Shown here: piece by piece, positions 1-58,238 of the stretch
How the letters are laid out: each line of letters begins with the position of its first letter
How positions within the stretch are numbered: the stretch's first letter is position 1
From: an uncultured Muribaculaceae bacterium
GTDB lineage: Bacteria; Bacillota_I; Bacilli_A; RF39; UBA660
Direction: 5' to 3'
Length of the DNA stretch: 58,238 bases
Assembly: GCA_964447275.1 (NCBI GenBank)
Contig: CAYURI010000005.1
Location: 1 to 58,238, forward strand
Program-made: the position numbers and the translations under genes
Notes under the pieces: generated by a model
Databases searched by the model: none
What the model saw: the letters and a program-made list of their open reading frames with translations, nothing else
Told to the model about the DNA's origin: nothing

Positions 1-722
1 TTTTATTAATTGATGATATTCAATTTTTAGCTGGAGCAGAGAAGACCCAAAGAGAATTTTTTCATACCTTTAACGCTTTATATTCAGCAAATAAACAAAT
101 TGTTATTAGTTCAGATCGTTCACCAGATGAATTAAAAGTCCTAGAAGAAAGACTTCGTACCAGATTTGCTTGGGGACTTACAACTGATATATATCCACCA
201 GATATTGAACTTAAATCAAGAATATTAAAAAACAAAATAAATGGTCACCAAGTAGCGAAAATGATTGATGATGATGTTATTAACTTTATGGCTTGTTCTT
301 GTGAAAACGATGTAAGGCATTTAGAAGGAGCGATCACCAGATTATATGCCTATGCAGCTATTAATAACACCTCTAAAATTGATTTAACATTTGCGCAAGA
401 AGCTCTAAAAGATTTTATTAGTAAATCTACTTACTTTAAAAATGATGTTTCAAAAATACAAAGTGCCGTGGCAGAAGTTTATAAAATCACTATTGAAGAC
501 CTAAAAAGCAAGCGACGTAGTAGTAACATTGCCTTTCCAAGGCAAATAGGAATGTATTTAAGTAGAATGCTAACTGATGAGTCACTACAGAAGATTGGGT
601 TAGAATTTGGTAACAGAGATCACTCAACTGTATTACATGCTTATGAAAAAATAAATAAAGATTTAATAAGTAATCAGCAATTAAAAAAGATAATAGGGGA
701 AATAAAGGATAAAATAATATAA
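1..722 (+). CDS. dnaA: Chromosomal replication initiator DnaA (5' truncated by window edge)
   Basis: Frame open from base 3: LLIDDIQFLAG (Walker B), SDRSP, LRTRFAWGL, and domain IV PRQIGMYL / RDHSTVLHA. The ORF-track start at 261 is internal. Confidence 0.98.
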   Translation, partial: LLIDDIQFLAGAEKTQREFFHTFNALYSANKQIVISSDRSPDELKVLEERLRTRFAWGLTTDIYPPDIELKSRILKNKINGHQVAKMIDDDVINFMACSCENDVRHLEGAITRLYAYAAINNTSKIDLTFAQEALKDFISKSTYFKNDVSKIQSAVAEVYKITIEDLKSKRRSSNIAFPRQIGMYLSRMLTDESLQKIGLEFGNRDHSTVLHAYEKINKDLISNQQLKKIIGEIKDKII

Positions 723-856
723 CTGTTAATAAATAGCTAGTTAAAGATAGTTATCAACAATATAATATTTAATTAAATCTAGTGTTTTAGGTGTATAATT
801 AAGTTATGAACATTATTAACAGTATTATTAATATTAAAAAAGAAAGAAGGAATAAA
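723..856. other. oriC (dnaA-dnaN intergenic part) with DnaA-box-like 9-mers
   Basis: Position between dnaA and dnaN. TTATCAACA 751-759, TTATACACC (minus) 790-798, tandem TTATGAACA 804-812 and TTATTAACA 813-821, followed by an AT-rich TTA/ATA run. Confidence 0.75.
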
Positions 857-1975
857 ATGAAATTTACGATTTCTAAAAACTTATTATTAGAAAATTTAAA
901 TTATGTTAACAAAGCTATATCAATTAAAAATATAATTCCAATACTTAATGGAATTAAATTTGAATTAAATGATGAAGGATTATATTTAACCGCAACTGAT
1001 TCAGAATTAACCATTCAAACTTTTATTGAAAAAAAGAAAATTAAGAATATTGAAAGTACAGGAACAATTATTATTCAAAGTAAATATTTAGTTGATATTA
1101 TTAGAAAGATGCCAGAAGAAGAAATTAATATTGAAGTAATTGATGGTTTGAAAATTAAAATTTATACTAATAAAAATCAATATTCATTAAATTGTTTAGA
1201 TCCAAAAGAATATCCAAAATTTAAAATTGAAACAAGTAAAACAATCTTTACTTTAGAATCAGATGTTCTAAAAAATTTAATTAATCAAACCTCATTTGCT
1301 ATATCAACTCAGGAATCTAGACCATTGTTAACTGGGATAAATTTAAAGATAACAGGAGATATTTTGGAATTAACAGCAACTGATTCATATCGCTTGGCGA
1401 AGAAGAGTATTAAATTAGCTACTGTTATTGAAGAAGAAATTAATATTGTTACTCCTGGAAAAAATTTAATTGAATTTGATAAAATATTAAATGAAAATAA
1501 ACCAGTAGAAATTAATATTTTTAGTAATAAGATAATTTTTAAATATGAAAATATTGTTTTTCAAACTAATTTATTAAATGGTACTTATCCAAACACTTCT
1601 AGTTTGATTCCCACAGATTTTGAACTAATCGTTGATATATCATTAAGTGATTATTATGATGCGATTGATAGAGCGGCTTTATTAACACAAAGCAAAGATA
1701 AAAATATTGTTAAAATGGAAATAGTAGATAATAATATGAAAATCAGTTCTTATGCATCAGAAATTGGTAAAGTAGAAGAAAATATTAATATTAAGAAGAA
1801 TAATAAGACAAATTTAGATATCTCTTTTAGTGCCAAATATATGCTTGAAGCTTTAAGGACAATTAAAGAAGATAAAATAATTATTCTTTTAAATTCTGAT
1901 GTTAAACCAATAATCATTAAGTCAGTTAAGGATGAATCTTTAATTCAACTGATACTACCAATTAAGACTTATTAA
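857..1975 (+). CDS. dnaN: DNA polymerase III beta sliding clamp
   Basis: MKFTI..., ATDSE, ESRPLLTG, ATDSYRLA, LILPIKTY. Start moved to ATG 857 after the AGGA RBS (the track start at 806 lies in oriC). Confidence 0.97.
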   Translation: MKFTISKNLLLENLNYVNKAISIKNIIPILNGIKFELNDEGLYLTATDSELTIQTFIEKKKIKNIESTGTIIIQSKYLVDIIRKMPEEEINIEVIDGLKIKIYTNKNQYSLNCLDPKEYPKFKIETSKTIFTLESDVLKNLINQTSFAISTQESRPLLTGINLKITGDILELTATDSYRLAKKSIKLATVIEEEINIVTPGKNLIEFDKILNENKPVEINIFSNKIIFKYENIVFQTNLLNGTYPNTSSLIPTDFELIVDISLSDYYDAIDRAALLTQSKDKNIVKMEIVDNNMKISSYASEIGKVEENINIKKNNKTNLDISFSAKYMLEALRTIKEDKIIILLNSDVKPIIIKSVKDESLIQLILPIKTY

Positions 1976-1997
1976 AAACAACTTCGGTTGTTTTTTT
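1974..1997 (+). terminator. Intrinsic terminator after dnaN
   Basis: AAAAACAAC-TTCG-GTTGTTTTT followed by a T run. Confidence 0.85.
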
Positions 1998-2072
1998 ATT
2001 TATTCCCATAAATCGACTAAATTCGCCTTTCAAAAGTGATATAACAGAGAACAAAAAAAGGAGGTGAATTTT

Positions 2073-2516
2073 ATGGATGAATACGAAATTAATGAGAAGA
2101 CTCTAGCAATTGTCCCTCTCGCAAATAACAAGACTAAAATTTTTGAGGATACAGATACTTACACAATTAACAAATCAGCAATTAAAATAATGGAAGATAG
2201 CTGTCAATTTTTTGGAAGTTCCTTATTAGGTAGGCAAAAAGGAACAACGAGATTAATTGGTGTTAGTCACAAAGCCCCAATAATAATTGAGGAAAGCAAA
2301 GAAATTATCTTTTTCCCAACTTCTTCACCAAGGAAAAGTATGTGTAGTTGGCTATCACTAAAAAATATTGATCGTTATTATACAAAGAATAAAAGCGTTC
2401 TTGTAAAATTTAAAAATAATACTCAAATAGAACTAAATATTTCATACGGGATAATCGATAATCAAGTGTTGAGAGCAACAAGATTAGAATCAGTGTTAAG
2501 AAGCCGAAAAAGTTAA
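2073..2516 (+). CDS. comK: Competence transcription factor ComK family protein
   Basis: YEINEKTLAIVP, KIMEDSCQFFGSSLLGRQKGT, HKAPIII, FFPTSSP...CSWL match the ComK pattern. ATG 2073 follows GGAGGTGA. Confidence 0.88.
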   Translation: MDEYEINEKTLAIVPLANNKTKIFEDTDTYTINKSAIKIMEDSCQFFGSSLLGRQKGTTRLIGVSHKAPIIIEESKEIIFFPTSSPRKSMCSWLSLKNIDRYYTKNKSVLVKFKNNTQIELNISYGIIDNQVLRATRLESVLRSRKS

Positions 2517-2620
2517 AAAAAGTTTATTTTAATGCAAAATAATGATATAATATATTTGTATGTATAGGTATACAGCAAATATGTTATTTTTTATTATTTA
2601 ATAGTTAAAGAGGCTTAAAT

Positions 2621-5624
<3,004 letters not shown>

Positions 5625-5633
5625 GAGGGTTTT

Positions 5634-8048
5634 ATGGACAGAATAAATGAAAAAAACATCGTAGAGGAGGTTAAAAAAGCTTTTACTGATTACTCAATGA
5701 GTGTTATTGTTTCTAGAGCTATTCCGGACCTAAGAGATGGGCTAAAACCAGTTCATAGAAGAATTTTATACACAATGTATGAAAACGGTTTTACTCCTGA
5801 CAAACCATATCGTAAATGTGCTAAAACAGTCGGGGATGTAATGGGTAATTATCACCCACATGGAGATTCTTCTATTTACGAGGCAATGGTAAGAATGGCT
5901 CAAGACTTTAGTTATCGTTATATGCTTGTTGATGGACATGGTAATTTTGGTAACATGGACGGTGATGGAGCAGCAGCATATCGTTATACTGAAGCTAGAC
6001 TTTCAAAAATATCATTAGAATTACTAAGAGATATAAATAAAACGTCTGATTTCACCAAAAACTTTGATGAGACATTAGATGAACCGGTTGTTTTGTCTTC
6101 TAGATTCCCTAATATAATAGTTAATGGAACAATGGGAATTGCGGTCGGTATGGCCACTAATATTCCGCCTCATAATTTAGGGGAAGTAATAGATGGTTGT
6201 GTAGCATATATCAATAATCCAGATATTACATTGCCAGAACTAATGACTTATATAAAAGGACCAGACTTTCCAACTGGAGGAATAATTCTTGGTAATAGTG
6301 GGATTAAAAAAGCGTATGAAACCGGAAAAGGCTCAATAACAGTTAGATGTAGGGCCAGGATCGAAGATGAAAATGGTAAAAATCGTATTGTTATTAGTGA
6401 ATTGCCATATGGAATTAACACTCTAGATTTGAAAACCAAAATTGGTGAATTAGTAAGAAATAAAGTGTTAGATGGTATTTCTGATTACCATGATGCAACA
6501 GATTTAGATACAGGCGTTAACATTATTATCAGTGTTAAAAAAGAAGCTAATGCTAATGTTATATTAAATAACTTATTTAAACATACGCAGTTGCAGTCAA
6601 CATTTGGTATTATATTTTTAATGCTAGATCATGGCATTCCTAAGACCTTACCACTAAAAGATATAATTTCTAAGTATATTGACTATCAAAAAGAAGTAAT
6701 TATTAGAAGAACTAAATTCGATTTAGAAAAAGCTGAAAATAGGGTTCACATTTTAGAAGGCTTAAAGATAGCTTTAGATCATATTGATGAGATAATAAAG
6801 TTAATTAAAGCCGCTAAAAACGATGATGATGCTCAAAAAGGGTTACAAGAAAGATTTAATTTAACCGAAATCCAAGCTCAAGCTATTCTGGAGATGAAAT
6901 TAAGAAGATTAACAGGCTTAGAAAGAGAAAAGATTGAATCAGAGTTGAAGGAATTGCTAGAACTAATTGACAGCTTAAAGGCAATATTAGCTAGCGAAGC
7001 TAAAATTTTAGGTATTATTAAGGACGAATTGTTAGAAATAAAACAAAAATATGCTGACGAAAGAAGAACTGAAATAGACATGTCAGCAATCGAATACATT
7101 GAAGATGAGTCTTTAATACCTGAAGAAGAGATAATTGTAACACTTACTAACAAAGGGTATATCAAAAGATTAGCAATGGATGAATATAAGACCCAAAACC
7201 GCGGTGGGGTCGGTGTTAAGGGCATTACCACTAATGAAGAAGATTTTGTTGAACACTTGATTAACCTATCAACCCATGATTATTTATTGTGTTTTACTAA
7301 TAAAGGTAAGGTCTATCGCTTAAAAGGTTATGAAATTCCAGAATTTGGTAAACAAGCAAAAGGTTTACCAATAGTAAACTTAATTCAAATTGAAAAAGAC
7401 GAAACGGTAAATTCAATAATAAAATTAGCAAAGGATAACGAATATAAGCATTTGCTATTTGCAACCAAAAAAGGAATCGTTAAAAAAACAAGCATATCTG
7501 ATTTTGATAATATTCGTACAACTGGCAAGATATGTATAAGTTTAAGAGACGGTGATGAATTAATTGCGGTTAGAAAGACAACTGGTGAAGACGAGGTGTT
7601 ATTAGGATCATCTTTAGGCAGAATGGCCAAGTTTAACGAAAAAGATGTTAGAGTTATGGGCAGAACTGCTAGCGGTGTTAAAGGAATAAACCTAGGATTA
7701 GGTGATTGTATAGGAGCAGAAGTTGCTAATAGCAAACAGAGCATACTAATTGTTACTGAAAATGGTTATGGAAAGAAAACTCCTATAGAAGAGTACCGCT
7801 TATCAAAAAGAGGCAGTAAAGGCGTAAAAGCTTTAAGCATAACAGCGAAAAACGGTAATATTTCGTCTTTCAAAATTGTTAAAGATGATTCTGATGTAAT
7901 GATTATTACTAATTTTGGTACAGTAATAAGACTTCCTTTAGATCAAATATCAGAATTAGGAAGAGTTACACAAGGTGTAAGATTAATTAACTTAAAAGAA
8001 AATCAAAAAGTATCAACAATCAGTATAGTTGATAAATCGGCCGAATAA
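5634..8048 (+). CDS. gyrA: DNA gyrase subunit A
   Basis: [28 protein letters not shown] and the GyrA-box QNRGGVG, which separates it from ParC. Confidence 0.98.
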
Positions 8049-8058
8049 TTTAAAACAA

Positions 8059-8074
8059 TGTTTCACGTGAAACA
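8059..8074. other. parS centromere site 1 (inside a 30-bp perfect palindrome, 8052-8081, that also forms the gyrA terminator)
   Basis: Exact TGTTTCACGTGAAACA consensus. Confidence 0.95.
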
Positions 8075-8093
8075 TTGTTTTTTTGATACAAAT

Positions 8094-8109
8094 TATTTCC
8101 CGGGAAATA
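8094..8109. promoter_or_regulatory. Noc-binding site (NBS)
   Basis: Exact TATTTCCCGGGAAATA, matching the B. subtilis Noc-binding consensus, inside a 22-bp perfect palindrome 8091-8112. Confidence 0.8.
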
Positions 8110-8116
8110 ATTTTAA

Positions 8117-8132
8117 TGTTTCACGTGAAACA
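8117..8132. other. parS centromere site 2
   Basis: Exact TGTTTCACGTGAAACA consensus. Confidence 0.95.
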
Positions 8133-8170
8133 TAGGTTGATTAAAAAAAAATAAAATGCTATTATTTAGT

Positions 8171-8242
8171 GGTGCAACAAGCCCGTTGATAAATAGTCAG
8201 GACCGGAAGGTAGCAGCTAAATCATTTAAGGCTTGTGTGCAC
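8171..8242 (+). ncRNA. ffs: Small (4.5S-type) signal recognition particle RNA
   Basis: Conserved domain IV GTCAGGACCGGAAGGTAGCAGC closed by GTGCA-ACAAGCC / GGCTTGT-GTGCAC, followed by a T run; TGnTATTAT -10 just upstream. Confidence 0.9.
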
Positions 8243-8262
8243 TTTTTTAAAGGAGTAAAAAA

Positions 8263-8673
8263 ATGATACATCATTATTTTGATATAGCAATAAAAGAATC
8301 TTTAAAAGCTGAGAAAAAAGAAAGTGTACCAATTGGTGCAGTAATAATAAAGGATAATAAAATAATCGCTAAAGCCCATAACATTAATTATAAATCTAAA
8401 AAAGTTATGGATCATGCTGAAATTATATGCATTAAAAAAGCCTCTAAGCTTCTTGGCGACTGGCGATTAACAAATTGTGATATGTATGTTACTTTAGAAC
8501 CTTGTAATATGTGTAAAGAAGTAATTAAGGCATCCAGGATTAGAAATGTTTATTATTTAACTCCACAAAAAGAGCTTGTTTGCAAATCGCAAACAAAGTT
8601 CTTTGCAGTAAAAAACATTAATAGTGAATTAACTGAAAAAAAATTAAAAACTTTCTTTAAAAAAAGAAGATAG
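8263..8673 (+). CDS. tadA: tRNA adenosine(34) deaminase family protein
   Basis: VPIGAVI, HAE, TLEPCNMC zinc-deaminase motifs; next to ffs and dnaX as in Bacilli. Confidence 0.9.
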   Translation: MIHHYFDIAIKESLKAEKKESVPIGAVIIKDNKIIAKAHNINYKSKKVMDHAEIICIKKASKLLGDWRLTNCDMYVTLEPCNMCKEVIKASRIRNVYYLTPQKELVCKSQTKFFAVKNINSELTEKKLKTFFKKRR

Positions 8674-8713
8674 AAAATAAAATTATGATATAATTAATTC
8701 AGTGGGTGGGAAC

Positions 8714-10300
8714 ATGGAATATAAAGTTTTATATCGAAAATATCGTCCAGCCAGTTTTGGCGAAATCGTTGGACAAGATTATATTATAAACATTTTAAAA
8801 AAATCGATTATAGGCAACAAATTATCGCATGCTTATCTTTTTTCTGGGCCAAGAGGAACAGGTAAAACTAGTACAGCAAAGGTTTTTGCCAAAGCAATTA
8901 ATTGCGAGAACAATGAAAATGGTGAGCCTTGTAATAAATGTTCGTCTTGTATAGAATTTGATAATAGCCCAGATATTATTGAGATTGATGCTGCGTCAAA
9001 TAATGGGGTTGATGAGATAAGAGAACTTAGGAATAATATTAAACTCGTTCCTGCATTATCTAAATACAAAGTTTATATTATTGATGAAGTTCACATGTTG
9101 TCAATCGGAGCTTTTAATGCTTTATTAAAAACACTGGAAGAACCACCGGCACACATTATATTTATTTTAGCGACAACTGATGCTCAAAAAATCCCTGTTA
9201 CGGTTGTTTCTAGGTGTCAAAGATTTGATTTTCACCAGTTAAGTGTGGATAGAATATCAGAATATTTAATAAAGGTTTGCGAATTAGAAGGAATAAAAGC
9301 CGCTAAAGAAGCAACTGATGAAATAGCATATCTAAGTGATGGGGCAATGAGAGACGCCCTGGGATTATTAGATCAAATATTAGGATTAGTTAACAACGAG
9401 CTAACAATAAAAGATGTTGAAGGAATAATAAAAACCGTTTCTATGCAAAAACTTGAAGAGCTTTATGGTGCTCTTTATAATAATGACCCATTAATGATTT
9501 CGACAATTGTTAATAATGTTGAAAAAGATGGTTATGATTTTACTTCTTTTGTTAATAAATTAGTTAAGTTTTTAAGAGATAAAGCTCTTTTGATAAAAAA
9601 AGGAGACTTAAATAGCAAAATTAGCTTTACTAAAATAAAAAATTTGGTATTTAACTTAAATAAGATTCTATATAATAGCAAAACTGAAATTAGTCCATTT
9701 TTATTATTAGAAATGGAACTTTTAGATAATACCAGTGAAGAAGATTTAAAAGTAGCTTCGCCAGAAAATTTGGTAGAAGAAGTAAAACCAAAAGCAGTGG
9801 AGCAAAATGCTGAAAAACATGAAGAGGATCTATTGTTAATTGACGACTCAATAAAAAAAATTAGAATAAATAATTGCTTCGCCAAAGCTAATAAAGAGAA
9901 TCTTAATTTAAATAAAAAAACTTGGCTTGATTTCATAAATTATGTTGCAGAAAATGATTATAAATTGTGTGGGTTTGTTGTTGATAGTCAAGTTGCTGCG
10001 GCTTCCGATGCTTATCTTTTAATAACTTGCAGTAGTGATAGCCAAGCAGCCTTGTTTAATAAAAATAAAGAAAAAATTGAAAAAGCTTATTTAGAGTTTT
10101 CTAAAGAGAAGTATTTGTTGGTTCTCTTAACAAATGAAGAATGGGAAAGCTGTAAAACCAAGTACATAGAAGACAAAAAAAACAATATAGTTTATGAAAT
10201 TATTGAAGAAGAAAAGCCTAAGAAAAAAAATATTGCTGAAACTAAAATTGGTAAAATGGCTTATAAAATATTCGATGAAAAAAATATAAAAATACAGTAA
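8714..10300 (+). CDS. dnaX: DNA polymerase III subunit gamma/tau
   Basis: LYRKYRP, GPRGTGKT, EIDAASNNGVDEIR, IIDEVHML, SRCQRF. Start set at ATG 8714. Confidence 0.97.
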   Translation: MEYKVLYRKYRPASFGEIVGQDYIINILKKSIIGNKLSHAYLFSGPRGTGKTSTAKVFAKAINCENNENGEPCNKCSSCIEFDNSPDIIEIDAASNNGVDEIRELRNNIKLVPALSKYKVYIIDEVHMLSIGAFNALLKTLEEPPAHIIFILATTDAQKIPVTVVSRCQRFDFHQLSVDRISEYLIKVCELEGIKAAKEATDEIAYLSDGAMRDALGLLDQILGLVNNELTIKDVEGIIKTVSMQKLEELYGALYNNDPLMISTIVNNVEKDGYDFTSFVNKLVKFLRDKALLIKKGDLNSKISFTKIKNLVFNLNKILYNSKTEISPFLLLEMELLDNTSEEDLKVASPENLVEEVKPKAVEQNAEKHEEDLLLIDDSIKKIRINNCFAKANKENLNLNKKTWLDFINYVAENDYKLCGFVVDSQVAAASDAYLLITCSSDSQAALFNKNKEKIEKAYLEFSKEKYLLVLLTNEEWESCKTKYIEDKKNNIVYEIIEEEKPKKKNIAETKIGKMAYKIFDEKNIKIQ

Positions 10301-10315
10301 TAAGGAGGAATAAAC

Positions 10316-10603
10316 ATGAATATGCAAGCAATGATGGCCCAAGCTCAAAAATTACAAAAAGATATAATGGCCAAAAAAGAGGAAATAAATAATCAAGAAT
10401 TTAGTGAAAAAAATGATTTTGTAGAAATAGTTGTTATGGGGAATAAAAAAATTAAGAAGATTACCATTAATAAAAATTCTGCTGAAGATTTAGAAACTTT
10501 AGAAGATATGATTTTAATTGCTTATAATAAGGCGTTGGAAAAAGTAGAAAAAGAAACGGAAAGAGTCCTTGGCGCTTACGGCTCATTAAATGGTTTAATT
10601 TAA
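10316..10603 (+). CDS. ybaB: YbaB/EbfC nucleoid-associated protein
   Basis: MNMQAMMAQAQKLQ, DLETLEDMILIAYN; lies between dnaX and recR. Confidence 0.92.
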   Translation: MNMQAMMAQAQKLQKDIMAKKEEINNQEFSEKNDFVEIVVMGNKKIKKITINKNSAEDLETLEDMILIAYNKALEKVEKETERVLGAYGSLNGLI

Positions 10604-10605
10604 TT

Positions 10606-11202
10606 ATGTATTATCCAAAAAGCGTAGAAGAATTAATAGAACATTTTAAAAAATTGCCTAGCGTTGGTGAAAAGAGTGCTGAAAGATATGTGCTTGCTTT
10701 GTTAAACGAAAAAGACGAAGACTTAGAGAACTTTAGCAAAGCCATTAAGAAATTAAATAAAAAAATAAAAAAATGTAAAATCTGTGGTCATATAACAGAG
10801 GAAGAATTGTGTGGCGTTTGTAGTAATTTAAATCGTAATAAAAAAATAATTTGTGTTTTAGAAGATTATAAAAGTGTTTTTGCTTTTGAAAAAGTTGGTA
10901 ATTATAAAGGAGTTTATCATGTTTTGGGTGGTTTGATATCGCCAATTGATAAAGTAGACCCAGCTGATCTAAATATTTCATCTTTAATAAAAAGGGTGGA
11001 AGAAATTGCCGACTGCGAAGTTATTATTGCTCTAAACTCAACTATTGAAGGAGAAATGACCACTTTATATATAAAAAAGATATTAGAAAATAAAAAGGTT
11101 ACTGTTTCTAGGCTTTCTTACGGGATATCAATGGGTGCCGAAATTGATTATTTAGATCCGATATCTTTAGATAAGGCCTTGGCGGATCGTAAAAATATTT
11201 AA
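10606..11202 (+). CDS. recR: Recombination mediator RecR
   Basis: LPSVGEKSAER, C4 zinc finger, YHVLGGLISP, TOPRIM EGEMT. Confidence 0.96.
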   Translation: MYYPKSVEELIEHFKKLPSVGEKSAERYVLALLNEKDEDLENFSKAIKKLNKKIKKCKICGHITEEELCGVCSNLNRNKKIICVLEDYKSVFAFEKVGNYKGVYHVLGGLISPIDKVDPADLNISSLIKRVEEIADCEVIIALNSTIEGEMTTLYIKKILENKKVTVSRLSYGISMGAEIDYLDPISLDKALADRKNI

Positions 11203-11215
11203 GGAGTAGTTTAGC

Positions 11216-12052
11216 ATGGGAGATTGTTTTGAAAAAATTTATAGTTCTTTCTTGGCAAATAAAATGGGCCATGCTTTTTTAATTGAAACAAATAACATCG
11301 AAGAAACCTACAAACAAATTTTAAAACTAGCAAAAAAGATTAATTGTATTTCAAGTTATAACGATAATTGCCAAGAAGCGTGTGATATTTGTTTTCAAAT
11401 TGATAATTTTTGCCTTCCATCAATAAAATGTATAGAACCGATTGGTCAAATGATAAAAAAAGAGCAAATCATTGAAGTAAAAAATGCTTTTAATAGCAAC
11501 TCTTTAATTACGAAATATAACATTTACATTATTAAAAACGCTGAGAAGTTAAATTCACCATCTGCTAATGTATTACTAAAGTTCTTAGAAGAACCATCAA
11601 CAGAAACTCTTGCTTTTTTTGTTTTAAATAACAAGAAGAATATAATACCAACAATAAAAAGTCGTTGCCAAATTTTTAGCTATAATGTCTTAAATACGCA
11701 AACAGATAACGAAATAGATTTGATTAATAAAGTAGAAGATATATTTAAAAACTTGTCTATAGAAAAGAGCGCTTCCTTTATAAAAAATAAAGGGATAGTT
11801 TTATCAAATTCAAAAGAAAAGAAGGAACAAGAACAATTTTTAAATTTTATTTTTAATTTATTAACTAATGAAATAAATTGCCGATTAAACTCAAAACCAT
11901 CTGATCAAAATCATCTATTTTCTAAGTTTTCTAATAAAAGTTTAATAAAAATAATCCAAAAAACCAAAGAAACTATTGAAAAAGCTTCATATAATGTTAA
12001 TATGGAGTTACTACTTGATGATTATTTCATAAAAATAGGAGAATTAATATGA
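11216..12052 (+). CDS. holB: DNA polymerase III delta' subunit
   Basis: HAFLI, Cys cluster, SANVLLKFLEEP, IIPTIKSRCQ; precedes ricT as in Bacilli. Confidence 0.88.
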   Translation: MGDCFEKIYSSFLANKMGHAFLIETNNIEETYKQILKLAKKINCISSYNDNCQEACDICFQIDNFCLPSIKCIEPIGQMIKKEQIIEVKNAFNSNSLITKYNIYIIKNAEKLNSPSANVLLKFLEEPSTETLAFFVLNNKKNIIPTIKSRCQIFSYNVLNTQTDNEIDLINKVEDIFKNLSIEKSASFIKNKGIVLSNSKEKKEQEQFLNFIFNLLTNEINCRLNSKPSDQNHLFSKFSNKSLIKIIQKTKETIEKASYNVNMELLLDDYFIKIGELI

Positions 12053-12837
12053 TGAATATATATGGAGTTTCTTTTAAACAAAACGGTAAGGTGTATTATT
12101 TTAATGGCCATGACCTTTCTTTAGAAAAAGGAACTAATGTTATTGTTGAAACTGAAAAAGGATTGCAGTATGGTAAAGTTACTAACTTAGTTCAAGAGAA
12201 AAATTTAAATAATCTTAAAGACATAATAAGGGTTGCTGATGAAAAAGATAAAGAAATCTATGCAGACAATTTAAAAGATGCTGATAGAGCGTTGAAAAAT
12301 GCGCGAAAGTTTGCTTCAGAGTTAGACTTAGAGATGACAATATTGGACGCCAGTTTTACTTTTGATAAAAAGCAATTACTTTTTAATTTTATTTCTGATG
12401 GTCGAGTTGATTTTAGGGAGTTAGCTAAAAGGTTGGCTGGAGTATATAGAACAAGAATAGAACTTAGACAAATTGGTGCAAGAGACAAAGCCAAGGAAAT
12501 AGGTGGCTATGGCCAGTGTGGACGCCCTTTGTGTTGTGCTAACCATTTAGGGCACATTGATGCTGTTACAATAAATATGGCTAAAAATCAAAATATTGCT
12601 TTAAATCCAACGAAAATTAATGGTGTTTGTGGAAGATTGCTTTGTTGTTTGGAATATGAAGATGATAATTATTCTTGTTGCCAAAAAGGAATGCCTTATG
12701 TTGGGCAAAGAATAAAATACCAGGGTGAAGATGCAACAGTTATTGGCATTGATGTTTTAAATAGGACTTATAAAATCCAGATGAGCCAAGCTAAAATAGA
12801 AGTTAGTTTAGATAAAGACTGTAAATGTAAGGAATGA
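12049..12837 (+). CDS. ricT: RicT/YaaT (PSP1 domain) regulatory Fe-S protein
   Basis: RVDFRELAK, RIELRQIGARD, CGRPLCC and CGRLLCCLEYE. Confidence 0.93.
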   Translation: MMNIYGVSFKQNGKVYYFNGHDLSLEKGTNVIVETEKGLQYGKVTNLVQEKNLNNLKDIIRVADEKDKEIYADNLKDADRALKNARKFASELDLEMTILDASFTFDKKQLLFNFISDGRVDFRELAKRLAGVYRTRIELRQIGARDKAKEIGGYGQCGRPLCCANHLGHIDAVTINMAKNQNIALNPTKINGVCGRLLCCLEYEDDNYSCCQKGMPYVGQRIKYQGEDATVIGIDVLNRTYKIQMSQAKIEVSLDKDCKCKE

Positions 12838-12841
12838 TTTT

Positions 12842-13387
12842 ATGAAATTAATCGTCGGACTAGGAAATCCTCTAAAAAAATATTGTAATACTCGTCATAA
12901 TATTGGTTTTTGGGTATTAGATAATATTTTTCCTAATGTAGATTGGAAAGAAAAGTTTTCTTCTTTATACTTTGAAACAACATTTAATGATGAAAAGATT
13001 ATTTTCATAAAACCACAAACATATATGAATGCTTCTGGTGAAGCCGTTCAAAAGTTTTGCGATTATTATGATATAAAACCAGATGATGTGTTGGTTATTC
13101 AAGATGATATTGATATGATTTTTGGCAAAATAAAAATAAAAAGTCATAGTTCTTCCGGGGGTCATAATGGTATTAAGTCAATTATTGATCTAATCCATAG
13201 TGAAGATTTTTATCGTTTAAAGATTGGTATTAATAATGATAAAAATAGTGATACCAAAGATTTTGTGCTAAGTAAATTTAATAAAGAAGAAATCGATTAT
13301 TTAAATTCCAATATACCAAATTTTAAGGATATAATTGACTTATTTATAAAAAATGATATATTTAGCGCCATGAATAAATATAATTAA
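12842..13387 (+). CDS. pth: Peptidyl-tRNA hydrolase
   Basis: LIVGLGNP, TRHNIGF, KPQTYMNASG, GGHNGIKS. Confidence 0.97.
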   Translation: MKLIVGLGNPLKKYCNTRHNIGFWVLDNIFPNVDWKEKFSSLYFETTFNDEKIIFIKPQTYMNASGEAVQKFCDYYDIKPDDVLVIQDDIDMIFGKIKIKSHSSSGGHNGIKSIIDLIHSEDFYRLKIGINNDKNSDTKDFVLSKFNKEEIDYLNSNIPNFKDIIDLFIKNDIFSAMNKYN

Positions 13388-13398
13388 GGTGATTTATT

Positions 13399-16300
13399 AT
13401 GCAATTTCTAGAAAATGTTTTTAACTTAGATAATAATATTGCGATTAGTGGTTTAACTGATGAGTTAAACATTTTTTATGTTTTAGAAAAATATAAAAAG
13501 ATAAATAGTAACCTTTTAATTTTAACTAGTAATATGTATGAAGCAAACAAAATATATGAAAGATTATCTTTATATACTGAAGACGTTTATTTGTTTCCAA
13601 TGGATGATTTCATTTCTTCAGTGGCCCTAGCCATTTCTCCAGAGTTTAAAGTAAAAAGGCTAGAAGTGTTAGAAAGAATTAAGTCCGGCAAAAGATGCCT
13701 GGTAGTTACTGATTTAATGGGCTACCTTAGATTTTTGCCCAATCATAGCAGTAAAGAAGCAATCAATAAAGTTATTAATAGAGATTTAAAAATAAGTCGC
13801 CAAGAGTTAATAGATTTGCTGGAAAAGTATGGTTACACAAAAGAATCTCTTGTAACTTCTAGTGGTGAGTATGCAGTAAGAGGATTTATTGTTGATGTTT
13901 TTGTTATTGGTGAAGAGCATCCGATAAGAATTGAATTTTTTGATGATATAATTGAATCAATTAGATATTTTGATGAAGGTACTCAACTTTCGCAAAAAGA
14001 AGTCTCAAAAATAGAAATTAAATCGTTCACAGAGACAATTTCAGATCAATATAGTTCTTTATACGACTGGTTAGAAAACCCCACCACAATATTTTTTGAT
14101 TATAATCAAATTAACATCATTAATCTAAAATTAATTAATGATATTAAAGAGTATAATGATAAAAATGGTTTTAATAAAAATTATATGTTTGATTTTTCGT
14201 CAATAAATCCCATTCAAAAAGTATATATAAATACTTTTGATAATAATATTATTACAAATGTAAAAAACATTAATTACAATTCTAAAAAAATTGATAATTT
14301 TAATATGGACTTTAAAAAGCTAAAAGAGTTTGTTAACAACTATATTGCTAATAATAAAACCGTAATCATTTATTTATCAAAAGAGCAACAAATAAAAGAA
14401 GTAAAGGAATTGTTTTCAGAAGAAGTAAATTTAAATAACGTTATCAAAAATAAAGTAAACATTATTAAACAAGAAATTAATGAGGGTTTTGTTTTTGAGG
14501 ACTATGTAGTTATTTCCGAGCATGATATTGATAATACTGCCATTAAAAAAATAAAATATTCCAACCCTTATCGTTTTGGCAAGAAAATTAAAAGTTTTGA
14601 AGAAATTCACACAGGAGATTTTATCGTTCACTCTATATACGGTATTGGTATTTATAATGGTGTAGTAACGTTAGAAAAAAACGGGTTAAAAAAAGATTAT
14701 ATTCAACTGTTTTATAAAGATAATGACAAAATATATATTCCTGTTGAAAAGATTAATAGTCTTTTTAAGTATAGTGTTAAAGAAGGTACAAAGCCAAAAT
14801 TAAGTAAACTAGGAACATCAACTTGGCTAAAAACCAAAAGATTAGTAAGAACCAAAATAAATGACTTAACAGAAGAGTTATTAAAATTATATGCTGAGCG
14901 CGAAAGTGTTGTTGGCCCAGAGTTTTTAAACGAAGAAGAATTGGTTTTATTTGCTAACGATTTTCCTTATGAAGAAACAGAGGATCAAGAAAAAGCCATA
15001 AATGATGTTATAAAAGACTTATCTAAGAAAAAACCAATGGACCGCCTTTTATGCGGTGATGTTGGCTTTGGCAAAACTGAAGTGGCTTTTAGGGCAGCTT
15101 TTAAAACTATTGAAAATGGCTATCAGGTCGCTTATTTATGCCCAACAACAATATTATCCAAGCAGCATTATCAAAACGCTTTAAAACGCTTTAAAAATTA
15201 TCCGATAAATATTTCTTTACTTAATCGTTTTACAACTAATAAGGAGAAAAACGAAATTTTAAGTAATTTAAAAAATGGGCAAATTGATTTATTAATTGGT
15301 ACACATCGAATATTGAGTAAAGACATTGATTTTTCTAATTTAGGATTATTAGTAGTTGATGAGGAGCAAAGATTTGGGGTTAGTCATAAAGAAAGAATAA
15401 AACAATTAAAAACCAATGTTAATGTTTTAACTTTGTCAGCAACGCCAATACCAAGGACTTTAAAATTCGCTTTAACGGGACTAAGAGATCTTAGTATCAT
15501 TGATACTCCGCCAGTAAATAGATATCCAATTCAAACCTATGTTATTGAAGAAAACGAAGCCCTAATAAAAGATGCTATCTATAAAGAAATATCTAGAGGT
15601 GGACAGGCATTTATCTTATATAATAATATTTCTAAAATTGAAGAAAAAAGACGTAAATTAGAGGCACTTGTACCGGATGCAAAAATTAAAATTGCTCATG
15701 GCCAAATGTCTAAACAAGAATTAGAAAATGTTATGGAAGAATTCTTAAATAAAGAATTCGACGTTTTATTATGCACGACAATTATTGAAACAGGAATTGA
15801 TATTTCTAATGTTAATACTTTGATTATTTATGACGCTAATTTATTTGGTCTATCTCAACTTTATCAAATTAGAGGTAGAGTTGGCAGAGGCGATAAAATT
15901 GCCTATGCATATTTGATGTATGATAATAAAAAAATATTAAGTGAAATTGCAATCAAAAGATTACAAGCAATTAAAGAATTCACTGAACTTGGTAGCGGAT
16001 ATAAAGTGGCAATGCGAGATTTAGCTATTAGAGGTGCTGGCGATTTACTTGGTGCCGAACAAGCTGGTTTTGTTGATGCAGTTGGTATTGATATGTATTT
16101 GAAAATGATTGAAGAAGAACTAAGTGGTGAGGTTAAAGAAGACGAAGAGGAGCTAAACATAATTGATGTAGAGACTCATATTAAAGATAAATATGTTGAA
16201 GATGAAAGTATTAAAATTGAAATTCATCAAAAAATAAATGAAATAAAAGATTATAGTAGTTTATTAAAAATAAAAAAAGAATTAGAAGATAGATTTGGTA

Positions 16301-16587
16301 AAATAGATAATACCCTGCTTATTTATATGTATGAAGAGTGGTTTGAAAAGTTAGCTAAACAGTTTGAATTAAGAAAAATTAGTCAGAATAATTTATATAT
16401 TGAGTTAGAATTTAGTAAAGAAATGAGTAGCAAAATAAAAGGCGAAAAGCTTATGCTCATCGCCAATAATTTAACTAATAATTTTAAGTTTTCTTATCGT
16501 CACGAGAGAATTAAAATAACTCTATACTTTAGTAAATTAGAAAAACATTTTATCTTTTACTTGGTTGAACTATTAAGTAAATTATAA
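13399..16587 (+). CDS. mfd: Transcription-repair coupling factor
   Basis: PMDRLLCGDVGFGKTEVA, VVDEEQRFGV, SATPIPRT, QIRGRVGRG, AMRDLAIRGAG. Confidence 0.97.
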   Translation: MQFLENVFNLDNNIAISGLTDELNIFYVLEKYKKINSNLLILTSNMYEANKIYERLSLYTEDVYLFPMDDFISSVALAISPEFKVKRLEVLERIKSGKRCLVVTDLMGYLRFLPNHSSKEAINKVINRDLKISRQELIDLLEKYGYTKESLVTSSGEYAVRGFIVDVFVIGEEHPIRIEFFDDIIESIRYFDEGTQLSQKEVSKIEIKSFTETISDQYSSLYDWLENPTTIFFDYNQINIINLKLINDIKEYNDKNGFNKNYMFDFSSINPIQKVYINTFDNNIITNVKNINYNSKKIDNFNMDFKKLKEFVNNYIANNKTVIIYLSKEQQIKEVKELFSEEVNLNNVIKNKVNIIKQEINEGFVFEDYVVISEHDIDNTAIKKIKYSNPYRFGKKIKSFEEIHTGDFIVHSIYGIGIYNGVVTLEKNGLKKDYIQLFYKDNDKIYIPVEKINSLFKYSVKEGTKPKLSKLGTSTWLKTKRLVRTKINDLTEELLKLYAERESVVGPEFLNEEELVLFANDFPYEETEDQEKAINDVIKDLSKKKPMDRLLCGDVGFGKTEVAFRAAFKTIENGYQVAYLCPTTILSKQHYQNALKRFKNYPINISLLNRFTTNKEKNEILSNLKNGQIDLLIGTHRILSKDIDFSNLGLLVVDEEQRFGVSHKERIKQLKTNVNVLTLSATPIPRTLKFALTGLRDLSIIDTPPVNRYPIQTYVIEENEALIKDAIYKEISRGGQAFILYNNISKIEEKRRKLEALVPDAKIKIAHGQMSKQELENVMEEFLNKEFDVLLCTTIIETGIDISNVNTLIIYDANLFGLSQLYQIRGRVGRGDKIAYAYLMYDNKKILSEIAIKRLQAIKEFTELGSGYKVAMRDLAIRGAGDLLGAEQAGFVDAVGIDMYLKMIEEELSGEVKEDEEELNIIDVETHIKDKYVEDESIKIEIHQKINEIKDYSSLLKIKKELEDRFGKIDNTLLIYMYEEWFEKLAKQFELRKISQNNLYIELEFSKEMSSKIKGEKLMLIANNLTNNFKFSYRHERIKITLYFSKLEKHFIFYLVELLSKL

Positions 16588-17475
16588 CTTTTTATTTAAT
16601 TTAATAGTTGTGATGTCTTTAGCACATATTTTATCAATTAAGCCAAAAAGTGGATTGGGTTGGCACCATTTTACGATACCTCTAGTGACGATCAATTTAG
16701 CATTTTTAATATTATGCAAACCACGGCATTTATCAACTTTGCCAAAAGTTACTTCTTTTAAAGAATCACCCTCGCTTGCCATTAAACCGTGATCATCTTT
16801 TACTAGGCCTAATTTTTGAACGAATCTAGGCATCAGCCCGTCGTGCATATGGCCACATAAAATTAAATCAATGTTGTTAAGGAAGTTGTTAATTAGTTTT
16901 TGAGTTTCTTCGAGAGCAATTATTCTTGGTGAATGAGTTAACAAAATATTATATTTATTTTTATCTAATTTAAAATGACATTTTCTTAAATCTTCGTGAA
17001 AGTATTTACTCCAATTAGTTTTAGTTTTCTCATAATATGTTTCAAATCTTGGTGAAAAACCAATAATATGTAAATTATCAATATCAACACTTTCATTGTC
17101 TAAAAAACTAATGTTTTTAATTTTTGTCTCTAATAATTTAAAATATTTTATTGCTTCATGATAATTGGATTTTTTACCAGACTTTAAATCATGGTTGCCA
17201 AGACTTATAAAGACAGGAGCAATTTCCCCTAAACCTTTTAATAAATATTCGAGTTTATCTTTATTTTTAGAACTTATAATATCATCTGAAGTATAAATAA
17301 TATCACCAGGAATAAAAATATAATTAGGTTTTTGTTTTTTTACTTCAGAGATTAATTTTTGCCAAAGCTTATAAGAGATGTACTTAGTATTATGAATATC
17401 AGCAATAACAGAAAAAGTATAGCTCTTTGCTATTTTATTACTATATATTTTAAAGTTTTCATTCCATATTTTCAT
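16582..17475 (-). CDS. Calcineurin-like metallophosphoesterase (YkuE-like)
   Basis: DIH, GD, GNHD, TH, GHMH metal-binding motifs. Confidence 0.85.
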   Translation of the reverse strand: MKIWNENFKIYSNKIAKSYTFSVIADIHNTKYISYKLWQKLISEVKKQKPNYIFIPGDIIYTSDDIISSKNKDKLEYLLKGLGEIAPVFISLGNHDLKSGKKSNYHEAIKYFKLLETKIKNISFLDNESVDIDNLHIIGFSPRFETYYEKTKTNWSKYFHEDLRKCHFKLDKNKYNILLTHSPRIIALEETQKLINNFLNNIDLILCGHMHDGLMPRFVQKLGLVKDDHGLMASEGDSLKEVTFGKVDKCRGLHNIKNAKLIVTRGIVKWCQPNPLFGLIDKICAKDITTIKLNKKL

Positions 17476-17493
17476 AAGTAGTTACCACTATAA

Positions 17494-17976
17494 CTATTTT
17501 AAATTTTGGTAATCTTTTTGACATTTTTCAATTAACTTTATAGCTTCTTCTTTTGAGTACCAATCTTTTATTTCTACTTTAATATTTTGTAAATATTTAT
17601 AAGTTTTAAAAAATTCGCTAATTTCATCTTTGGTATGAGAAGGTAAATCATCAATTGAGTTTAAGTGGTCGAAACGTGGATCATCATGAGCAACAGCGAT
17701 GACTTTTTCATCATGCTCACCACGATCTAGGATTGCTAAATAACCTAAAACACGGGCTCTAACTATACATCCAGGAAATGTTGGTGTTGAAGACAAAACT
17801 AAAATATCTAAAGGATCTTTATCCCCAGCAATAGTATCTTCAATAAATCCATATTCAGCCGGATAAGAAACGCTTGAATATAAAACCCTATTTAATCTAA
17901 TTTTGCCAGTTCCTTTTTCTACTTCATACTTGTTTTTGGTTCCCATCGGAATTTCAATAATTGCATCTACGATCAT
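17494..17976 (-). CDS. ppa: Family I soluble inorganic pyrophosphatase
   Basis: IEIP..KNKYE, YPAEYGFI, DKDPLDILVL, DEKVIAV. Start moved to the ATG at 17976 behind an AGGTGA RBS. Confidence 0.93.
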   Translation of the reverse strand: MIVDAIIEIPMGTKNKYEVEKGTGKIRLNRVLYSSVSYPAEYGFIEDTIAGDKDPLDILVLSSTPTFPGCIVRARVLGYLAILDRGEHDEKVIAVAHDDPRFDHLNSIDDLPSHTKDEISEFFKTYKYLQNIKVEIKDWYSKEEAIKLIEKCQKDYQNLK

Positions 17977-18076
17977 TTTATCACCTGATAAGAGTATATT
18001 ATTATTACTTTTTAAAGTCAAACATTTAGTTGCTTTTAACGCCTTTTATAGTATTATAAGTTAAGGAGCTGATGAT

Positions 18077-18829
18077 ATGTTTACTGATACGCATTGTCAT
18101 TTATTTAAAGAATATTATTTTGATATTGATGAAGTTATAAAAAGAGCTGAAGATAACAATGTAACAAAGATAATTACTTGTGGATGCGATTATAAATCTA
18201 ATTTAGAAACAATAGAAATAGTTTCTAAATATCCAAATGTTTATGGAGCAATAGGAATTCATCCAACGGAAATTAACGCTATTAATGAAACAATTAACTT
18301 AATTGAAAAACATATTTTAGATGAAAAAATTATTGCCATTGGCGAAATCGGGCTTGACTATCATTATGAAAAGTTTAATAAAAAAGAACAAATAAGTGTT
18401 TTTAATAAGATGCTTAAATTAGCAGAAAAATATAATAAGCCAGTAATAATTCATTCTAGGGATGCCAACTCAGATACTTTTAATATCTTAAAACAATATA
18501 AATTAAAAGGGGTTATTCATTCTTTCTCTGGTGACCTAGAGCTTGCTAAAAAGTATATTGATTTAGGTTATTTTATTGGTATTAATGGCATAGTTACTTT
18601 TAAAAATGCCAATCTTATAAAAATAGTTAAAGAACTTCCTATTCAAAAAATCTTAATTGAAACTGATTCTCCTTACTTATCACCAGTACCATTTAGAGGT
18701 GAAAAAAATGAACCGAAAAATGTTTGGGAAATAGTTAAATTTTTGAGCCAGGAATTAAATCTGGAAACGACTTTTTTGGCTGAAGTTCTTGATGAAAATC
18801 TAAGGCAAATCTTTGACATTAAAGCTTAG
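18077..18829 (+). CDS. tatD: TatD family nuclease
   Basis: DTHCH, AIGEIGLDY, PVIIHSRDA, IHSFSG, IETDSPYL. Confidence 0.95.
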   Translation: MFTDTHCHLFKEYYFDIDEVIKRAEDNNVTKIITCGCDYKSNLETIEIVSKYPNVYGAIGIHPTEINAINETINLIEKHILDEKIIAIGEIGLDYHYEKFNKKEQISVFNKMLKLAEKYNKPVIIHSRDANSDTFNILKQYKLKGVIHSFSGDLELAKKYIDLGYFIGINGIVTFKNANLIKIVKELPIQKILIETDSPYLSPVPFRGEKNEPKNVWEIVKFLSQELNLETTFLAEVLDENLRQIFDIKA

Positions 18830-18841
18830 TTATGATACAAT
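18813..18841 (+). promoter_or_regulatory. SigA-type promoter for the 3D-domain gene
   Basis: TTGACA-17 nt-TACAAT with TG at the extended -10 position; -35 lies inside the last codons of tatD. Confidence 0.75.
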
Positions 18842-18868
18842 TTTCTTGTATTATAATGAGGTGAAAGT

Positions 18869-19405
18869 ATGACTAATAAAGTGTTAGATTTCTTTAAAAT
18901 AATGTTAAAAGTCTTTTTAGTTACTTTTGCTGTTTTAATTGTTCAAAATAGCTCAAGAAAAGTTGAAAATAGAGTAGAGAATGTTAATCTAAATAAAACA
19001 TTAGACTTAGCAGCTATGGCTAGATCGACATCAACAATATATGAGGAAGAAGAAATTCTTAAAGTGATTGTTGGCGACTTAACCGGTTATGCCGCTGATT
19101 GCCCAAAATGTACAGGCTTTTTGGGTTGTAAACCTTATACTGATGTTAGAGATAAAAGAACAACTTATGAGGATAAGACTTATGGAACAGTAAGAATTGT
19201 TGCTGCTTCTCCTAAAAACTTAAAATGTGGTAGTATTATTACTTTTACATCTTTAAGGGTATCTTCTGATCCAGTTGTTGCCATTGTCCTAGATCGAGGA
19301 GTAACGGGAACTAGTTTAGATTTACTTACTGAGTCGCAATCTTTTGCAGCTAAGAGCATTGGCCGAAGCGAGATTGCTTATACAGTGCTAAGAGAAGGAT
19401 GGTAA
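18869..19405 (+). CDS. Membrane-anchored 3D/RlpA-like domain protein (positional YabE homolog)
   Basis: N-terminal hydrophobic helix; LTGY, VAASP..LKCGSII, LDRG..G..LDLL resemble the 3D fold; lies between tatD and rsmA like yabE. Confidence 0.65.
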   Translation: MTNKVLDFFKIMLKVFLVTFAVLIVQNSSRKVENRVENVNLNKTLDLAAMARSTSTIYEEEEILKVIVGDLTGYAADCPKCTGFLGCKPYTDVRDKRTTYEDKTYGTVRIVAASPKNLKCGSIITFTSLRVSSDPVVAIVLDRGVTGTSLDLLTESQSFAAKSIGRSEIAYTVLREGW

Positions 19406-19441
19406 AAGTGAGTAACACTCACTTTTTAGTTAGGAGCTAAT

Positions 19442-20212
19442 ATGAGACCAAAAAAAAGCTTGGGTCAAAACTTTTTAATTGATAGCAATGTTATTAATAA
19501 AATAATTTCTTCAGTAAATGCTAATAAAGATGATCTTATTATTGAAATAGGACCAGGAAGAGGCGATTTAACTAAAGAGTTAGTTAAGATTACAAAAGTA
19601 ATAGCAATTGAAATTGATAAGGAGCTAAAACCATATTTAAATGGCATTAAAAATGCAGAAATAGTATATGACAATTTTTTAGATATCGATTTAGATAAAT
19701 TAATTAGTGGATATAAATATAATGATATTTATATTGTGGCCAATATTCCTTATTACATAACAACACCAATAATAAAAAAAATAATTGATTCTAAAATTAA
19801 CTTTAAAGAAATAATTATCATGGTTCAAAAAGAATTAGCTGATCGATTCACATCATTACCTGGTGATTCCGAATATAATGGATTAACTATATTTCTAAGT
19901 TATTATTTTGATATCAAAAAACTTTTCTTAGTTAATAAAAAAGCTTTTTTGCCGGTACCTAAAGTAGAATCAATGGTTATTAAATTAGAAGGTAAAAAAG
20001 AAAGATTAGCAATTAGAAATTATGAGCATTTCGAAAGATTAGTTAAAACCAGTTTTTTACATCGAAGAAAGACTTTAAAAAACAATTTAAAAATGTATGA
20101 CTTAAATAAAATAAATACATCTTTACAAGCTTTAAATTATTCTTTAAATAATCGTCCACAAGATATCAGTTTAGAAGCCTATATAAAGATATCTAACGAA
20201 TTGCAGGATTAG
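19442..20212 (+). CDS. rsmA: 16S rRNA m6,2A1518/A1519 dimethyltransferase KsgA
   Basis: KKSLGQNFL, IEIGPGRG, VANIPYYITTP, MVQKE, RRKTLKNNL. Confidence 0.96.
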   Translation: MRPKKSLGQNFLIDSNVINKIISSVNANKDDLIIEIGPGRGDLTKELVKITKVIAIEIDKELKPYLNGIKNAEIVYDNFLDIDLDKLISGYKYNDIYIVANIPYYITTPIIKKIIDSKINFKEIIIMVQKELADRFTSLPGDSEYNGLTIFLSYYFDIKKLFLVNKKAFLPVPKVESMVIKLEGKKERLAIRNYEHFERLVKTSFLHRRKTLKNNLKMYDLNKINTSLQALNYSLNNRPQDISLEAYIKISNELQD

Positions 20213-20230
20213 CATAAAAATCATTGCATT
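20203..20230 (+). promoter_or_regulatory. Candidate SigH-type promoter for spoVG
   Basis: GCAGGA (20203-20208), 17 nt, GCATT (20226-20230); SigH consensus is AGGA ... GAAT, so one mismatch in -10. Confidence 0.5.
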
Positions 20231-20284
20231 TTGTTTAAAATTGATATAAACTATAATTAGTAAATTGTGAGAAGGAGTGTTACT

Positions 20285-20590
20285 ATGGAAATTACAGCAG
20301 TCAGCGTACGTAAAATCGAAAAAGAAGGTTCTAGAATGAAAGGCATTGCATCAGTTACTTTAGATGATTCATTTGCTGTTCATGATATTAGAATTATCGA
20401 AGGAGATAATGGTTTGTTCATCGCTATGCCAAGTAGAAAAACAGCTACAGGTGGTTATAGAGATATCGCTCATCCAATTAATCCAGATGTTAGAAAAAAA
20501 TTCCAAGAAGCGATTCTTGAAGAATATAACAACACAGAATATGTACCTAGCGAAAGAAAACCAGAACCAGAAACTGAAACAGAAGAATAA
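20285..20590 (+). CDS. spoVG: SpoVG family RNA-binding regulator
   Basis: [49 protein letters not shown]. Start moved to ATG 20285 after GAAGGAG. Confidence 0.97.
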
Positions 20591-20699
20591 TAAAGCCTTA
20601 TGGCTTTTTTCTTTTAGTCAATCTTATGTCTATAAAACATAAAAGATTGAAAAAAAAGTTAAAAGATAATATAATCATCTATATAATAGGTGGTGAATT

Positions 20700-20987
20700 A
20701 TGAAGGTTTCTAAAAAAGCTAAAAGAAGATTTTTATTATTGTTATTTTGCTTTTTTGGTTTATCAATTTATTTGATAATTTCTTTAACTGGATATTGGGT
20801 TAAAATTATTAACAATCGTAAAGAAACAAAAGAATTACAAACCAAATATACTGAACTTTTAGCGGATGAGGAAGCTTTAAAATCGGAAGTTACAAAACTC
20901 CAAGATCCTTCCTACGTTGCAAGATATGCCAGTGAAAAATATTTATATTCTAAAGATGGAATGACAATAATTAGAATTATTGAATAA
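20700..20987 (+). CDS. divIC: Septum formation initiator DivIC/FtsB family
   Basis: Basic N-terminus, one TM helix, coiled coil, LQDPSYVARYA. Confidence 0.85.
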   Translation: MKVSKKAKRRFLLLLFCFFGLSIYLIISLTGYWVKIINNRKETKELQTKYTELLADEEALKSEVTKLQDPSYVARYASEKYLYSKDGMTIIRIIE

Positions 20988-21146
20988 AATTTTTAAGCAA
21001 AGCCCTATTCTAAAAGGCTTTGTTTTTTTTATGTAAAAAAACTTAATTTTTAGGTTGTAATTTTCTCACAAAGTGGTATAGTAAATTTAGATGGTAGATA
21101 CATCTACTAATTTAATTCTTATCAAAAACTGTGGGAGGTAAATGAT

Positions 21147-23486
21147 ATGGGAAAGCCTGATTTTTGGGGTAGTCTTTTTGTCACCAAAAGAGATGGAAAG
21201 AAAGTAAATTTTAAAGGAGAAAAGATCGCTGTAGCAATCAAAAAAGGTTTTGACAGCGTTGAGAATGAAGCTTATAGCGAAGAAGATATAAATAAAGTTT
21301 ATCTTAAAGTTTTAGAGACCATTGAAAAAGATTTTGAAGGTCAAAAAGAAATTGGTATTGAAGACATTCAAAATATTATCGAAAGAGAATTACGAAGTCT
21401 TAATTATAACGATGTCTTTGTATCTTTTTCAGAGTATAGAGAAAGACGCAGACTTTCACGTGAAAACTTTATGGCTAAACAACATAAGCTAGTTAGAGCT
21501 ATTGAGCAATTAAGTTTGAAAGATGCTAGTGATGCTGATGCCAAAAGAGAAAATGCCAATATTGATGGCGACACTGCAATGGGCACTATGCTTCAATTTG
21601 GTAGTACAGTATCAAGAGAATTCACTAAGTCATATTTAATGGAAGATAGATTTTCGGCTGCTCATGATGATGGCAGTATTCACGTTCATGATATGGATTT
21701 TTATCCAATGGGAACAACAACTTGTACACAAATAGATTTAAATAATTTATTTAAAAATGGATTTTCTACTGGCCATGGCTTTTTAAGAGAACCTAACGAT
21801 ATAACAAGCTATGCTGCTTTAGCAGCCATTGCTATCCAAGCTAATCAAAATGATCAGCACGGTGGGCAAAGTTTACCAGCATTTGATTTCTTTATGGCAC
21901 CAGGAGTTGTTAAAACGTTTAAAAAACAATTAAAGTATTTAATCTATGATTTATTAGATGTATCTGGATTTTTAAATTTTATTAATTTTAGTCAAATCGA
22001 AAAAGAGATTTCTAAAATAACAACGATCGATTTTGACATTTCTAATTTTGATAAATATGCTAAAGAGTCTAGTCAAGTTATTAAAATATTTAGAAGAGCT
22101 TATGAAAAAGCAATTCAAAAAACTGATAAAGCCACTAACCAAGCGATGGAAGCTTTTGTTCATAATTTGAATACAATGCATTCTAGGGCTGGGGCCCAAG
22201 TACCATTTAGCTCAGTAAATTTAGGAACCGATTCATCTAGCGAAGGAAGAATGGTTATAAAAAACTTTTTGTTAGCAACTGAATCTGGTCTTGGTAAAAA
22301 CGAAACACCAATTTTCCCAATTTCGATTTTTAAAGTCAAAGAAGGCATTAACTATAATCCAGGCGATCCTAGTTATGATTTATTTAGACTAGCTTGCCGT
22401 GTTTCAGCTAAAAGATTGTTTCCTAATTTCTCATTCATAGATGCCCCATTTAACTTGGCAACCTATAAACCAGGAGACTATCGTACTGAAGTTGCTTATA
22501 TGGGATGTCGCACTAGGGTACTCGCCAATGTTGTTGATAAGGAAAAAGCGATAACTCCAGGAAGAGGCAACTTATCATTTACTTCTATTAACTTACCAAG
22601 GATTGGTATTAAACATGGGATGGTTAATGGCGGGAAGACTAATATAAAAGCTTTTTACAAAGAACTTGATGAGGTTATGGATCTTGTTAGGGATCAATTA
22701 CTGCAAAGATTAAAATTTCAAAGTAATAAAAGAGTATATAACGCTCCATTCTTAATGGGCCAAGGAGTTTGGATTGATTCTAATAAATTAAAACCAAATG
22801 ATAAAGTAAAAAAAATATTGGTTCATGGGACACTTTCTATTGGCTTTATTGGATTAGCTGAGACTTTAAAAGCTTTAATCGATAAACATCATGGGGAAAG
22901 CGAAGAAGCTCAAACATTAGGCTTAGAGATTATTAGTCATATGCGTAAAAGATGTGATTTGTATGCTAGAGAAAATAACTTAAACTTTACCTTACTTGCT
23001 ACTCCAGCGGAAGGATTAAGCGGAAGATTTACGGCTATTGATAAATCAATATATGGCATAATACCAGGAATAACTGATAAAGAGTATTACACAAATTCGT
23101 TTCATGTTCCAGTATATTACAACACAACTATTGAACACAAAATAAAAACAGAAGCGCCATATCATGCTTTAACAAACGCTGGCCATATTAGTTATATTGA
23201 ACTTGATGGTGATCCTAGCGATAATATTGATGCTTTTGAAAAAATTGTTAGATTAATGAAAGAAACTGGTATGGGTTACGGAGCTGTTAACCATCCGGTT
23301 GATAGAGATCCAATATGTGGGTTCACAGGAGTTATTGGTGATCAATGCCCAGGATGTGGTAGAAAAGAATCAGATGGGGTAAAATTCGATCGTATTAGAA
23401 GAATAACGGGATATTTAGTTGGAACAGTAGACCGTTTCAATAATAGTAAAAGGGCAGAAGAAAGAGATCGTGTAAAACACACTTAA
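21147..23486 (+). CDS. nrdD: Anaerobic (class III) ribonucleoside-triphosphate reductase with ATP cone
   Basis: VTKRDG ATP cone, HVHDMD, TTTCTQ, MGCRT, TPAEGLSGRF, CxxC pairs and glycyl radical loop RITGYL. Confidence 0.97.
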   Translation: MGKPDFWGSLFVTKRDGKKVNFKGEKIAVAIKKGFDSVENEAYSEEDINKVYLKVLETIEKDFEGQKEIGIEDIQNIIERELRSLNYNDVFVSFSEYRERRRLSRENFMAKQHKLVRAIEQLSLKDASDADAKRENANIDGDTAMGTMLQFGSTVSREFTKSYLMEDRFSAAHDDGSIHVHDMDFYPMGTTTCTQIDLNNLFKNGFSTGHGFLREPNDITSYAALAAIAIQANQNDQHGGQSLPAFDFFMAPGVVKTFKKQLKYLIYDLLDVSGFLNFINFSQIEKEISKITTIDFDISNFDKYAKESSQVIKIFRRAYEKAIQKTDKATNQAMEAFVHNLNTMHSRAGAQVPFSSVNLGTDSSSEGRMVIKNFLLATESGLGKNETPIFPISIFKVKEGINYNPGDPSYDLFRLACRVSAKRLFPNFSFIDAPFNLATYKPGDYRTEVAYMGCRTRVLANVVDKEKAITPGRGNLSFTSINLPRIGIKHGMVNGGKTNIKAFYKELDEVMDLVRDQLLQRLKFQSNKRVYNAPFLMGQGVWIDSNKLKPNDKVKKILVHGTLSIGFIGLAETLKALIDKHHGESEEAQTLGLEIISHMRKRCDLYARENNLNFTLLATPAEGLSGRFTAIDKSIYGIIPGITDKEYYTNSFHVPVYYNTTIEHKIKTEAPYHALTNAGHISYIELDGDPSDNIDAFEKIVRLMKETGMGYGAVNHPVDRDPICGFTGVIGDQCPGCGRKESDGVKFDRIRRITGYLVGTVDRFNNSKRAEERDRVKHT

Positions 23487-23487
23487 G

Positions 23488-24036
23488 ATGATTACTTTAT
23501 ATTTAGCTGCTCCGATTGAAGGAGATAGTATTGTTAATGGCGAAGGCCTACGTACGGTTATTTGGTTTCAAGGCTGTCCTCATCATTGCCCAGGATGCCA
23601 CAATCCAGAATCGCACGCGTTTAAAAAAGGAGTAAAATCTGATACAACAAAGGTTATTGAAGAAATAGCCAAACTTAAAAATCAAGATGGAATAACATTT
23701 TCTGGTGGAGAACCAATGAGTCAGCCAAAGGCTCTTTTAGAGATAGCTAAGTATGCCAAAAGTCAAAAAATGAACGTATGGAGCTATTCTGGCTATACTT
23801 ATGAAGCTTTATTAGAAATGGCTAAAGAAAATGAAATATATGATGAAATTTTAAAGACTATTGATGTCTTAGTTGATGGACCATTTATATTAGAGCAAAG
23901 GAGTCTCAACTTAAAATTTAGAGGATCTAGAAATCAAAGAATTATTGATGTTAAGAAATCTCTAAAAGCTAATAAAATAGTTTTAATTCAAAAATATAAA
24001 AAAGAAAAACAAATAAAGAGTACTATAAAAGATTAA
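23488..24036 (+). CDS. nrdG: Anaerobic RNR activating radical SAM enzyme
   Basis: GCPHHCPGCHNP (CX3CX2C), GITFSGGEP, DVLVDGPF, FRGSRNQR. Confidence 0.96.
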   Translation: MITLYLAAPIEGDSIVNGEGLRTVIWFQGCPHHCPGCHNPESHAFKKGVKSDTTKVIEEIAKLKNQDGITFSGGEPMSQPKALLEIAKYAKSQKMNVWSYSGYTYEALLEMAKENEIYDEILKTIDVLVDGPFILEQRSLNLKFRGSRNQRIIDVKKSLKANKIVLIQKYKKEKQIKSTIKD

Positions 24037-24091
24037 ATAGTACTTTTATTTTACCTAAAAAAAATATATAATAAACAACTAAGGAGAGTCT

Positions 24092-24730
24092 ATGATAAAG
24101 AAGTATTACGTTAATAATTTAGAATTAGAAATAAATGATAATGAAATAACTTCAGTAGTTAGTTCTTCATGTTGTTTTGTTATAAAAGCTTTAAAAGAAA
24201 AATATCATTTAAATATTGTTTCTAATATTTTTAAAGAAAACGAAAAATTAGTAAAAGTGATGGTTCCTAATTCTAAAAAAAGTATTGAAGTAATAAAACT
24301 TTTAGATATTGAAAATTTACTAGAACTTAAATATAAGGACTTAGGTATTGAAGAAAAAGTAAAAGTAATGATAGCTACTCATTTAGTTAGTCCAAATGAA
24401 GTAATTGTTTTTGATGATGTTTTATCTTATCTAAATAATGATATAAAAAATAAAATAATTAAGTACTTAAAGACTAAAAAGATAACTTTAATAAATTTTA
24501 CTTCTGACATTGAGGAAACTTTATTAGGTGAAAACTTAATTGTTTTAGATAATAATCAAATAATTTTATGTGGCAAAACATTGGAAGTATTAAAGAATGA
24601 AAAAATATTAAAAGATCTAGGTATTTATTTACCTTTTATTGTCGACTTATCTATTCAGCTAAACTTATATAAACTAATAAGTAAAATATATATTGATAAT
24701 AAAAAATTAATAGGTGATTTATGGAAATAA
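24092..24730 (+). CDS. Degenerate EcfA1-like ABC ATPase (catalytic motifs lost)
   Basis: Signature, Walker B and H-switch regions recognisable but altered (LGIEEK, VFDDVLSYLN, FTSDIEE); C-terminus LGIYLPFIVDL...LIGDLW is EcfA1-like; no Walker A. Confidence 0.75.
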   Translation: MIKKYYVNNLELEINDNEITSVVSSSCCFVIKALKEKYHLNIVSNIFKENEKLVKVMVPNSKKSIEVIKLLDIENLLELKYKDLGIEEKVKVMIATHLVSPNEVIVFDDVLSYLNNDIKNKIIKYLKTKKITLINFTSDIEETLLGENLIVLDNNQIILCGKTLEVLKNEKILKDLGIYLPFIVDLSIQLNLYKLISKIYIDNKKLIGDLWK

Positions 24731-25497
24731 TTTTTGATAATCCCAGCCTAATATTAAAAAGTGAATTTATTACCGTTTTATCAGGTGATAAAACTAAAGA
24801 ACTAATTCCAGAATCGTTAATGGGATTTAAGAAACTAAGTGTCGGCCAAATCTCTTTACTTGATAGAGTGATTACAAAAGAGACTAAAGACTTTCGTTTT
24901 TTCCAATCGCAAATTGGTTATGTGTTTTTAAACCCAGAAGAGTTTTTAACAAATAAAACGATAAAAGAGGAAATTGCTTTTGGGTTAAAGTATTATGGCT
25001 TTAATCAAATTAATAAAAGAATTAATGATGCTTTAGACTTGGTTGATTTAAATGAGTCTTTCTTAAATAAAAAGTCTTTAGAAGTAGATTTGAATATTCA
25101 AAAAAAAGTTATGCTAGCAGCTGTTTTAGCTATTGAGCCAAAGATCTTAATTTTAAATTATATTGAGCATGGTTTAAATATAAAAGAGCAAAAAGCATTA
25201 AAGAAGCTTCTTAAAAATTTAAGAAAGATGAAAAATATGTTTATTATTATTGTTAGTAATAATAGTAATTTCTTTTTTGATATAGCTGATCGAATTATTG
25301 TTCTTAACGATAATAAAGTATTATTCGATGATGATGAGGAATTATTTTATAAAGATAAATCAAATAAGTATTTAAATACTCCACCAATCATTGAGTTTAT
25401 AAAAATAGCTTTAAATAGGAATATTAAACTGGATAAAACTAATGATATAAAAGAATTAATGAAAGATATATACCGAAAAGTTAATGAAAAGCGTTAA
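24721..25497 (+). CDS. Degenerate EcfA2-like ABC ATPase (catalytic motifs lost)
   Basis: IGYVFLNPEEFL, TIKEEIAFG, KKVMLAAVLAIEPKILILNY resemble EcfA2; Walker A, LSGGQ, DE and His are all replaced. Confidence 0.78.
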   Translation: MEIIFDNPSLILKSEFITVLSGDKTKELIPESLMGFKKLSVGQISLLDRVITKETKDFRFFQSQIGYVFLNPEEFLTNKTIKEEIAFGLKYYGFNQINKRINDALDLVDLNESFLNKKSLEVDLNIQKKVMLAAVLAIEPKILILNYIEHGLNIKEQKALKKLLKNLRKMKNMFIIIVSNNSNFFFDIADRIIVLNDNKVLFDDDEELFYKDKSNKYLNTPPIIEFIKIALNRNIKLDKTNDIKELMKDIYRKVNEKR

Positions 25498-25512
25498 ATA
25501 TAGCGATTTTGG

Positions 25513-25541
25513 TTGACTTTTTTCATTAATTTAAATATAAT
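25513..25541 (+). promoter_or_regulatory. SigA promoter of rplM-rpsI
   Basis: TTGACT-17 nt-TATAAT. Confidence 0.85.
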
Positions 25542-25544
25542 TTT

Positions 25545-25612
25545 TACTGGTACATTTATTTACTGTTTTTTTATTCCTCGTGGGAAGATGAGTAAAAGAA
25601 AGTAAAGAAAGG
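25545..25612 (+). promoter_or_regulatory. Possible L13 ribosomal leader
   Basis: 5' UTR of rplM with complementary TTTACT / AGTAAA segments around CCTCGTGGGAAG; recognised only loosely. Confidence 0.35.
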
Positions 25613-25619
25613 GATTATT

Positions 25620-26051
25620 ATGAATACATTTATGCAAAAAAAAGAAACTGTTGAACGTAAATGGTATGTTATTGATGCGGAAGATAAGAGTTTAGGTAGA
25701 GTTGCTTCTAAAGCTGCACAAGTTTTACGTGGCAAACACAAACCAACTTTCACACCACATATCGATTGCGGTGACTATGTAATTATTATTAACGCTGATA
25801 AAGTTAATTTAACCGGCGATAAGCTAAACAAAAAGATTTACTATGATCATAGTGGATATACTGGTGGTTTAAGAGAAAGAACTGCTAAAATTATGGTTAG
25901 TGACTATCCAGAAGAAATGGTTGAAAGAGCAGTAAAAGGAATGCTTCCAAAGGGAAGACTTGGTAGACAAACATATAAGAAATTATTTGTTTATAAAGGT
26001 AGTGAACACAATCACATTGCTCAAAAGCCAGAAGTTCTAGAAGTTAAGTAG
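25620..26051 (+). CDS. rplM: 50S ribosomal protein L13
   Basis: [37 protein letters not shown]. Confidence 0.98.
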
Positions 26052-26059
26052 GAGGATTT

Positions 26060-26479
26060 ATGAAAAAAACAGAAAGTTTTTTTGGCGTAGGACGCCGTAA
26101 ACGTTCAATTGCGCAAGTAAGATTAACTCCAGGTAAAGGAAATATTATTGTTAATGGGAAACCAGTAGAAGAATATATGCCTTTCGCGGTATTAGTTATG
26201 GATTTAAAACAACCATTAGTTGTTACTAAAAATGAAAACAAATTTGATATTGAAGTAACAGTTAAAGGTGGTGGCTTTTCTGGTCAAACAGGAGCTATTA
26301 GATTAGGTATCACAAGAGCTTTAATGGCTTATGATGCTGATACTGACCAATCAAGTAGTGATTCATATCGTAAAATATTAAAAGTAAATGGTTTTGTTAC
26401 AAGAGACCCTAGAGTTAAAGAACGTAAAAAATATGGTCTTAAAAAAGCTCGTAGAGCACCACAATTCAGTAAACGTTAA
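26060..26479 (+). CDS. rpsI: 30S ribosomal protein S9
   Basis: [47 protein letters not shown]. Confidence 0.98.
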
Positions 26480-26484
26480 TTTTT

Positions 26485-26512
26485 ACACCTTGCAAATGCA
26501 AGGTGTTTTTTT
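26485..26512 (+). terminator. Intrinsic terminator after rpsI
   Basis: ACACCTTGCA-AA-TGCAAGGTGT plus T run. Confidence 0.88.
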
Positions 26513-26613
26513 ATTTCATAATATTTTCACCAGATATTAAATAATATTTCACATTTTAAAAATAGAATTAGACTATATCTTATGTTATAATTGCTATGAT
26601 AGGAGATGCATAA

Positions 26614-27558
26614 ATGATAAAGACATTTAAGACATTAGATGAACAAATAGCGATATTAAGAGATAAAGGATTAGTTATAGAAGATGAAGCGACTGCTAAA
26701 GATATTTTGCTTCGTGAAAATTATTTCTTTATTAGTGGCTATAGGCATTTGTTTTTATTAGATCCTTCAAAAAGAAACTTTATTCCCAATACTAATTTTA
26801 GAGAACTTTATGGCATGTTTAATTTTGACCGTCAAGTAAGAAATATTATTTTTAAAAATTTATTAATTATTGAGAATAATATTAAAAGTATTTTTGCTTA
26901 TCAGATTGCTAAAAAGTATGGTTATAAAGAAGAGGATTATTTAAATATTAAAAATTTTAATACTGATCCAGAAAAAGCTAACCAACTAGACGATCTAATT
27001 AAGAAAATGAAACGTCAAATAAGAGTTAATGGTACTCAGCATACAGCAACAAGCCACTATATAACAAATTATGGTTATATTCCGCCATGGGTTGTAGTTA
27101 AAGTTTTATCGTTTGGGATTGTTAGCGAGTTATTTACGGTTTTAAAAAAAGAAGATCAAAACGATATTGCTAGTATATATGGGATGTCTCCTGATGATTT
27201 ATTAGTTTATTTACCAATATTAGCTAACTATCGTAATTTATGCGCTCATGAAGATATTTTATATAACCATAAAACTCAACGTCAAATTAATGATACTAAG
27301 TTTCATGCTTTACTTAATATTCCTACTAGTGATGGTGAATATATTTATGGCAAAGATGACTTAATGGCTTTAATAATTATTATGAAATACTTACTAAGAG
27401 AAGATGATTTCACATTATTAATAAATGAACTTGATTATGAAATTAGTATATTAGAAGGCAAATTAAAAGTTATAAACATTGAAAAAGTTCTTAATAAAAT
27501 GGGCATACCTTTAAATTATCAAGAATTATCAAGGATGGAGAAGAGAAATGAAGAATAA
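26614..27558 (+). CDS. Abi family (AbiD/AbiF-like) HEPN protein
   Basis: FKTLDEQIAILRDKGL, ENYFFISGY, FDRQVR...LLIIE, PPWVVV..LSFG and HEPN motif RNLCAH. Confidence 0.88.
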   Translation: MIKTFKTLDEQIAILRDKGLVIEDEATAKDILLRENYFFISGYRHLFLLDPSKRNFIPNTNFRELYGMFNFDRQVRNIIFKNLLIIENNIKSIFAYQIAKKYGYKEEDYLNIKNFNTDPEKANQLDDLIKKMKRQIRVNGTQHTATSHYITNYGYIPPWVVVKVLSFGIVSELFTVLKKEDQNDIASIYGMSPDDLLVYLPILANYRNLCAHEDILYNHKTQRQINDTKFHALLNIPTSDGEYIYGKDDLMALIIIMKYLLREDDFTLLINELDYEISILEGKLKVINIEKVLNKMGIPLNYQELSRMEKRNEE

Positions 27559-28627
27559 TAAAAAAAGCATTATTATTTCTCTAATATCTTTGTTTGTTGG
27601 AGCTCTATTAATGTACGGAGTATTTTATTTCTTTCCAATTGCAAGAAGCCAAATAACTAATAAATTAGAAAAAGAAGTTACGGTTACCGATGAAGGCATT
27701 AGTGATGCAGTCGATAAGTTATATAATGCCGTAGTGGTAGTTGAATCATATGCTAATAACAAGCAAATAACTAGCGGTAGTGGCTTTGTTTATAAGGAAG
27801 TCGATAGCAAAGCTTATATTGTCACAAATACCCATGTTATTGATGAAGCAGATAAAGTATATGTAACTTTTACAAACGGAACAAGGAAGGAAGTAACGGT
27901 AGTTGGTAAAGACGAATATTCTGATATTGCTGTTTTATCAATTGATGAGGAATATATTTTAAAAGTAGCTACCTTAGGTAGTAGTGAGAAAATGAAATTG
28001 GGAGACACAGTATTTACAATTGGTGCGCCAATTGCTAGCGAATATTCTGGTACAGTAACAAGAGGGATATTATCTGGTAAAGACCGCATGGTAGAAGTAT
28101 CAATTAATTCAACTAATGACTTTGTTATGAAAGTTATTCAAACTGATGCGGCAATAAATAGTGGTAATAGTGGTGGACCAATTGCTAATTCTAATGGTGA
28201 AGTAATTGGTATTACTTCATTAAAACTAGTATCTACTGGAGTAGAGGGAATTGGTTTTGCTATTCCAATTGAAGACGTACTGGCATATGCGACAAAAATT
28301 GAAAATGGCGAAACAATTGTTAGACCATTTCTTGGTGTAGCAATGATTGATCTAACTGATTTATATAATTTATATTTAAATGAGATAGCTATTCCGGAAA
28401 ACATTAATGGAGTTGTTATCGCCGAAGTTAGTAAGTCTAGCCCAGCAGAAAAAGCTGGATTTCAAAAAGGTGATATAGTTTATAAAATAGGTGATGAAGA
28501 AGTAACATCAATTGCTGAAATGCGTTATGAGCTATATAAATATAAACCTGGAGATAACGTAAAAATATCTTATGTAAGAAATGAAAAATCAAATACTGTA
28601 AATGTTAAATTAGTAGCCAGTGAATAA
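27548..28627 (+). CDS. htrA: HtrA/DegP family serine protease with PDZ domain
   Basis: N-terminal TM helix; TNTHV, DIAVL, QTDAAINSGNSGGP triad motifs; C-terminal PDZ. Confidence 0.95.
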   Translation: MKNNKKSIIISLISLFVGALLMYGVFYFFPIARSQITNKLEKEVTVTDEGISDAVDKLYNAVVVVESYANNKQITSGSGFVYKEVDSKAYIVTNTHVIDEADKVYVTFTNGTRKEVTVVGKDEYSDIAVLSIDEEYILKVATLGSSEKMKLGDTVFTIGAPIASEYSGTVTRGILSGKDRMVEVSINSTNDFVMKVIQTDAAINSGNSGGPIANSNGEVIGITSLKLVSTGVEGIGFAIPIEDVLAYATKIENGETIVRPFLGVAMIDLTDLYNLYLNEIAIPENINGVVIAEVSKSSPAEKAGFQKGDIVYKIGDEEVTSIAEMRYELYKYKPGDNVKISYVRNEKSNTVNVKLVASE

Positions 28628-28675
28628 CTGGCTTTTTTCTTTTATTAGGGTATAATGAATAAGAAGGGAAATAGT

Positions 28676-29869
28676 ATGAAAAAAATTATTGTTATAATTG
28701 AAAAATTAGATCATCAAGGAAGAGGCATGGCTAGCATTGATGGAAAAGTTGTTTTTGTTCCTTTTACATTACCAGATGAAAAAGTTGAAATAGAAATAGT
28801 TAGAGAATATCCTAGATACATTGAAGCTAAAGTAATTAAAATTACAAAGCCAAGTCTAAACCGAGTAGAGCCAAAATGTGCTTATTATGAAACTTGTGGT
28901 GGATGTGATTTACAACATATGGAGTATAAGGATACCGTTAATTATAAGCAAGAAAAAATCATTAATATTATGTCAAAATATAGTGGAATAGCTATTACAC
29001 CAGAATTAGTAGTGGATGATAGTCCTTATAATTATCGTAATAAAATATCTTTAAAAATAATTAAAGGTAGATGTGGATTTTATGAAAATAAAAGCAATAA
29101 ACTTATTGAAATAAAAAGATGTGAAATAGTTGATGAAACGATAAATAACTTCCTAAAAGATTTAGATCTTCTTAGTATGAAAAATGGAATTATAACTATC
29201 AGAGTAAATACTAAAAAAGAATTATTACTTAGTATTACATCAACTGATAAGCTTAATATATCAGAACTCGTTGAAAAGCATCATATTGTAGGAATTGTTA
29301 AGAATCATGAAACTATTTATGGTGAAAATTATTTTATTGAAGAACTGGGCAAGTATAAATACAAAGTTAGTTATGATGCTTTCTTCCAAACAAACACTTT
29401 TGTTAATCAAAAACTAATTAAGCTATTAGAGGATAATGCACCAGAAAACTTAAATATTTTAGATTTATTCTGTGGAGTTGGATCTTTGGGTTTATCAATT
29501 GCCAATAAAGCAAAAAAGATCACTGGAATTGAAATTGTTTCTAGTGCGATTAAAAATGCTAAAGAAAATGCTTTATTAAATAATATTGAAAATGCCGAAT
29601 TTTTATGTGAGGACATTTTAAATATCGACCTAGAAAAATATAAAGATACTGATTTAATTATTGTTGATCCACCAAGAATGGGATTAAGTGAAAAGATTAT
29701 TAAACAAATTAATTCTAAATATTTAATATATATATCTTGTGATCCAATGACACTAGCTAGAGATTTAAAAGAGTTAAAAAGTAATTATGAGATTGAAAAT
29801 TTCTATATATTAGATATGTTTCCTTATACAAAACATGTCGAGTGCTTTGTAAAGTTGATTAAAAAATGA
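28676..29869 (+). CDS. rlmD: 23S rRNA m5U methyltransferase RlmD/RumA family
   Basis: TRAM domain, CAYYETCGGC Fe-S motif, AFFQTN, DLFCGVG, DPPRMG, SCDP, DMFPYTKHVEC. Start set at ATG 28676. Confidence 0.92.
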   Translation: MKKIIVIIEKLDHQGRGMASIDGKVVFVPFTLPDEKVEIEIVREYPRYIEAKVIKITKPSLNRVEPKCAYYETCGGCDLQHMEYKDTVNYKQEKIINIMSKYSGIAITPELVVDDSPYNYRNKISLKIIKGRCGFYENKSNKLIEIKRCEIVDETINNFLKDLDLLSMKNGIITIRVNTKKELLLSITSTDKLNISELVEKHHIVGIVKNHETIYGENYFIEELGKYKYKVSYDAFFQTNTFVNQKLIKLLEDNAPENLNILDLFCGVGSLGLSIANKAKKITGIEIVSSAIKNAKENALLNNIENAEFLCEDILNIDLEKYKDTDLIIVDPPRMGLSEKIIKQINSKYLIYISCDPMTLARDLKELKSNYEIENFYILDMFPYTKHVECFVKLIKK

Positions 29870-29929
29870 TGTATTTTTATTAATTTGTAATGCATAATAA
29901 AAATATAATTATGATAAGGAGGTTGTTAT

Positions 29930-30241
29930 ATGAAAAAAGTTGGCTTGATTAGTGGTGGGATTCTTCTCGTTTTGTTAATAGCTTTTGGTGCATATTACTT
30001 CATTTATCTTAATAAACGTGATGAAAAAGTTTTAGACAATTATGAAAAACAGATAAGTTCTATTGAAACAAGCATCATGAAAGATGAAACCGTTGACCAA
30101 GACGTTTCTGAAGAAATTAGCACTAATATAACTGAAGATGATGAGTCTTTGGATGAATTAGATGCTAGTATAAGTTCTATTTTAAATAGTTTAGAAGATA
30201 TTGAAACGGCTGAAGCCTCATTAGGCGAGTCAGTAGATTAA
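29930..30241 (+). CDS. Hypothetical membrane-anchored acidic protein
   Basis: Strong RBS (AAGGAGG), one TM helix, Asp/Glu-rich helical remainder. Confidence 0.75.
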   Translation: MKKVGLISGGILLVLLIAFGAYYFIYLNKRDEKVLDNYEKQISSIETSIMKDETVDQDVSEEISTNITEDDESLDELDASISSILNSLEDIETAEASLGESVD

Positions 30242-30251
30242 AGGAGAAAAA

Positions 30252-30749
30252 ATGAAAAATAAAATTTTAGGAATACTTTTAGGTATTTCACTTATTGCCG
30301 CAATTGCTATTCCTACAGTGTATGCAGTTAGTACTAATTCTAACTCAACAAATAATAATGAGAATGGTAATTCTGATAAAGCAGCTACAAAGGCTGAAGA
30401 AAGAGCTTTGGCTGCTGAAAAACGAGTTTTAATAAAAACGCAAAAAGAAGAGCTTGCAGAGTTAAGAGAAGAATTAAAAGCTAAAATAGCTTTAAAAAGA
30501 ACTGAATTAAATGAATACCGTGAGCAAGAAGAATTAACTGAAGAAGACAGAGAAGATATCGAAGAAACTACCGAAACAATGGGAAAGCTACAAATTAAAT
30601 TAGGCCATGTTTATGGTAATGCTGTTAAAGCCATGAAGAGTTATAAAGGTGATGCTTCAGAGAATAAATTAACAGGATTAGATTTAGTTATTGCTTCTCA
30701 ACAAGAAAGAATAAAACTTCTAGAAGAAGCAATTGAATTATTAAGTTAA
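30252..30749 (+). CDS. Hypothetical secreted coiled-coil protein
   Basis: RBS AAGGAG; signal peptide ending in VYA; Asn/Ser linker then a long Glu/Lys heptad region; terminator at 30748-30773. Confidence 0.75.
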   Translation: MKNKILGILLGISLIAAIAIPTVYAVSTNSNSTNNNENGNSDKAATKAEERALAAEKRVLIKTQKEELAELREELKAKIALKRTELNEYREQEELTEEDREDIEETTETMGKLQIKLGHVYGNAVKAMKSYKGDASENKLTGLDLVIASQQERIKLLEEAIELLS

Positions 30750-30816
30750 AAAAATCAAGCAATTGATTTTTTTCTTTGCTTTTTATGTTATACTAAAAAT
30801 ATAGTAAGGTGATAGT

Positions 30817-31293
30817 ATGACAAAGAAGAAAGTTATGTTTATATCTAGTGCTGGTGGTCATTTTAATGAGCTAAGTCAGTTAAAAAAAATCTTTTACAAA
30901 TATGATTATTTTCTTGTGACAGAAAAATCTGGTAATAGCGATACATTAAAAAAAGAACATAATAATAAAATAGGCTTTTTATTATTTGGGACAAGATTTA
31001 AACCATTATCATATTTATTTATATTGTTTGCTAATTGTTTTATAAGCCTTTATTGGTACATTAAAGTAAAGCCCAAGTATATAGTCACAACTGGCGCTCA
31101 TACTGCAGGACCGATGTGTTGTATAGGCAAGATATTTGGTTCTAAGATTATCTTTATTGAATCATTTGCTAACATAAATACTAAATCAGTTACCGGTAAA
31201 ATCATTTATCTATTTGCGGATTTATTTATTGTGCAATGGGAAGATATGTTAAAAATTTATCCTAAAGCCACTTATGGGGGAGGGATATTCTAA
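30817..31293 (+). CDS. pssD: PssD/CpsF (Alg14-like) glycosyltransferase subunit
   Basis: SSAGGHFNEL, PKYIVTTGA, IFIESFA, FIVQWE. Confidence 0.9.
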   Translation: MTKKKVMFISSAGGHFNELSQLKKIFYKYDYFLVTEKSGNSDTLKKEHNNKIGFLLFGTRFKPLSYLFILFANCFISLYWYIKVKPKYIVTTGAHTAGPMCCIGKIFGSKIIFIESFANINTKSVTGKIIYLFADLFIVQWEDMLKIYPKATYGGGIF

Positions 31294-31772
31294 TGATCTT
31301 TGTAACACTAGGTACTCAAGATAAGCCTTTTCCAAGACTTATCGATGAAATAGACTTACTAATTAAAAAAAGAATTATTAACGAAGAAGTGATAGCTCAA
31401 ATTGGCCCAACGAAATATGATGGAGAACTTATTAATGCTCTTAAAATGTGTGATTATAAGGCCTTTAAAAATTATGTTGATAGAGCGAATTTAATAATAA
31501 CTCATGGTGGCGTAGGCAGTATTATTGATGCTATTTCGCGTGGTAAAAAAGTTATAGCAATACCAAGACTTAAGAAGTATAAAGAAAGCGCTAATGATCA
31601 CCAAGAACAAATTATTAAAAAATTAAATGATGAAAAATATATTATTGGTATATACAATATAAAAGATTTGGGCGAAGCAATAAAATATAGTAAAGAGTTT
31701 AAACCTAAAAAATATATTAAAGATAATCGTAAAATGTTAAAAATAATTGAAGACTATATAGATAATAATTAG
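31293..31772 (+). CDS. pssE: PssE/CpsG (Alg13-like, GT28 C-terminal) glycosyltransferase subunit
   Basis: MIFVTLGTQ..PFPRL, IITHGGVGSI, IPRLKKY.E..NDHQ. Confidence 0.9.
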   Translation: MIFVTLGTQDKPFPRLIDEIDLLIKKRIINEEVIAQIGPTKYDGELINALKMCDYKAFKNYVDRANLIITHGGVGSIIDAISRGKKVIAIPRLKKYKESANDHQEQIIKKLNDEKYIIGIYNIKDLGEAIKYSKEFKPKKYIKDNRKMLKIIEDYIDNN

Positions 31773-31780
31773 AGGCTAAA

Positions 31781-33010
31781 ATGAAAAGATTAAATACACT
31801 TATTGAAAATAACTTCTTACTAATAATAACAATATATTTTTTAGTTCAACCATTTTTAGATGTAATGACTTTTATTAATATAAATATTCCTATAACAGTT
31901 GGGATGACTTCCCGTTTTCTATTCATGGCTTTTGCTATTTATTATATTTTGTTTATTAATAAAAATAAAAAAAGAGTGTGGATTTATCTAGGATCATTAT
32001 TTATATATGGCTTGTTATTTTTAATTCCATATTTTAATAATGGCATGTTATTTTTAGAATTAAAGTCACTTTTAAAAGTTTATTATTTTATAATTATCTT
32101 AATTTTATTTTATACTAATAAAGATAAAATAAAAGATTTTGATTATAAGTATTTAAACTATATTTTTATTATATATATTTTGTTTATCTTAATTCCTAAT
32201 CTTATTGGCAATTTCGGTAGTTATGACATTGCTAAGATTGGTGAAAAAGGTTTGTTTAATTCAGCTAATGAAATAGGTGCTATCCTTTCTTTCTTGTTCC
32301 CGGTTTATGTTTATAAAATGTTTGATGATAAACATAAAATAAAATATATCCCAATAATTATTTTGTATATTTGCACAATATTTATTATTGGCACTAAAGT
32401 TCCTGTAATGGCTTTTATTATCACAGCATTATTCTTTGGGATTAAATATTTTATGGAGACTATTAAAAAGAAGCAAATAAAGCAAACGATTATATTAGTT
32501 TCTTCGGTTACTATATTAACTATATTTTCGATTATCATAATACCTAAAACCCCATTTTATAGTAATATAAAAACTCATATGAATTATTTTGAAATTAATA
32601 GTGTTAAAGAAATATTTACTAAATATGAAAATCTCGATAATATTATATTTAGTGAAAGACTATCTTTAACTGAAGATAACATGGCTTATTATAAAAGTCA
32701 AAGTACTTATAAAAAGCTTTTAGGTTCAGGTTATTATGAAATAAAAGATGCACAAATTATTGAAAGAAAAACTGCTGAAATAGATTATGTAGACATCTTT
32801 GTTTCTTTTGGTATCATTGGGACATTATTGTTTTTTATACCAGTTATATATGTATTAACAAACTTTATAATAGAATTTAAAAAGTTAGATAAAAAACAAA
32901 CTTTATATTTAGTTTTATATTTTTTAATTTTTAGTATTGCTTTATTTTCTGGTCATATATTTGTGGCGCCAGCCGTAAGCATTTATTTAGCAATGTTTTT
33001 AACTTCTTAA
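31781..33010 (+). CDS. O-antigen ligase/Wzy-like polytopic membrane protein
   Basis: Many TM segments, GLFNSANE, a large external loop with SER and LLGSG, then DYVDIFVSFGIIG. Confidence 0.65.
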   Translation: MKRLNTLIENNFLLIITIYFLVQPFLDVMTFININIPITVGMTSRFLFMAFAIYYILFINKNKKRVWIYLGSLFIYGLLFLIPYFNNGMLFLELKSLLKVYYFIIILILFYTNKDKIKDFDYKYLNYIFIIYILFILIPNLIGNFGSYDIAKIGEKGLFNSANEIGAILSFLFPVYVYKMFDDKHKIKYIPIIILYICTIFIIGTKVPVMAFIITALFFGIKYFMETIKKKQIKQTIILVSSVTILTIFSIIIIPKTPFYSNIKTHMNYFEINSVKEIFTKYENLDNIIFSERLSLTEDNMAYYKSQSTYKKLLGSGYYEIKDAQIIERKTAEIDYVDIFVSFGIIGTLLFFIPVIYVLTNFIIEFKKLDKKQTLYLVLYFLIFSIALFSGHIFVAPAVSIYLAMFLTS

Positions 33011-33017
33011 TAAAGTA

Positions 33018-33046
33018 TTGAAAAAGCCTGTTTTTAATGTTAAAAT
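33018..33046 (+). promoter_or_regulatory. SigA promoter of tRNA-Trp
   Basis: TTGAAA-17 nt-TAAAAT with upstream TG, ending 12 nt before the tRNA. Confidence 0.7.
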
Positions 33047-33058
33047 AGGCTAGTATTT

Positions 33059-33132
33059 AGAGGCGTGGTATAATGGTAGCATAGGAGTCTCCAAAACTTT
33101 TGATGGGAGTTCGATTCTCTCCGCCTCTGCCA
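33059..33132 (+). tRNA. tRNA-Trp (CCA)
   Basis: Acceptor AGAGGCG/CGCCTCT, anticodon loop CT-CCA-AA, T loop TTCGATT, encoded 3' GCCA. Confidence 0.95.
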
Positions 33133-33316
33133 TATGATGATAAAACTTGGTATATTTATATCAAGTTTTTTGATACAATATTTTTGGAAGTGATTATGTG
33201 AATCTTTATATGAAGTATATATATCCTAAAATAGTTAATAGAATATTAAATCATCAAGAGCTAAAAGACTATAGGTCTAAAAAGCTTAGCGTTATTAAAA
33301 AAGGAGAATAAATTAT

Positions 33317-34060
33317 ATGGTAAATAAAGACTTAACTGGAAAAATTGTTGATTCAATTTTAAAGAAGGACTTCGGAGCTTATTTTAATTCTCCTCACACA
33401 GATGTAATAACTAACGAAGTAAGAACAAGACTAGAGGAATTATCAACTGAAGATCAAAAACTTGCTAAAAGAAATATGGAAGAATATCTAATTGAGATAT
33501 GTCAAACTGAAAATGATAATGCCTTTTTAATTAAGGAAAACTTAATTTATTATTTAGAAAGAAGCAAAGATGTTAATTATCCTTTGTTAAAAGATTTGTA
33601 TTTTAGACAAAGCAACCCATATTTAAAATTAAATTTATTTTTTGGTTTATTACCAAGTTTTGATGAAGAAGTGGAATCTGATTTTATAAATAATATAAAT
33701 CCCGGTAATGAATATGATATTTTAATACGATCATGGACCATGGCATTTTTTGCTAATGCTGCTAATCCTTATGAATATATAGATAATGGAGTTGATGATC
33801 CATCTGAGGCAATTAGAGCTAGATTAAATAGATTTGTTATTTTATTAGATAAAGATAATAAAAAATATTTGAAAGCTTTGGCATATTTGCTTATTGATTT
33901 AATCGTGGTTTGGTTATTCATAAATAGCAGAGGGCATCAAATATTAAATGATGATGATTATGAGGTCGTAAAAAAGATTCCAGAGCATTATGAAAAATTT
34001 TCTAAACATAAGAATGAGGAAATAATAAAAATAAAAAACAAAATTATTAATATAAGATAG
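33317..34060 (+). CDS. Hypothetical all-helical (HEAT/ARM-like) protein
   Basis: RBS AAGGAG, 247 aa, amphipathic helical pattern; no catalytic motif recognised. Confidence 0.7.
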   Translation: MVNKDLTGKIVDSILKKDFGAYFNSPHTDVITNEVRTRLEELSTEDQKLAKRNMEEYLIEICQTENDNAFLIKENLIYYLERSKDVNYPLLKDLYFRQSNPYLKLNLFFGLLPSFDEEVESDFINNINPGNEYDILIRSWTMAFFANAANPYEYIDNGVDDPSEAIRARLNRFVILLDKDNKKYLKALAYLLIDLIVVWLFINSRGHQILNDDDYEVVKKIPEHYEKFSKHKNEEIIKIKNKIINIR

Positions 34061-34094
34061 GTTTTTTAATAAAATTTAGGAGGTGATTAATAAT

Positions 34095-34391
34095 ATGGCA
34101 AAATTAACATGGAAGAAAGAGATTAATGGATATGAAGTTGATTTAAGTTTTATATGTCATTATAAGAAAGGATTTATAATTGAATTTGACAGCCATGATA
34201 TGACAGATAATATTGATAATGTTTTTGAAGAAATGAGAAAAAATGATTATCAAAAGTTAACTAAAATGGGCTTTTTAGAATTATCAGCATATTTGTTTAA
34301 CAAAATTCCCAACTTATATTCTGTTGAATTTATAGACAATAAGAGTAGCTCGGAGTATTTTATTGAGGATATAAAAGAAGGGACTATATGA
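34095..34391 (+). CDS. Small protein with degenerate QueD/PTPS-like T-fold pattern
   Basis: RBS AGGAGGTGA before ATG 34095. GFIIEF, FLELSAYLFNKI, LYSVEFID, SSSEY parallel QueD segments but the His/Cys ligands are missing. The ORF is solid; the fold call is tentative. Confidence 0.5.
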   Translation: MAKLTWKKEINGYEVDLSFICHYKKGFIIEFDSHDMTDNIDNVFEEMRKNDYQKLTKMGFLELSAYLFNKIPNLYSVEFIDNKSSSEYFIEDIKEGTI

Positions 34392-35182
34392 GAGATATAG
34401 CAGTAGCAGTAAGTATTTATAATGAAAATATAACACCAATAGAAACAATTGATGTGATAAAAGAGGCGGGATTCAAAAATGTTTTTATTTATTGGTTTGG
34501 AGAAAACCTTGAATGTAGTAAAGAAGAGCAATTAAGATATATAAAAGAACAAGGATTAAATATCATATTTGCTCATCTGGGATATGAGGATATAAATTCT
34601 ATTTGGGAAAATGACAAGGCTGGCGATTTACTAGTTGCAAAATATTTAAGAGACTTAGATGATTGTAAAAAGAATAACATTTCAATGGTGGTTATGCATT
34701 TATCAACTCCACCAAGGGGAGAACCATACAACGAAATAGGCCAAGAAAGAATTAGAAAAATAGTTGATTATGCCCAGGGTTTAGGCATTAAAGTGGCTTT
34801 TGAAAATACCAAAATTGGTGGCTATCTGGAGCCCTTGCTAGCAAATATAAAAAATAATAATGCTGGATTGTGTTATGATTCTGGTCATAATCATGTGGCA
34901 ACTAACGATAAAATTGATTTATCGACATTTAAAAATCGTGTTATAGCTGTCCATTTGCATGACAATGATACATCGTGGGATCAACATCTGCTTCCTTTTG
35001 ATGGTAATGTTGATTGGGAAAACAATATAAGCCAATTAATTAATAATGGCTATAATGGCCCAATAACACTCGAAATAGTATATGCTAATCAATACGCCGA
35101 TATTGATCCTGTTGAATATTATAAAAGAGCTTATCAAGCAGCGATGAAAATAGCTACATTGTTTGAATACAGTAAAGAATAA
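34388..35182 (+). CDS. Sugar phosphate isomerase/epimerase (xylose-isomerase-like TIM barrel)
   Basis: VAFEN, CYDSGH, HLHDND, DQHLLPFDG, ITLE metal-binding motifs. Confidence 0.88.
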   Translation: MRDIAVAVSIYNENITPIETIDVIKEAGFKNVFIYWFGENLECSKEEQLRYIKEQGLNIIFAHLGYEDINSIWENDKAGDLLVAKYLRDLDDCKKNNISMVVMHLSTPPRGEPYNEIGQERIRKIVDYAQGLGIKVAFENTKIGGYLEPLLANIKNNNAGLCYDSGHNHVATNDKIDLSTFKNRVIAVHLHDNDTSWDQHLLPFDGNVDWENNISQLINNGYNGPITLEIVYANQYADIDPVEYYKRAYQAAMKIATLFEYSKE

Positions 35183-35191
35183 GGAGATTTC

Positions 35192-35398
35192 ATGAGTAAA
35201 TATAAACTGTTCTGGGAATATATTAAAAAAGATAATAATAGTGAATTAAAACTAACTTTTATAGATATTGAAAAAATATTAGCATTTCCTATAGATCATT
35301 CTTTTTTAAATTATAAAAAAGAATTAATTGATTATTGCTACAAAGTATATAAAATATCTTTAAAAGAAAAGTATATAATATTTAAAAAGGAGAGTTAA
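35192..35398 (+). CDS. Small conserved hypothetical protein
   Basis: RBS AAGGAG; MSKY.LFWEYI...LKLTF.DIEKIL..IDHSFLNYKKEL, a pattern I recognise from small Firmicutes accessory proteins. Confidence 0.7.
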   Translation: MSKYKLFWEYIKKDNNSELKLTFIDIEKILAFPIDHSFLNYKKELIDYCYKVYKISLKEKYIIFKKES

Positions 35399-35399
35399 T

Positions 35400-35819
35400 G
35401 TGGAAAATAAAATAATTGATGTAGTAGGGGTAATGTTTTTTAAAGATGGTAAATTATTAATTGATAAACCAAGGAAAAGGCCAACTTATCAAATGGTTGG
35501 TGGCAGAGTCGAGATTGGTGAGACTCCTTTGCAAGCAGCAATAAGAGAATGCCATGAAGAACTAGGCAATAAAGCTATTTTTGATAATAATAAAATAGAG
35601 CCAATAATGGATTTTATTGAAACGGCAACTAGTGATCCCAATTTAAAAATTCATATGTATGTTTTTAAATACAATGGTTTATTAGAAGGAGAGATAAGCA
35701 CCTCAGAAGAAATAGAAGCGTTTATGTGGTTTGGGAAAAATGATAATCAAGATATCCTTTCTAACACTTTAAAAAACGAAATTATTCCTTGGGCAATAAA
35801 AGAGAACCATTTAAATTAA
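35400..35819 (+). CDS. Nudix hydrolase
   Basis: Nudix box GGRVEIGETPLQAAIRECHEELG. Confidence 0.92.
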   Translation: MENKIIDVVGVMFFKDGKLLIDKPRKRPTYQMVGGRVEIGETPLQAAIRECHEELGNKAIFDNNKIEPIMDFIETATSDPNLKIHMYVFKYNGLLEGEISTSEEIEAFMWFGKNDNQDILSNTLKNEIIPWAIKENHLN

Positions 35820-35843
35820 TAATGATTGATTGGAGTAGATAAT

Positions 35844-36410
35844 ATGAAAATTGTTTATCATAGAAGCTCAATAAGTGGCTTAAAAGTGATAGCCCCAACA
35901 TCTTTATATAATGGCCATAATTATATATTTGCATCAAGAAGCAAAATAGTTTCGCTTATTTTTTCAAGAAATAACAAAGGGCCCCTTTTTCAAATTAGAA
36001 CCGAAAAGGATGGTAGCGTTGGGATTGTTGCAAGAATGCCTGGTTTTTTTAAAAGAGCTTTTGATAATAGTGGATCAATTTACACTTTAGATGGTGATGA
36101 TTTTTAATCGGCAACACCTTTATCAATTGAGGTATTATCTTTAAATGTTGCTAACGTTCTTGGTGAAGAATTTGTTCCAAATATTTTAGAAAGATTAAAA
36201 GAATATGAGAAGAACGGATTACTTAAAATGTATAATTATCCAGAAAGACCTGATAATGTTCCATTAGATAATTCCGATTTATTAGAGATTTATTTGAAAG
36301 AAATAAATGAGAAAAAAAGGCCAGAGGACGCTATGATTAGTTTAATGGAATTGTACCCGAATTTTAAAGAGCTATTAAATAAAGACGATTATAAAAGATT
36401 ACGTAATTAA
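35844..36410 (+). pseudogene. Single ORF interrupted by one in-frame TAA (36105-36107); ADP-ribosyltransferase-like N-terminus
   Basis: The two track ORFs are in the same frame and the gap translates without further stops (SATPLSIEVLSLNVANVLGEEFVPNILERLKEYEKNGLLK). VYH(R)SS..LKVIAP...YIFAS resembles the YHGS...VYAT pattern. Confidence 0.75.
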
Positions 36411-36428
36411 TTATGAGGAGTTGGTAAT

Positions 36429-36878
36429 ATGAAAATGCCACCAAGAGAAAAAATTCATGAAGCATTAACGGCAATTGTTAATGAAAGAATAAATGTTGAC
36501 GAAGAAAATAGTAAGGCTGAAGTCTTTTCTTCGGATCGATCTAAAAAGTACACAGTAGAATGGCATGATAACGAGTATGCTTCTAATGATAATGCTACTT
36601 ATTGGCAAGGTTATCCTGGATATCCAGTTATAGCTATTTTATTGTTACAAAATAAATTGCCATTGAATAAAGATATTTTAACTTATTTTAAGAATATTAA
36701 TTGGAAAAAAATAAATGAAGAATTTAAACGTGATTATGCTAAAGCAGCAGAATCTATTTATGATGGTATAGATAAAGATAAAATAGATTACATTGAAAGC
36801 GAAATTAATAAAATTTATAACGAATTAGAAAAGTTGGATATAGTTATCAAAAAAGGCAAACAATTCCCACCTAAGTAA
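36429..36878 (+). CDS. Conserved hypothetical protein
   Basis: RBS GAGGAG; PPREKIHEAL, SSDRSKKYTV, SNDNATYWQGYPGYPVIA. Confidence 0.75.
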   Translation: MKMPPREKIHEALTAIVNERINVDEENSKAEVFSSDRSKKYTVEWHDNEYASNDNATYWQGYPGYPVIAILLLQNKLPLNKDILTYFKNINWKKINEEFKRDYAKAAESIYDGIDKDKIDYIESEINKIYNELEKLDIVIKKGKQFPPK

Positions 36879-36914
36879 AGTGTGATATAATAAATATATA
36901 ATAAGGAGGAATTT

Positions 36915-37286
36915 ATGAAATACTATTTATGTGAAGTATGTGGCAATTTAGTTGAACTAATTGAAGAAGGCGGCGGCGAACTTGTTTGCTGTGGACAACC
37001 AATGAAAGAGCTTGTTGCTAAGGAAAATGATGATGGTAACGAAAAACACTTGCCAGTTGTCGAAGTAACTGGTAATGAAGTAAAAGTTAAAGTGGGTAGT
37101 ATACCTCATCCAATGACCCCAGAACACTATATTAAATGGATAGTGATATCTTATAATGGCAAATGCCAAAGAGCGGCTTTGACACCTCAATTGATGCCAG
37201 AAGCGGTATTTAATGTTAATGAGGGAATAACTGACTTAAAAGTATATGCTTATTGTAATATTCATGGTTTATGGGTAAAAAAATAA
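36915..37286 (+). CDS. dfx: Desulfoferrodoxin (2Fe superoxide reductase)
   Basis: CEVCGN...CCGQPM, EKHLP, HPMTPEHYIKWI, YCNIHGLW. Confidence 0.95.
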   Translation: MKYYLCEVCGNLVELIEEGGGELVCCGQPMKELVAKENDDGNEKHLPVVEVTGNEVKVKVGSIPHPMTPEHYIKWIVISYNGKCQRAALTPQLMPEAVFNVNEGITDLKVYAYCNIHGLWVKK

Positions 37287-37304
37287 AAGGCTTTAAAGCC
37301 TTTT
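37285..37304. terminator. Bidirectional terminator between dfx and the DUF4173-like gene
   Basis: Perfect palindrome AAAAGGCTTTAAAGCCTTTT between convergent genes. Confidence 0.8.
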
Positions 37305-37308
37305 TATT

Positions 37309-38580
37309 TTAGAAAGTTTTTAAAAATAATAAGAAATTACTGTTAGCCATAAAGATGTTTAAAACATAAAAAACAATAGCAATTATTACAAATAATCCGG
37401 TATAGTTATATTTCTGCTTTTCTAATACTTTTTTGATAAATATACTAAATAGGATTAACTCCATAAGCAAGAATAATATAACTTGCATTCTTAATGTTGT
37501 AAATCCATAAGCACCAATATATAAAAACATTCTGTAATATGAGTTGAAGATTAAAATAATGGAAAAGCCAATTAAGACAATTAATAAAGTTTTAATGATT
37601 TTATTTTTTTCGAAGCCAGTTGTTATATGAGTATGATAATTAATCACTAAAAAGTTTATTGCTGTAACTAATAACAACTCAAAAAAACCTTCTCTAGCAT
37701 AATTGGCATATGTGTATTCAACTGGCAAATGAAGAAAGTTGTTAGTTAATTTTGATATTTCAGAAACTATAAATACCAAGAATACAAAGTTAATAATTGA
37801 TAATACAATGATTGATGAAGTGTTGTTTATTGCTTTTAATTCTTTCTTTTCAACTTTATATTTTTGATTCCTTGTGACGTTAATAAATATGCTAAATGAT
37901 AATAAAAAAGTAATAGCAATTTTAATTATGTCACCAACTTTATAGGCGTTAAAGTTTCTAAGTGGGTAAGCAATTTTAATAATAAATTCACCAAAATATT
38001 TGTCGGCAGATACTAATAAAGCAGTAATAAGAATGGCAATTGGAATACCAATTAATAAACCGTAAAAGATATTTAAAGCTTTTTGATGATGATTAGTATC
38101 TTTTTCAATTTTTAAATATCTAAAATTTTTAAATAAATTTTTAGGGAATAATTTAAATGCCATAGTTAGTGGCCATTTAGATATATTGTAATCTTTGTTA
38201 GTTAAAGAAAATAAAAACATCGAAGAAAGTAGTGGTAAGATAAAGATATTTAAAAATTGACTATTATAAGGAATTATTAAAATTGATGTACCAATTAATA
38301 TTAATCCGATCGGAATTAAAAATAAATAAGCATTTTTATTAGCCACCATTTTGTTTTTAATAACTAAAAATATATATTCTCCTAATAAAATAGCGATAGG
38401 AACAATAACATTTTTAATATGTAAAAATACAGAGTTTTTTATTAAAGTATAATCCATAACATCTTTTATTATTAAGTAATCTAAAATAGCGTTTATGCCA
38501 TAAATTAATAATGAGCCGATTAAACATATTAATATAATTATTTTTCTTTCATCATTTCTAACTTTTAATTCTTCTAACAT
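37309..38580 (-). CDS. DUF4173/DUF4153-like membrane protein
   Basis: LLVSADKYF, YANYAREGFFELL, RMFLYIGAYGFTTLR. Confidence 0.8.
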   Translation of the reverse strand: MLEELKVRNDERKIIILICLIGSLLIYGINAILDYLIIKDVMDYTLIKNSVFLHIKNVIVPIAILLGEYIFLVIKNKMVANKNAYLFLIPIGLILIGTSILIIPYNSQFLNIFILPLLSSMFLFSLTNKDYNISKWPLTMAFKLFPKNLFKNFRYLKIEKDTNHHQKALNIFYGLLIGIPIAILITALLVSADKYFGEFIIKIAYPLRNFNAYKVGDIIKIAITFLLSFSIFINVTRNQKYKVEKKELKAINNTSSIIVLSIINFVFLVFIVSEISKLTNNFLHLPVEYTYANYAREGFFELLLVTAINFLVINYHTHITTGFEKNKIIKTLLIVLIGFSIILIFNSYYRMFLYIGAYGFTTLRMQVILFLLMELILFSIFIKKVLEKQKYNYTGLFVIIAIVFYVLNIFMANSNFLLFLKTF

Positions 38581-38594
38581 ATTATTTCTCCTTA

Positions 38595-39908
38595 TTACAT
38601 TTCGATAAGAGCATTTACTATTTCATTAAATTTCATTGCATTAGAAGCTTTTACTAAGACGATATCATCTTTTCTAATAACTTTTTTTAAGTAATTAATC
38701 GCATCATCATTATTATTAAAGTTCTCATTTTTTATGTTGGCTTTTATGTATTTTGTATACTCACCAACCGTAACTAGTATTTCTACGCCACCAATTAAAT
38801 CACCAAGGCTTTGATGAATCTCAACAGCTTTATCACCAAGTTCTTTGATGTCACCAAGAACAACTATTTTTCTTTTATTATATTTTTGCAATGTTTCTAA
38901 AGCCACTTTAATTGATTCATAACTAGCGTTGTATGAATCATCAATAATTATTGTACCGCTCTTACTTTCTTTGATTTGTAATCTATTATCATGAGGAGCA
39001 TATTCATTTAAAGCTTTTTTAATATTCCAATTATTTACTTTTAATATTTTGCCGACCGCGAACGCATTTAAAGCATTATATACAAAAGCCGTATTAATAT
39101 TTTGATTTTTTATTTTAATCCCATTTATTTTAATTTTATTATTAGTTAATTTTGTTCCAATGTAATTACTATCATTATTAATACCAATGGTTATTTTATT
39201 TTTATAATTAACATTTTTCAATAGTTCATCATCGTTATTAACAATTAAAATGCCCTTGTCATTCATGCCATCTAATATCTCTAATTTAGCTTTTAAAATA
39301 TTTTCTTTGGATCCTAAATTACCAATATGTGAAGTGCCAATATTAGTAATAACGGCTATAGTTGGTTTAGCGATTTTAGATAACAATGATATTTCACCAA
39401 AATGGTTCATACCCATTTCTAGAACACAAGCAGTATGATCGTCTAAATTTAATAAAGTAAAAGGTAAGCCAATGTGATTATTGTAATTTTTAATTGGTGT
39501 TAATACTTTATATTTATAACTTAAGACGCTAGAAATCATTTCTCTAGTAGTAGTTTTACCAACGCTACCAGTAATAGCAACAACTGGAATATTATACATA
39601 TCTCTTTTATAAGTTGCTAATGTTTGTAGACATTTAACACTATCTGGAACAATAACTATGGTGCTATTTAAATAATCGTTTATTTCTTTTGGATCACAAT
39701 TTAATATACAAGCTTTAGCACCTTTATTAAATGCTTCACGATAAAACTTATTGCCATCAAAGTTATCACCCTTAATACCAACATAGATATCTCCTTCTTT
39801 AATGTCTCTAGTATCTTTAGAAAAACTTAAGCATTCTAAGTTTTCATCACCACAAAGTAAAGTACCATCACAAAGTTCTATAACATCTTTTATTGTAATA
39901 TTTTTCAT
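38595..39908 (-). CDS. murF: UDP-N-acetylmuramoyl-tripeptide--D-Ala-D-Ala ligase
   Basis: DTR, AITGSVGKTTT, NNHIGLP, LEMGMNHFGEI, DDSYNAS, LGDIKELG, LVKAS. Confidence 0.95.
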   Translation of the reverse strand: MKNITIKDVIELCDGTLLCGDENLECLSFSKDTRDIKEGDIYVGIKGDNFDGNKFYREAFNKGAKACILNCDPKEINDYLNSTIVIVPDSVKCLQTLATYKRDMYNIPVVAITGSVGKTTTREMISSVLSYKYKVLTPIKNYNNHIGLPFTLLNLDDHTACVLEMGMNHFGEISLLSKIAKPTIAVITNIGTSHIGNLGSKENILKAKLEILDGMNDKGILIVNNDDELLKNVNYKNKITIGINNDSNYIGTKLTNNKIKINGIKIKNQNINTAFVYNALNAFAVGKILKVNNWNIKKALNEYAPHDNRLQIKESKSGTIIIDDSYNASYESIKVALETLQKYNKRKIVVLGDIKELGDKAVEIHQSLGDLIGGVEILVTVGEYTKYIKANIKNENFNNNDDAINYLKKVIRKDDIVLVKASNAMKFNEIVNALIEM

Positions 39909-39972
39909 ATCATCACCAATATTATTTTATCACAAAATAATATAACTTATGCTATACTTTTATTTGTAAGGG

Positions 39973-40509
39973 ATGAATTTACAGATGCCTAGTAAAAAAT
40001 TAGAAATAACCGAAAAACAAAAAATAGAATTAGTTAAGGCAATAATTAGCCAACTTATTGATATATTTTCTAATAACTTTCAACATATTTTCGGCGAAGA
40101 TGCTGATATAGCTTTTTCAATGGGCGGATGTGAGGCTATAGCAGTAATATTAAAAGAATTATTCCCTGAAGGCAATTTATTATATAGTTCCCATCATGTT
40201 GTATTTAATATGTGTGGAATGGATTTTGATGTTCATGAGAAATCACAACCTGAAGGCGAATACACAAGCGCCGGAGAAGCTGGGTTTTATCCAATTTCTG
40301 ATTGGACAAAAAAAGAGTACACACCGATAATAGAATATTCGCTTATTAGGATTAGAGAAAGTTGGCCGTATTTTTGGGATAATACAGATACATTTGATAA
40401 ATTAACTCAAAGAGAAAAAAATGGTAGATATTTAACCTATAAAGAATACCAGCAAGCAAAGGGAAATCGACAAAATCCTTCGAATGATAATTTAGTACAA
40501 GGTATATAA
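39973..40509 (+). CDS. Hypothetical protein with a possible papain-like Cys-His-Asp triad
   Basis: GGC(53)EAIAVILKELFP...H(75)VVF....FD(86)V spacing. Confidence 0.55.
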   Translation: MNLQMPSKKLEITEKQKIELVKAIISQLIDIFSNNFQHIFGEDADIAFSMGGCEAIAVILKELFPEGNLLYSSHHVVFNMCGMDFDVHEKSQPEGEYTSAGEAGFYPISDWTKKEYTPIIEYSLIRIRESWPYFWDNTDTFDKLTQREKNGRYLTYKEYQQAKGNRQNPSNDNLVQGI

Positions 40510-40553
40510 AAAGTAAAAAACTTATAGTTAATTCTATAAGTTTTATTTTATCT

Positions 40554-40627
40554 TGGAGCAGATAACGGGAATCGGACCCGCATCCTAAGCTTGGGAAGCT
40601 TATATTCTACCATTGAACTATATCTGC
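40554..40627 (-). tRNA. tRNA-Gly (CCC)
   Basis: Minus strand: acceptor GCAGATA/TATCTGC, loop TT-CCC-AA, discriminator T, encoded CCA; TTGTCT-17-CATAAT promoter at 40667-40639. Confidence 0.95.
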
Positions 40628-40754
40628 ATTTCATTAATATTATGACATAGTTGTAAAGTTTAGACAATATTTAATATATATATAATTTACATTGTATTTT
40701 TAAAATGCTATACTTTATTTATAAATAAGTGAAATTGAAAGGAGGTAACGGTTT

Positions 40755-41339
40755 ATGGCAACAACTAAAAAAGTAACAACATCACAAAAAAAATCTCCAG
40801 CCAAGAAAGTAACAAAAAAATCTCCTGTAAAAAAAGCAGTAAAAGTTGAAAAAGAAGTAGTGATTAAAACAGGTAAATTTTGTGAATATTGCGGTAGCAG
40901 TATAAGTGAAAAAGCAGAAGTTTGTACAAATTGTGGTAAATATACATCATTACATAAAGAAAAATCAGCACCAAAAGTTGAAATAAAAGATACTAAGATC
41001 TTTAATGTCTTATCTTACTTAGGAATTCTATGGATTATTGGTATGTTAAGTGACCATAAAAATGATAAAGACGTAAGATTCCATATTGGACAAGGAATGT
41101 TAGTAACAATTCTTTATGTCGCAGTTGGAATTATTAACAATTTAATAATTGCTAATGTCTTTGTTACAAAAGTTACTTATTGGTATTATACCTATAAGAC
41201 AACTAGTGGTTTAGGATATTTCTTGATGTGGATTTTATGGTTAGTACCTGCAGTTCTTTCAGTAATCGGAATAATTAATGCTGCAAAAGGCGAATCAAAA
41301 GAATTACCAGTTATTGGTAAATACGCTTTTTATAAATAG
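40755..41339 (+). CDS. Lys-rich tail + zinc ribbon + DUF4870-like membrane protein
   Basis: KKSPAKK repeats, CEYC...CTNC, LSYLGILWIIG, VRFHIGQG, GIINAAKGESKELPVIG. Confidence 0.8.
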   Translation: MATTKKVTTSQKKSPAKKVTKKSPVKKAVKVEKEVVIKTGKFCEYCGSSISEKAEVCTNCGKYTSLHKEKSAPKVEIKDTKIFNVLSYLGILWIIGMLSDHKNDKDVRFHIGQGMLVTILYVAVGIINNLIIANVFVTKVTYWYYTYKTTSGLGYFLMWILWLVPAVLSVIGIINAAKGESKELPVIGKYAFYK

Positions 41340-41350
41340 AAAGGCATTAA

Positions 41351-41704
41351 ATGAAAAAGATAATTTATTCTTTGTTAATAGGTGTTTTAGTTTTAAGTTT
41401 AACTGGTTGTGGTAAAAAACTTACTTGTGAAAGTACGCTTACAGAAAAAGATGATGGGATTGCAATGTCTGCTAAGGTCGTTGTAAGCTTTAAAGAAGAT
41501 ATGGCTGATAAAGCTACATTGGTATCTACTTTTACTGATGAAGCAACCGCTAGTACATATTATGAATATATGAAAGAATCTAGTGACGATTATGTTCTAA
41601 ATGGTAAAACAATTACTATTACCAAAGATGTTGAAGACGATGAAAAGCTAAACTATACAGAAACAAAAGCTGAGCTTGAAGAAGAAGGTTATACTTGTAA
41701 ATAA
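41351..41704 (+). CDS. Hypothetical lipoprotein
   Basis: Lipobox LTGC; KLTC near the N-terminus and GYTCK at the C-terminus. Confidence 0.82.
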   Translation: MKKIIYSLLIGVLVLSLTGCGKKLTCESTLTEKDDGIAMSAKVVVSFKEDMADKATLVSTFTDEATASTYYEYMKESSDDYVLNGKTITITKDVEDDEKLNYTETKAELEEEGYTCK

Positions 41705-41786
41705 AAATTGAATCATTTGATTCAATTTTTTTATATTTGTTTTTTTCTTAATAATATTATATAATACGCCTTGAAAGGAGCTATTA

Positions 41787-42224
41787 ATGAAAAAAACAAT
41801 TTATTTAGCCATAATAATAGCTTTATTAATGACATCATTTGGGTGTTCATATTTAAAAGAAAAGAAAACTCCAGAAAAAGAAGAAATCAAAGAAGTTGAA
41901 AATAATGAGCCTTCTAATGAAACAACAGATTTCTGGCCAGCTAACGAATTTACTAATCAAGTTCCCAAATTTACTTATGGAATAAATGAACGAATATATA
42001 CTAACAATGAAACTGGTTTTATTTATGGTGCTGATGATGTTACTGTAGATGAGTATAAACAATATAAGAAAGATTTAAAAAAAGCCGGGTTTAAAAATGA
42101 TGTTAGTGAAATTGTTGATACAATAACCACTTACACAGCATCTAAAGATATTTATGAAGTATCACTTAGTTATGTTGATAATACATTAACAATTACAATT
42201 ATTAAAGAAAGCCTACAACAGTAG
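41787..42224 (+). CDS. Hypothetical lipoprotein
   Basis: Signal peptide with SFGC lipobox; WPANEF..QVP, YKKDLKKAGF. Confidence 0.75.
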   Translation: MKKTIYLAIIIALLMTSFGCSYLKEKKTPEKEEIKEVENNEPSNETTDFWPANEFTNQVPKFTYGINERIYTNNETGFIYGADDVTVDEYKQYKKDLKKAGFKNDVSEIVDTITTYTASKDIYEVSLSYVDNTLTITIIKESLQQ

Positions 42225-42232
42225 GTTTTTTT

Positions 42233-42264
42233 ATTTCTTCATATTTCTTTCATATTTCTTTCAC
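42233..42264 (+). repeat. Three tandem 10-11 bp direct repeats upstream of the ABC operon
   Basis: ATTTCTTCAT / ATTTCTTTCAT / ATTTCTTTCAC, then TATTCT (-10-like) at 42275-42280. Confidence 0.8.
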
Positions 42265-42300
42265 ATAGCAAAAGTATTCTTTAGGAAGAAAGAGGAGTTT

Positions 42301-43821
42301 ATGAAATATATTTTTAAAAATGCTTATAAGTCGATTGTTAGAAATAAAGGAAGGAATATTTTAATGGGAATAATAGTAATGGTTATAGCTTGCGCTTGTG
42401 CCATTACATTATCAATTAGAAATGCTGCTAATAAGTTGGTAACTGCTTACGAAAATAAATATAACGTTGAAGCCAGTTTAACTTATAATAGAGAAAAGTT
42501 AATGGAAAGTATTTCAAGTGATGCAGATAGTGCTGAAGAAAGAATTGAAGCTTTCAATAATATTGAAAAGATTACTGTTGATGAAATAAATTTTTATGGT
42601 AATAGTGATTATGTTAGTTATTATTACTATACTTACAATATTGGTATGAATAGTGATGATATTGATAAAGCAAGTGATGAAATAGCTAAAGTAACCACTT
42701 CAACCACCACAACCCAAAAACCAGGGCCAGGAGGATTTGGTGGCGGGAGTACAACAACAAGAAGAACGGAGATTATTCAAAATATGGGAACCAGTGGCGA
42801 TTTTACTTTAGTTGGTTATAGTTCTTATGAAGGGATGACAGATTTTGTTAATGGTTCATATACAATAACCGATGGTGAAGTGAGTGATGATTTTTCTTCT
42901 AATGATTGTGTTATAAACTCAGAACTAGCTGATTTAAATAATTTAAGTGTTGGTGATACCATAACTCTTCAAAGCGTTAATGACGAAGATCTTACTTATG
43001 ATTTAGTTATTACTGGCATATTTACTGATAGTAGTGAAGCAACAACCGACATGAGGAGCATGTATTCTTCTAGTGTTAATAAAATAATTACTAATTCCAA
43101 TTTGGTAGCAAAAATAGTTGCTGATGATGAAGATGCTGAAACGACTATAACGCCAACTTTTGTTTTAAATTATAAAGATGTTGTTGATAAGTTTGCTGCT
43201 GAAGTAACTGAAAAAGGATTAAGTGAAAACTATCAAGTAACTACTAATTTAGATACAATTGAAAGTGAAACAGAATCAATTTCTAATGTATCAAATTTTG
43301 CAACAACATTCTTAATTATCACTTTAGTAATTGGTGGTGTAGTATTATTAATTCTTAATATGATAAATGTTCGAGAAAGAAAATATGAAATAGGGGTATT
43401 AAGAACAATTGGAATGAAAAAAAGTACTGTAACATTACAATTTGCTTTTGAGTTACTAGTAATATCGATGATAGGGCTAATATTTGGAGCGGTAATTGGA
43501 TCAGTATCAAGCGTTAAAGTTGCAAATAAAATGCTAGCTTCTGAAATAGCTTCTGCTAAAGCAGATCAAGAAGAAATAATGGGTAACTTTGGTGGACCAA
43601 ATAGAAACAGTGAAACTGATACAACAGGATCAACCAATAGTAATGTTACTAATGGTGTAGTTAAAATAAGTGAAGTAACAGATATAAATGCTGTGGTAGA
43701 CTTTAAAGTATTAATGGAATTATTAGCTATAGGGCTTGGGTTAACATTGTTTAGTAGTCTATCAGCCATGATAAGTATTGCTAGATTCTCGCCTTTAGCG
43801 ATCTTAAGAGAAAGAAGTTAA
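42301..43821 (+). CDS. FtsX/MacB-type ABC transporter permease
   Basis: AYKSIVRNKGRNIL, large extracellular domain, NVRERKYEIGVLRTIGM, RFSPLAILRERS. Confidence 0.92.
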   Translation: MKYIFKNAYKSIVRNKGRNILMGIIVMVIACACAITLSIRNAANKLVTAYENKYNVEASLTYNREKLMESISSDADSAEERIEAFNNIEKITVDEINFYGNSDYVSYYYYTYNIGMNSDDIDKASDEIAKVTTSTTTTQKPGPGGFGGGSTTTRRTEIIQNMGTSGDFTLVGYSSYEGMTDFVNGSYTITDGEVSDDFSSNDCVINSELADLNNLSVGDTITLQSVNDEDLTYDLVITGIFTDSSEATTDMRSMYSSSVNKIITNSNLVAKIVADDEDAETTITPTFVLNYKDVVDKFAAEVTEKGLSENYQVTTNLDTIESETESISNVSNFATTFLIITLVIGGVVLLILNMINVRERKYEIGVLRTIGMKKSTVTLQFAFELLVISMIGLIFGAVIGSVSSVKVANKMLASEIASAKADQEEIMGNFGGPNRNSETDTTGSTNSNVTNGVVKISEVTDINAVVDFKVLMELLAIGLGLTLFSSLSAMISIARFSPLAILRERS

Positions 43822-43823
43822 TT

Positions 43824-44483
43824 ATGAAGATATTAGAGTTAAAAGATGTTTGTTATAAATATGAAGATACTAATAAAGATGACTATGTTTTGAAAAACAT
43901 TAATTATAGTTTTGATTTAGGTAAAACATATGCTATTAAAGGTAAAAGTGGTAGTGGTAAAACAACTTTATTATCACTTATATCTGGTTTAGAAAAATGT
44001 AAAGAAGGTAAGATTATTTATGATGGGAAAGATTTAAATAAAATGGATTTAGATAAATATCGTAGCAAATCTATTGGGATAGTCTTCCAATCATATAACT
44101 TATTACCGCATTTAACAGCAATTGAAAACATCGTTTTATCAATGGATATAAGCAAATTAAAAATTAAAGATAAAGTAAAAGAAGCCATTAGGTTGTTAGA
44201 AAGAGTTGGTTTAACAGAAAAACAGGGTAAAAGAAGAGTCTTAAAATTATCTGGTGGTGAACAGCAAAGAGTGGCAATAGCAAGAAGTCTGTCTTATAAT
44301 CCAGATATTATTTTAGCTGATGAACCAACTGGTAACTTGGACGAACAAACTGAAAATGATATTATAAAAATATTAACTGATTTAGCAAAGCACGAAAATA
44401 AATGCATTATAATTGTAACCCATTCTACAAATGTGGCTGGCAAAGTTGATACTATTTATGAATTAGTAAAAAAGATAGCTTAA
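43824..44483 (+). CDS. ABC transporter ATP-binding protein (LolD/MacB type)
   Basis: GKSGSGKTT, VFQSYNL, LSGGEQQR, LADEPTGNLD, VTHS, all intact. Confidence 0.96.
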   Translation: MKILELKDVCYKYEDTNKDDYVLKNINYSFDLGKTYAIKGKSGSGKTTLLSLISGLEKCKEGKIIYDGKDLNKMDLDKYRSKSIGIVFQSYNLLPHLTAIENIVLSMDISKLKIKDKVKEAIRLLERVGLTEKQGKRRVLKLSGGEQQRVAIARSLSYNPDIILADEPTGNLDEQTENDIIKILTDLAKHENKCIIIVTHSTNVAGKVDTIYELVKKIA

Positions 44484-44500
44484 AAGCTATTTTTTTAAAA

Positions 44501-44529
44501 TTGACTTTTTAAAGTTATATCGATATACT
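44501..44529 (+). promoter_or_regulatory. SigA promoter of lysS
   Basis: TTGACT-17 nt-TATACT. Confidence 0.8.
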
Positions 44530-44553
44530 TTAATTGCATTGGAGTGTTAAAAA

Positions 44554-46023
44554 ATGAGAGAATTTAGTGAACAAGAACAAGTAAGAAGAAATAAAGTTGA
44601 AGAAATAAAAAGTATATGTAACCCTTATCCAGAAAGGTTTGTTATTACGCATGAATTAAAAGATGCTGTACTACTTCCAGATGAAACAAATAATGTTAGC
44701 GTTGCTGGACGAATTGTTTTCATGAGAAAAATGGGTAAGTTATCATTTGTATCTATTCAAGATGTTTCGGGTAGACTTCAATTATCAATTAAAGTTGACT
44801 GTGTTGGTGAAGAAGAGAACGAAAAATTTAAAAATATTTTCGACCTAGGAGATTTTATTGGTGCTACTGGAGAAATGTTTACTACTCATACTGGAGAGAA
44901 AACTTTAAGAGCTAACTCATTTGTTTTCTTGGGGAAAGCATTAAAACCACTTCCAGAAAAATTTCACGGATTAACAGATACAGAACTTTGTTATCGTAAT
45001 CGTTATGTTGATTTAATAATGAATGAAGATACGCGTCAGAGATTTTTACTTCGTTCTAATTTTATTCGTGAATTAAGAAACTACTTAGATAATTTAGGTT
45101 ACTTAGAAATTGAAACGCCAATATTAATCAATAAGCCATCAGGGGCACTAGCCAAACCCTTTATATCTCATCATAATGCTTTGGATCAAAGTGTATATTT
45201 AAGAATAGCTCCTGAAACCTATTTAAAAAGGGCTGTAGTAGGTGGCTTTAATAAGGTTTATGAAGTAGCAAGATGTTTTAGAAATGAAGGTATGGATGCT
45301 TCTCACTTACAAGATTTTACAATGGTTGAAGGATACTGTGCTTATTATAATTATGAAGATAATATGATATTTATGGAAAAAATGATTAAAACAATTATTG
45401 AAAGATTATTTGGTACTTTGGTAATTACTATTAAAGGGGAAGAAATTGATTTAAATAAAAAATGGGAAAAAGTAACATTCAGAGAATTAATAAAAAAATA
45501 CGCTGATATTGATATTAATGAGTTTAATACTAAAGAAAGTTTGTTAGAAGTAATAACTAGTAAGAACATCGAATTAGAGTCAGAGACGCCTTTAAAGGAT
45601 TTGGGTTATGGTAATTTGGTTGATCAATTATATAAAAAAGTTGCTCGACCTAATATGTTAGGCCCAGTGTTTTTAATAGAACATCCAATTGGCTTATCAC
45701 CACTTGCAAGAGCTAATGATGCCAATAAAGAAGTGACTGATCGTTTTCAATTAATCATGAATGGCGAAGAGATTGTTAATGCTTATTCTGAGTTAGTAGA
45801 TCCAATTGAACAAGAAAAAAGATTACTAGAACAAAGCGAACTTAAAAATAAAGGTGACGAAGAAGCGATGATGATGGATTATGACTATATCGAAGCAATG
45901 GAATATGGCATGCCACCAATTAGTGGTTGGGGGATGGGTGTAGACAGATTACTACAACTATTAACAGCTAGTGAGAATATAAAAGATGTTGTTATGTTTC
46001 CGCTTATGAGACCAAAAGAATAA
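44554..46023 (+). CDS. lysS: Lysyl-tRNA synthetase class II
   Basis: VAGRI, KALKPLPEKFHGL, YRNRYVDL, YLRIAPETYLKR, FRNEG, EYGMPP..GWGMGVDRL. Confidence 0.98.
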   Translation: MREFSEQEQVRRNKVEEIKSICNPYPERFVITHELKDAVLLPDETNNVSVAGRIVFMRKMGKLSFVSIQDVSGRLQLSIKVDCVGEEENEKFKNIFDLGDFIGATGEMFTTHTGEKTLRANSFVFLGKALKPLPEKFHGLTDTELCYRNRYVDLIMNEDTRQRFLLRSNFIRELRNYLDNLGYLEIETPILINKPSGALAKPFISHHNALDQSVYLRIAPETYLKRAVVGGFNKVYEVARCFRNEGMDASHLQDFTMVEGYCAYYNYEDNMIFMEKMIKTIIERLFGTLVITIKGEEIDLNKKWEKVTFRELIKKYADIDINEFNTKESLLEVITSKNIELESETPLKDLGYGNLVDQLYKKVARPNMLGPVFLIEHPIGLSPLARANDANKEVTDRFQLIMNGEEIVNAYSELVDPIEQEKRLLEQSELKNKGDEEAMMMDYDYIEAMEYGMPPISGWGMGVDRLLQLLTASENIKDVVMFPLMRPKE

Positions 46024-46098
46024 TTTCACCAAATAAACACATAAAAAGGTTTGATAAACCTTTTTTTTTGATATATAATCAATTATAGGAGGAGAGAC

Positions 46099-47535
46099 AT
46101 GAAAAAGATTTTTGAAAAACACAATTTATTTAAAATAGTTGGTATAGTAATCTTATTTACAGTTTTATTAACTTGGATAATACCAGCAAGCAGTTTTAGC
46201 TCAACAACTGAAGCTATGGTTCTTGGTGAAATTACGAGAATCGGCTTAAATGATTTTTTCACTAATGTTTTACTAAGTGGTTATTATTTTGCAATAATAG
46301 TGACTTTCTTATTAATTCTTGGTGGATTATATCAAGTATTGTCTAAAACTGGTGGTTACCAAAACTTAGTAGAAAGATTTACTAAATTTCTAAAAGGAAA
46401 GGAAATATGGTTTGTCTTAATAGTTTCATTTTTATTTGCTGGTTTAGCAGCAATAAGTAATGAAATATATCAATTGTTAATATTTGTTCCGTTTATCATA
46501 ACTCTAATATTAAAACTAAAAATGGACAAAATAACAGCTTTAGCAACTACTTTTGGCAGTATTTTAATTGGTATTGTTGGTTCAATGTTTAGCCCAATGA
46601 TATCAGAAACTTTAAATCAGTATTTAAGCCTTACTTATAGTACAGAAATTATAACTAAAATCATGCTATTTGTTGTAACATACTTATTATTTAATTTCTT
46701 TAACTATATGCATGTTATGAAGACTTTAAAAGGTAAAGAAAAATTAGAAGAAGTAAAAAATGATAAGTTTGAATTACCAGAAAAAGCTGAAAAGAAAGCA
46801 ATCTGGCCTTTAATTGTTGTCTTTGGCTTTTTAGCAGTTTATATGATTTTAGGTTATATAGCTTGGAAGGGTGCTTTTAAAGTAGAAATATTTGATAACT
46901 TTAATACTTGGCTAGTAGGGCTAAATATTAAGAATATCCCAGTAGTTTCTTATGTTCTTGGCACATCTTATGCTTTTGGTAAATGGGATTTATATGCTAT
47001 CCAAATGATCATGTTAATTGCTACTGGAGTTATTGCTTTAATCTACAGAATTAAATTTGATGAATTGTTAAAATCAATTGGTGAAGGCGCTAAAAAAATG
47101 CTAAAACCAATTCTAATTGTTTTGATGGTTTATATTGTTTGTATTTTTACAGTAATGTTTCCAGTTGTACCAACTATTGTTAATTGGTTAATGAGCGGCG
47201 TAAAAGAAGTAACTACTTTCTTTGGGGTATTATTAACTTCATTATCTGCAATTATATCTTCAATATTTAATGTTGAATTAAGATATGCAGTATCAAGTTT
47301 GATCCCTTATTATGCAGCAGTATTTGGTAGTGAAACAGCTAATCCGATCATTGCTATTATTTTCCAAGCCTTTTATGGCTTTGTCCAATTCTTTGCACCA
47401 ACTAGTTTGATGTTAATGTTGGGCTTAGCATATTTAGAAATTCCTTATAAAGAATGGTTTAAATATATTTGGAAATTTGTTGTTGGGTTATTTGTTGTTA
47501 TATTAGTAATTGTTCTATTTATAACATTATTATAA
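46099..47535 (+). CDS. YfcC/DcuC-like secondary transporter
   Basis: LLTWIIPA, ILGGLYQVL.KTG, many TM helices, APTS.MLMLGLAY.EIPYKEWFKYIW. Confidence 0.75.
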   Translation: MKKIFEKHNLFKIVGIVILFTVLLTWIIPASSFSSTTEAMVLGEITRIGLNDFFTNVLLSGYYFAIIVTFLLILGGLYQVLSKTGGYQNLVERFTKFLKGKEIWFVLIVSFLFAGLAAISNEIYQLLIFVPFIITLILKLKMDKITALATTFGSILIGIVGSMFSPMISETLNQYLSLTYSTEIITKIMLFVVTYLLFNFFNYMHVMKTLKGKEKLEEVKNDKFELPEKAEKKAIWPLIVVFGFLAVYMILGYIAWKGAFKVEIFDNFNTWLVGLNIKNIPVVSYVLGTSYAFGKWDLYAIQMIMLIATGVIALIYRIKFDELLKSIGEGAKKMLKPILIVLMVYIVCIFTVMFPVVPTIVNWLMSGVKEVTTFFGVLLTSLSAIISSIFNVELRYAVSSLIPYYAAVFGSETANPIIAIIFQAFYGFVQFFAPTSLMLMLGLAYLEIPYKEWFKYIWKFVVGLFVVILVIVLFITLL

Positions 47536-47620
47536 AATAAATAAAAGAATAGCTATCTATTCTTTTTTTATATTGCATTTTAGAACAAATGTATGGTAAA
47601 ATAAAACCCGGAGAGATTTT

Positions 47621-50422
47621 ATGGATAAAATTATCATTAAAGGGGCTCGAGAAAATAATCTTAAGAATATTGACTTAGAGATTCCAAAAAACAAATTAGT
47701 TGTTATGACTGGAGTAAGTGGTAGTGGTAAAAGCAGTTTAGCTTTTGATACCATTTATGCTGAAGGCCAAAGAAGATATGTTGAATCCCTTAGTGCTTAT
47801 GCTAGGCAGTTTTTGGGTGGTACAGAGAAGCCTGATGTTGACTCTATTGAAGGATTATCACCAAGTATTTCGATTGATCAAAAAAGCACTAATAAGAATC
47901 CTCGTAGTACAGTGGGAACGATAACCGAGATCTATGATTATTTACGTCTTTTATATGCCAGAATTGGTATTCCTCATTGCCCAACTCATAAAGTAAAAAT
48001 AAAAAGCCAAAGCATTGAAGAAATGACTAATAAAATTCTTGATTATGAAGAAGAATCAAAAGTAGAAATAATGGCTCCGGTTATAAGGGGCGAAAAGGGC
48101 ACTCATAAAGATCTATTAGATAAATTAAGAAAAGAAGGCTATAGCAGAGTTAGGGTTAATGGTGAATTAAGAGATTTAAGTGAAGAAATTATTCTAGAAA
48201 AGACCAAGAAAAGTAATATTGAGGTTGTAATTGATCGTATTATTTTAAATAAAAAAGATCGTTCTAGATTATTTGAAGCAATTGAAACAAGTACTAAACT
48301 AGCTAATGGGAAAGTTTTGGTAAAAGTTAATAACGAAGAATTGTTAATGAGTGAAAAGTATGCTTGTGTTCATTGTAATTATTCGATTGATGAATTAGAA
48401 CCAAGAATGTTTTCTTTTAACTCACCTTATGGGGCTTGTCCAGAATGTAAGGGTTTAGGAGTAAAATCAAAAGTTGATGAAAACTTAATTGTTGATAATT
48501 GGGATAAATCAATTAATGATGGTGCAATTAGTGTTATAACTAGTGATAATAATATTTATTTTACTAGTTTAGAAGCTTTATGTAGTGTTTATAAAATTGA
48601 TATGAATAAGCCATTAAAAGATTTAAGTCGCCAAGAATTAGATTTAATATTTTATGGTTCTGATAAACCAATTTTGTTTAAATATGTTTCTAAGAATGGT
48701 CATAAGAGTGAAAAAACTGATTATTACGAAGGGATTATTAATAATTTCCAAAGAAGATATTTAGAGACAACCAGCAGTTGGGTTAGAGAATGGATTGAAG
48801 GCTTCATGATTGAAAGTGAGTGTCCTTTATGTCATGGGGCAAGATTGAGCGAAGGCATTCTAGCGGTTTTAATAAATGATAAAAATATTTATGATTTAAC
48901 TTTATTATCAATTAAAGACTTATATAACTTTATTGATAATTTAAAATTAACTAAGGAAGAAGAAAACATTTCCCACTTATTAATTATTGAAATAAAAAAT
49001 CGTTTAGAGTTTTTACTTAATGTTGGTTTAGGATATTTAAGTTTATCAAGAAGTGCTAGTACTTTATCTGGTGGTGAAGCGCAAAGAATAAGACTAGCTA
49101 CGCAGATAGGATCGAAATTAACTGGGGTTTTATATGTTTTAGATGAACCAAGTATTGGGTTACATCAAAAAGATAATGATAAATTGATTGCTTCTTTAAA
49201 AAGTATGAGAGATTTAGGTAACAGTTTAATTGTTGTAGAACATGATTTAGACACCATGAGGGAAGCTGATTATTTAGTTGATATTGGCCCAGTAGCAGGA
49301 AGTAAAGGCGGTTATATAGTGGCTTATGGTACACCAGAAGAAGTTATGCAAAATGAAAATAGTATTACCGGAAGATATTTAAGTGGTAAAGAAAAAATTG
49401 ATGTACCAAGTAAAAGAAGACCTGGAAATAAAAGAAAAATAACCATTGAAAAAGCTTCTGAAAATAATTTAAAAAACATTACAGTAGATTTTCCTTTAGG
49501 CGAATTCATTTGTGTAACAGGTGTAAGTGGTAGTGGTAAAAGCAGCTTAGTAAATGAAATCCTTTATAAAAATGTTGCTAACAAATTATATAAAGCTAAA
49601 GAAACTCCTGGTAAATGCAAAAATATTAAGGGTTTAGAAAATATTGATAAAGTGGTAATGATTAGCCAAGACCCAATTGGTAGAACACCAAGAAGCAATC
49701 CGGCCACCTATGTTGGTGTTATGGATGATATTAGGAATGTTTTTGCCGATACCAAAGAAGCCAAAATAAGAGGCTATAAATCAGGAAGATTCTCATTTAA
49801 TGTCAAAGGTGGTAGATGTGAAGCTTGCCAAGGGGACGGGATTAAGAGAATTGAAATGCATTTCTTACCAGACGTTTATGTTCCTTGTGATGTTTGTCAT
49901 GGGAAAAGATATAATAGTGAAACGTTAGATATTAAGTTTAAAGACAAAAATATTGCTGATGTTTTAGGAATGAGAGTTGAAGAAGCGGTAGAATTCTTTG
50001 ATAAAATCCCAAAAGTAAGACATAAATTACAAACCATGATGGATGTTGGGCTTTCTTATATTGAACTTGGTCAAAGTGCAACAACTTTATCTGGTGGCGA
50101 AGCCGGAAGAACTAAGTTAGCTAAAGAGTTGCAAAAGAAAGCAACTGGCAAAAGTTTGTTTATTTTGGATGAACCAACTACTGGACTTCATAGTGAAGAT
50201 ATTAAAAAACTACTAAATATTTTAAATAGAATTGTTGATAATGGTGATACTGTAGTTGTTATTGAGCATAATTTAGATGTTATCAAAGTGTGCGATTATA
50301 TAATTGATCTTGGGCCTAATGGTGGAGATGAAGGTGGCGAAATAGTTGCTTTAGGAACTCCAGAAGAGGTTGCTAAAAATGTCAAATCATATACAGGTGA
50401 ATATTTAAAAACTGTCTTATAG
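47621..50422 (+). CDS. uvrA: Excinuclease ABC subunit A
   Basis: GARENNLKN, two GVSGSGKSSL, two LSGGEA, zinc fingers, LDEP motifs. Confidence 0.98.
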   Translation: MDKIIIKGARENNLKNIDLEIPKNKLVVMTGVSGSGKSSLAFDTIYAEGQRRYVESLSAYARQFLGGTEKPDVDSIEGLSPSISIDQKSTNKNPRSTVGTITEIYDYLRLLYARIGIPHCPTHKVKIKSQSIEEMTNKILDYEEESKVEIMAPVIRGEKGTHKDLLDKLRKEGYSRVRVNGELRDLSEEIILEKTKKSNIEVVIDRIILNKKDRSRLFEAIETSTKLANGKVLVKVNNEELLMSEKYACVHCNYSIDELEPRMFSFNSPYGACPECKGLGVKSKVDENLIVDNWDKSINDGAISVITSDNNIYFTSLEALCSVYKIDMNKPLKDLSRQELDLIFYGSDKPILFKYVSKNGHKSEKTDYYEGIINNFQRRYLETTSSWVREWIEGFMIESECPLCHGARLSEGILAVLINDKNIYDLTLLSIKDLYNFIDNLKLTKEEENISHLLIIEIKNRLEFLLNVGLGYLSLSRSASTLSGGEAQRIRLATQIGSKLTGVLYVLDEPSIGLHQKDNDKLIASLKSMRDLGNSLIVVEHDLDTMREADYLVDIGPVAGSKGGYIVAYGTPEEVMQNENSITGRYLSGKEKIDVPSKRRPGNKRKITIEKASENNLKNITVDFPLGEFICVTGVSGSGKSSLVNEILYKNVANKLYKAKETPGKCKNIKGLENIDKVVMISQDPIGRTPRSNPATYVGVMDDIRNVFADTKEAKIRGYKSGRFSFNVKGGRCEACQGDGIKRIEMHFLPDVYVPCDVCHGKRYNSETLDIKFKDKNIADVLGMRVEEAVEFFDKIPKVRHKLQTMMDVGLSYIELGQSATTLSGGEAGRTKLAKELQKKATGKSLFILDEPTTGLHSEDIKKLLNILNRIVDNGDTVVVIEHNLDVIKVCDYIIDLGPNGGDEGGEIVALGTPEEVAKNVKSYTGEYLKTVL

Positions 50423-50461
50423 TAGAAAAGCAAGAATAATTATTATATAATTGTTCTGGAG

Positions 50462-51289
50462 ATGATAGATTTGAATCCAGTATTATTAGATTTAGATTTT
50501 ATAACCATTAAGTGGTATTCAATATTAATACTAGTTGGAGCTTTAATAGGGATAATTTTAGCAATTATGGAAGCCAAGAAGTTTAAAATTACTTCTGACT
50601 TTATGTTTAACTTGGCTTTTTGGACAATCTTATCAGCATTTGTTGGAGCAAGGCTTTACTATATTGCATTTAATTGGTCTTATTATAGTAAAAATCTTTT
50701 AGAAATTGTTCAAATATGGCAAGGGGGGCTTGCTATTCATGGTGGAATTATTGGTGGCTTTTTAGCAATCCTGGTTTATACTAAAAAATATCAAGTTAGA
50801 ACTTTTAAATTTACCGATATTATTGTTCCTAGTTTAATAATTGGCCAAGCAATTGGTAGGTGGGGGAATTTCTTTAATGGCGAAGCCCATGGCGTAGCAA
50901 CCACTTTAGAAAACTTACAAAGGCTAAGAATCCCAGAATTTATAATTAATGGCATGAATATTGGTGGCATTTATTACCAACCAACATTCTTTTATGAATC
51001 ACTATGGTGTTTACTGGGGTTTATAGTTTTAATTGTTGTTAGAAGAATAAAATATATTAAAGTCGGTCAACTAACAGCTATTTATTTAATGTGGTATTCG
51101 GTTGGTAGATTCTTTATTGAAGCAAGTAGAACTGACTCATTAATGATTGGAACATTTAAAATGGCTCAAATAATATCAGTTGGTTTATTAGTATTAGGAA
51201 TAGTCTTATTTATTGTTTTTGGTCAAAAAGGATCTAAGTTAGAAAATTTATATGGGGAAATAGGTAATGAAGAAGATATTAGATTTTAA
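50462..51289 (+). CDS. lgt: Prolipoprotein diacylglyceryl transferase
   Basis: GARLYY, GGLAIHGG, GQAIGRWGNFFNGEAHG, PTFFYES, RFFIEASRTD. Confidence 0.96.
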   Translation: MIDLNPVLLDLDFITIKWYSILILVGALIGIILAIMEAKKFKITSDFMFNLAFWTILSAFVGARLYYIAFNWSYYSKNLLEIVQIWQGGLAIHGGIIGGFLAILVYTKKYQVRTFKFTDIIVPSLIIGQAIGRWGNFFNGEAHGVATTLENLQRLRIPEFIINGMNIGGIYYQPTFFYESLWCLLGFIVLIVVRRIKYIKVGQLTAIYLMWYSVGRFFIEASRTDSLMIGTFKMAQIISVGLLVLGIVLFIVFGQKGSKLENLYGEIGNEEDIRF

Positions 51290-51298
51290 GGAGGATTT

Positions 51299-52189
51299 AT
51301 GATATACGATGTAATTATAATTGGCGCTGGGCCAGCGGGAATAAGTGCTGCTATATATGCGAAAAGAAGTGGCATGAATACTTTGGTATTAGAAAAGGGC
51401 ATGCCTGGTGGTTTAGTTAATTATACTAGTTTAGTTGAAAATTATCCTGGCTATAAAAATATTTCTGGGCCAGATTTAGCAATGAAGTTTTATGAGCATT
51501 TATTAGAAACAAAAGTGGAAGTAAAAGCTGAAGAAGCAATTAAAATTATTCCTGGTGATATTAAAAAAATAGTAACTAAAAATAGTGAATATCAAGCTAA
51601 AACTGTTATTATTGCTTGTGGCAGGAAAGCTAGAGAACTGGGTTTAGAAAATGAAACTAAGTTTGCAGGAAACGGAATAAGCTATTGTGCTTTGTGTGAT
51701 GGACCATTATATAAGAACAAAGTAGTAGCAGTTTATGGTGGGGGTAATAGCGCTTTTGAAGAAGGGCTATTCTTATCAGGATTTGCTAAAGAAGTAATCG
51801 TTTTAAATCGTAGTAAATCATTAAGAGCAGATAATGTTTTTCAAGAAAGATTAAAAGCTAAAACCAATATTAAGTTTTTTGATGAATGTAAAATCACGAA
51901 GTTAAATGGTAACGATAAATTAGAAAGTGTTGAAATAAATAATAACGAAACAATTGCTATTGATGGTTTATTTGTTTATATTGGCTTTTTACCAGCTACT
52001 GACTTTGTTAAAGAATTAGATATTTGTAATGAACAAGGTTACATTATTGTTAATGAAAAATATGAAACTAAAATATCAGGAGTGTTTGCTGTAGGAGACG
52101 CCGATAGTAAAAACATCTATCAAATTGTAACAGCTATAAGTGAAGGAGCAACTGCAGCAGTAAATGCTTATACTAAAATTAGTAATTAA
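51299..52189 (+). CDS. trxB: Thioredoxin-disulfide reductase
   Basis: IIGAGPAG, VENYPG, GISYCALCDG, GGGNSA, GVFAVGD. Confidence 0.94.
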   Translation: MIYDVIIIGAGPAGISAAIYAKRSGMNTLVLEKGMPGGLVNYTSLVENYPGYKNISGPDLAMKFYEHLLETKVEVKAEEAIKIIPGDIKKIVTKNSEYQAKTVIIACGRKARELGLENETKFAGNGISYCALCDGPLYKNKVVAVYGGGNSAFEEGLFLSGFAKEVIVLNRSKSLRADNVFQERLKAKTNIKFFDECKITKLNGNDKLESVEINNNETIAIDGLFVYIGFLPATDFVKELDICNEQGYIIVNEKYETKISGVFAVGDADSKNIYQIVTAISEGATAAVNAYTKISN

Positions 52190-52236
52190 TTTTACTGATT
52201 TTTTTCTTATATGATAAAATTAAGTTGGTGAAAAAA

Positions 52237-52596
52237 ATGGATAAAGTATTAAATATTGCTTATTTAGGTGATGCTGTATATGAATTATATATTCGTAATT
52301 TTTTATTGACTTTAAATATTAGTAATAGCGGTGACTTGCAAAAACGTAGTTTAAATTACGTTAGTGCTAAAAGTCAAAGAAAGCATTTAGAAAATTTAAT
52401 AAACAATAATTTATTAACAGAAGAAGAATTAGATTTAATTAGAAAAGGTAGAAATGCTAAAGGAACAAAATGCAAAAGTACTGATATAGTTACTTATCGA
52501 ATAGCGACCGGATTAGAATATTTATTTGGTATATTATATATAAGAAAGGATATGGGAAGAATTGAACAAATAATTTCTCATATAGTTGGTGCATAA
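52237..52596 (+). CDS. mrnC: Mini-ribonuclease III
   Basis: AYLGDAVYELYIR, SAKSQ, GRNAK, YRIATGLEYLFG. Start set at ATG 52237. Confidence 0.93.
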   Translation: MDKVLNIAYLGDAVYELYIRNFLLTLNISNSGDLQKRSLNYVSAKSQRKHLENLINNNLLTEEELDLIRKGRNAKGTKCKSTDIVTYRIATGLEYLFGILYIRKDMGRIEQIISHIVGA

Positions 52597-53277
52597 ATGA
52601 GAGTATGTGGTAGAAATGTTTTTAATGAACTTAAAAGTGATCCTAGTAAAATTAAAAAAATTTATTTAAGTAAAAATGTTGATAATGAAGTATATACTTT
52701 TGTTAAAGAAAATAAAATCTTGTTTGAAGTGATGGATACATTTAAATTAGATAAATTAGTTAAGGGAGTTCATCAGGGAATTGTCATGGAAGTAAATGAT
52801 TTTGAATATGCCAATTTAGCAGATTTAATTAATTTTGACAAGCTAATAATTCTTGATCACTTACAAGATCCCCACAATTTTGGGGCAATCATTAGAACCG
52901 CTGAAGCTTTAGGAGTAAAAGGAATAATAATTCCTAAGAATCGTAGTGTAAGTATTAATGAGACAGTTATGAAAGTAAGTGCTGGAGCATTAAATTATGT
53001 TAAGATATGTATGGAGAGTAATTTAGTAAATGTAATTGACAAATTAAAAAGTTTAAACTACTTTATTTATGGAACTGATATGGTTGGCAAAAATTATCAT
53101 GAAGTTAGTTATGCTAATAAAACTGTTTTAGTAATTGGTAGTGAAGGCGATGGCATTAGTGATTTAGTAAAAAAGAATTGTGATGAAATTGTTACTATTC
53201 CAATGGTTGGTAATATTAATAGTCTTAATGCTAGCGTAGCAACAGCAATAATTCTTAGTGAAATAGTGAGGAAATAA
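52597..53277 (+). CDS. rlmB: 23S rRNA Gm2251 methyltransferase (SpoU family)
   Basis: HQGIV, LDHLQDPHNFGAIIRTA, IGSEGDG, IPMVGNINSLNASVA. Confidence 0.94.
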   Translation: MRVCGRNVFNELKSDPSKIKKIYLSKNVDNEVYTFVKENKILFEVMDTFKLDKLVKGVHQGIVMEVNDFEYANLADLINFDKLIILDHLQDPHNFGAIIRTAEALGVKGIIIPKNRSVSINETVMKVSAGALNYVKICMESNLVNVIDKLKSLNYFIYGTDMVGKNYHEVSYANKTVLVIGSEGDGISDLVKKNCDEIVTIPMVGNINSLNASVATAIILSEIVRK

Positions 53278-53888
53278 TGGAATATAAAGATTATAATGAT
53301 GAGGAGTTAGTTTATTTGATAAAAGAACGTTCTTTAGAGGCTAAAGATATTTTATTAAATAAATATAAATATATTATTGATGCTTTGATAAAAAAATATT
53401 CATCTGTTATTAGAATGCTAGGGCTTGATTTTAAAGACATTTATCAAGAAGCTTATCTAGGATTTACTGATGCGATAAATAATTATGATCCTGATAAAGA
53501 TTCGTCAATAAAAACATTTGTAAGTTTATGTGTCCAAAGAAAAATTCAAACAGCTTTAAGAAATGCTAATACCTTAAAAAATAAAATGTTAAATGAAAGC
53601 TTATCATTAGAACAGAGCTATCAAGATGAAAAAGATCCACTTTTGTATACAATTGGTGATATAAAAGAAGATCCTTTATTTAAAATAATTGATCAAGAAG
53701 GCGAAAGGGACTTGGACGAAAAGATTAGAACAGAGTTGTCGCCATTTGAATATGAAGTCTACTCATTACTAATAAATGCGCTTGATTATAATGAAATTGC
53801 GGTGATATTAGAAAAAGACGCAAAACAGATTGATAACACCATTCAAAGGATTAGAAATAAAGTTAAAAAGATCATAGGTTTGAATTAA
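53277..53888 (+). CDS. sigH: SigH/ComX-type alternative sigma-70 factor
   Basis: DEELV, DIYQEAYLG, FVSLCVQRKI, LSLE, LSPFEYEV, IDNTIQRIRNK; lies between rlmB and secE. Confidence 0.9.
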   Translation: MEYKDYNDEELVYLIKERSLEAKDILLNKYKYIIDALIKKYSSVIRMLGLDFKDIYQEAYLGFTDAINNYDPDKDSSIKTFVSLCVQRKIQTALRNANTLKNKMLNESLSLEQSYQDEKDPLLYTIGDIKEDPLFKIIDQEGERDLDEKIRTELSPFEYEVYSLLINALDYNEIAVILEKDAKQIDNTIQRIRNKVKKIIGLN

Positions 53889-53973
53889 TATTTCTTGACT
53901 TTTAGAAAGTTTATGATATATTAATATAAGACACGAAATAGTGTTTTTATTTTGAAATAAAATGAGGTAAGTT

Positions 53974-54168
53974 ATGAAAGAGAAAAAAGTAAGTAATAAG
54001 CCAAACTTCTTTAAAGGAGTAAAGCTAGAGTTGAGCAAAGTAAAATGGCCAGACGCTAAAACCATGATTAAATATACCATTGCGACATTAGCGTTTGTTA
54101 TTTTCTTTGGAGCCTTCTTTTATGGTATCAACCTTTTATTTGCACTTTTGAAGGGGATGTTTAATTAA
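53974..54168 (+). CDS. secE: Preprotein translocase subunit SecE
   Basis: FFKGVKLELSKVKWP plus one TM helix; upstream of nusG. Confidence 0.94.
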   Translation: MKEKKVSNKPNFFKGVKLELSKVKWPDAKTMIKYTIATLAFVIFFGAFFYGINLLFALLKGMFN

Positions 54169-54707
54169 TGGAAAATGAAAAATTATGGTATGTAGTTAAT
54201 ACCTACAGTGGCCACGAAAGCAAAGTTAAAGAAAAATTAGAAATGCGTACTGAATCAATGGGGATGCAGGATCATATTTTTAGAGTCATCGTTCCTGAGA
54301 CTAAAGAAGTTGAAGTAAAAGATGGTGTTAAAAAAGAAAAAATAAAAAAGATGTTTCCAGGATATATTCTTGTTGAAATGATTATGAGTGATGAGGCTTG
54401 GTATATAGTTCGTAATACACCGGGTGTTACAGGCTTTATTGGTTCAAGCGGTAAAGGAGCAAAACCAACACCACTTCTTCCTCAAGAAATTGACCGAATC
54501 TTATCATCAATTGGTATGAGTAGAATGGATGCTCAAAGTGAGCTTGCCCTTGGCGATAAAGTCAATGTCATCGATGGACCATTCAAAGGTATGATGGGTA
54601 AAGTTGACCATATTGATTTAGAAAATAATCGTTTAAATGTTTTAATTGATTTATTCGGTCAAGAAACTCCAGTTGAAGTTGAGATGTTTCAAGTTAGTAA
54701 GTTTTAA
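54168..54707 (+). CDS. nusG: Transcription termination/antitermination factor NusG
   Basis: WYVVNTYSGHE, FPGYILVEM, RNTPGVTGF, KOW DGPF, FGQETPVE. Confidence 0.97.
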   Translation: MENEKLWYVVNTYSGHESKVKEKLEMRTESMGMQDHIFRVIVPETKEVEVKDGVKKEKIKKMFPGYILVEMIMSDEAWYIVRNTPGVTGFIGSSGKGAKPTPLLPQEIDRILSSIGMSRMDAQSELALGDKVNVIDGPFKGMMGKVDHIDLENNRLNVLIDLFGQETPVEVEMFQVSKF

Positions 54708-54821
54708 TTACTAACTTTTTAATTGTGGCAAATAAAACAAGTTAAAAACACTTGCAACCACAGGCTATCTGTGTTAATATTCTAACTGCGGTTATGTATA
54801 TTTTATATATATAATAAAAAA

Positions 54822-54854
54822 GTGGGAGGGAAATGCGGATTTGCCCATGACCAC
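54822..54854 (+). promoter_or_regulatory. L1-binding leader hairpin of the rplK-rplA operon
   Basis: GTGGGAGGG...CCCATGACCAC upstream of rplK, the usual Firmicutes pattern. Confidence 0.75.
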
Positions 54855-54887
54855 TTAGCGAAAAAAATTTTATAGGAGGTGTTTTTC

Positions 54888-55514
54888 GTGGCAAAAGAAG
54901 TCGTAAAGATAACGAAAATTGAAATCCCGGCTGGTAAAGCTACACCTGCTCCACCTGTTGGAACAGCGTTAGGGCCGATGGGAATTAATCTACAAGAATT
55001 TTGTAGTGCCTTTAATGAAGCAACCAAAGATAAGATGGGAGATATTGTACCTGCTGAAATAACAGTTTATGATGACAGAACATTTAGTTTTGTATTAAAA
55101 ACTCCACCAACTCCATTCTTAATTAAAAAGTTTGCGAAAATTGAAAAAGGTAGTGCTAAGGGTGCTAACCAAGTAGTTGCAACATTAACTCAAGATGATT
55201 TAAGAAAGATTGCGGAAATTAAATTCCCAGACTTAAATGCATATGAGATTGAAAAAGCAATGAACACAGTAGCTGGTACTGCTCGTAATATGGGCGTTGC
55301 AATTAAGGGTGTAAATGATGCTGAACTTCAAGAACAAGGCGCTGAGGCAGCTAAAGAAGAAGCTGAAATGGCTAAACGTGAAGCTGAACTTGCTGAAATG
55401 GAACAAGAAGCTAAAGAAATGGCTGAAGCAGCTAAAGAAGTTGAAGTTGTTGGCGAAGAAGATTCTGAAGATAAAGCTCCAGAATCAACAAATGAAGAAT
55501 CAAGTGAAAATTAA
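54888..55514 (+). CDS. rplK: 50S ribosomal protein L11 with acidic C-terminal extension
   Basis: IPAGKATPAPPVGTALGP, FCSAFN, KTPP, AGTARNMG; GTG start at 54888 after AGGAGGTG; frame continues ~65 codons past the normal end. Confidence 0.96.
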   Translation: MAKEVVKITKIEIPAGKATPAPPVGTALGPMGINLQEFCSAFNEATKDKMGDIVPAEITVYDDRTFSFVLKTPPTPFLIKKFAKIEKGSAKGANQVVATLTQDDLRKIAEIKFPDLNAYEIEKAMNTVAGTARNMGVAIKGVNDAELQEQGAEAAKEEAEMAKREAELAEMEQEAKEMAEAAKEVEVVGEEDSEDKAPESTNEESSEN

Positions 55515-55545
55515 TCCGCTAATAAACCACGATTAGGAGGTAAAA

Positions 55546-56244
55546 ATGAGAAGACTAGGGAAAAAATATGTGGAAGCTTCTAAAAAAGTTGAAAGAAATA
55601 CTCTTTATTCTAAAGAAGAAGCGATAAAATTAGTAAAAGAAACAAATACAACTAAGTTTGATGGTTCAATTGATTTGGCTATTCGTTTAAATGTTGATCC
55701 AAGTAAAAATGATCAACAATTAAGGGGCTCAATTGTTTTACCAGCAGGAACTGGTAAAGTTCAAAAGATATTAGTTATAGCTGATGGCGAAGATGCTAAA
55801 AAAGCAACTGCTGCCGGAGCTGACTTTGTCGGAACTGAAGATATGATTGAAAAGATTGAAAAAGAAAACTGGTTTGGTTTCGATATTATTGTTGCAACAC
55901 CAAAGATGATGCCTAAATTAGGCAAACTTGGTAAAATTTTAGGGCCTAGAGGCTTAATGCCAAATCCTAAAACAAATACTGTAACAACTAATCCAGAAAG
56001 AGTTATTGGTGATATTAAAAAAGGAATGATTGAATATAAAACCGATTCTTACGGCAATGTTCATTCAATAATTGGTAAAATGTCATTTAAAGAAAAAGAC
56101 TTGCTAGATAACTTAACTTATTATGTTAAAATAATTACTAATTTAAGACCGACTTCAATTAAAGGTGACTTTGTGAAGAGTATATCTATATCAAGCACAA
56201 TGGGTCCTGGAATTAAAATAGATAAAAATTCTTTTGACATTTAA
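55546..56244 (+). CDS. rplA: 50S ribosomal protein L1
   Basis: KFDGSID, QQLRGSIVLP.GTGK, LGPRGLMPNPKT, SSTMGPG. Confidence 0.98.
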   Translation: MRRLGKKYVEASKKVERNTLYSKEEAIKLVKETNTTKFDGSIDLAIRLNVDPSKNDQQLRGSIVLPAGTGKVQKILVIADGEDAKKATAAGADFVGTEDMIEKIEKENWFGFDIIVATPKMMPKLGKLGKILGPRGLMPNPKTNTVTTNPERVIGDIKKGMIEYKTDSYGNVHSIIGKMSFKEKDLLDNLTYYVKIITNLRPTSIKGDFVKSISISSTMGPGIKIDKNSFDI

Positions 56245-56262
56245 AAAATAATCAAATATAAT
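56234..56262 (+). promoter_or_regulatory. Consensus SigA promoter of rplJ-rplL
   Basis: TTGACA-17 nt-TATAAT; -35 lies inside the last codons of rplA. Confidence 0.88.
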
Positions 56263-56269
56263 ACTAATG

Positions 56270-56372
56270 AAACGAACGTACCATAGACAGTAGGGGATAA
56301 CAAAATCTTAATAATCCTACCGAGGGAAAAGTAATAATATTTTTATGCTTTCCCTAATGGGAAAGTTTTTTT
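56270..56372 (+). promoter_or_regulatory. L10 leader with attenuator terminator
   Basis: TAGACAGTAGG...CCTACCGAGG core, then CTTTCCC-TAAT-GGGAAAG plus T run. Confidence 0.88.
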
Positions 56373-56391
56373 ATAAAAAAGGAGGAGTAAC

Positions 56392-56883
56392 ATGGCAAGT
56401 GAAAAAATCGTTAGCTTAAAAAAAGAAACAGTTAAAGAAATAGTTGATAAAATTAAAAACAGTGAAGCAGTTATTTTATTTAGCTATCAAGGATTATCAG
56501 TTTCTGATTTAGGCAAACTTAGAAGAGAACTTAGAAGTGTTGATAGTGAAGTTAAAGTATATAAAAACACTTTAACCAAAAGAGCCTTAGATGAATTAAA
56601 AGTTGATTTAACAAATTTCATGGAAGGCCCAAACGCTTTACTTTTTGGTAAAAGTTTACTTGAGCCAATTAAAGTCATAGCTAATTTTGCAAAAAGTCAT
56701 GATAAATTACAAATAAGAGTTGGTATTCTAAGTGGTGAAGTGGCTGATATTAATGTTATTAAAGAATATGCTAATATCCCATCAAGAGAAGGCTTGCTTA
56801 AAATGGTTGCAAGTGGCTTATTACAATACTTACGCGAATTTGCAATTGGTCTTGATATGATAAGCAAACAAAAAGAGGAATAA
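56392..56883 (+). CDS. rplJ: 50S ribosomal protein L10
   Basis: YQGLSV, LRRELR, KVYKNTL, GPNALLF, IPSREGLL. Confidence 0.97.
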   Translation: MASEKIVSLKKETVKEIVDKIKNSEAVILFSYQGLSVSDLGKLRRELRSVDSEVKVYKNTLTKRALDELKVDLTNFMEGPNALLFGKSLLEPIKVIANFAKSHDKLQIRVGILSGEVADINVIKEYANIPSREGLLKMVASGLLQYLREFAIGLDMISKQKEE

Positions 56884-56914
56884 AAATTAAAACGAAAGAA
56901 AGGAAGATATAAAA

Positions 56915-57280
56915 ATGGCAAAGATTACAAAAGAAGACATAATTGCAGCTTTAAAAGAAATGACAATCCTAGAAGTTAAAGGATTAGTTGATGCAATGAA
57001 AGAAGAGTTTGGTGTTGATCCATCAGCTGTAGCAGTAGCTGCTGCACCTGCTGAAGCTAAAGAAGAAGAAAGTTCAACAAAGACTGTTGTTTTAAAAGAA
57101 GCTGGCGCTACGAAAATAGCAGTTATTAAAGTAATCCGTGAAATCACTGGTTTAGGTCTAGTTGAAGCTAAAGGTGTTGCTGATAACGGCGGAAATGTTA
57201 AAGAAAACGTTTCTGTTGATGAAGCTAATGCAGTTAAAGCTAAATTAGAAGAAGCTGGCGCAACAGTAGAATTAGTTTAA
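56915..57280 (+). CDS. rplL: 50S ribosomal protein L7/L12
   Basis: MKEEFGV, KIAVIKVIREITGLGLVEAK, LEEAGATVEL. Confidence 0.98.
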   Translation: MAKITKEDIIAALKEMTILEVKGLVDAMKEEFGVDPSAVAVAAAPAEAKEEESSTKTVVLKEAGATKIAVIKVIREITGLGLVEAKGVADNGGNVKENVSVDEANAVKAKLEEAGATVELV

Positions 57281-57290
57281 TAAATAAATT

Positions 57291-57312
57291 AAGAACCAAT
57301 GGTTCTTTTTTT
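57291..57312 (+). terminator. Intrinsic terminator after rplL
   Basis: AAGAACC-AAT-GGTTCTT plus T run. Confidence 0.8.
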
Positions 57313-57395
57313 ATGCCTTTTGTAAAGCTTAAAAGGACGATATTTGTTATTTATAACTAAATAAGATATAATTAATTCAGGAAGAAATGATATAA

Positions 57396-58238: not shown

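Follow-up and report, generated by a model that had tools for sequence, protein, structure and literature searches.

What is the role of a cassette in which sites for two different ParB-family proteins alternate directly downstream of gyrA? In the 58,238-bp stretch of DNA that was analysed here (the window), two perfect parS sites enclose a perfect NBS, the site of Noc. ParB and Noc are paralogous CTP-switch clamps whose sites differ at two base positions, and the two proteins have been studied separately. Our analysis indicates that the cassette is probably a conserved origin-proximal loading hub for two paralogous ParB-family clamps. Moreover, some points had been missed in the first-pass annotation of this DNA: the cassette is a small example of a centromere found throughout a clade, the co-location of NBS with parS is common, not universal, and the Noc orthologue of the clade is without the membrane helix on which nucleoid occlusion depends.

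The slot that holds the cassette is bordered on the left by gyrA (5634..8048, + strand; NCBIfam GyrA equivalogs, 1118-1150 bits), which ends with a TAA stop at 8046-8048, and on the right by ffs, encoding the small SRP RNA (8161..8251, + strand; Rfam RF00169, 50.7 bits). Downstream of ffs follow tadA (8263..8673, + strand), dnaX, ybaB and recR. Exactly three sites are present in the cassette, each perfect and at the very coordinates reported before: parS-1 (TGTTTCACGTGAAACA; 8059..8074), NBS (8094-8109) and parS-2 (TGTTTCACGTGAAACA; 8117-8132), none of them assigned to a strand. parS-1 has the CAA/TTG flanks typical of the clade and forms the centre of a 30-bp perfect palindrome (AAAACAATGTTTCACGTGAAACATTGTTTT; 8052-8081, + strand), which begins four bases 3' of the gyrA stop and, in agreement with the earlier description of a palindrome followed by Ts, runs into a T7 tract at 8078-8084. 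The NBS is enclosed in a 24-bp palindrome (AAATTATTTCCCGGGAAATAATTT; 8090..8113), and parS-2 together with its A/T flank constitutes an 18-bp palindrome (8116..8133). Both parS sites are perfect copies of the 16-bp consensus TGTTNCACGTGAAACA, and the NBS is a perfect copy of TATTTCCCGGGAAATA (core ATTTCCCGGGAAAT), the sequence used in Jalal 2020. They are the sole copies in the window, as no further parS or NBS was found across its 58,238 bp with up to two mismatches allowed. By shuffling, 0.01 parS and 0.04 NBS matches are expected per window, and two parS sites occurred in 0/100 shuffles.

The window opens inside dnaA and the cassette lies ~7.3 kb from the 3' end of this gene, which makes the position of parS origin-proximal; the slot is conserved in relatives. 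GC skew is positive over the entire window, and the GC content is ~28%. DnaA boxes are not enriched inside the window. By analogy with two relatives (L123 and L124), in which DnaA-box clusters occupy the rpmH-dnaA gap, we assign oriC to the region upstream of dnaA. Independent metagenome assemblies reproduced positions 7850-8118 exactly, and the organism is present in bioreactor and wastewater metagenomes. Because parS is repeated, assemblies break at parS-2; short-read contigs from two runs stop inside the repeated parS at window position 8118. A spike of read depth over 8040-8140 is explained by palindromes that are common to many other members of the community.

To find out how widespread the arrangement is, 185,579 species genomes were scanned with the pattern parS-N{0,30}-NBS core, which returned at least 120 stretches. 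Among the matches listed, 119/120 occupy the same slot (gyrA / ffs-tadA-dnaX), the single exception being a 584-bp fragment. The ORFs flanking these 119 stretches are the window's own neighbours (gyrB, gyrA, tadA, dnaX, recR etc.), and their GyrA proteins are 61-77% identical to that of the window. The hosts are uncultured low-GC Bacilli; nearly all listed matches come from uncultured MAGs recorded as 'Bacilli bacterium', 'Tenericutes', 'Erysipelotrichaceae' or Clostridium sp. CAG:710, CAG:417 and CAG:1000. A centromere-like cluster after gyrA is present in well over a hundred species of uncultured low-GC Bacilli. Absence of the adjacency from relatives had been named in the first-pass annotation as a sign that it is incidental. 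The opposite was found, and as the arrangement is conserved in relatives we consider the adjacency not incidental.

In the listed loci, the gyrA-tadA gap contains 4.4 parS and 2.9 NBS per kb compared with 0.08 and 0.12 outside, so that NBS are ~25 times denser within the gap. parS is confined to the gyrA-ffs/tadA-dnaX intergenic spaces of these loci, and NBS is found elsewhere too. The first parS or NBS follows the gyrA stop at a median distance of 19 bp (109/109 listed loci that include the stop). ffs adjoins tadA in 17/18 relatives scanned, and the cluster lies mostly between gyrA and ffs; in some relatives it reaches or occupies the tadA-dnaX gap. Regarding the conservation of the triplet and its spacing, which was to be checked in relatives, the parS-NBS-parS core recurs in 20 species among the matches listed, but its spacers vary (5-22 bp and 7-41 bp) and the NBS is not universal. 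Nine species among the matches listed carry at least six strictly alternating sites, with up to 18 sites per array. The arrays consist of tandemly repeated units of 64, 75 or ~172 bp, each comprising one parS and one NBS. Neighbouring sites less than 50 bp apart, centre to centre, comprise 258 parS-NBS, 16 parS-parS and 16 NBS-NBS pairs in the listed loci, an excess of mixed pairs that is inflated, as at least 120 of the 258 follow from how the loci were selected.

Perfect NBS were also detected within the coding sequence of dnaX, in the part encoding a variable linker, in about 30 species among the matches listed (L004, L005, L007, L010, L016-L018, L020, L022, L024 and ~20 more loci). They are located at roughly residues 340-390 in the numbering of the window's DnaX; the window's dnaX itself (8702-10300) has none. 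Mostly they are read in one frame (..I-S-R-E-I..) and form a 24-bp palindrome, often with an A-run before it. Such a site could be an RNA hairpin or a Noc site that the linker tolerates. Inspection makes a signal for tau/gamma frameshifting seem unlikely, and this reading was set aside: the putative slippery run is overlapped by the palindrome, and no consistent stops result in the shifted frames.

Because the 120 listed loci had been selected for the parS-NBS pair, separate samples were used, in which the control loci for ASCERTAINMENT were picked by means other than this pair. Two loci found via DnaA homology (L123 and L124) carry parS directly after gyrA, with a palindrome and T-run, and no NBS in the gyrA gap. 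A metagenome scan anchored on the GyrA C-terminus yielded 80 loci. Neither parS nor NBS occurred in the 52 outgroup loci (46-49% GyrA C-terminus identity). The 28 in-clade loci (56-74% identity) correspond to ~15 lineages, of which 6 are mixed, 5 parS-only, 2 NBS-only and 2 without sites. Hence, the trait of the clade is a near-constant parS cluster after gyrA, and the co-location of NBS (~40%) is labile. In several mixed clusters of this unselected sample the NBS is 70-200 bp away from the nearest parS. The slot can also be NBS-only within the clade, as in L155:2084-2660 with five NBS and no parS after gyrA. Close relatives may differ as well: the GyrA C-terminus of L132, which has four parS, is 89% identical to those of L133 and L014, in which the series begins parS-NBS-parS. 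The existence of parS-only and NBS-only lineages and the differing NBS of close relatives argue that coupling of parS and NBS is not obligatory. The number of parS units varies (e.g. 5 to 7, 3 to 5) between contigs with 99-100% identical GyrA C-termini, which argues for arrays that grow and shrink from strain to strain; such differences were seen in L141-L145 and L147-L153.

Outside the cluster, scattered NBS occur about once per 26 kb of origin-proximal DNA, also inside dnaX. Perfect copies were noted in the comK-like/dnaN gap (L125:560-589 with two overlapping copies, L129:276-291 and L131:379-394) and in the mnmE/jag gap (L124:7440-7455).

Further insight came from the closest relative, L118, whose GyrA C-terminus is 87% identical to that of the window. 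Over the stretch that is delimited by the gyrA stop and the last base of parS-2, both sequences are 97.6% identical, compared with 79.9% for the gyrA 3' end (third codon positions 55%) and 71.5% for tadA. Neither the T7 tract nor any of the three extended palindromes has changed (100% identical), and the differences, three substitutions and two one-base indels, all fall within the two spacers. This comparison indicates that the whole cassette is under strong purifying selection. Across the at least 120 listed loci we counted 298 perfect NBS, 280 perfect parS and 0 parS/NBS chimeras; only 2-3 among ~580 sites mix both specificity positions. The flanks differ between the two classes in the listed loci: A/T is found at +/-1 in 98% of 279 perfect parS sites, and AAAT/ATTT in 74-85% of 293 perfect NBS, which results in a 24-bp palindrome. 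The sites of the window conform to both flank consensus sequences. Discrete classes with differing flanks are the pattern expected of two separate homodimeric readers. A single relaxed reader is not favoured, since such a reader should tolerate hybrid sites.

Which proteins may read these sites? In relatives, the genes to the left of dnaA are rpmH-rnpA-yidC-jag-mnmE-mnmG-rsmG, followed by one gene with ParB_N and HTH_ParB domains (L123:94-1323, L124:1932-3407, L125:10001-10948; proteins P0121-P0388). The window organism's own copy of this Noc-like gene falls outside the window. The Noc-like protein matches TIGR04285 nucleoid_noc with 280-287 bits versus 182 for parB_part; the score is under the 315-bit cutoff because an insert truncates the match. 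Its best PDB matches are the Noc structures 7NG0, 7NFU and 7OL9, ahead of Spo0J, and in these structure matches the clade's Q, K and R align with Q158, K164 and R186 of Noc. Judged by position and sequence, the clade's rsmG-adjacent protein is a Noc orthologue. Clustered at 50% identity, the best 150 matches of an exhaustive search include 148 Noc-like representatives. Q173 and R201 were present in every readable signature (63/88 aligned orthologues and 106/148 representatives), nearly all of which have K179, and position 184 is N, S or T; none is of ParB type. It was reported that parS binding requires the invariant R173, that Q173 and R201 with one permissive lysine (Q-K-x-R) are NBS-specific and that residue 201 is T or S in most dual binders obtained in the laboratory (Jalal 2020). 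Based on Q173/K179/R201 and this mutagenesis, the clade's Noc-like protein should read NBS and not parS.

In 130/148 representatives tallied, only 14-19 residues (mostly 16) precede PNRFQPR. With ~16 residues before this motif and a gene start near rsmG (38-46 bp after it), there is no room for an N-terminal amphipathic helix, and the 10-residue amphipathic membrane helix is absent from the clade's Noc-like protein (130/148 representatives tallied). The N-terminal helix is required for membrane binding of Noc and for nucleoid occlusion (PMC8429893). As the clade's Noc orthologue lacks it, classical nucleoid occlusion is not assumed here, and the protection of the division site that was proposed initially cannot be taken for granted. 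The protein (300-980 residues in total) contains an acidic disordered insert of 100-700 residues, whose best-conserved element is PN[KR]FFNxLE. This element may resemble the N-terminal helix of Noc, and the internal FFN motif could be a substitute for the membrane helix. In its fuller form the motif reads PN[KR]FFN[FYIV]LE[DS]E..NM and is followed by a small Noc-like C-terminal domain. AlphaFold2 predicts the insert including the FFN motif region to be disordered; a membrane helix relocated to PN[KR]FFNxLE found no structural support and was rejected.

A ParB of the parS-reading type was searched for by tblastn, with Spo0J and Noc sequences, and by comparing the family HMM with all ORFs. Neither search revealed an R173/G201 ParB in the 58-kb window or in any of the related loci analysed (~90 kb around oriC). 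ParB was also absent from the 8-kb loci of the listed 120 species and, in five relatives, from the 10 kb that flank the Noc-like gene to its left and right. The gene order rsmG-noc-soj-spo0J was not encountered in the five relatives: rsmG-noc is kept, and soj and spo0J are missing beside the Noc-like gene (L124, L125, L127, L129 and L131), which is followed by a convergent PBP gene, an rpoE-like gene, prfA and prmC. Typical neighbours of spo0J (Soj, YchF, Ssb and RpsR) gave no hits when probed in the window and the related loci. Next to the Noc-like/PBP pair there are two conserved small ORFs, neither of which resembles ParB; one of them weakly matches HARE-HTH. The search for parB and noc with their specificity residues, which had been recommended before, was thus successful for a Noc-type reader in relatives but not for a parS-type ParB. 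Nevertheless, a separate parS-reading ParB very likely exists, since more than 100 species have perfect parS sites in multiple copies.

In the most probable reading, the cassette would represent the organism's chromosomal centromere-like region, the minimal form of a clade-wide structure that is kept immediately 3' of gyrA, ~7-9 kb to the right of oriC. A canonical ParB would load on both parS sites, and the Noc orthologue, whose gene is known from relatives, would load on the NBS. Nucleation of each dimer would take place on the extended palindrome of its own type, after which the dimer would close into a CTP-dependent clamp and slide to flanking DNA; the origin region would then carry a ParB complex for SMC loading and segregation as well as a Noc-type complex. 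Actual binding, the separate ParB and a functional coupling at the cassette are what we infer here; the coupling might consist in co-condensation, mutual road-blocking or origin tethering. The parS-NBS spacing differs among species (5-22 bp), which argues against a fixed protein-protein geometry and against obligatory coupling. Coupling is favoured by the heterotypic short-range bias, by the amplification of two-site units and by a cassette that is frozen. Spo0J and Noc of B. subtilis were described to act together against premature Z rings, a precedent for joint function (PMC6852036). More tentatively, and with less confidence than in the hub as such, the parS-NBS unit may be the module of a bipartite centromere, in which the Noc without membrane helix but with an acidic insert was co-opted as a second clamp that co-assembles with ParB. 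Under this extension, Noc may have replaced ParB in the NBS-only lineages and could stand in for the missing Soj/ParA-linked operon via condensates or an origin-tethering FFN motif.

The strongest competitor to a coupled hub is co-location without coupling, which we regard as rather unlikely. Here, the gap would be a parS centromere and an insertion-tolerant space in which scattered intergenic NBS land and persist, or hitch-hike with duplicated parS units, and ParB and the Noc-like protein would act independently. NBS do occur elsewhere, about once per 26 kb, inside dnaX and in the comK-like/dnaN and mnmE/jag gaps; about one third of the unselected lineages are parS-only and two are NBS-only; the NBS component differs among relatives at 89% GyrA C-terminus identity, and it lies 70-200 bp from the nearest parS in several unselected mixed clusters. 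Against this speak the ~25-fold density of NBS in the gap of the listed loci, short-range neighbours that are overwhelmingly heterotypic in these loci (selected for the pair), nine species among the matches listed that amplify a unit of one parS and one NBS, and an entire cassette, extended NBS palindrome included, that is frozen in comparison with L118. A single reader, the rsmG-adjacent Noc-like protein serving both parS and NBS in a clade without a separate ParB, had been put forward in the first-pass annotation and appears improbable to us. Its appeal is that this is the sole ParB-family gene found around oriC, that no soj-spo0J stands beside it in L124, L125, L127, L129 and L131, that the window holds nothing ParB-like and that dual-specificity variants are obtainable in the laboratory (Jalal 2020). 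On the other hand, R173 is required for parS binding and most of the dual binders contain T or S at 201, and the family is uniformly Q173/R201. Hybrid sites, which a relaxed reader should tolerate, are essentially lacking among ~580 sites of the listed loci, be they GC and AA half-sites or parS/NBS chimeras, and the flanking preferences of parS and NBS differ. Furthermore, the absence of ParB refers to ~90 kb around oriC. With discrete sites, differing flanks and only a Q173/K179/R201 protein found, this proposal was not upheld.

Much less credit still is due to a role in RNA or transcription, with gyrA terminator hairpins and insulators before the ffs promoter and the parS/NBS identity as secondary. 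It would be in line with a parS-1 palindrome and T7 that fold at -13.4 kcal/mol directly after the gyrA stop, with the T-runs enriched at the first sites of the listed loci and with the z = -5.8 of the 121-nt region. But terminators do not require that the consensus sequences of two DNA-binding proteins be matched exactly in more than 100 species, nor do they require arrays with as many as 18 sites, a division into two discrete classes or NBS inside dnaX; moreover, the T-run is missing at 70% of first sites in the listed loci, and the strict terminator scan found none. That three AT-rich palindromes were juxtaposed by chance is practically negligible as an explanation: the AT-rich background alone speaks for it, against an expectation of 0.01 parS and 0.04 NBS per window and the recurrence of the arrangement at the same slot in more than 120 species along with its absence from 52 outgroup loci.

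The probable two-clamp hub can be compared with systems described before. The parS palindrome of the window (TGTTNCACGTGAAACA) is identical to the Spo0J/ParB site of Bacillus subtilis and of most bacteria; as there, several copies lie within ~10 kb of oriC, and CTP-dependent loading of a ParB clamp and recruitment of SMC are presumed. In B. subtilis about 8-10 parS sites are distributed over hundreds of kb. In contrast, a single intergenic slot 3' of gyrA contains all parS copies seen in the clade. They frequently form tandem arrays, have a consensus extended to at least 18 bp and alternate with NBS. Unlike in organisms with noc-soj-spo0J, the usual position of the ParB gene does not hold it. 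RacA of the spore-forming Firmicute B. subtilis, a dedicated protein with palindromic sites (ram) near oriC, acts alongside Soj-Spo0J in origin anchoring. The cluster of palindromes near oriC is similar in the clade, in which relatives possess spoIIR and spoIID, whereas protein family and site sequence are unrelated. The two genes are situated near the origin (L125:15657-16160, L125:19913-20800 and L127:15678-16184), and their presence in relatives suggests that at least part of this reduced-looking clade forms spores.

Nucleoid occlusion by Noc and NBS is established for Bacillus and Staphylococcus (Adams 2015; Jalal 2020, 2021; and Wu 2009, as related in the papers that cite it). The clade shares the 16-bp NBS TATTTCCCGGGAAATA, an rsmG-adjacent protein with Q173, K179 and R201, and scattered NBS copies outside its cluster. 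Its protein differs from Noc in that it is without the N-terminal amphipathic helix and helix alpha-2 (16 residues before PNRFQPR compared with ~39 in B. subtilis Noc), has N, S or T and not K at position 184 and carries an additional acidic disordered insert. NBS concentrated beside parS at the origin is undescribed for the Noc system. ParB-parS and Noc-NBS were used as orthogonal pairs without cross-binding on the same DNA in mParSpot and ParSite (PMC11109969, PMC11798528), which are engineered arrays at separate loci in human cells, while the clade shows natural interleaving at base-pair scale on the chromosome. Such synthetic labelling systems were the only side-by-side use of both pairs in the literature found. 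Our full-text literature searches returned no description of natural parS-NBS co-clusters, which agrees with the initial impression that the interdigitated arrangement had not been described.

The locus matters as a natural and deeply conserved one with ParB and Noc loading sites 5-30 bp apart, sometimes as amplified two-site units, and would allow one to ask whether adjacent sliding clamps block, insulate or co-condense. It also bears on the role of a Noc without membrane helix and on the rewiring of ParB and Noc in a lineage without the noc-soj-spo0J operon structure.

Besides, the palindromes might have side roles. In RNA the parS-1 palindrome forms a 13-bp hairpin (-13.4 kcal/mol, z = -3.9) followed by U7, and the 121-nt cassette region folds with z = -5.8. 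A T-run of at least 5 is found at 30% of first sites after gyrA versus 10% of other sites in the listed loci, and these first sites sit in longer palindromes than the others. A function of parS-1 as terminator, which had been proposed, is consistent with the hairpin, U7 and this enrichment, but the strict terminator scan detected no intrinsic terminator at the cassette. It is plausible that the parS-1 palindrome and T7 double as gyrA terminator here, not generally in the clade. The suggestion that the third site abuts the ffs promoter fared similarly: TTGATT-17-TATTAT with an extended -10 TG (8137..8165, + strand; 9/12 matches) begins 5 bp past parS-2 and is a tentative candidate for the ffs promoter, but such promoter-like matches are no commoner than in shuffled sequence. 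A further match, TTGATA-17-AATAAT (10/12) at window 8083-8111, overlaps the NBS with its -10 element. If this promoter is real, binding of the Noc-like protein would occlude it; equally, the match may be due to AT-rich chance.

The repeat-rich slot is also of practical relevance, since it breaks assemblies next to oriC in abundant Bacilli of gut, rumen and bioreactors and offers an easy sequence tag by which their origin region can be recognised. Among the clade's DnaA homologues, many entries are fragments of ~294 aa from short contigs, and this points to assemblies that repeatedly break within dnaA or to a start that is mis-called there. In addition, a ComK-family gene (window 2064-2516, + strand; Pfam PF06338, E = 4e-43) is located between dnaN and recF, a position normally filled by the small yaaA/rlbA gene in Bacillus, and it occurs at the equivalent position in L001, L123-L131 and most of the listed scan loci.

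Follow-up and report, generated by a model that had tools for sequence, protein, structure and literature searches.

A pseudoenzyme derivative of the EcfA1/EcfA2 ATPase pair encoded without an adjoining ecfT in uncultured Bacilli

Two overlapping genes directly upstream of rplM-rpsI encode homologues of EcfA1 and EcfA2, the ATPase subunits of group-II energy-coupling factor (ECF) transporters, in which all ATPase motifs have been altered while the predicted fold is preserved and the gene for the membrane partner EcfT is missing from the locus. The genes lie in the window, by which we mean the whole stretch of 58,238 nucleotides that was analyzed. The pair is a pseudoenzyme that derives from the ECF ATPases, and the substitution patterns among relatives indicate that it is kept by purifying selection. 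We propose, with slightly better than even confidence, that the two proteins form a nucleotide-free pseudo-ATPase heterodimer that serves as a structural element, adaptor or regulator, independently of ATP turnover and of EcfT.

Firmicutes take up vitamins mainly through ECF transporters, which are pursued as antibiotic targets. To our knowledge, the EcfA pair has been regarded as serving solely to drive EcfT and the S-components. Our search of the full-text literature returned no report of EcfT-less, pseudo-ATPase or fully degenerate EcfAA' pairs, and in a study of B. subtilis from 2026 ecfA1, ecfA2 and ecfT were considered jointly, as a single functional unit.

RESULTS

The pair forms a compact, putatively translationally coupled unit upstream of rplM-rpsI

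ORF1, the EcfA1-derived pseudo-ATPase, spans positions 24092–24730 of the plus strand (212 amino acids), and ORF2, its EcfA2-derived counterpart, spans positions 24721–25497 of the same strand (258 amino acids). Neither frame is interrupted, and the two share 10 nt, the ORF1 stop codon TAA (24728–24730) being located within the ORF2 start region ATGGAAATAA, so that the coordinates agree with an earlier note on this DNA, which had described such an arrangement directly 5′ of rplM-rpsI. By sequence reading, a Shine-Dalgarno sequence, AAGGAGAG, is found on the plus strand at 24081–24088, 3 nt 5′ of the ORF1 ATG at 24092, and another, AGGTGA, at 24712–24717 of the plus strand within the 3′ end of ORF1. 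Because the two frames overlap and the Shine-Dalgarno sequence of ORF2 resides inside ORF1, the arrangement is indicative of translational coupling.

On the 5′ side the pair is preceded by nrdD and nrdG (21147–24036, plus strand). On the 3′ side a spacer of 122 nt (25498–25619, plus strand), comprising a promoter-like element TTGACT-17-TATAAT (25513–25541, plus strand; 79 nt 5′ of rplM) and the rplM leader, separates ORF2 from the conserved neighbours rplM (25620–26051, plus strand) and, 3′ of it, rpsI (26060–26479, plus strand), behind which a terminator-like hairpin is located (26485–26506). As the truA-rplM-rpsI synteny is ancestral in Firmicutes, it is uninformative on the function of the pair. 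The window as a whole has a GC content of about 28% and is origin-proximal, carrying dnaN, recF, gyrBA, the SRP RNA, dnaX, mfd, spoVG, divIC and nrdDG and, further on, the rplKAJL region. DNA identical to the ORF1/ORF2 pair is contained in bioreactor metagenomes, and partial word matches to it occur in metagenomes from wastewater, biofilm and sediment. Two RNA runs with sequence from the window region contained fragments of rplM and rpsI and nothing from the pair.

Both proteins are EcfA homologues by profile, sequence and predicted fold

The best NCBIfam match of ORF1 is TIGR04520 (ECF_ATPase_1; 59.6 bits, cut-off 315), restricted to residues 66–211, and that of ORF2 is TIGR04521 (ECF_ATPase_2; 117.8 bits, cut-off 330); the equivalog cut-offs are hence undershot 5-fold and 3-fold, respectively. 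ORF1 gave no match to the Pfam family ABC_tran, and ORF2 matched PF00005 with 25.9 bits, just above the cut-off of 25. Among proteins of known structure, ORF2 is most similar to EcfA2 (4mki_B, E 2e-21) and the C-terminal 130 residues of ORF1 to EcfA1 (8bmr_A, E 1.6e-10), the latter alignment ending with LWK in ORF1 and LWQ in 8bmr_A. The EcfA1-type C-terminus (...LIGDLWK) is thus present in ORF1.

Monomer models computed with AlphaFold2 from family alignments support the same assignment. The ORF1 model (pLDDT 89.7) retrieves the EcfA1 structures 6zg3_F, 8bms_A and 8bmr_A as top folds in the PDB with TMq values of 0.70–0.79 and superposes on 8bms_A and 8bmr_A with TMq 0.75–0.76, and the ORF2 model (pLDDT 90.6) matches the EcfA2 chains 7nnu_B (TMq 0.89), 5jsz_B (TMq 0.88) and 4mki_B (E 1e-18). 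ORF1 accordingly shows the nucleotide-binding domain (NBD) fold of ABC ATPases with EcfA-type C-terminal helices, and ORF2 an EcfA2-type NBD fold. The EcfA homology assumed in the earlier note is borne out by profiles, PDB matches and predicted folds, and so is its statement that the NBD scaffold and the C-terminal extensions are preserved. Hence, ORF1 and ORF2 are homologues of EcfA1 and EcfA2. Other origins were considered as well: PADLOC returned weak generic ABC-like matches only (mad3, Csn2), and a defence-system origin was rejected. Charge and pI, examined as a hint to nucleic-acid binding, showed no consistent trend across the architectural classes described below.

No ATPase motif is canonical in either protein

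We aligned both ORFs to the near-canonical relatives P0116 and P0016 and read the motif positions from these alignments. Walker A, Q-loop, LSGGQ signature, the D-E of Walker B and the H-switch are canonical in neither protein. In ORF1, the P-loop is absent, VVSSS--CCF standing at the position of GxxGxGKTT, and a deletion has removed the Q-loop and some 35 residues of the helical region; the signature reads LGIEEK, Walker B reads DD (VFDD) and the H-switch position is occupied by serine (TSD). ORF2 carries a P-loop that is two residues shorter (SGD--KTKE), VFLNP at the Q-loop, (V)DLNIQK at the signature, NY (ILILNY) at Walker B and asparagine at the H-switch (VSNN), and it has a conserved, Q-helix-like segment NP[x][DE]FL. 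The motif strings therefore agree with the earlier observation that every ATPase motif is altered in both proteins; the further statement that Walker A is absent holds for ORF1 but goes a little too far for ORF2, in which a vestige of it has been kept. An ABC ATPase encoded elsewhere in the window (43824–44483) served as control and possesses, as previously noted, intact motifs (GKSGSGKTT, LSGGEQ, ILADEP and VTHS; 123 bits to PF00005).

Substitution patterns indicate purifying selection on both genes

At least 10 relatives possess this pair in intact form, with amino-acid identities of 51–97%, which argues against a chance occurrence. In three relatives with a collinear locus, the identities of ORF1 and ORF2 are 77% and 83% (L078), 71% and 74% (L080), and 56% and 64% (L001). 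Against these three, in the same order, dN/dS by the method of Nei and Gojobori amounts to 0.24, 0.21 and 0.16 for ORF1 and to 0.11, 0.10 and 0.24 for ORF2, values comparable to those of ksgA and tatD nearby. For a spurious ORF that overlaps spoVG, 2.6–6.3 was obtained. Low values were likewise obtained for other ecfT-less architectures (0.04–0.11 in class ii and 0.09–0.27 for close pairs of class iii, as defined below). Both genes are intact, and free of frameshifts, in all of the roughly 70 loci whose contig spans them. Values near 1 or frameshifts in relatives had been named beforehand as signs of neutral decay; with dN/dS at 0.10–0.24 and the reading frames intact, the pair is retained and not decaying.

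Within the clade of window-type pairs, the residues now present at altered motif positions do not vary (ITVLSGD.TKE, IGYVFLNP and ILN.IEHGLN), and the C-terminal blocks are the best-conserved part of each protein, with a mean column identity of 0.84–0.91. The C-terminal pattern LPF..DLSIQL.LY...KIY...KL.GDLWK of ORF1 is strongly conserved, and the ORF2 tail DIKELMKDIYRKVNEKR is nearly invariant, with the conserved clade pattern DIKELMKDIYRKVNEK. The pair thus combines lost catalytic residues with a kept fold and with substitution rates that speak for purifying selection, the features by which pseudoenzymes are recognized.

The pair belongs to a wider clade with four architectures

A survey in which one genome per species was scanned with the ORF1 family yielded 69 loci, all from uncultured Bacilli of the gut, the rumen or other habitats. 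The genomes bearing them are labeled Bacilli, Tenericutes, Ca. Coprovivens, Mycoplasma sp. CAG:956, Firmicutes CAG:460 or CAG bins, and their distribution is consistent with the orders RF39, RFN20 and ML615J-28, which have been described as fast-evolving and reductive (PMC10868615). Several related metagenome-assembled genomes bear implausible 'Muribaculaceae' labels.

Four architectures can be distinguished. Class i, with 19 distinct loci, has the order ecfA1 (~262–285 amino acids)-ecfA2 (~253–277)-ecfT (243–251)-truA-rplM-rpsI. At 49 distinct loci ecfT is missing and ecfA2 adjoins truA or rplM: full-length ecfA1-ecfA2 adjoin truA in class ii, a shrunken pair of ~157–213 and 180–210 amino acids adjoins truA in class iii, and in class iv, the type of the window, a pair of 209–212 and 258–267 amino acids adjoins rplM, truA being missing as well. 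The shortest relatives (~160 and 185 amino acids) consist of the core from Walker B to the C-terminus alone, and common to all forms in both subunits are the Walker-B strand, the D-loop, the former H-loop and the C-terminal helices. A canonical LSGGQ occurs at none of the loci in either subunit, including the 19 with ecfT. Class i pairs have kept a single Walker A, mostly in EcfA1 but in EcfA2 at locus L081, and only locus L003 has one in both subunits; the EcfT of these members is itself divergent. Since the class i proteins already have no LSGGQ and mostly one Walker A, ATP-site degeneration probably began while ecfT was still present. The pair is a feature of a wider clade, and the window represents a late stage of this trend.

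An exhaustive profile search returned 571 clusters (50% identity) at E ≤ 1e-30; the 150 clusters listed include full-length and fused forms and at least 12 compact ORF1-like proteins of 209–217 amino acids. The short-class pair of locus L055 was present on wastewater metatranscriptome contigs at a depth similar to that of its rplM-rpsI, although DNA carry-over is possible. Most sources leave homologues of the pair unnamed; in JGI annotations they appear as subunits of molybdate or cobalamin/siderophore ABC ATPases.

Loss of ecfT and of the last Walker A motifs

A group-II ECF module is recognized by ecfT (PF02361, CbiQ) next to ecfA1-ecfA2, an arrangement that the window locus does not show. 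No ORF resembling EcfT/CbiQ or an S-component is present in the 58-kb window, so the earlier report that ecfT does not adjoin the pair stands for the locus and for the window, nor did the flanks of any ecfT-less locus contain an EcfT-like or S-component-like ORF. Small membrane ORFs near short-class pairs were inspected as hidden EcfT or S-component candidates and rejected; they encode 2-TM coiled-coil, DUF421-like and other proteins, none of which matched an EcfT HMM.

The near relative L083 has the order DivIC-nrdD-nrdG-ecfA1-ecfA2-ecfT-truA-rplM-rpsI, that is, the context of the window with two additional genes, and its truA-rplM spacer is homologous to the ORF2-rplM spacer of the window. 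The shared context and spacer point to a clean excision of ecfT-truA in the window lineage. The EcfA2 of L083 already has the same two-residue P-loop deletion as ORF2, from which it would follow that the EcfA1 P-loop and the EcfA2 signature and Walker B were lost after the excision. Across the survey, at least one Walker A is kept in 19/19 ecfT-bearing loci and one in 24/49 ecfT-less loci. Pairs without any Walker A make up none of the 19 ecfT-bearing but 25 of the 49 ecfT-less loci (Fisher p = 3.7e-5, uncorrected for phylogeny). In a rough neighbour-joining tree of TruA, ecfT-less lineages are scattered among ecfT-bearing ones, and this interspersion suggests several independent losses of ecfT with retention of the pair each time.

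To cover EcfT proteins encoded elsewhere, a profile of 10 clade EcfTs was searched against 5.8 billion proteins. Among the 107 EcfT relatives listed, drawn from at most 8000 candidates, none was located on a contig matching one of the ecfT-less contigs in length (about 4 Mb, including one of 1.04 Mb), which is a weak negative result because one or two of the five positive controls were missed, the control contigs L003 (318,033 bp) and L005 (591,557 bp) not being recovered and 3 of 5 being found. All clade-family EcfTs whose context was inspected adjoin ecfA1-ecfA2, with no orphan among them.

DISCUSSION

A pseudo-ATPase heterodimer as proposed explanation

We suggest the following course of events. 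In the ancestor of this clade of fast-evolving uncultured Bacilli, both ATP sites would already have been degenerate, with at most one Walker A. Later, ecfT would have been deleted from the operon in several lineages, in that of the window together with truA, and the remaining nucleotide-binding elements would have eroded after this deletion. Selection still preserves both genes together, in putative translational coupling, and acts on the C-terminal half of each NBD and on the C-terminal helices, which tie EcfA to EcfA' in known structures. It also maintains the new residues of the face that once formed the ATP sandwich and that would have been remodelled to a nucleotide-free surface. The pair would be a constitutive 1:1 EcfA1'/EcfA2' heterodimer held by its conserved C-terminal helices and serving as a non-catalytic structural, adaptor or regulatory module rather than as a transport motor. 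Heterodimerization via the C-termini, lack of nucleotide binding and independence of EcfT are the parts of this proposal that we infer. The earlier note had framed the matter as a pseudo-ATPase pair with either a non-transport role or a role as remnant of ECF uptake; homology, motif loss, fold, absence of a local ecfT and selection all hold, and its two roles enter here as readings of different probability.

The main rival is the latter role, in which the pair is an ATP-independent ECF remnant acting as a static cytoplasmic cap. EcfT and the S-components would in this case be encoded at other sites of the genome, the capped membrane complex could assemble, and the S-components would work by facilitated diffusion. 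Docking of ORF2 to an EcfT-like partner may be conceivable because ORF2 retains the whole NBD fold together with the conserved Q-helix-like segment, and ecfT-bearing members of the clade already combine heavily degenerate sites with a divergent EcfT; the limited sensitivity of the EcfT search elsewhere also speaks in its favour. Such a cap is difficult to reconcile, however, with the precise excision of ecfT from a conserved operon in many lineages, with the position of all inspected clade EcfTs beside ecfA1-ecfA2 and with the ~4 Mb of ecfT-less contigs on which this search of limited sensitivity gave no EcfT match. Moreover, ORF1 has lost the Q-loop and helical segment that forms the coupling-helix groove, the short-class pairs lack the whole N-terminal half, and total loss of Walker A tracks the loss of ecfT. 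We therefore consider a static cap possible but rather unlikely. A cryptic ATPase, in which nucleotide is bound or hydrolyzed by non-canonical residues such as the vestigial GD-KT(K/R) of ORF2, could appeal to the invariance of this P-loop segment in the clade and to the one Walker A kept in sister lineages. It is nevertheless improbable, as the ORF2 P-loop is two residues shorter and ORF1 has none, the Walker B aspartate and the catalytic glutamate of ORF2 are replaced by asparagine and tyrosine, its H-switch histidine is gone, the partner contributes LGIEE as signature, and short-class homologues without any P-loop region are still under selection.

Two further readings dispense with a function of the proteins altogether. 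The ORFs might be kept for downstream expression through coupling or operon architecture, as the overlap of the ecfA2 stop with the truA start in ecfT-less relatives might suggest, but low dN/dS and invariant motifs show that it is the amino-acid sequences that are constrained, and the window lacks truA and provides rplM with a promoter-like element of its own; we hold this to be very improbable. Neutral decay, which would make the ORFs ecfA1/ecfA2 pseudogene remnants that are open by chance, could account for the loss of all catalytic motifs, for scores far below the NCBIfam cut-offs and for the place of the pair among the faster-evolving genes of the neighbourhood. It is refuted by the selection tests and scarcely credible in view of reading frames that have stayed intact in some 70 loci despite a GC content of about 28%, at which stop codons are frequent, of invariant residues, near-invariant C-termini and confident AlphaFold2 folds, and of Shine-Dalgarno sequences with a coupled overlap.

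Beyond the nucleotide-free heterodimer itself, which we prefer, a wider conjecture may be put forward tentatively and with somewhat less than even weight. EcfA1/EcfA2 may possess a second, EcfT-independent function located in the C-terminal half and the helical bundle, which alone would have been retained in RF39/RFN20/ML615J-28-like Bacilli, so that the pair would represent a new family of soluble pseudo-ABC heterodimers (minimally ~160 and 185 amino acids) arising repeatedly after transporter loss.

Since the ATP sites and the local EcfT gene have been lost and selection nonetheless persists in dozens of species, the pair implies either an unrecognized ATP-independent scaffold activity of EcfAA' or ECF membrane parts that work with an inert cap. 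The related genomes provide a natural deletion series of four stages that shows which parts of an NBD dimer matter without catalysis. In addition, automated annotation could inflate the predicted transport capacity of reduced-genome Bacilli from gut and bioreactor, as the transporter labels given to homologues by JGI illustrate.

Comparison with known systems

The closest known system is the group-II EcfA1/EcfA2 pair (PDB 5jsz, 7nnu, 8bmr, 4hlu and 4mki), which provides the best sequence, profile and fold matches. The order of A1 before A2, the overlapping stop and start codons and the place before (ecfT-truA-)rplM-rpsI are shared, as are the EcfA-specific C-terminal helices, including the terminal LWK of EcfA1. 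The window pair differs in that it possesses, as judged from its motifs, no functional ATPase site and no local ecfT, and ORF1 is about 60–70 residues shorter than EcfA1. An opposite subset of the ECF system is found in solitary S-components such as BioY, which work without an ECF module; they are also partial ECF systems, but what they have retained is the membrane S-component, whereas the window has retained the cytoplasmic ATPases.

In the heterodimeric ABC proteins TAP1/2, CFTR and TM287/288, NBD motifs have likewise decayed asymmetrically: one ATP site is degenerate, and one consensus site and the membrane domains have been kept. The ecfT-bearing members of the clade, with their single Walker A, resemble these proteins, whereas in the window pair both sites are dead and the gene for the membrane partner is gone from the locus. 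Two ABC-type NBDs without a transporter domain are also the hallmark of ABCE1/Rli1 and ABC-F proteins, to which the pair is linked by weak generic RLI profile matches; no specific similarity to either was found, and these soluble twin-NBD proteins are active ATPases with intact motifs, fused into one chain and equipped with extra domains.

Divergent EcfT proteins and ATP sites in ecfT-bearing relatives

The EcfT proteins encoded by those relatives that still carry ecfT between ecfA2 and truA are themselves very divergent (e.g. L005:9657–10403 and L012:7359–8102, as well as those of the other loci of this arrangement). Most of them lack a Pfam CbiQ match, and most members carry Lys-Gly in place of Arg-Gly within the conserved coupling-helix motif. 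Taken together, the divergence of EcfT, the scarcity of CbiQ matches and the Lys-Gly motif suggest that the entire ECF module, beyond the ATPases alone, has been remodelled in this clade. The asymmetry between the two ATPases is reciprocal in the ecfT-bearing locus L081 (3411–5756), where the P-loop of EcfA1 is dead and reads GNNND--LI, while EcfA2 retains both GASNSGKS and the Walker B DE. This reciprocity indicates that the predicted surviving ATP site has changed subunit between lineages. Among the best representatives listed from the EcfA1 profile search, proteins of about 580–670 aa with two matched stretches were also found (P0260, P0263, P0264 and others), which presumably are EcfA1–EcfA2 fusions.

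Labels and interrupted genes of the related loci

Several of the metagenome-assembled genomes with the low-GC Bacilli-type operon (L009, L010, L012, L025, L031 and others) bear the title 'uncultured Muribaculaceae bacterium', a label that is probably a placeholder or wrong. In L012, which is ecfT-bearing, truA (8099–8976) is split into two ORFs of 180 and 103 aa; the cause is a frameshift or else a mistake in the assembly. The JGI contig L079 has the same arrangement as the window apart from its broken nrdD (268–2603), which consists of three ORFs of 114, 87 and 446 aa.

Further features of the window

Rfam matches above the gathering score were obtained for the bacterial small SRP RNA (8161–8251) and, ahead of rplJ, for the ribosomal protein L10 leader (56263–56380). 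Between tatD and ksgA, a gene (18869–19405) encodes a 178-aa protein with one predicted transmembrane segment and no Pfam match. The conservation of this protein is very strong: it shares 96% identity with its counterpart in the collinear relative L078, at a dN/dS of 0.036. A 92-aa ORF (20364–20642) that overlaps spoVG (20267–20590) in another frame was rejected as spurious because its dN/dS against relatives is 2.6–6.3, and it served as a negative control.

Downstream of rpsI lies an AbiD/Abi_2-like gene (26614–27558; PADLOC AbiD, 190 bits; Pfam Abi_2). Since its position between rpsI and an HtrA-like protease gene is conserved and it shares 98% identity with the L078 copy at a dN/dS of 0.018, this putative AbiD homolog behaves, by these comparative measures, as a core gene and not as a mobile defence gene.
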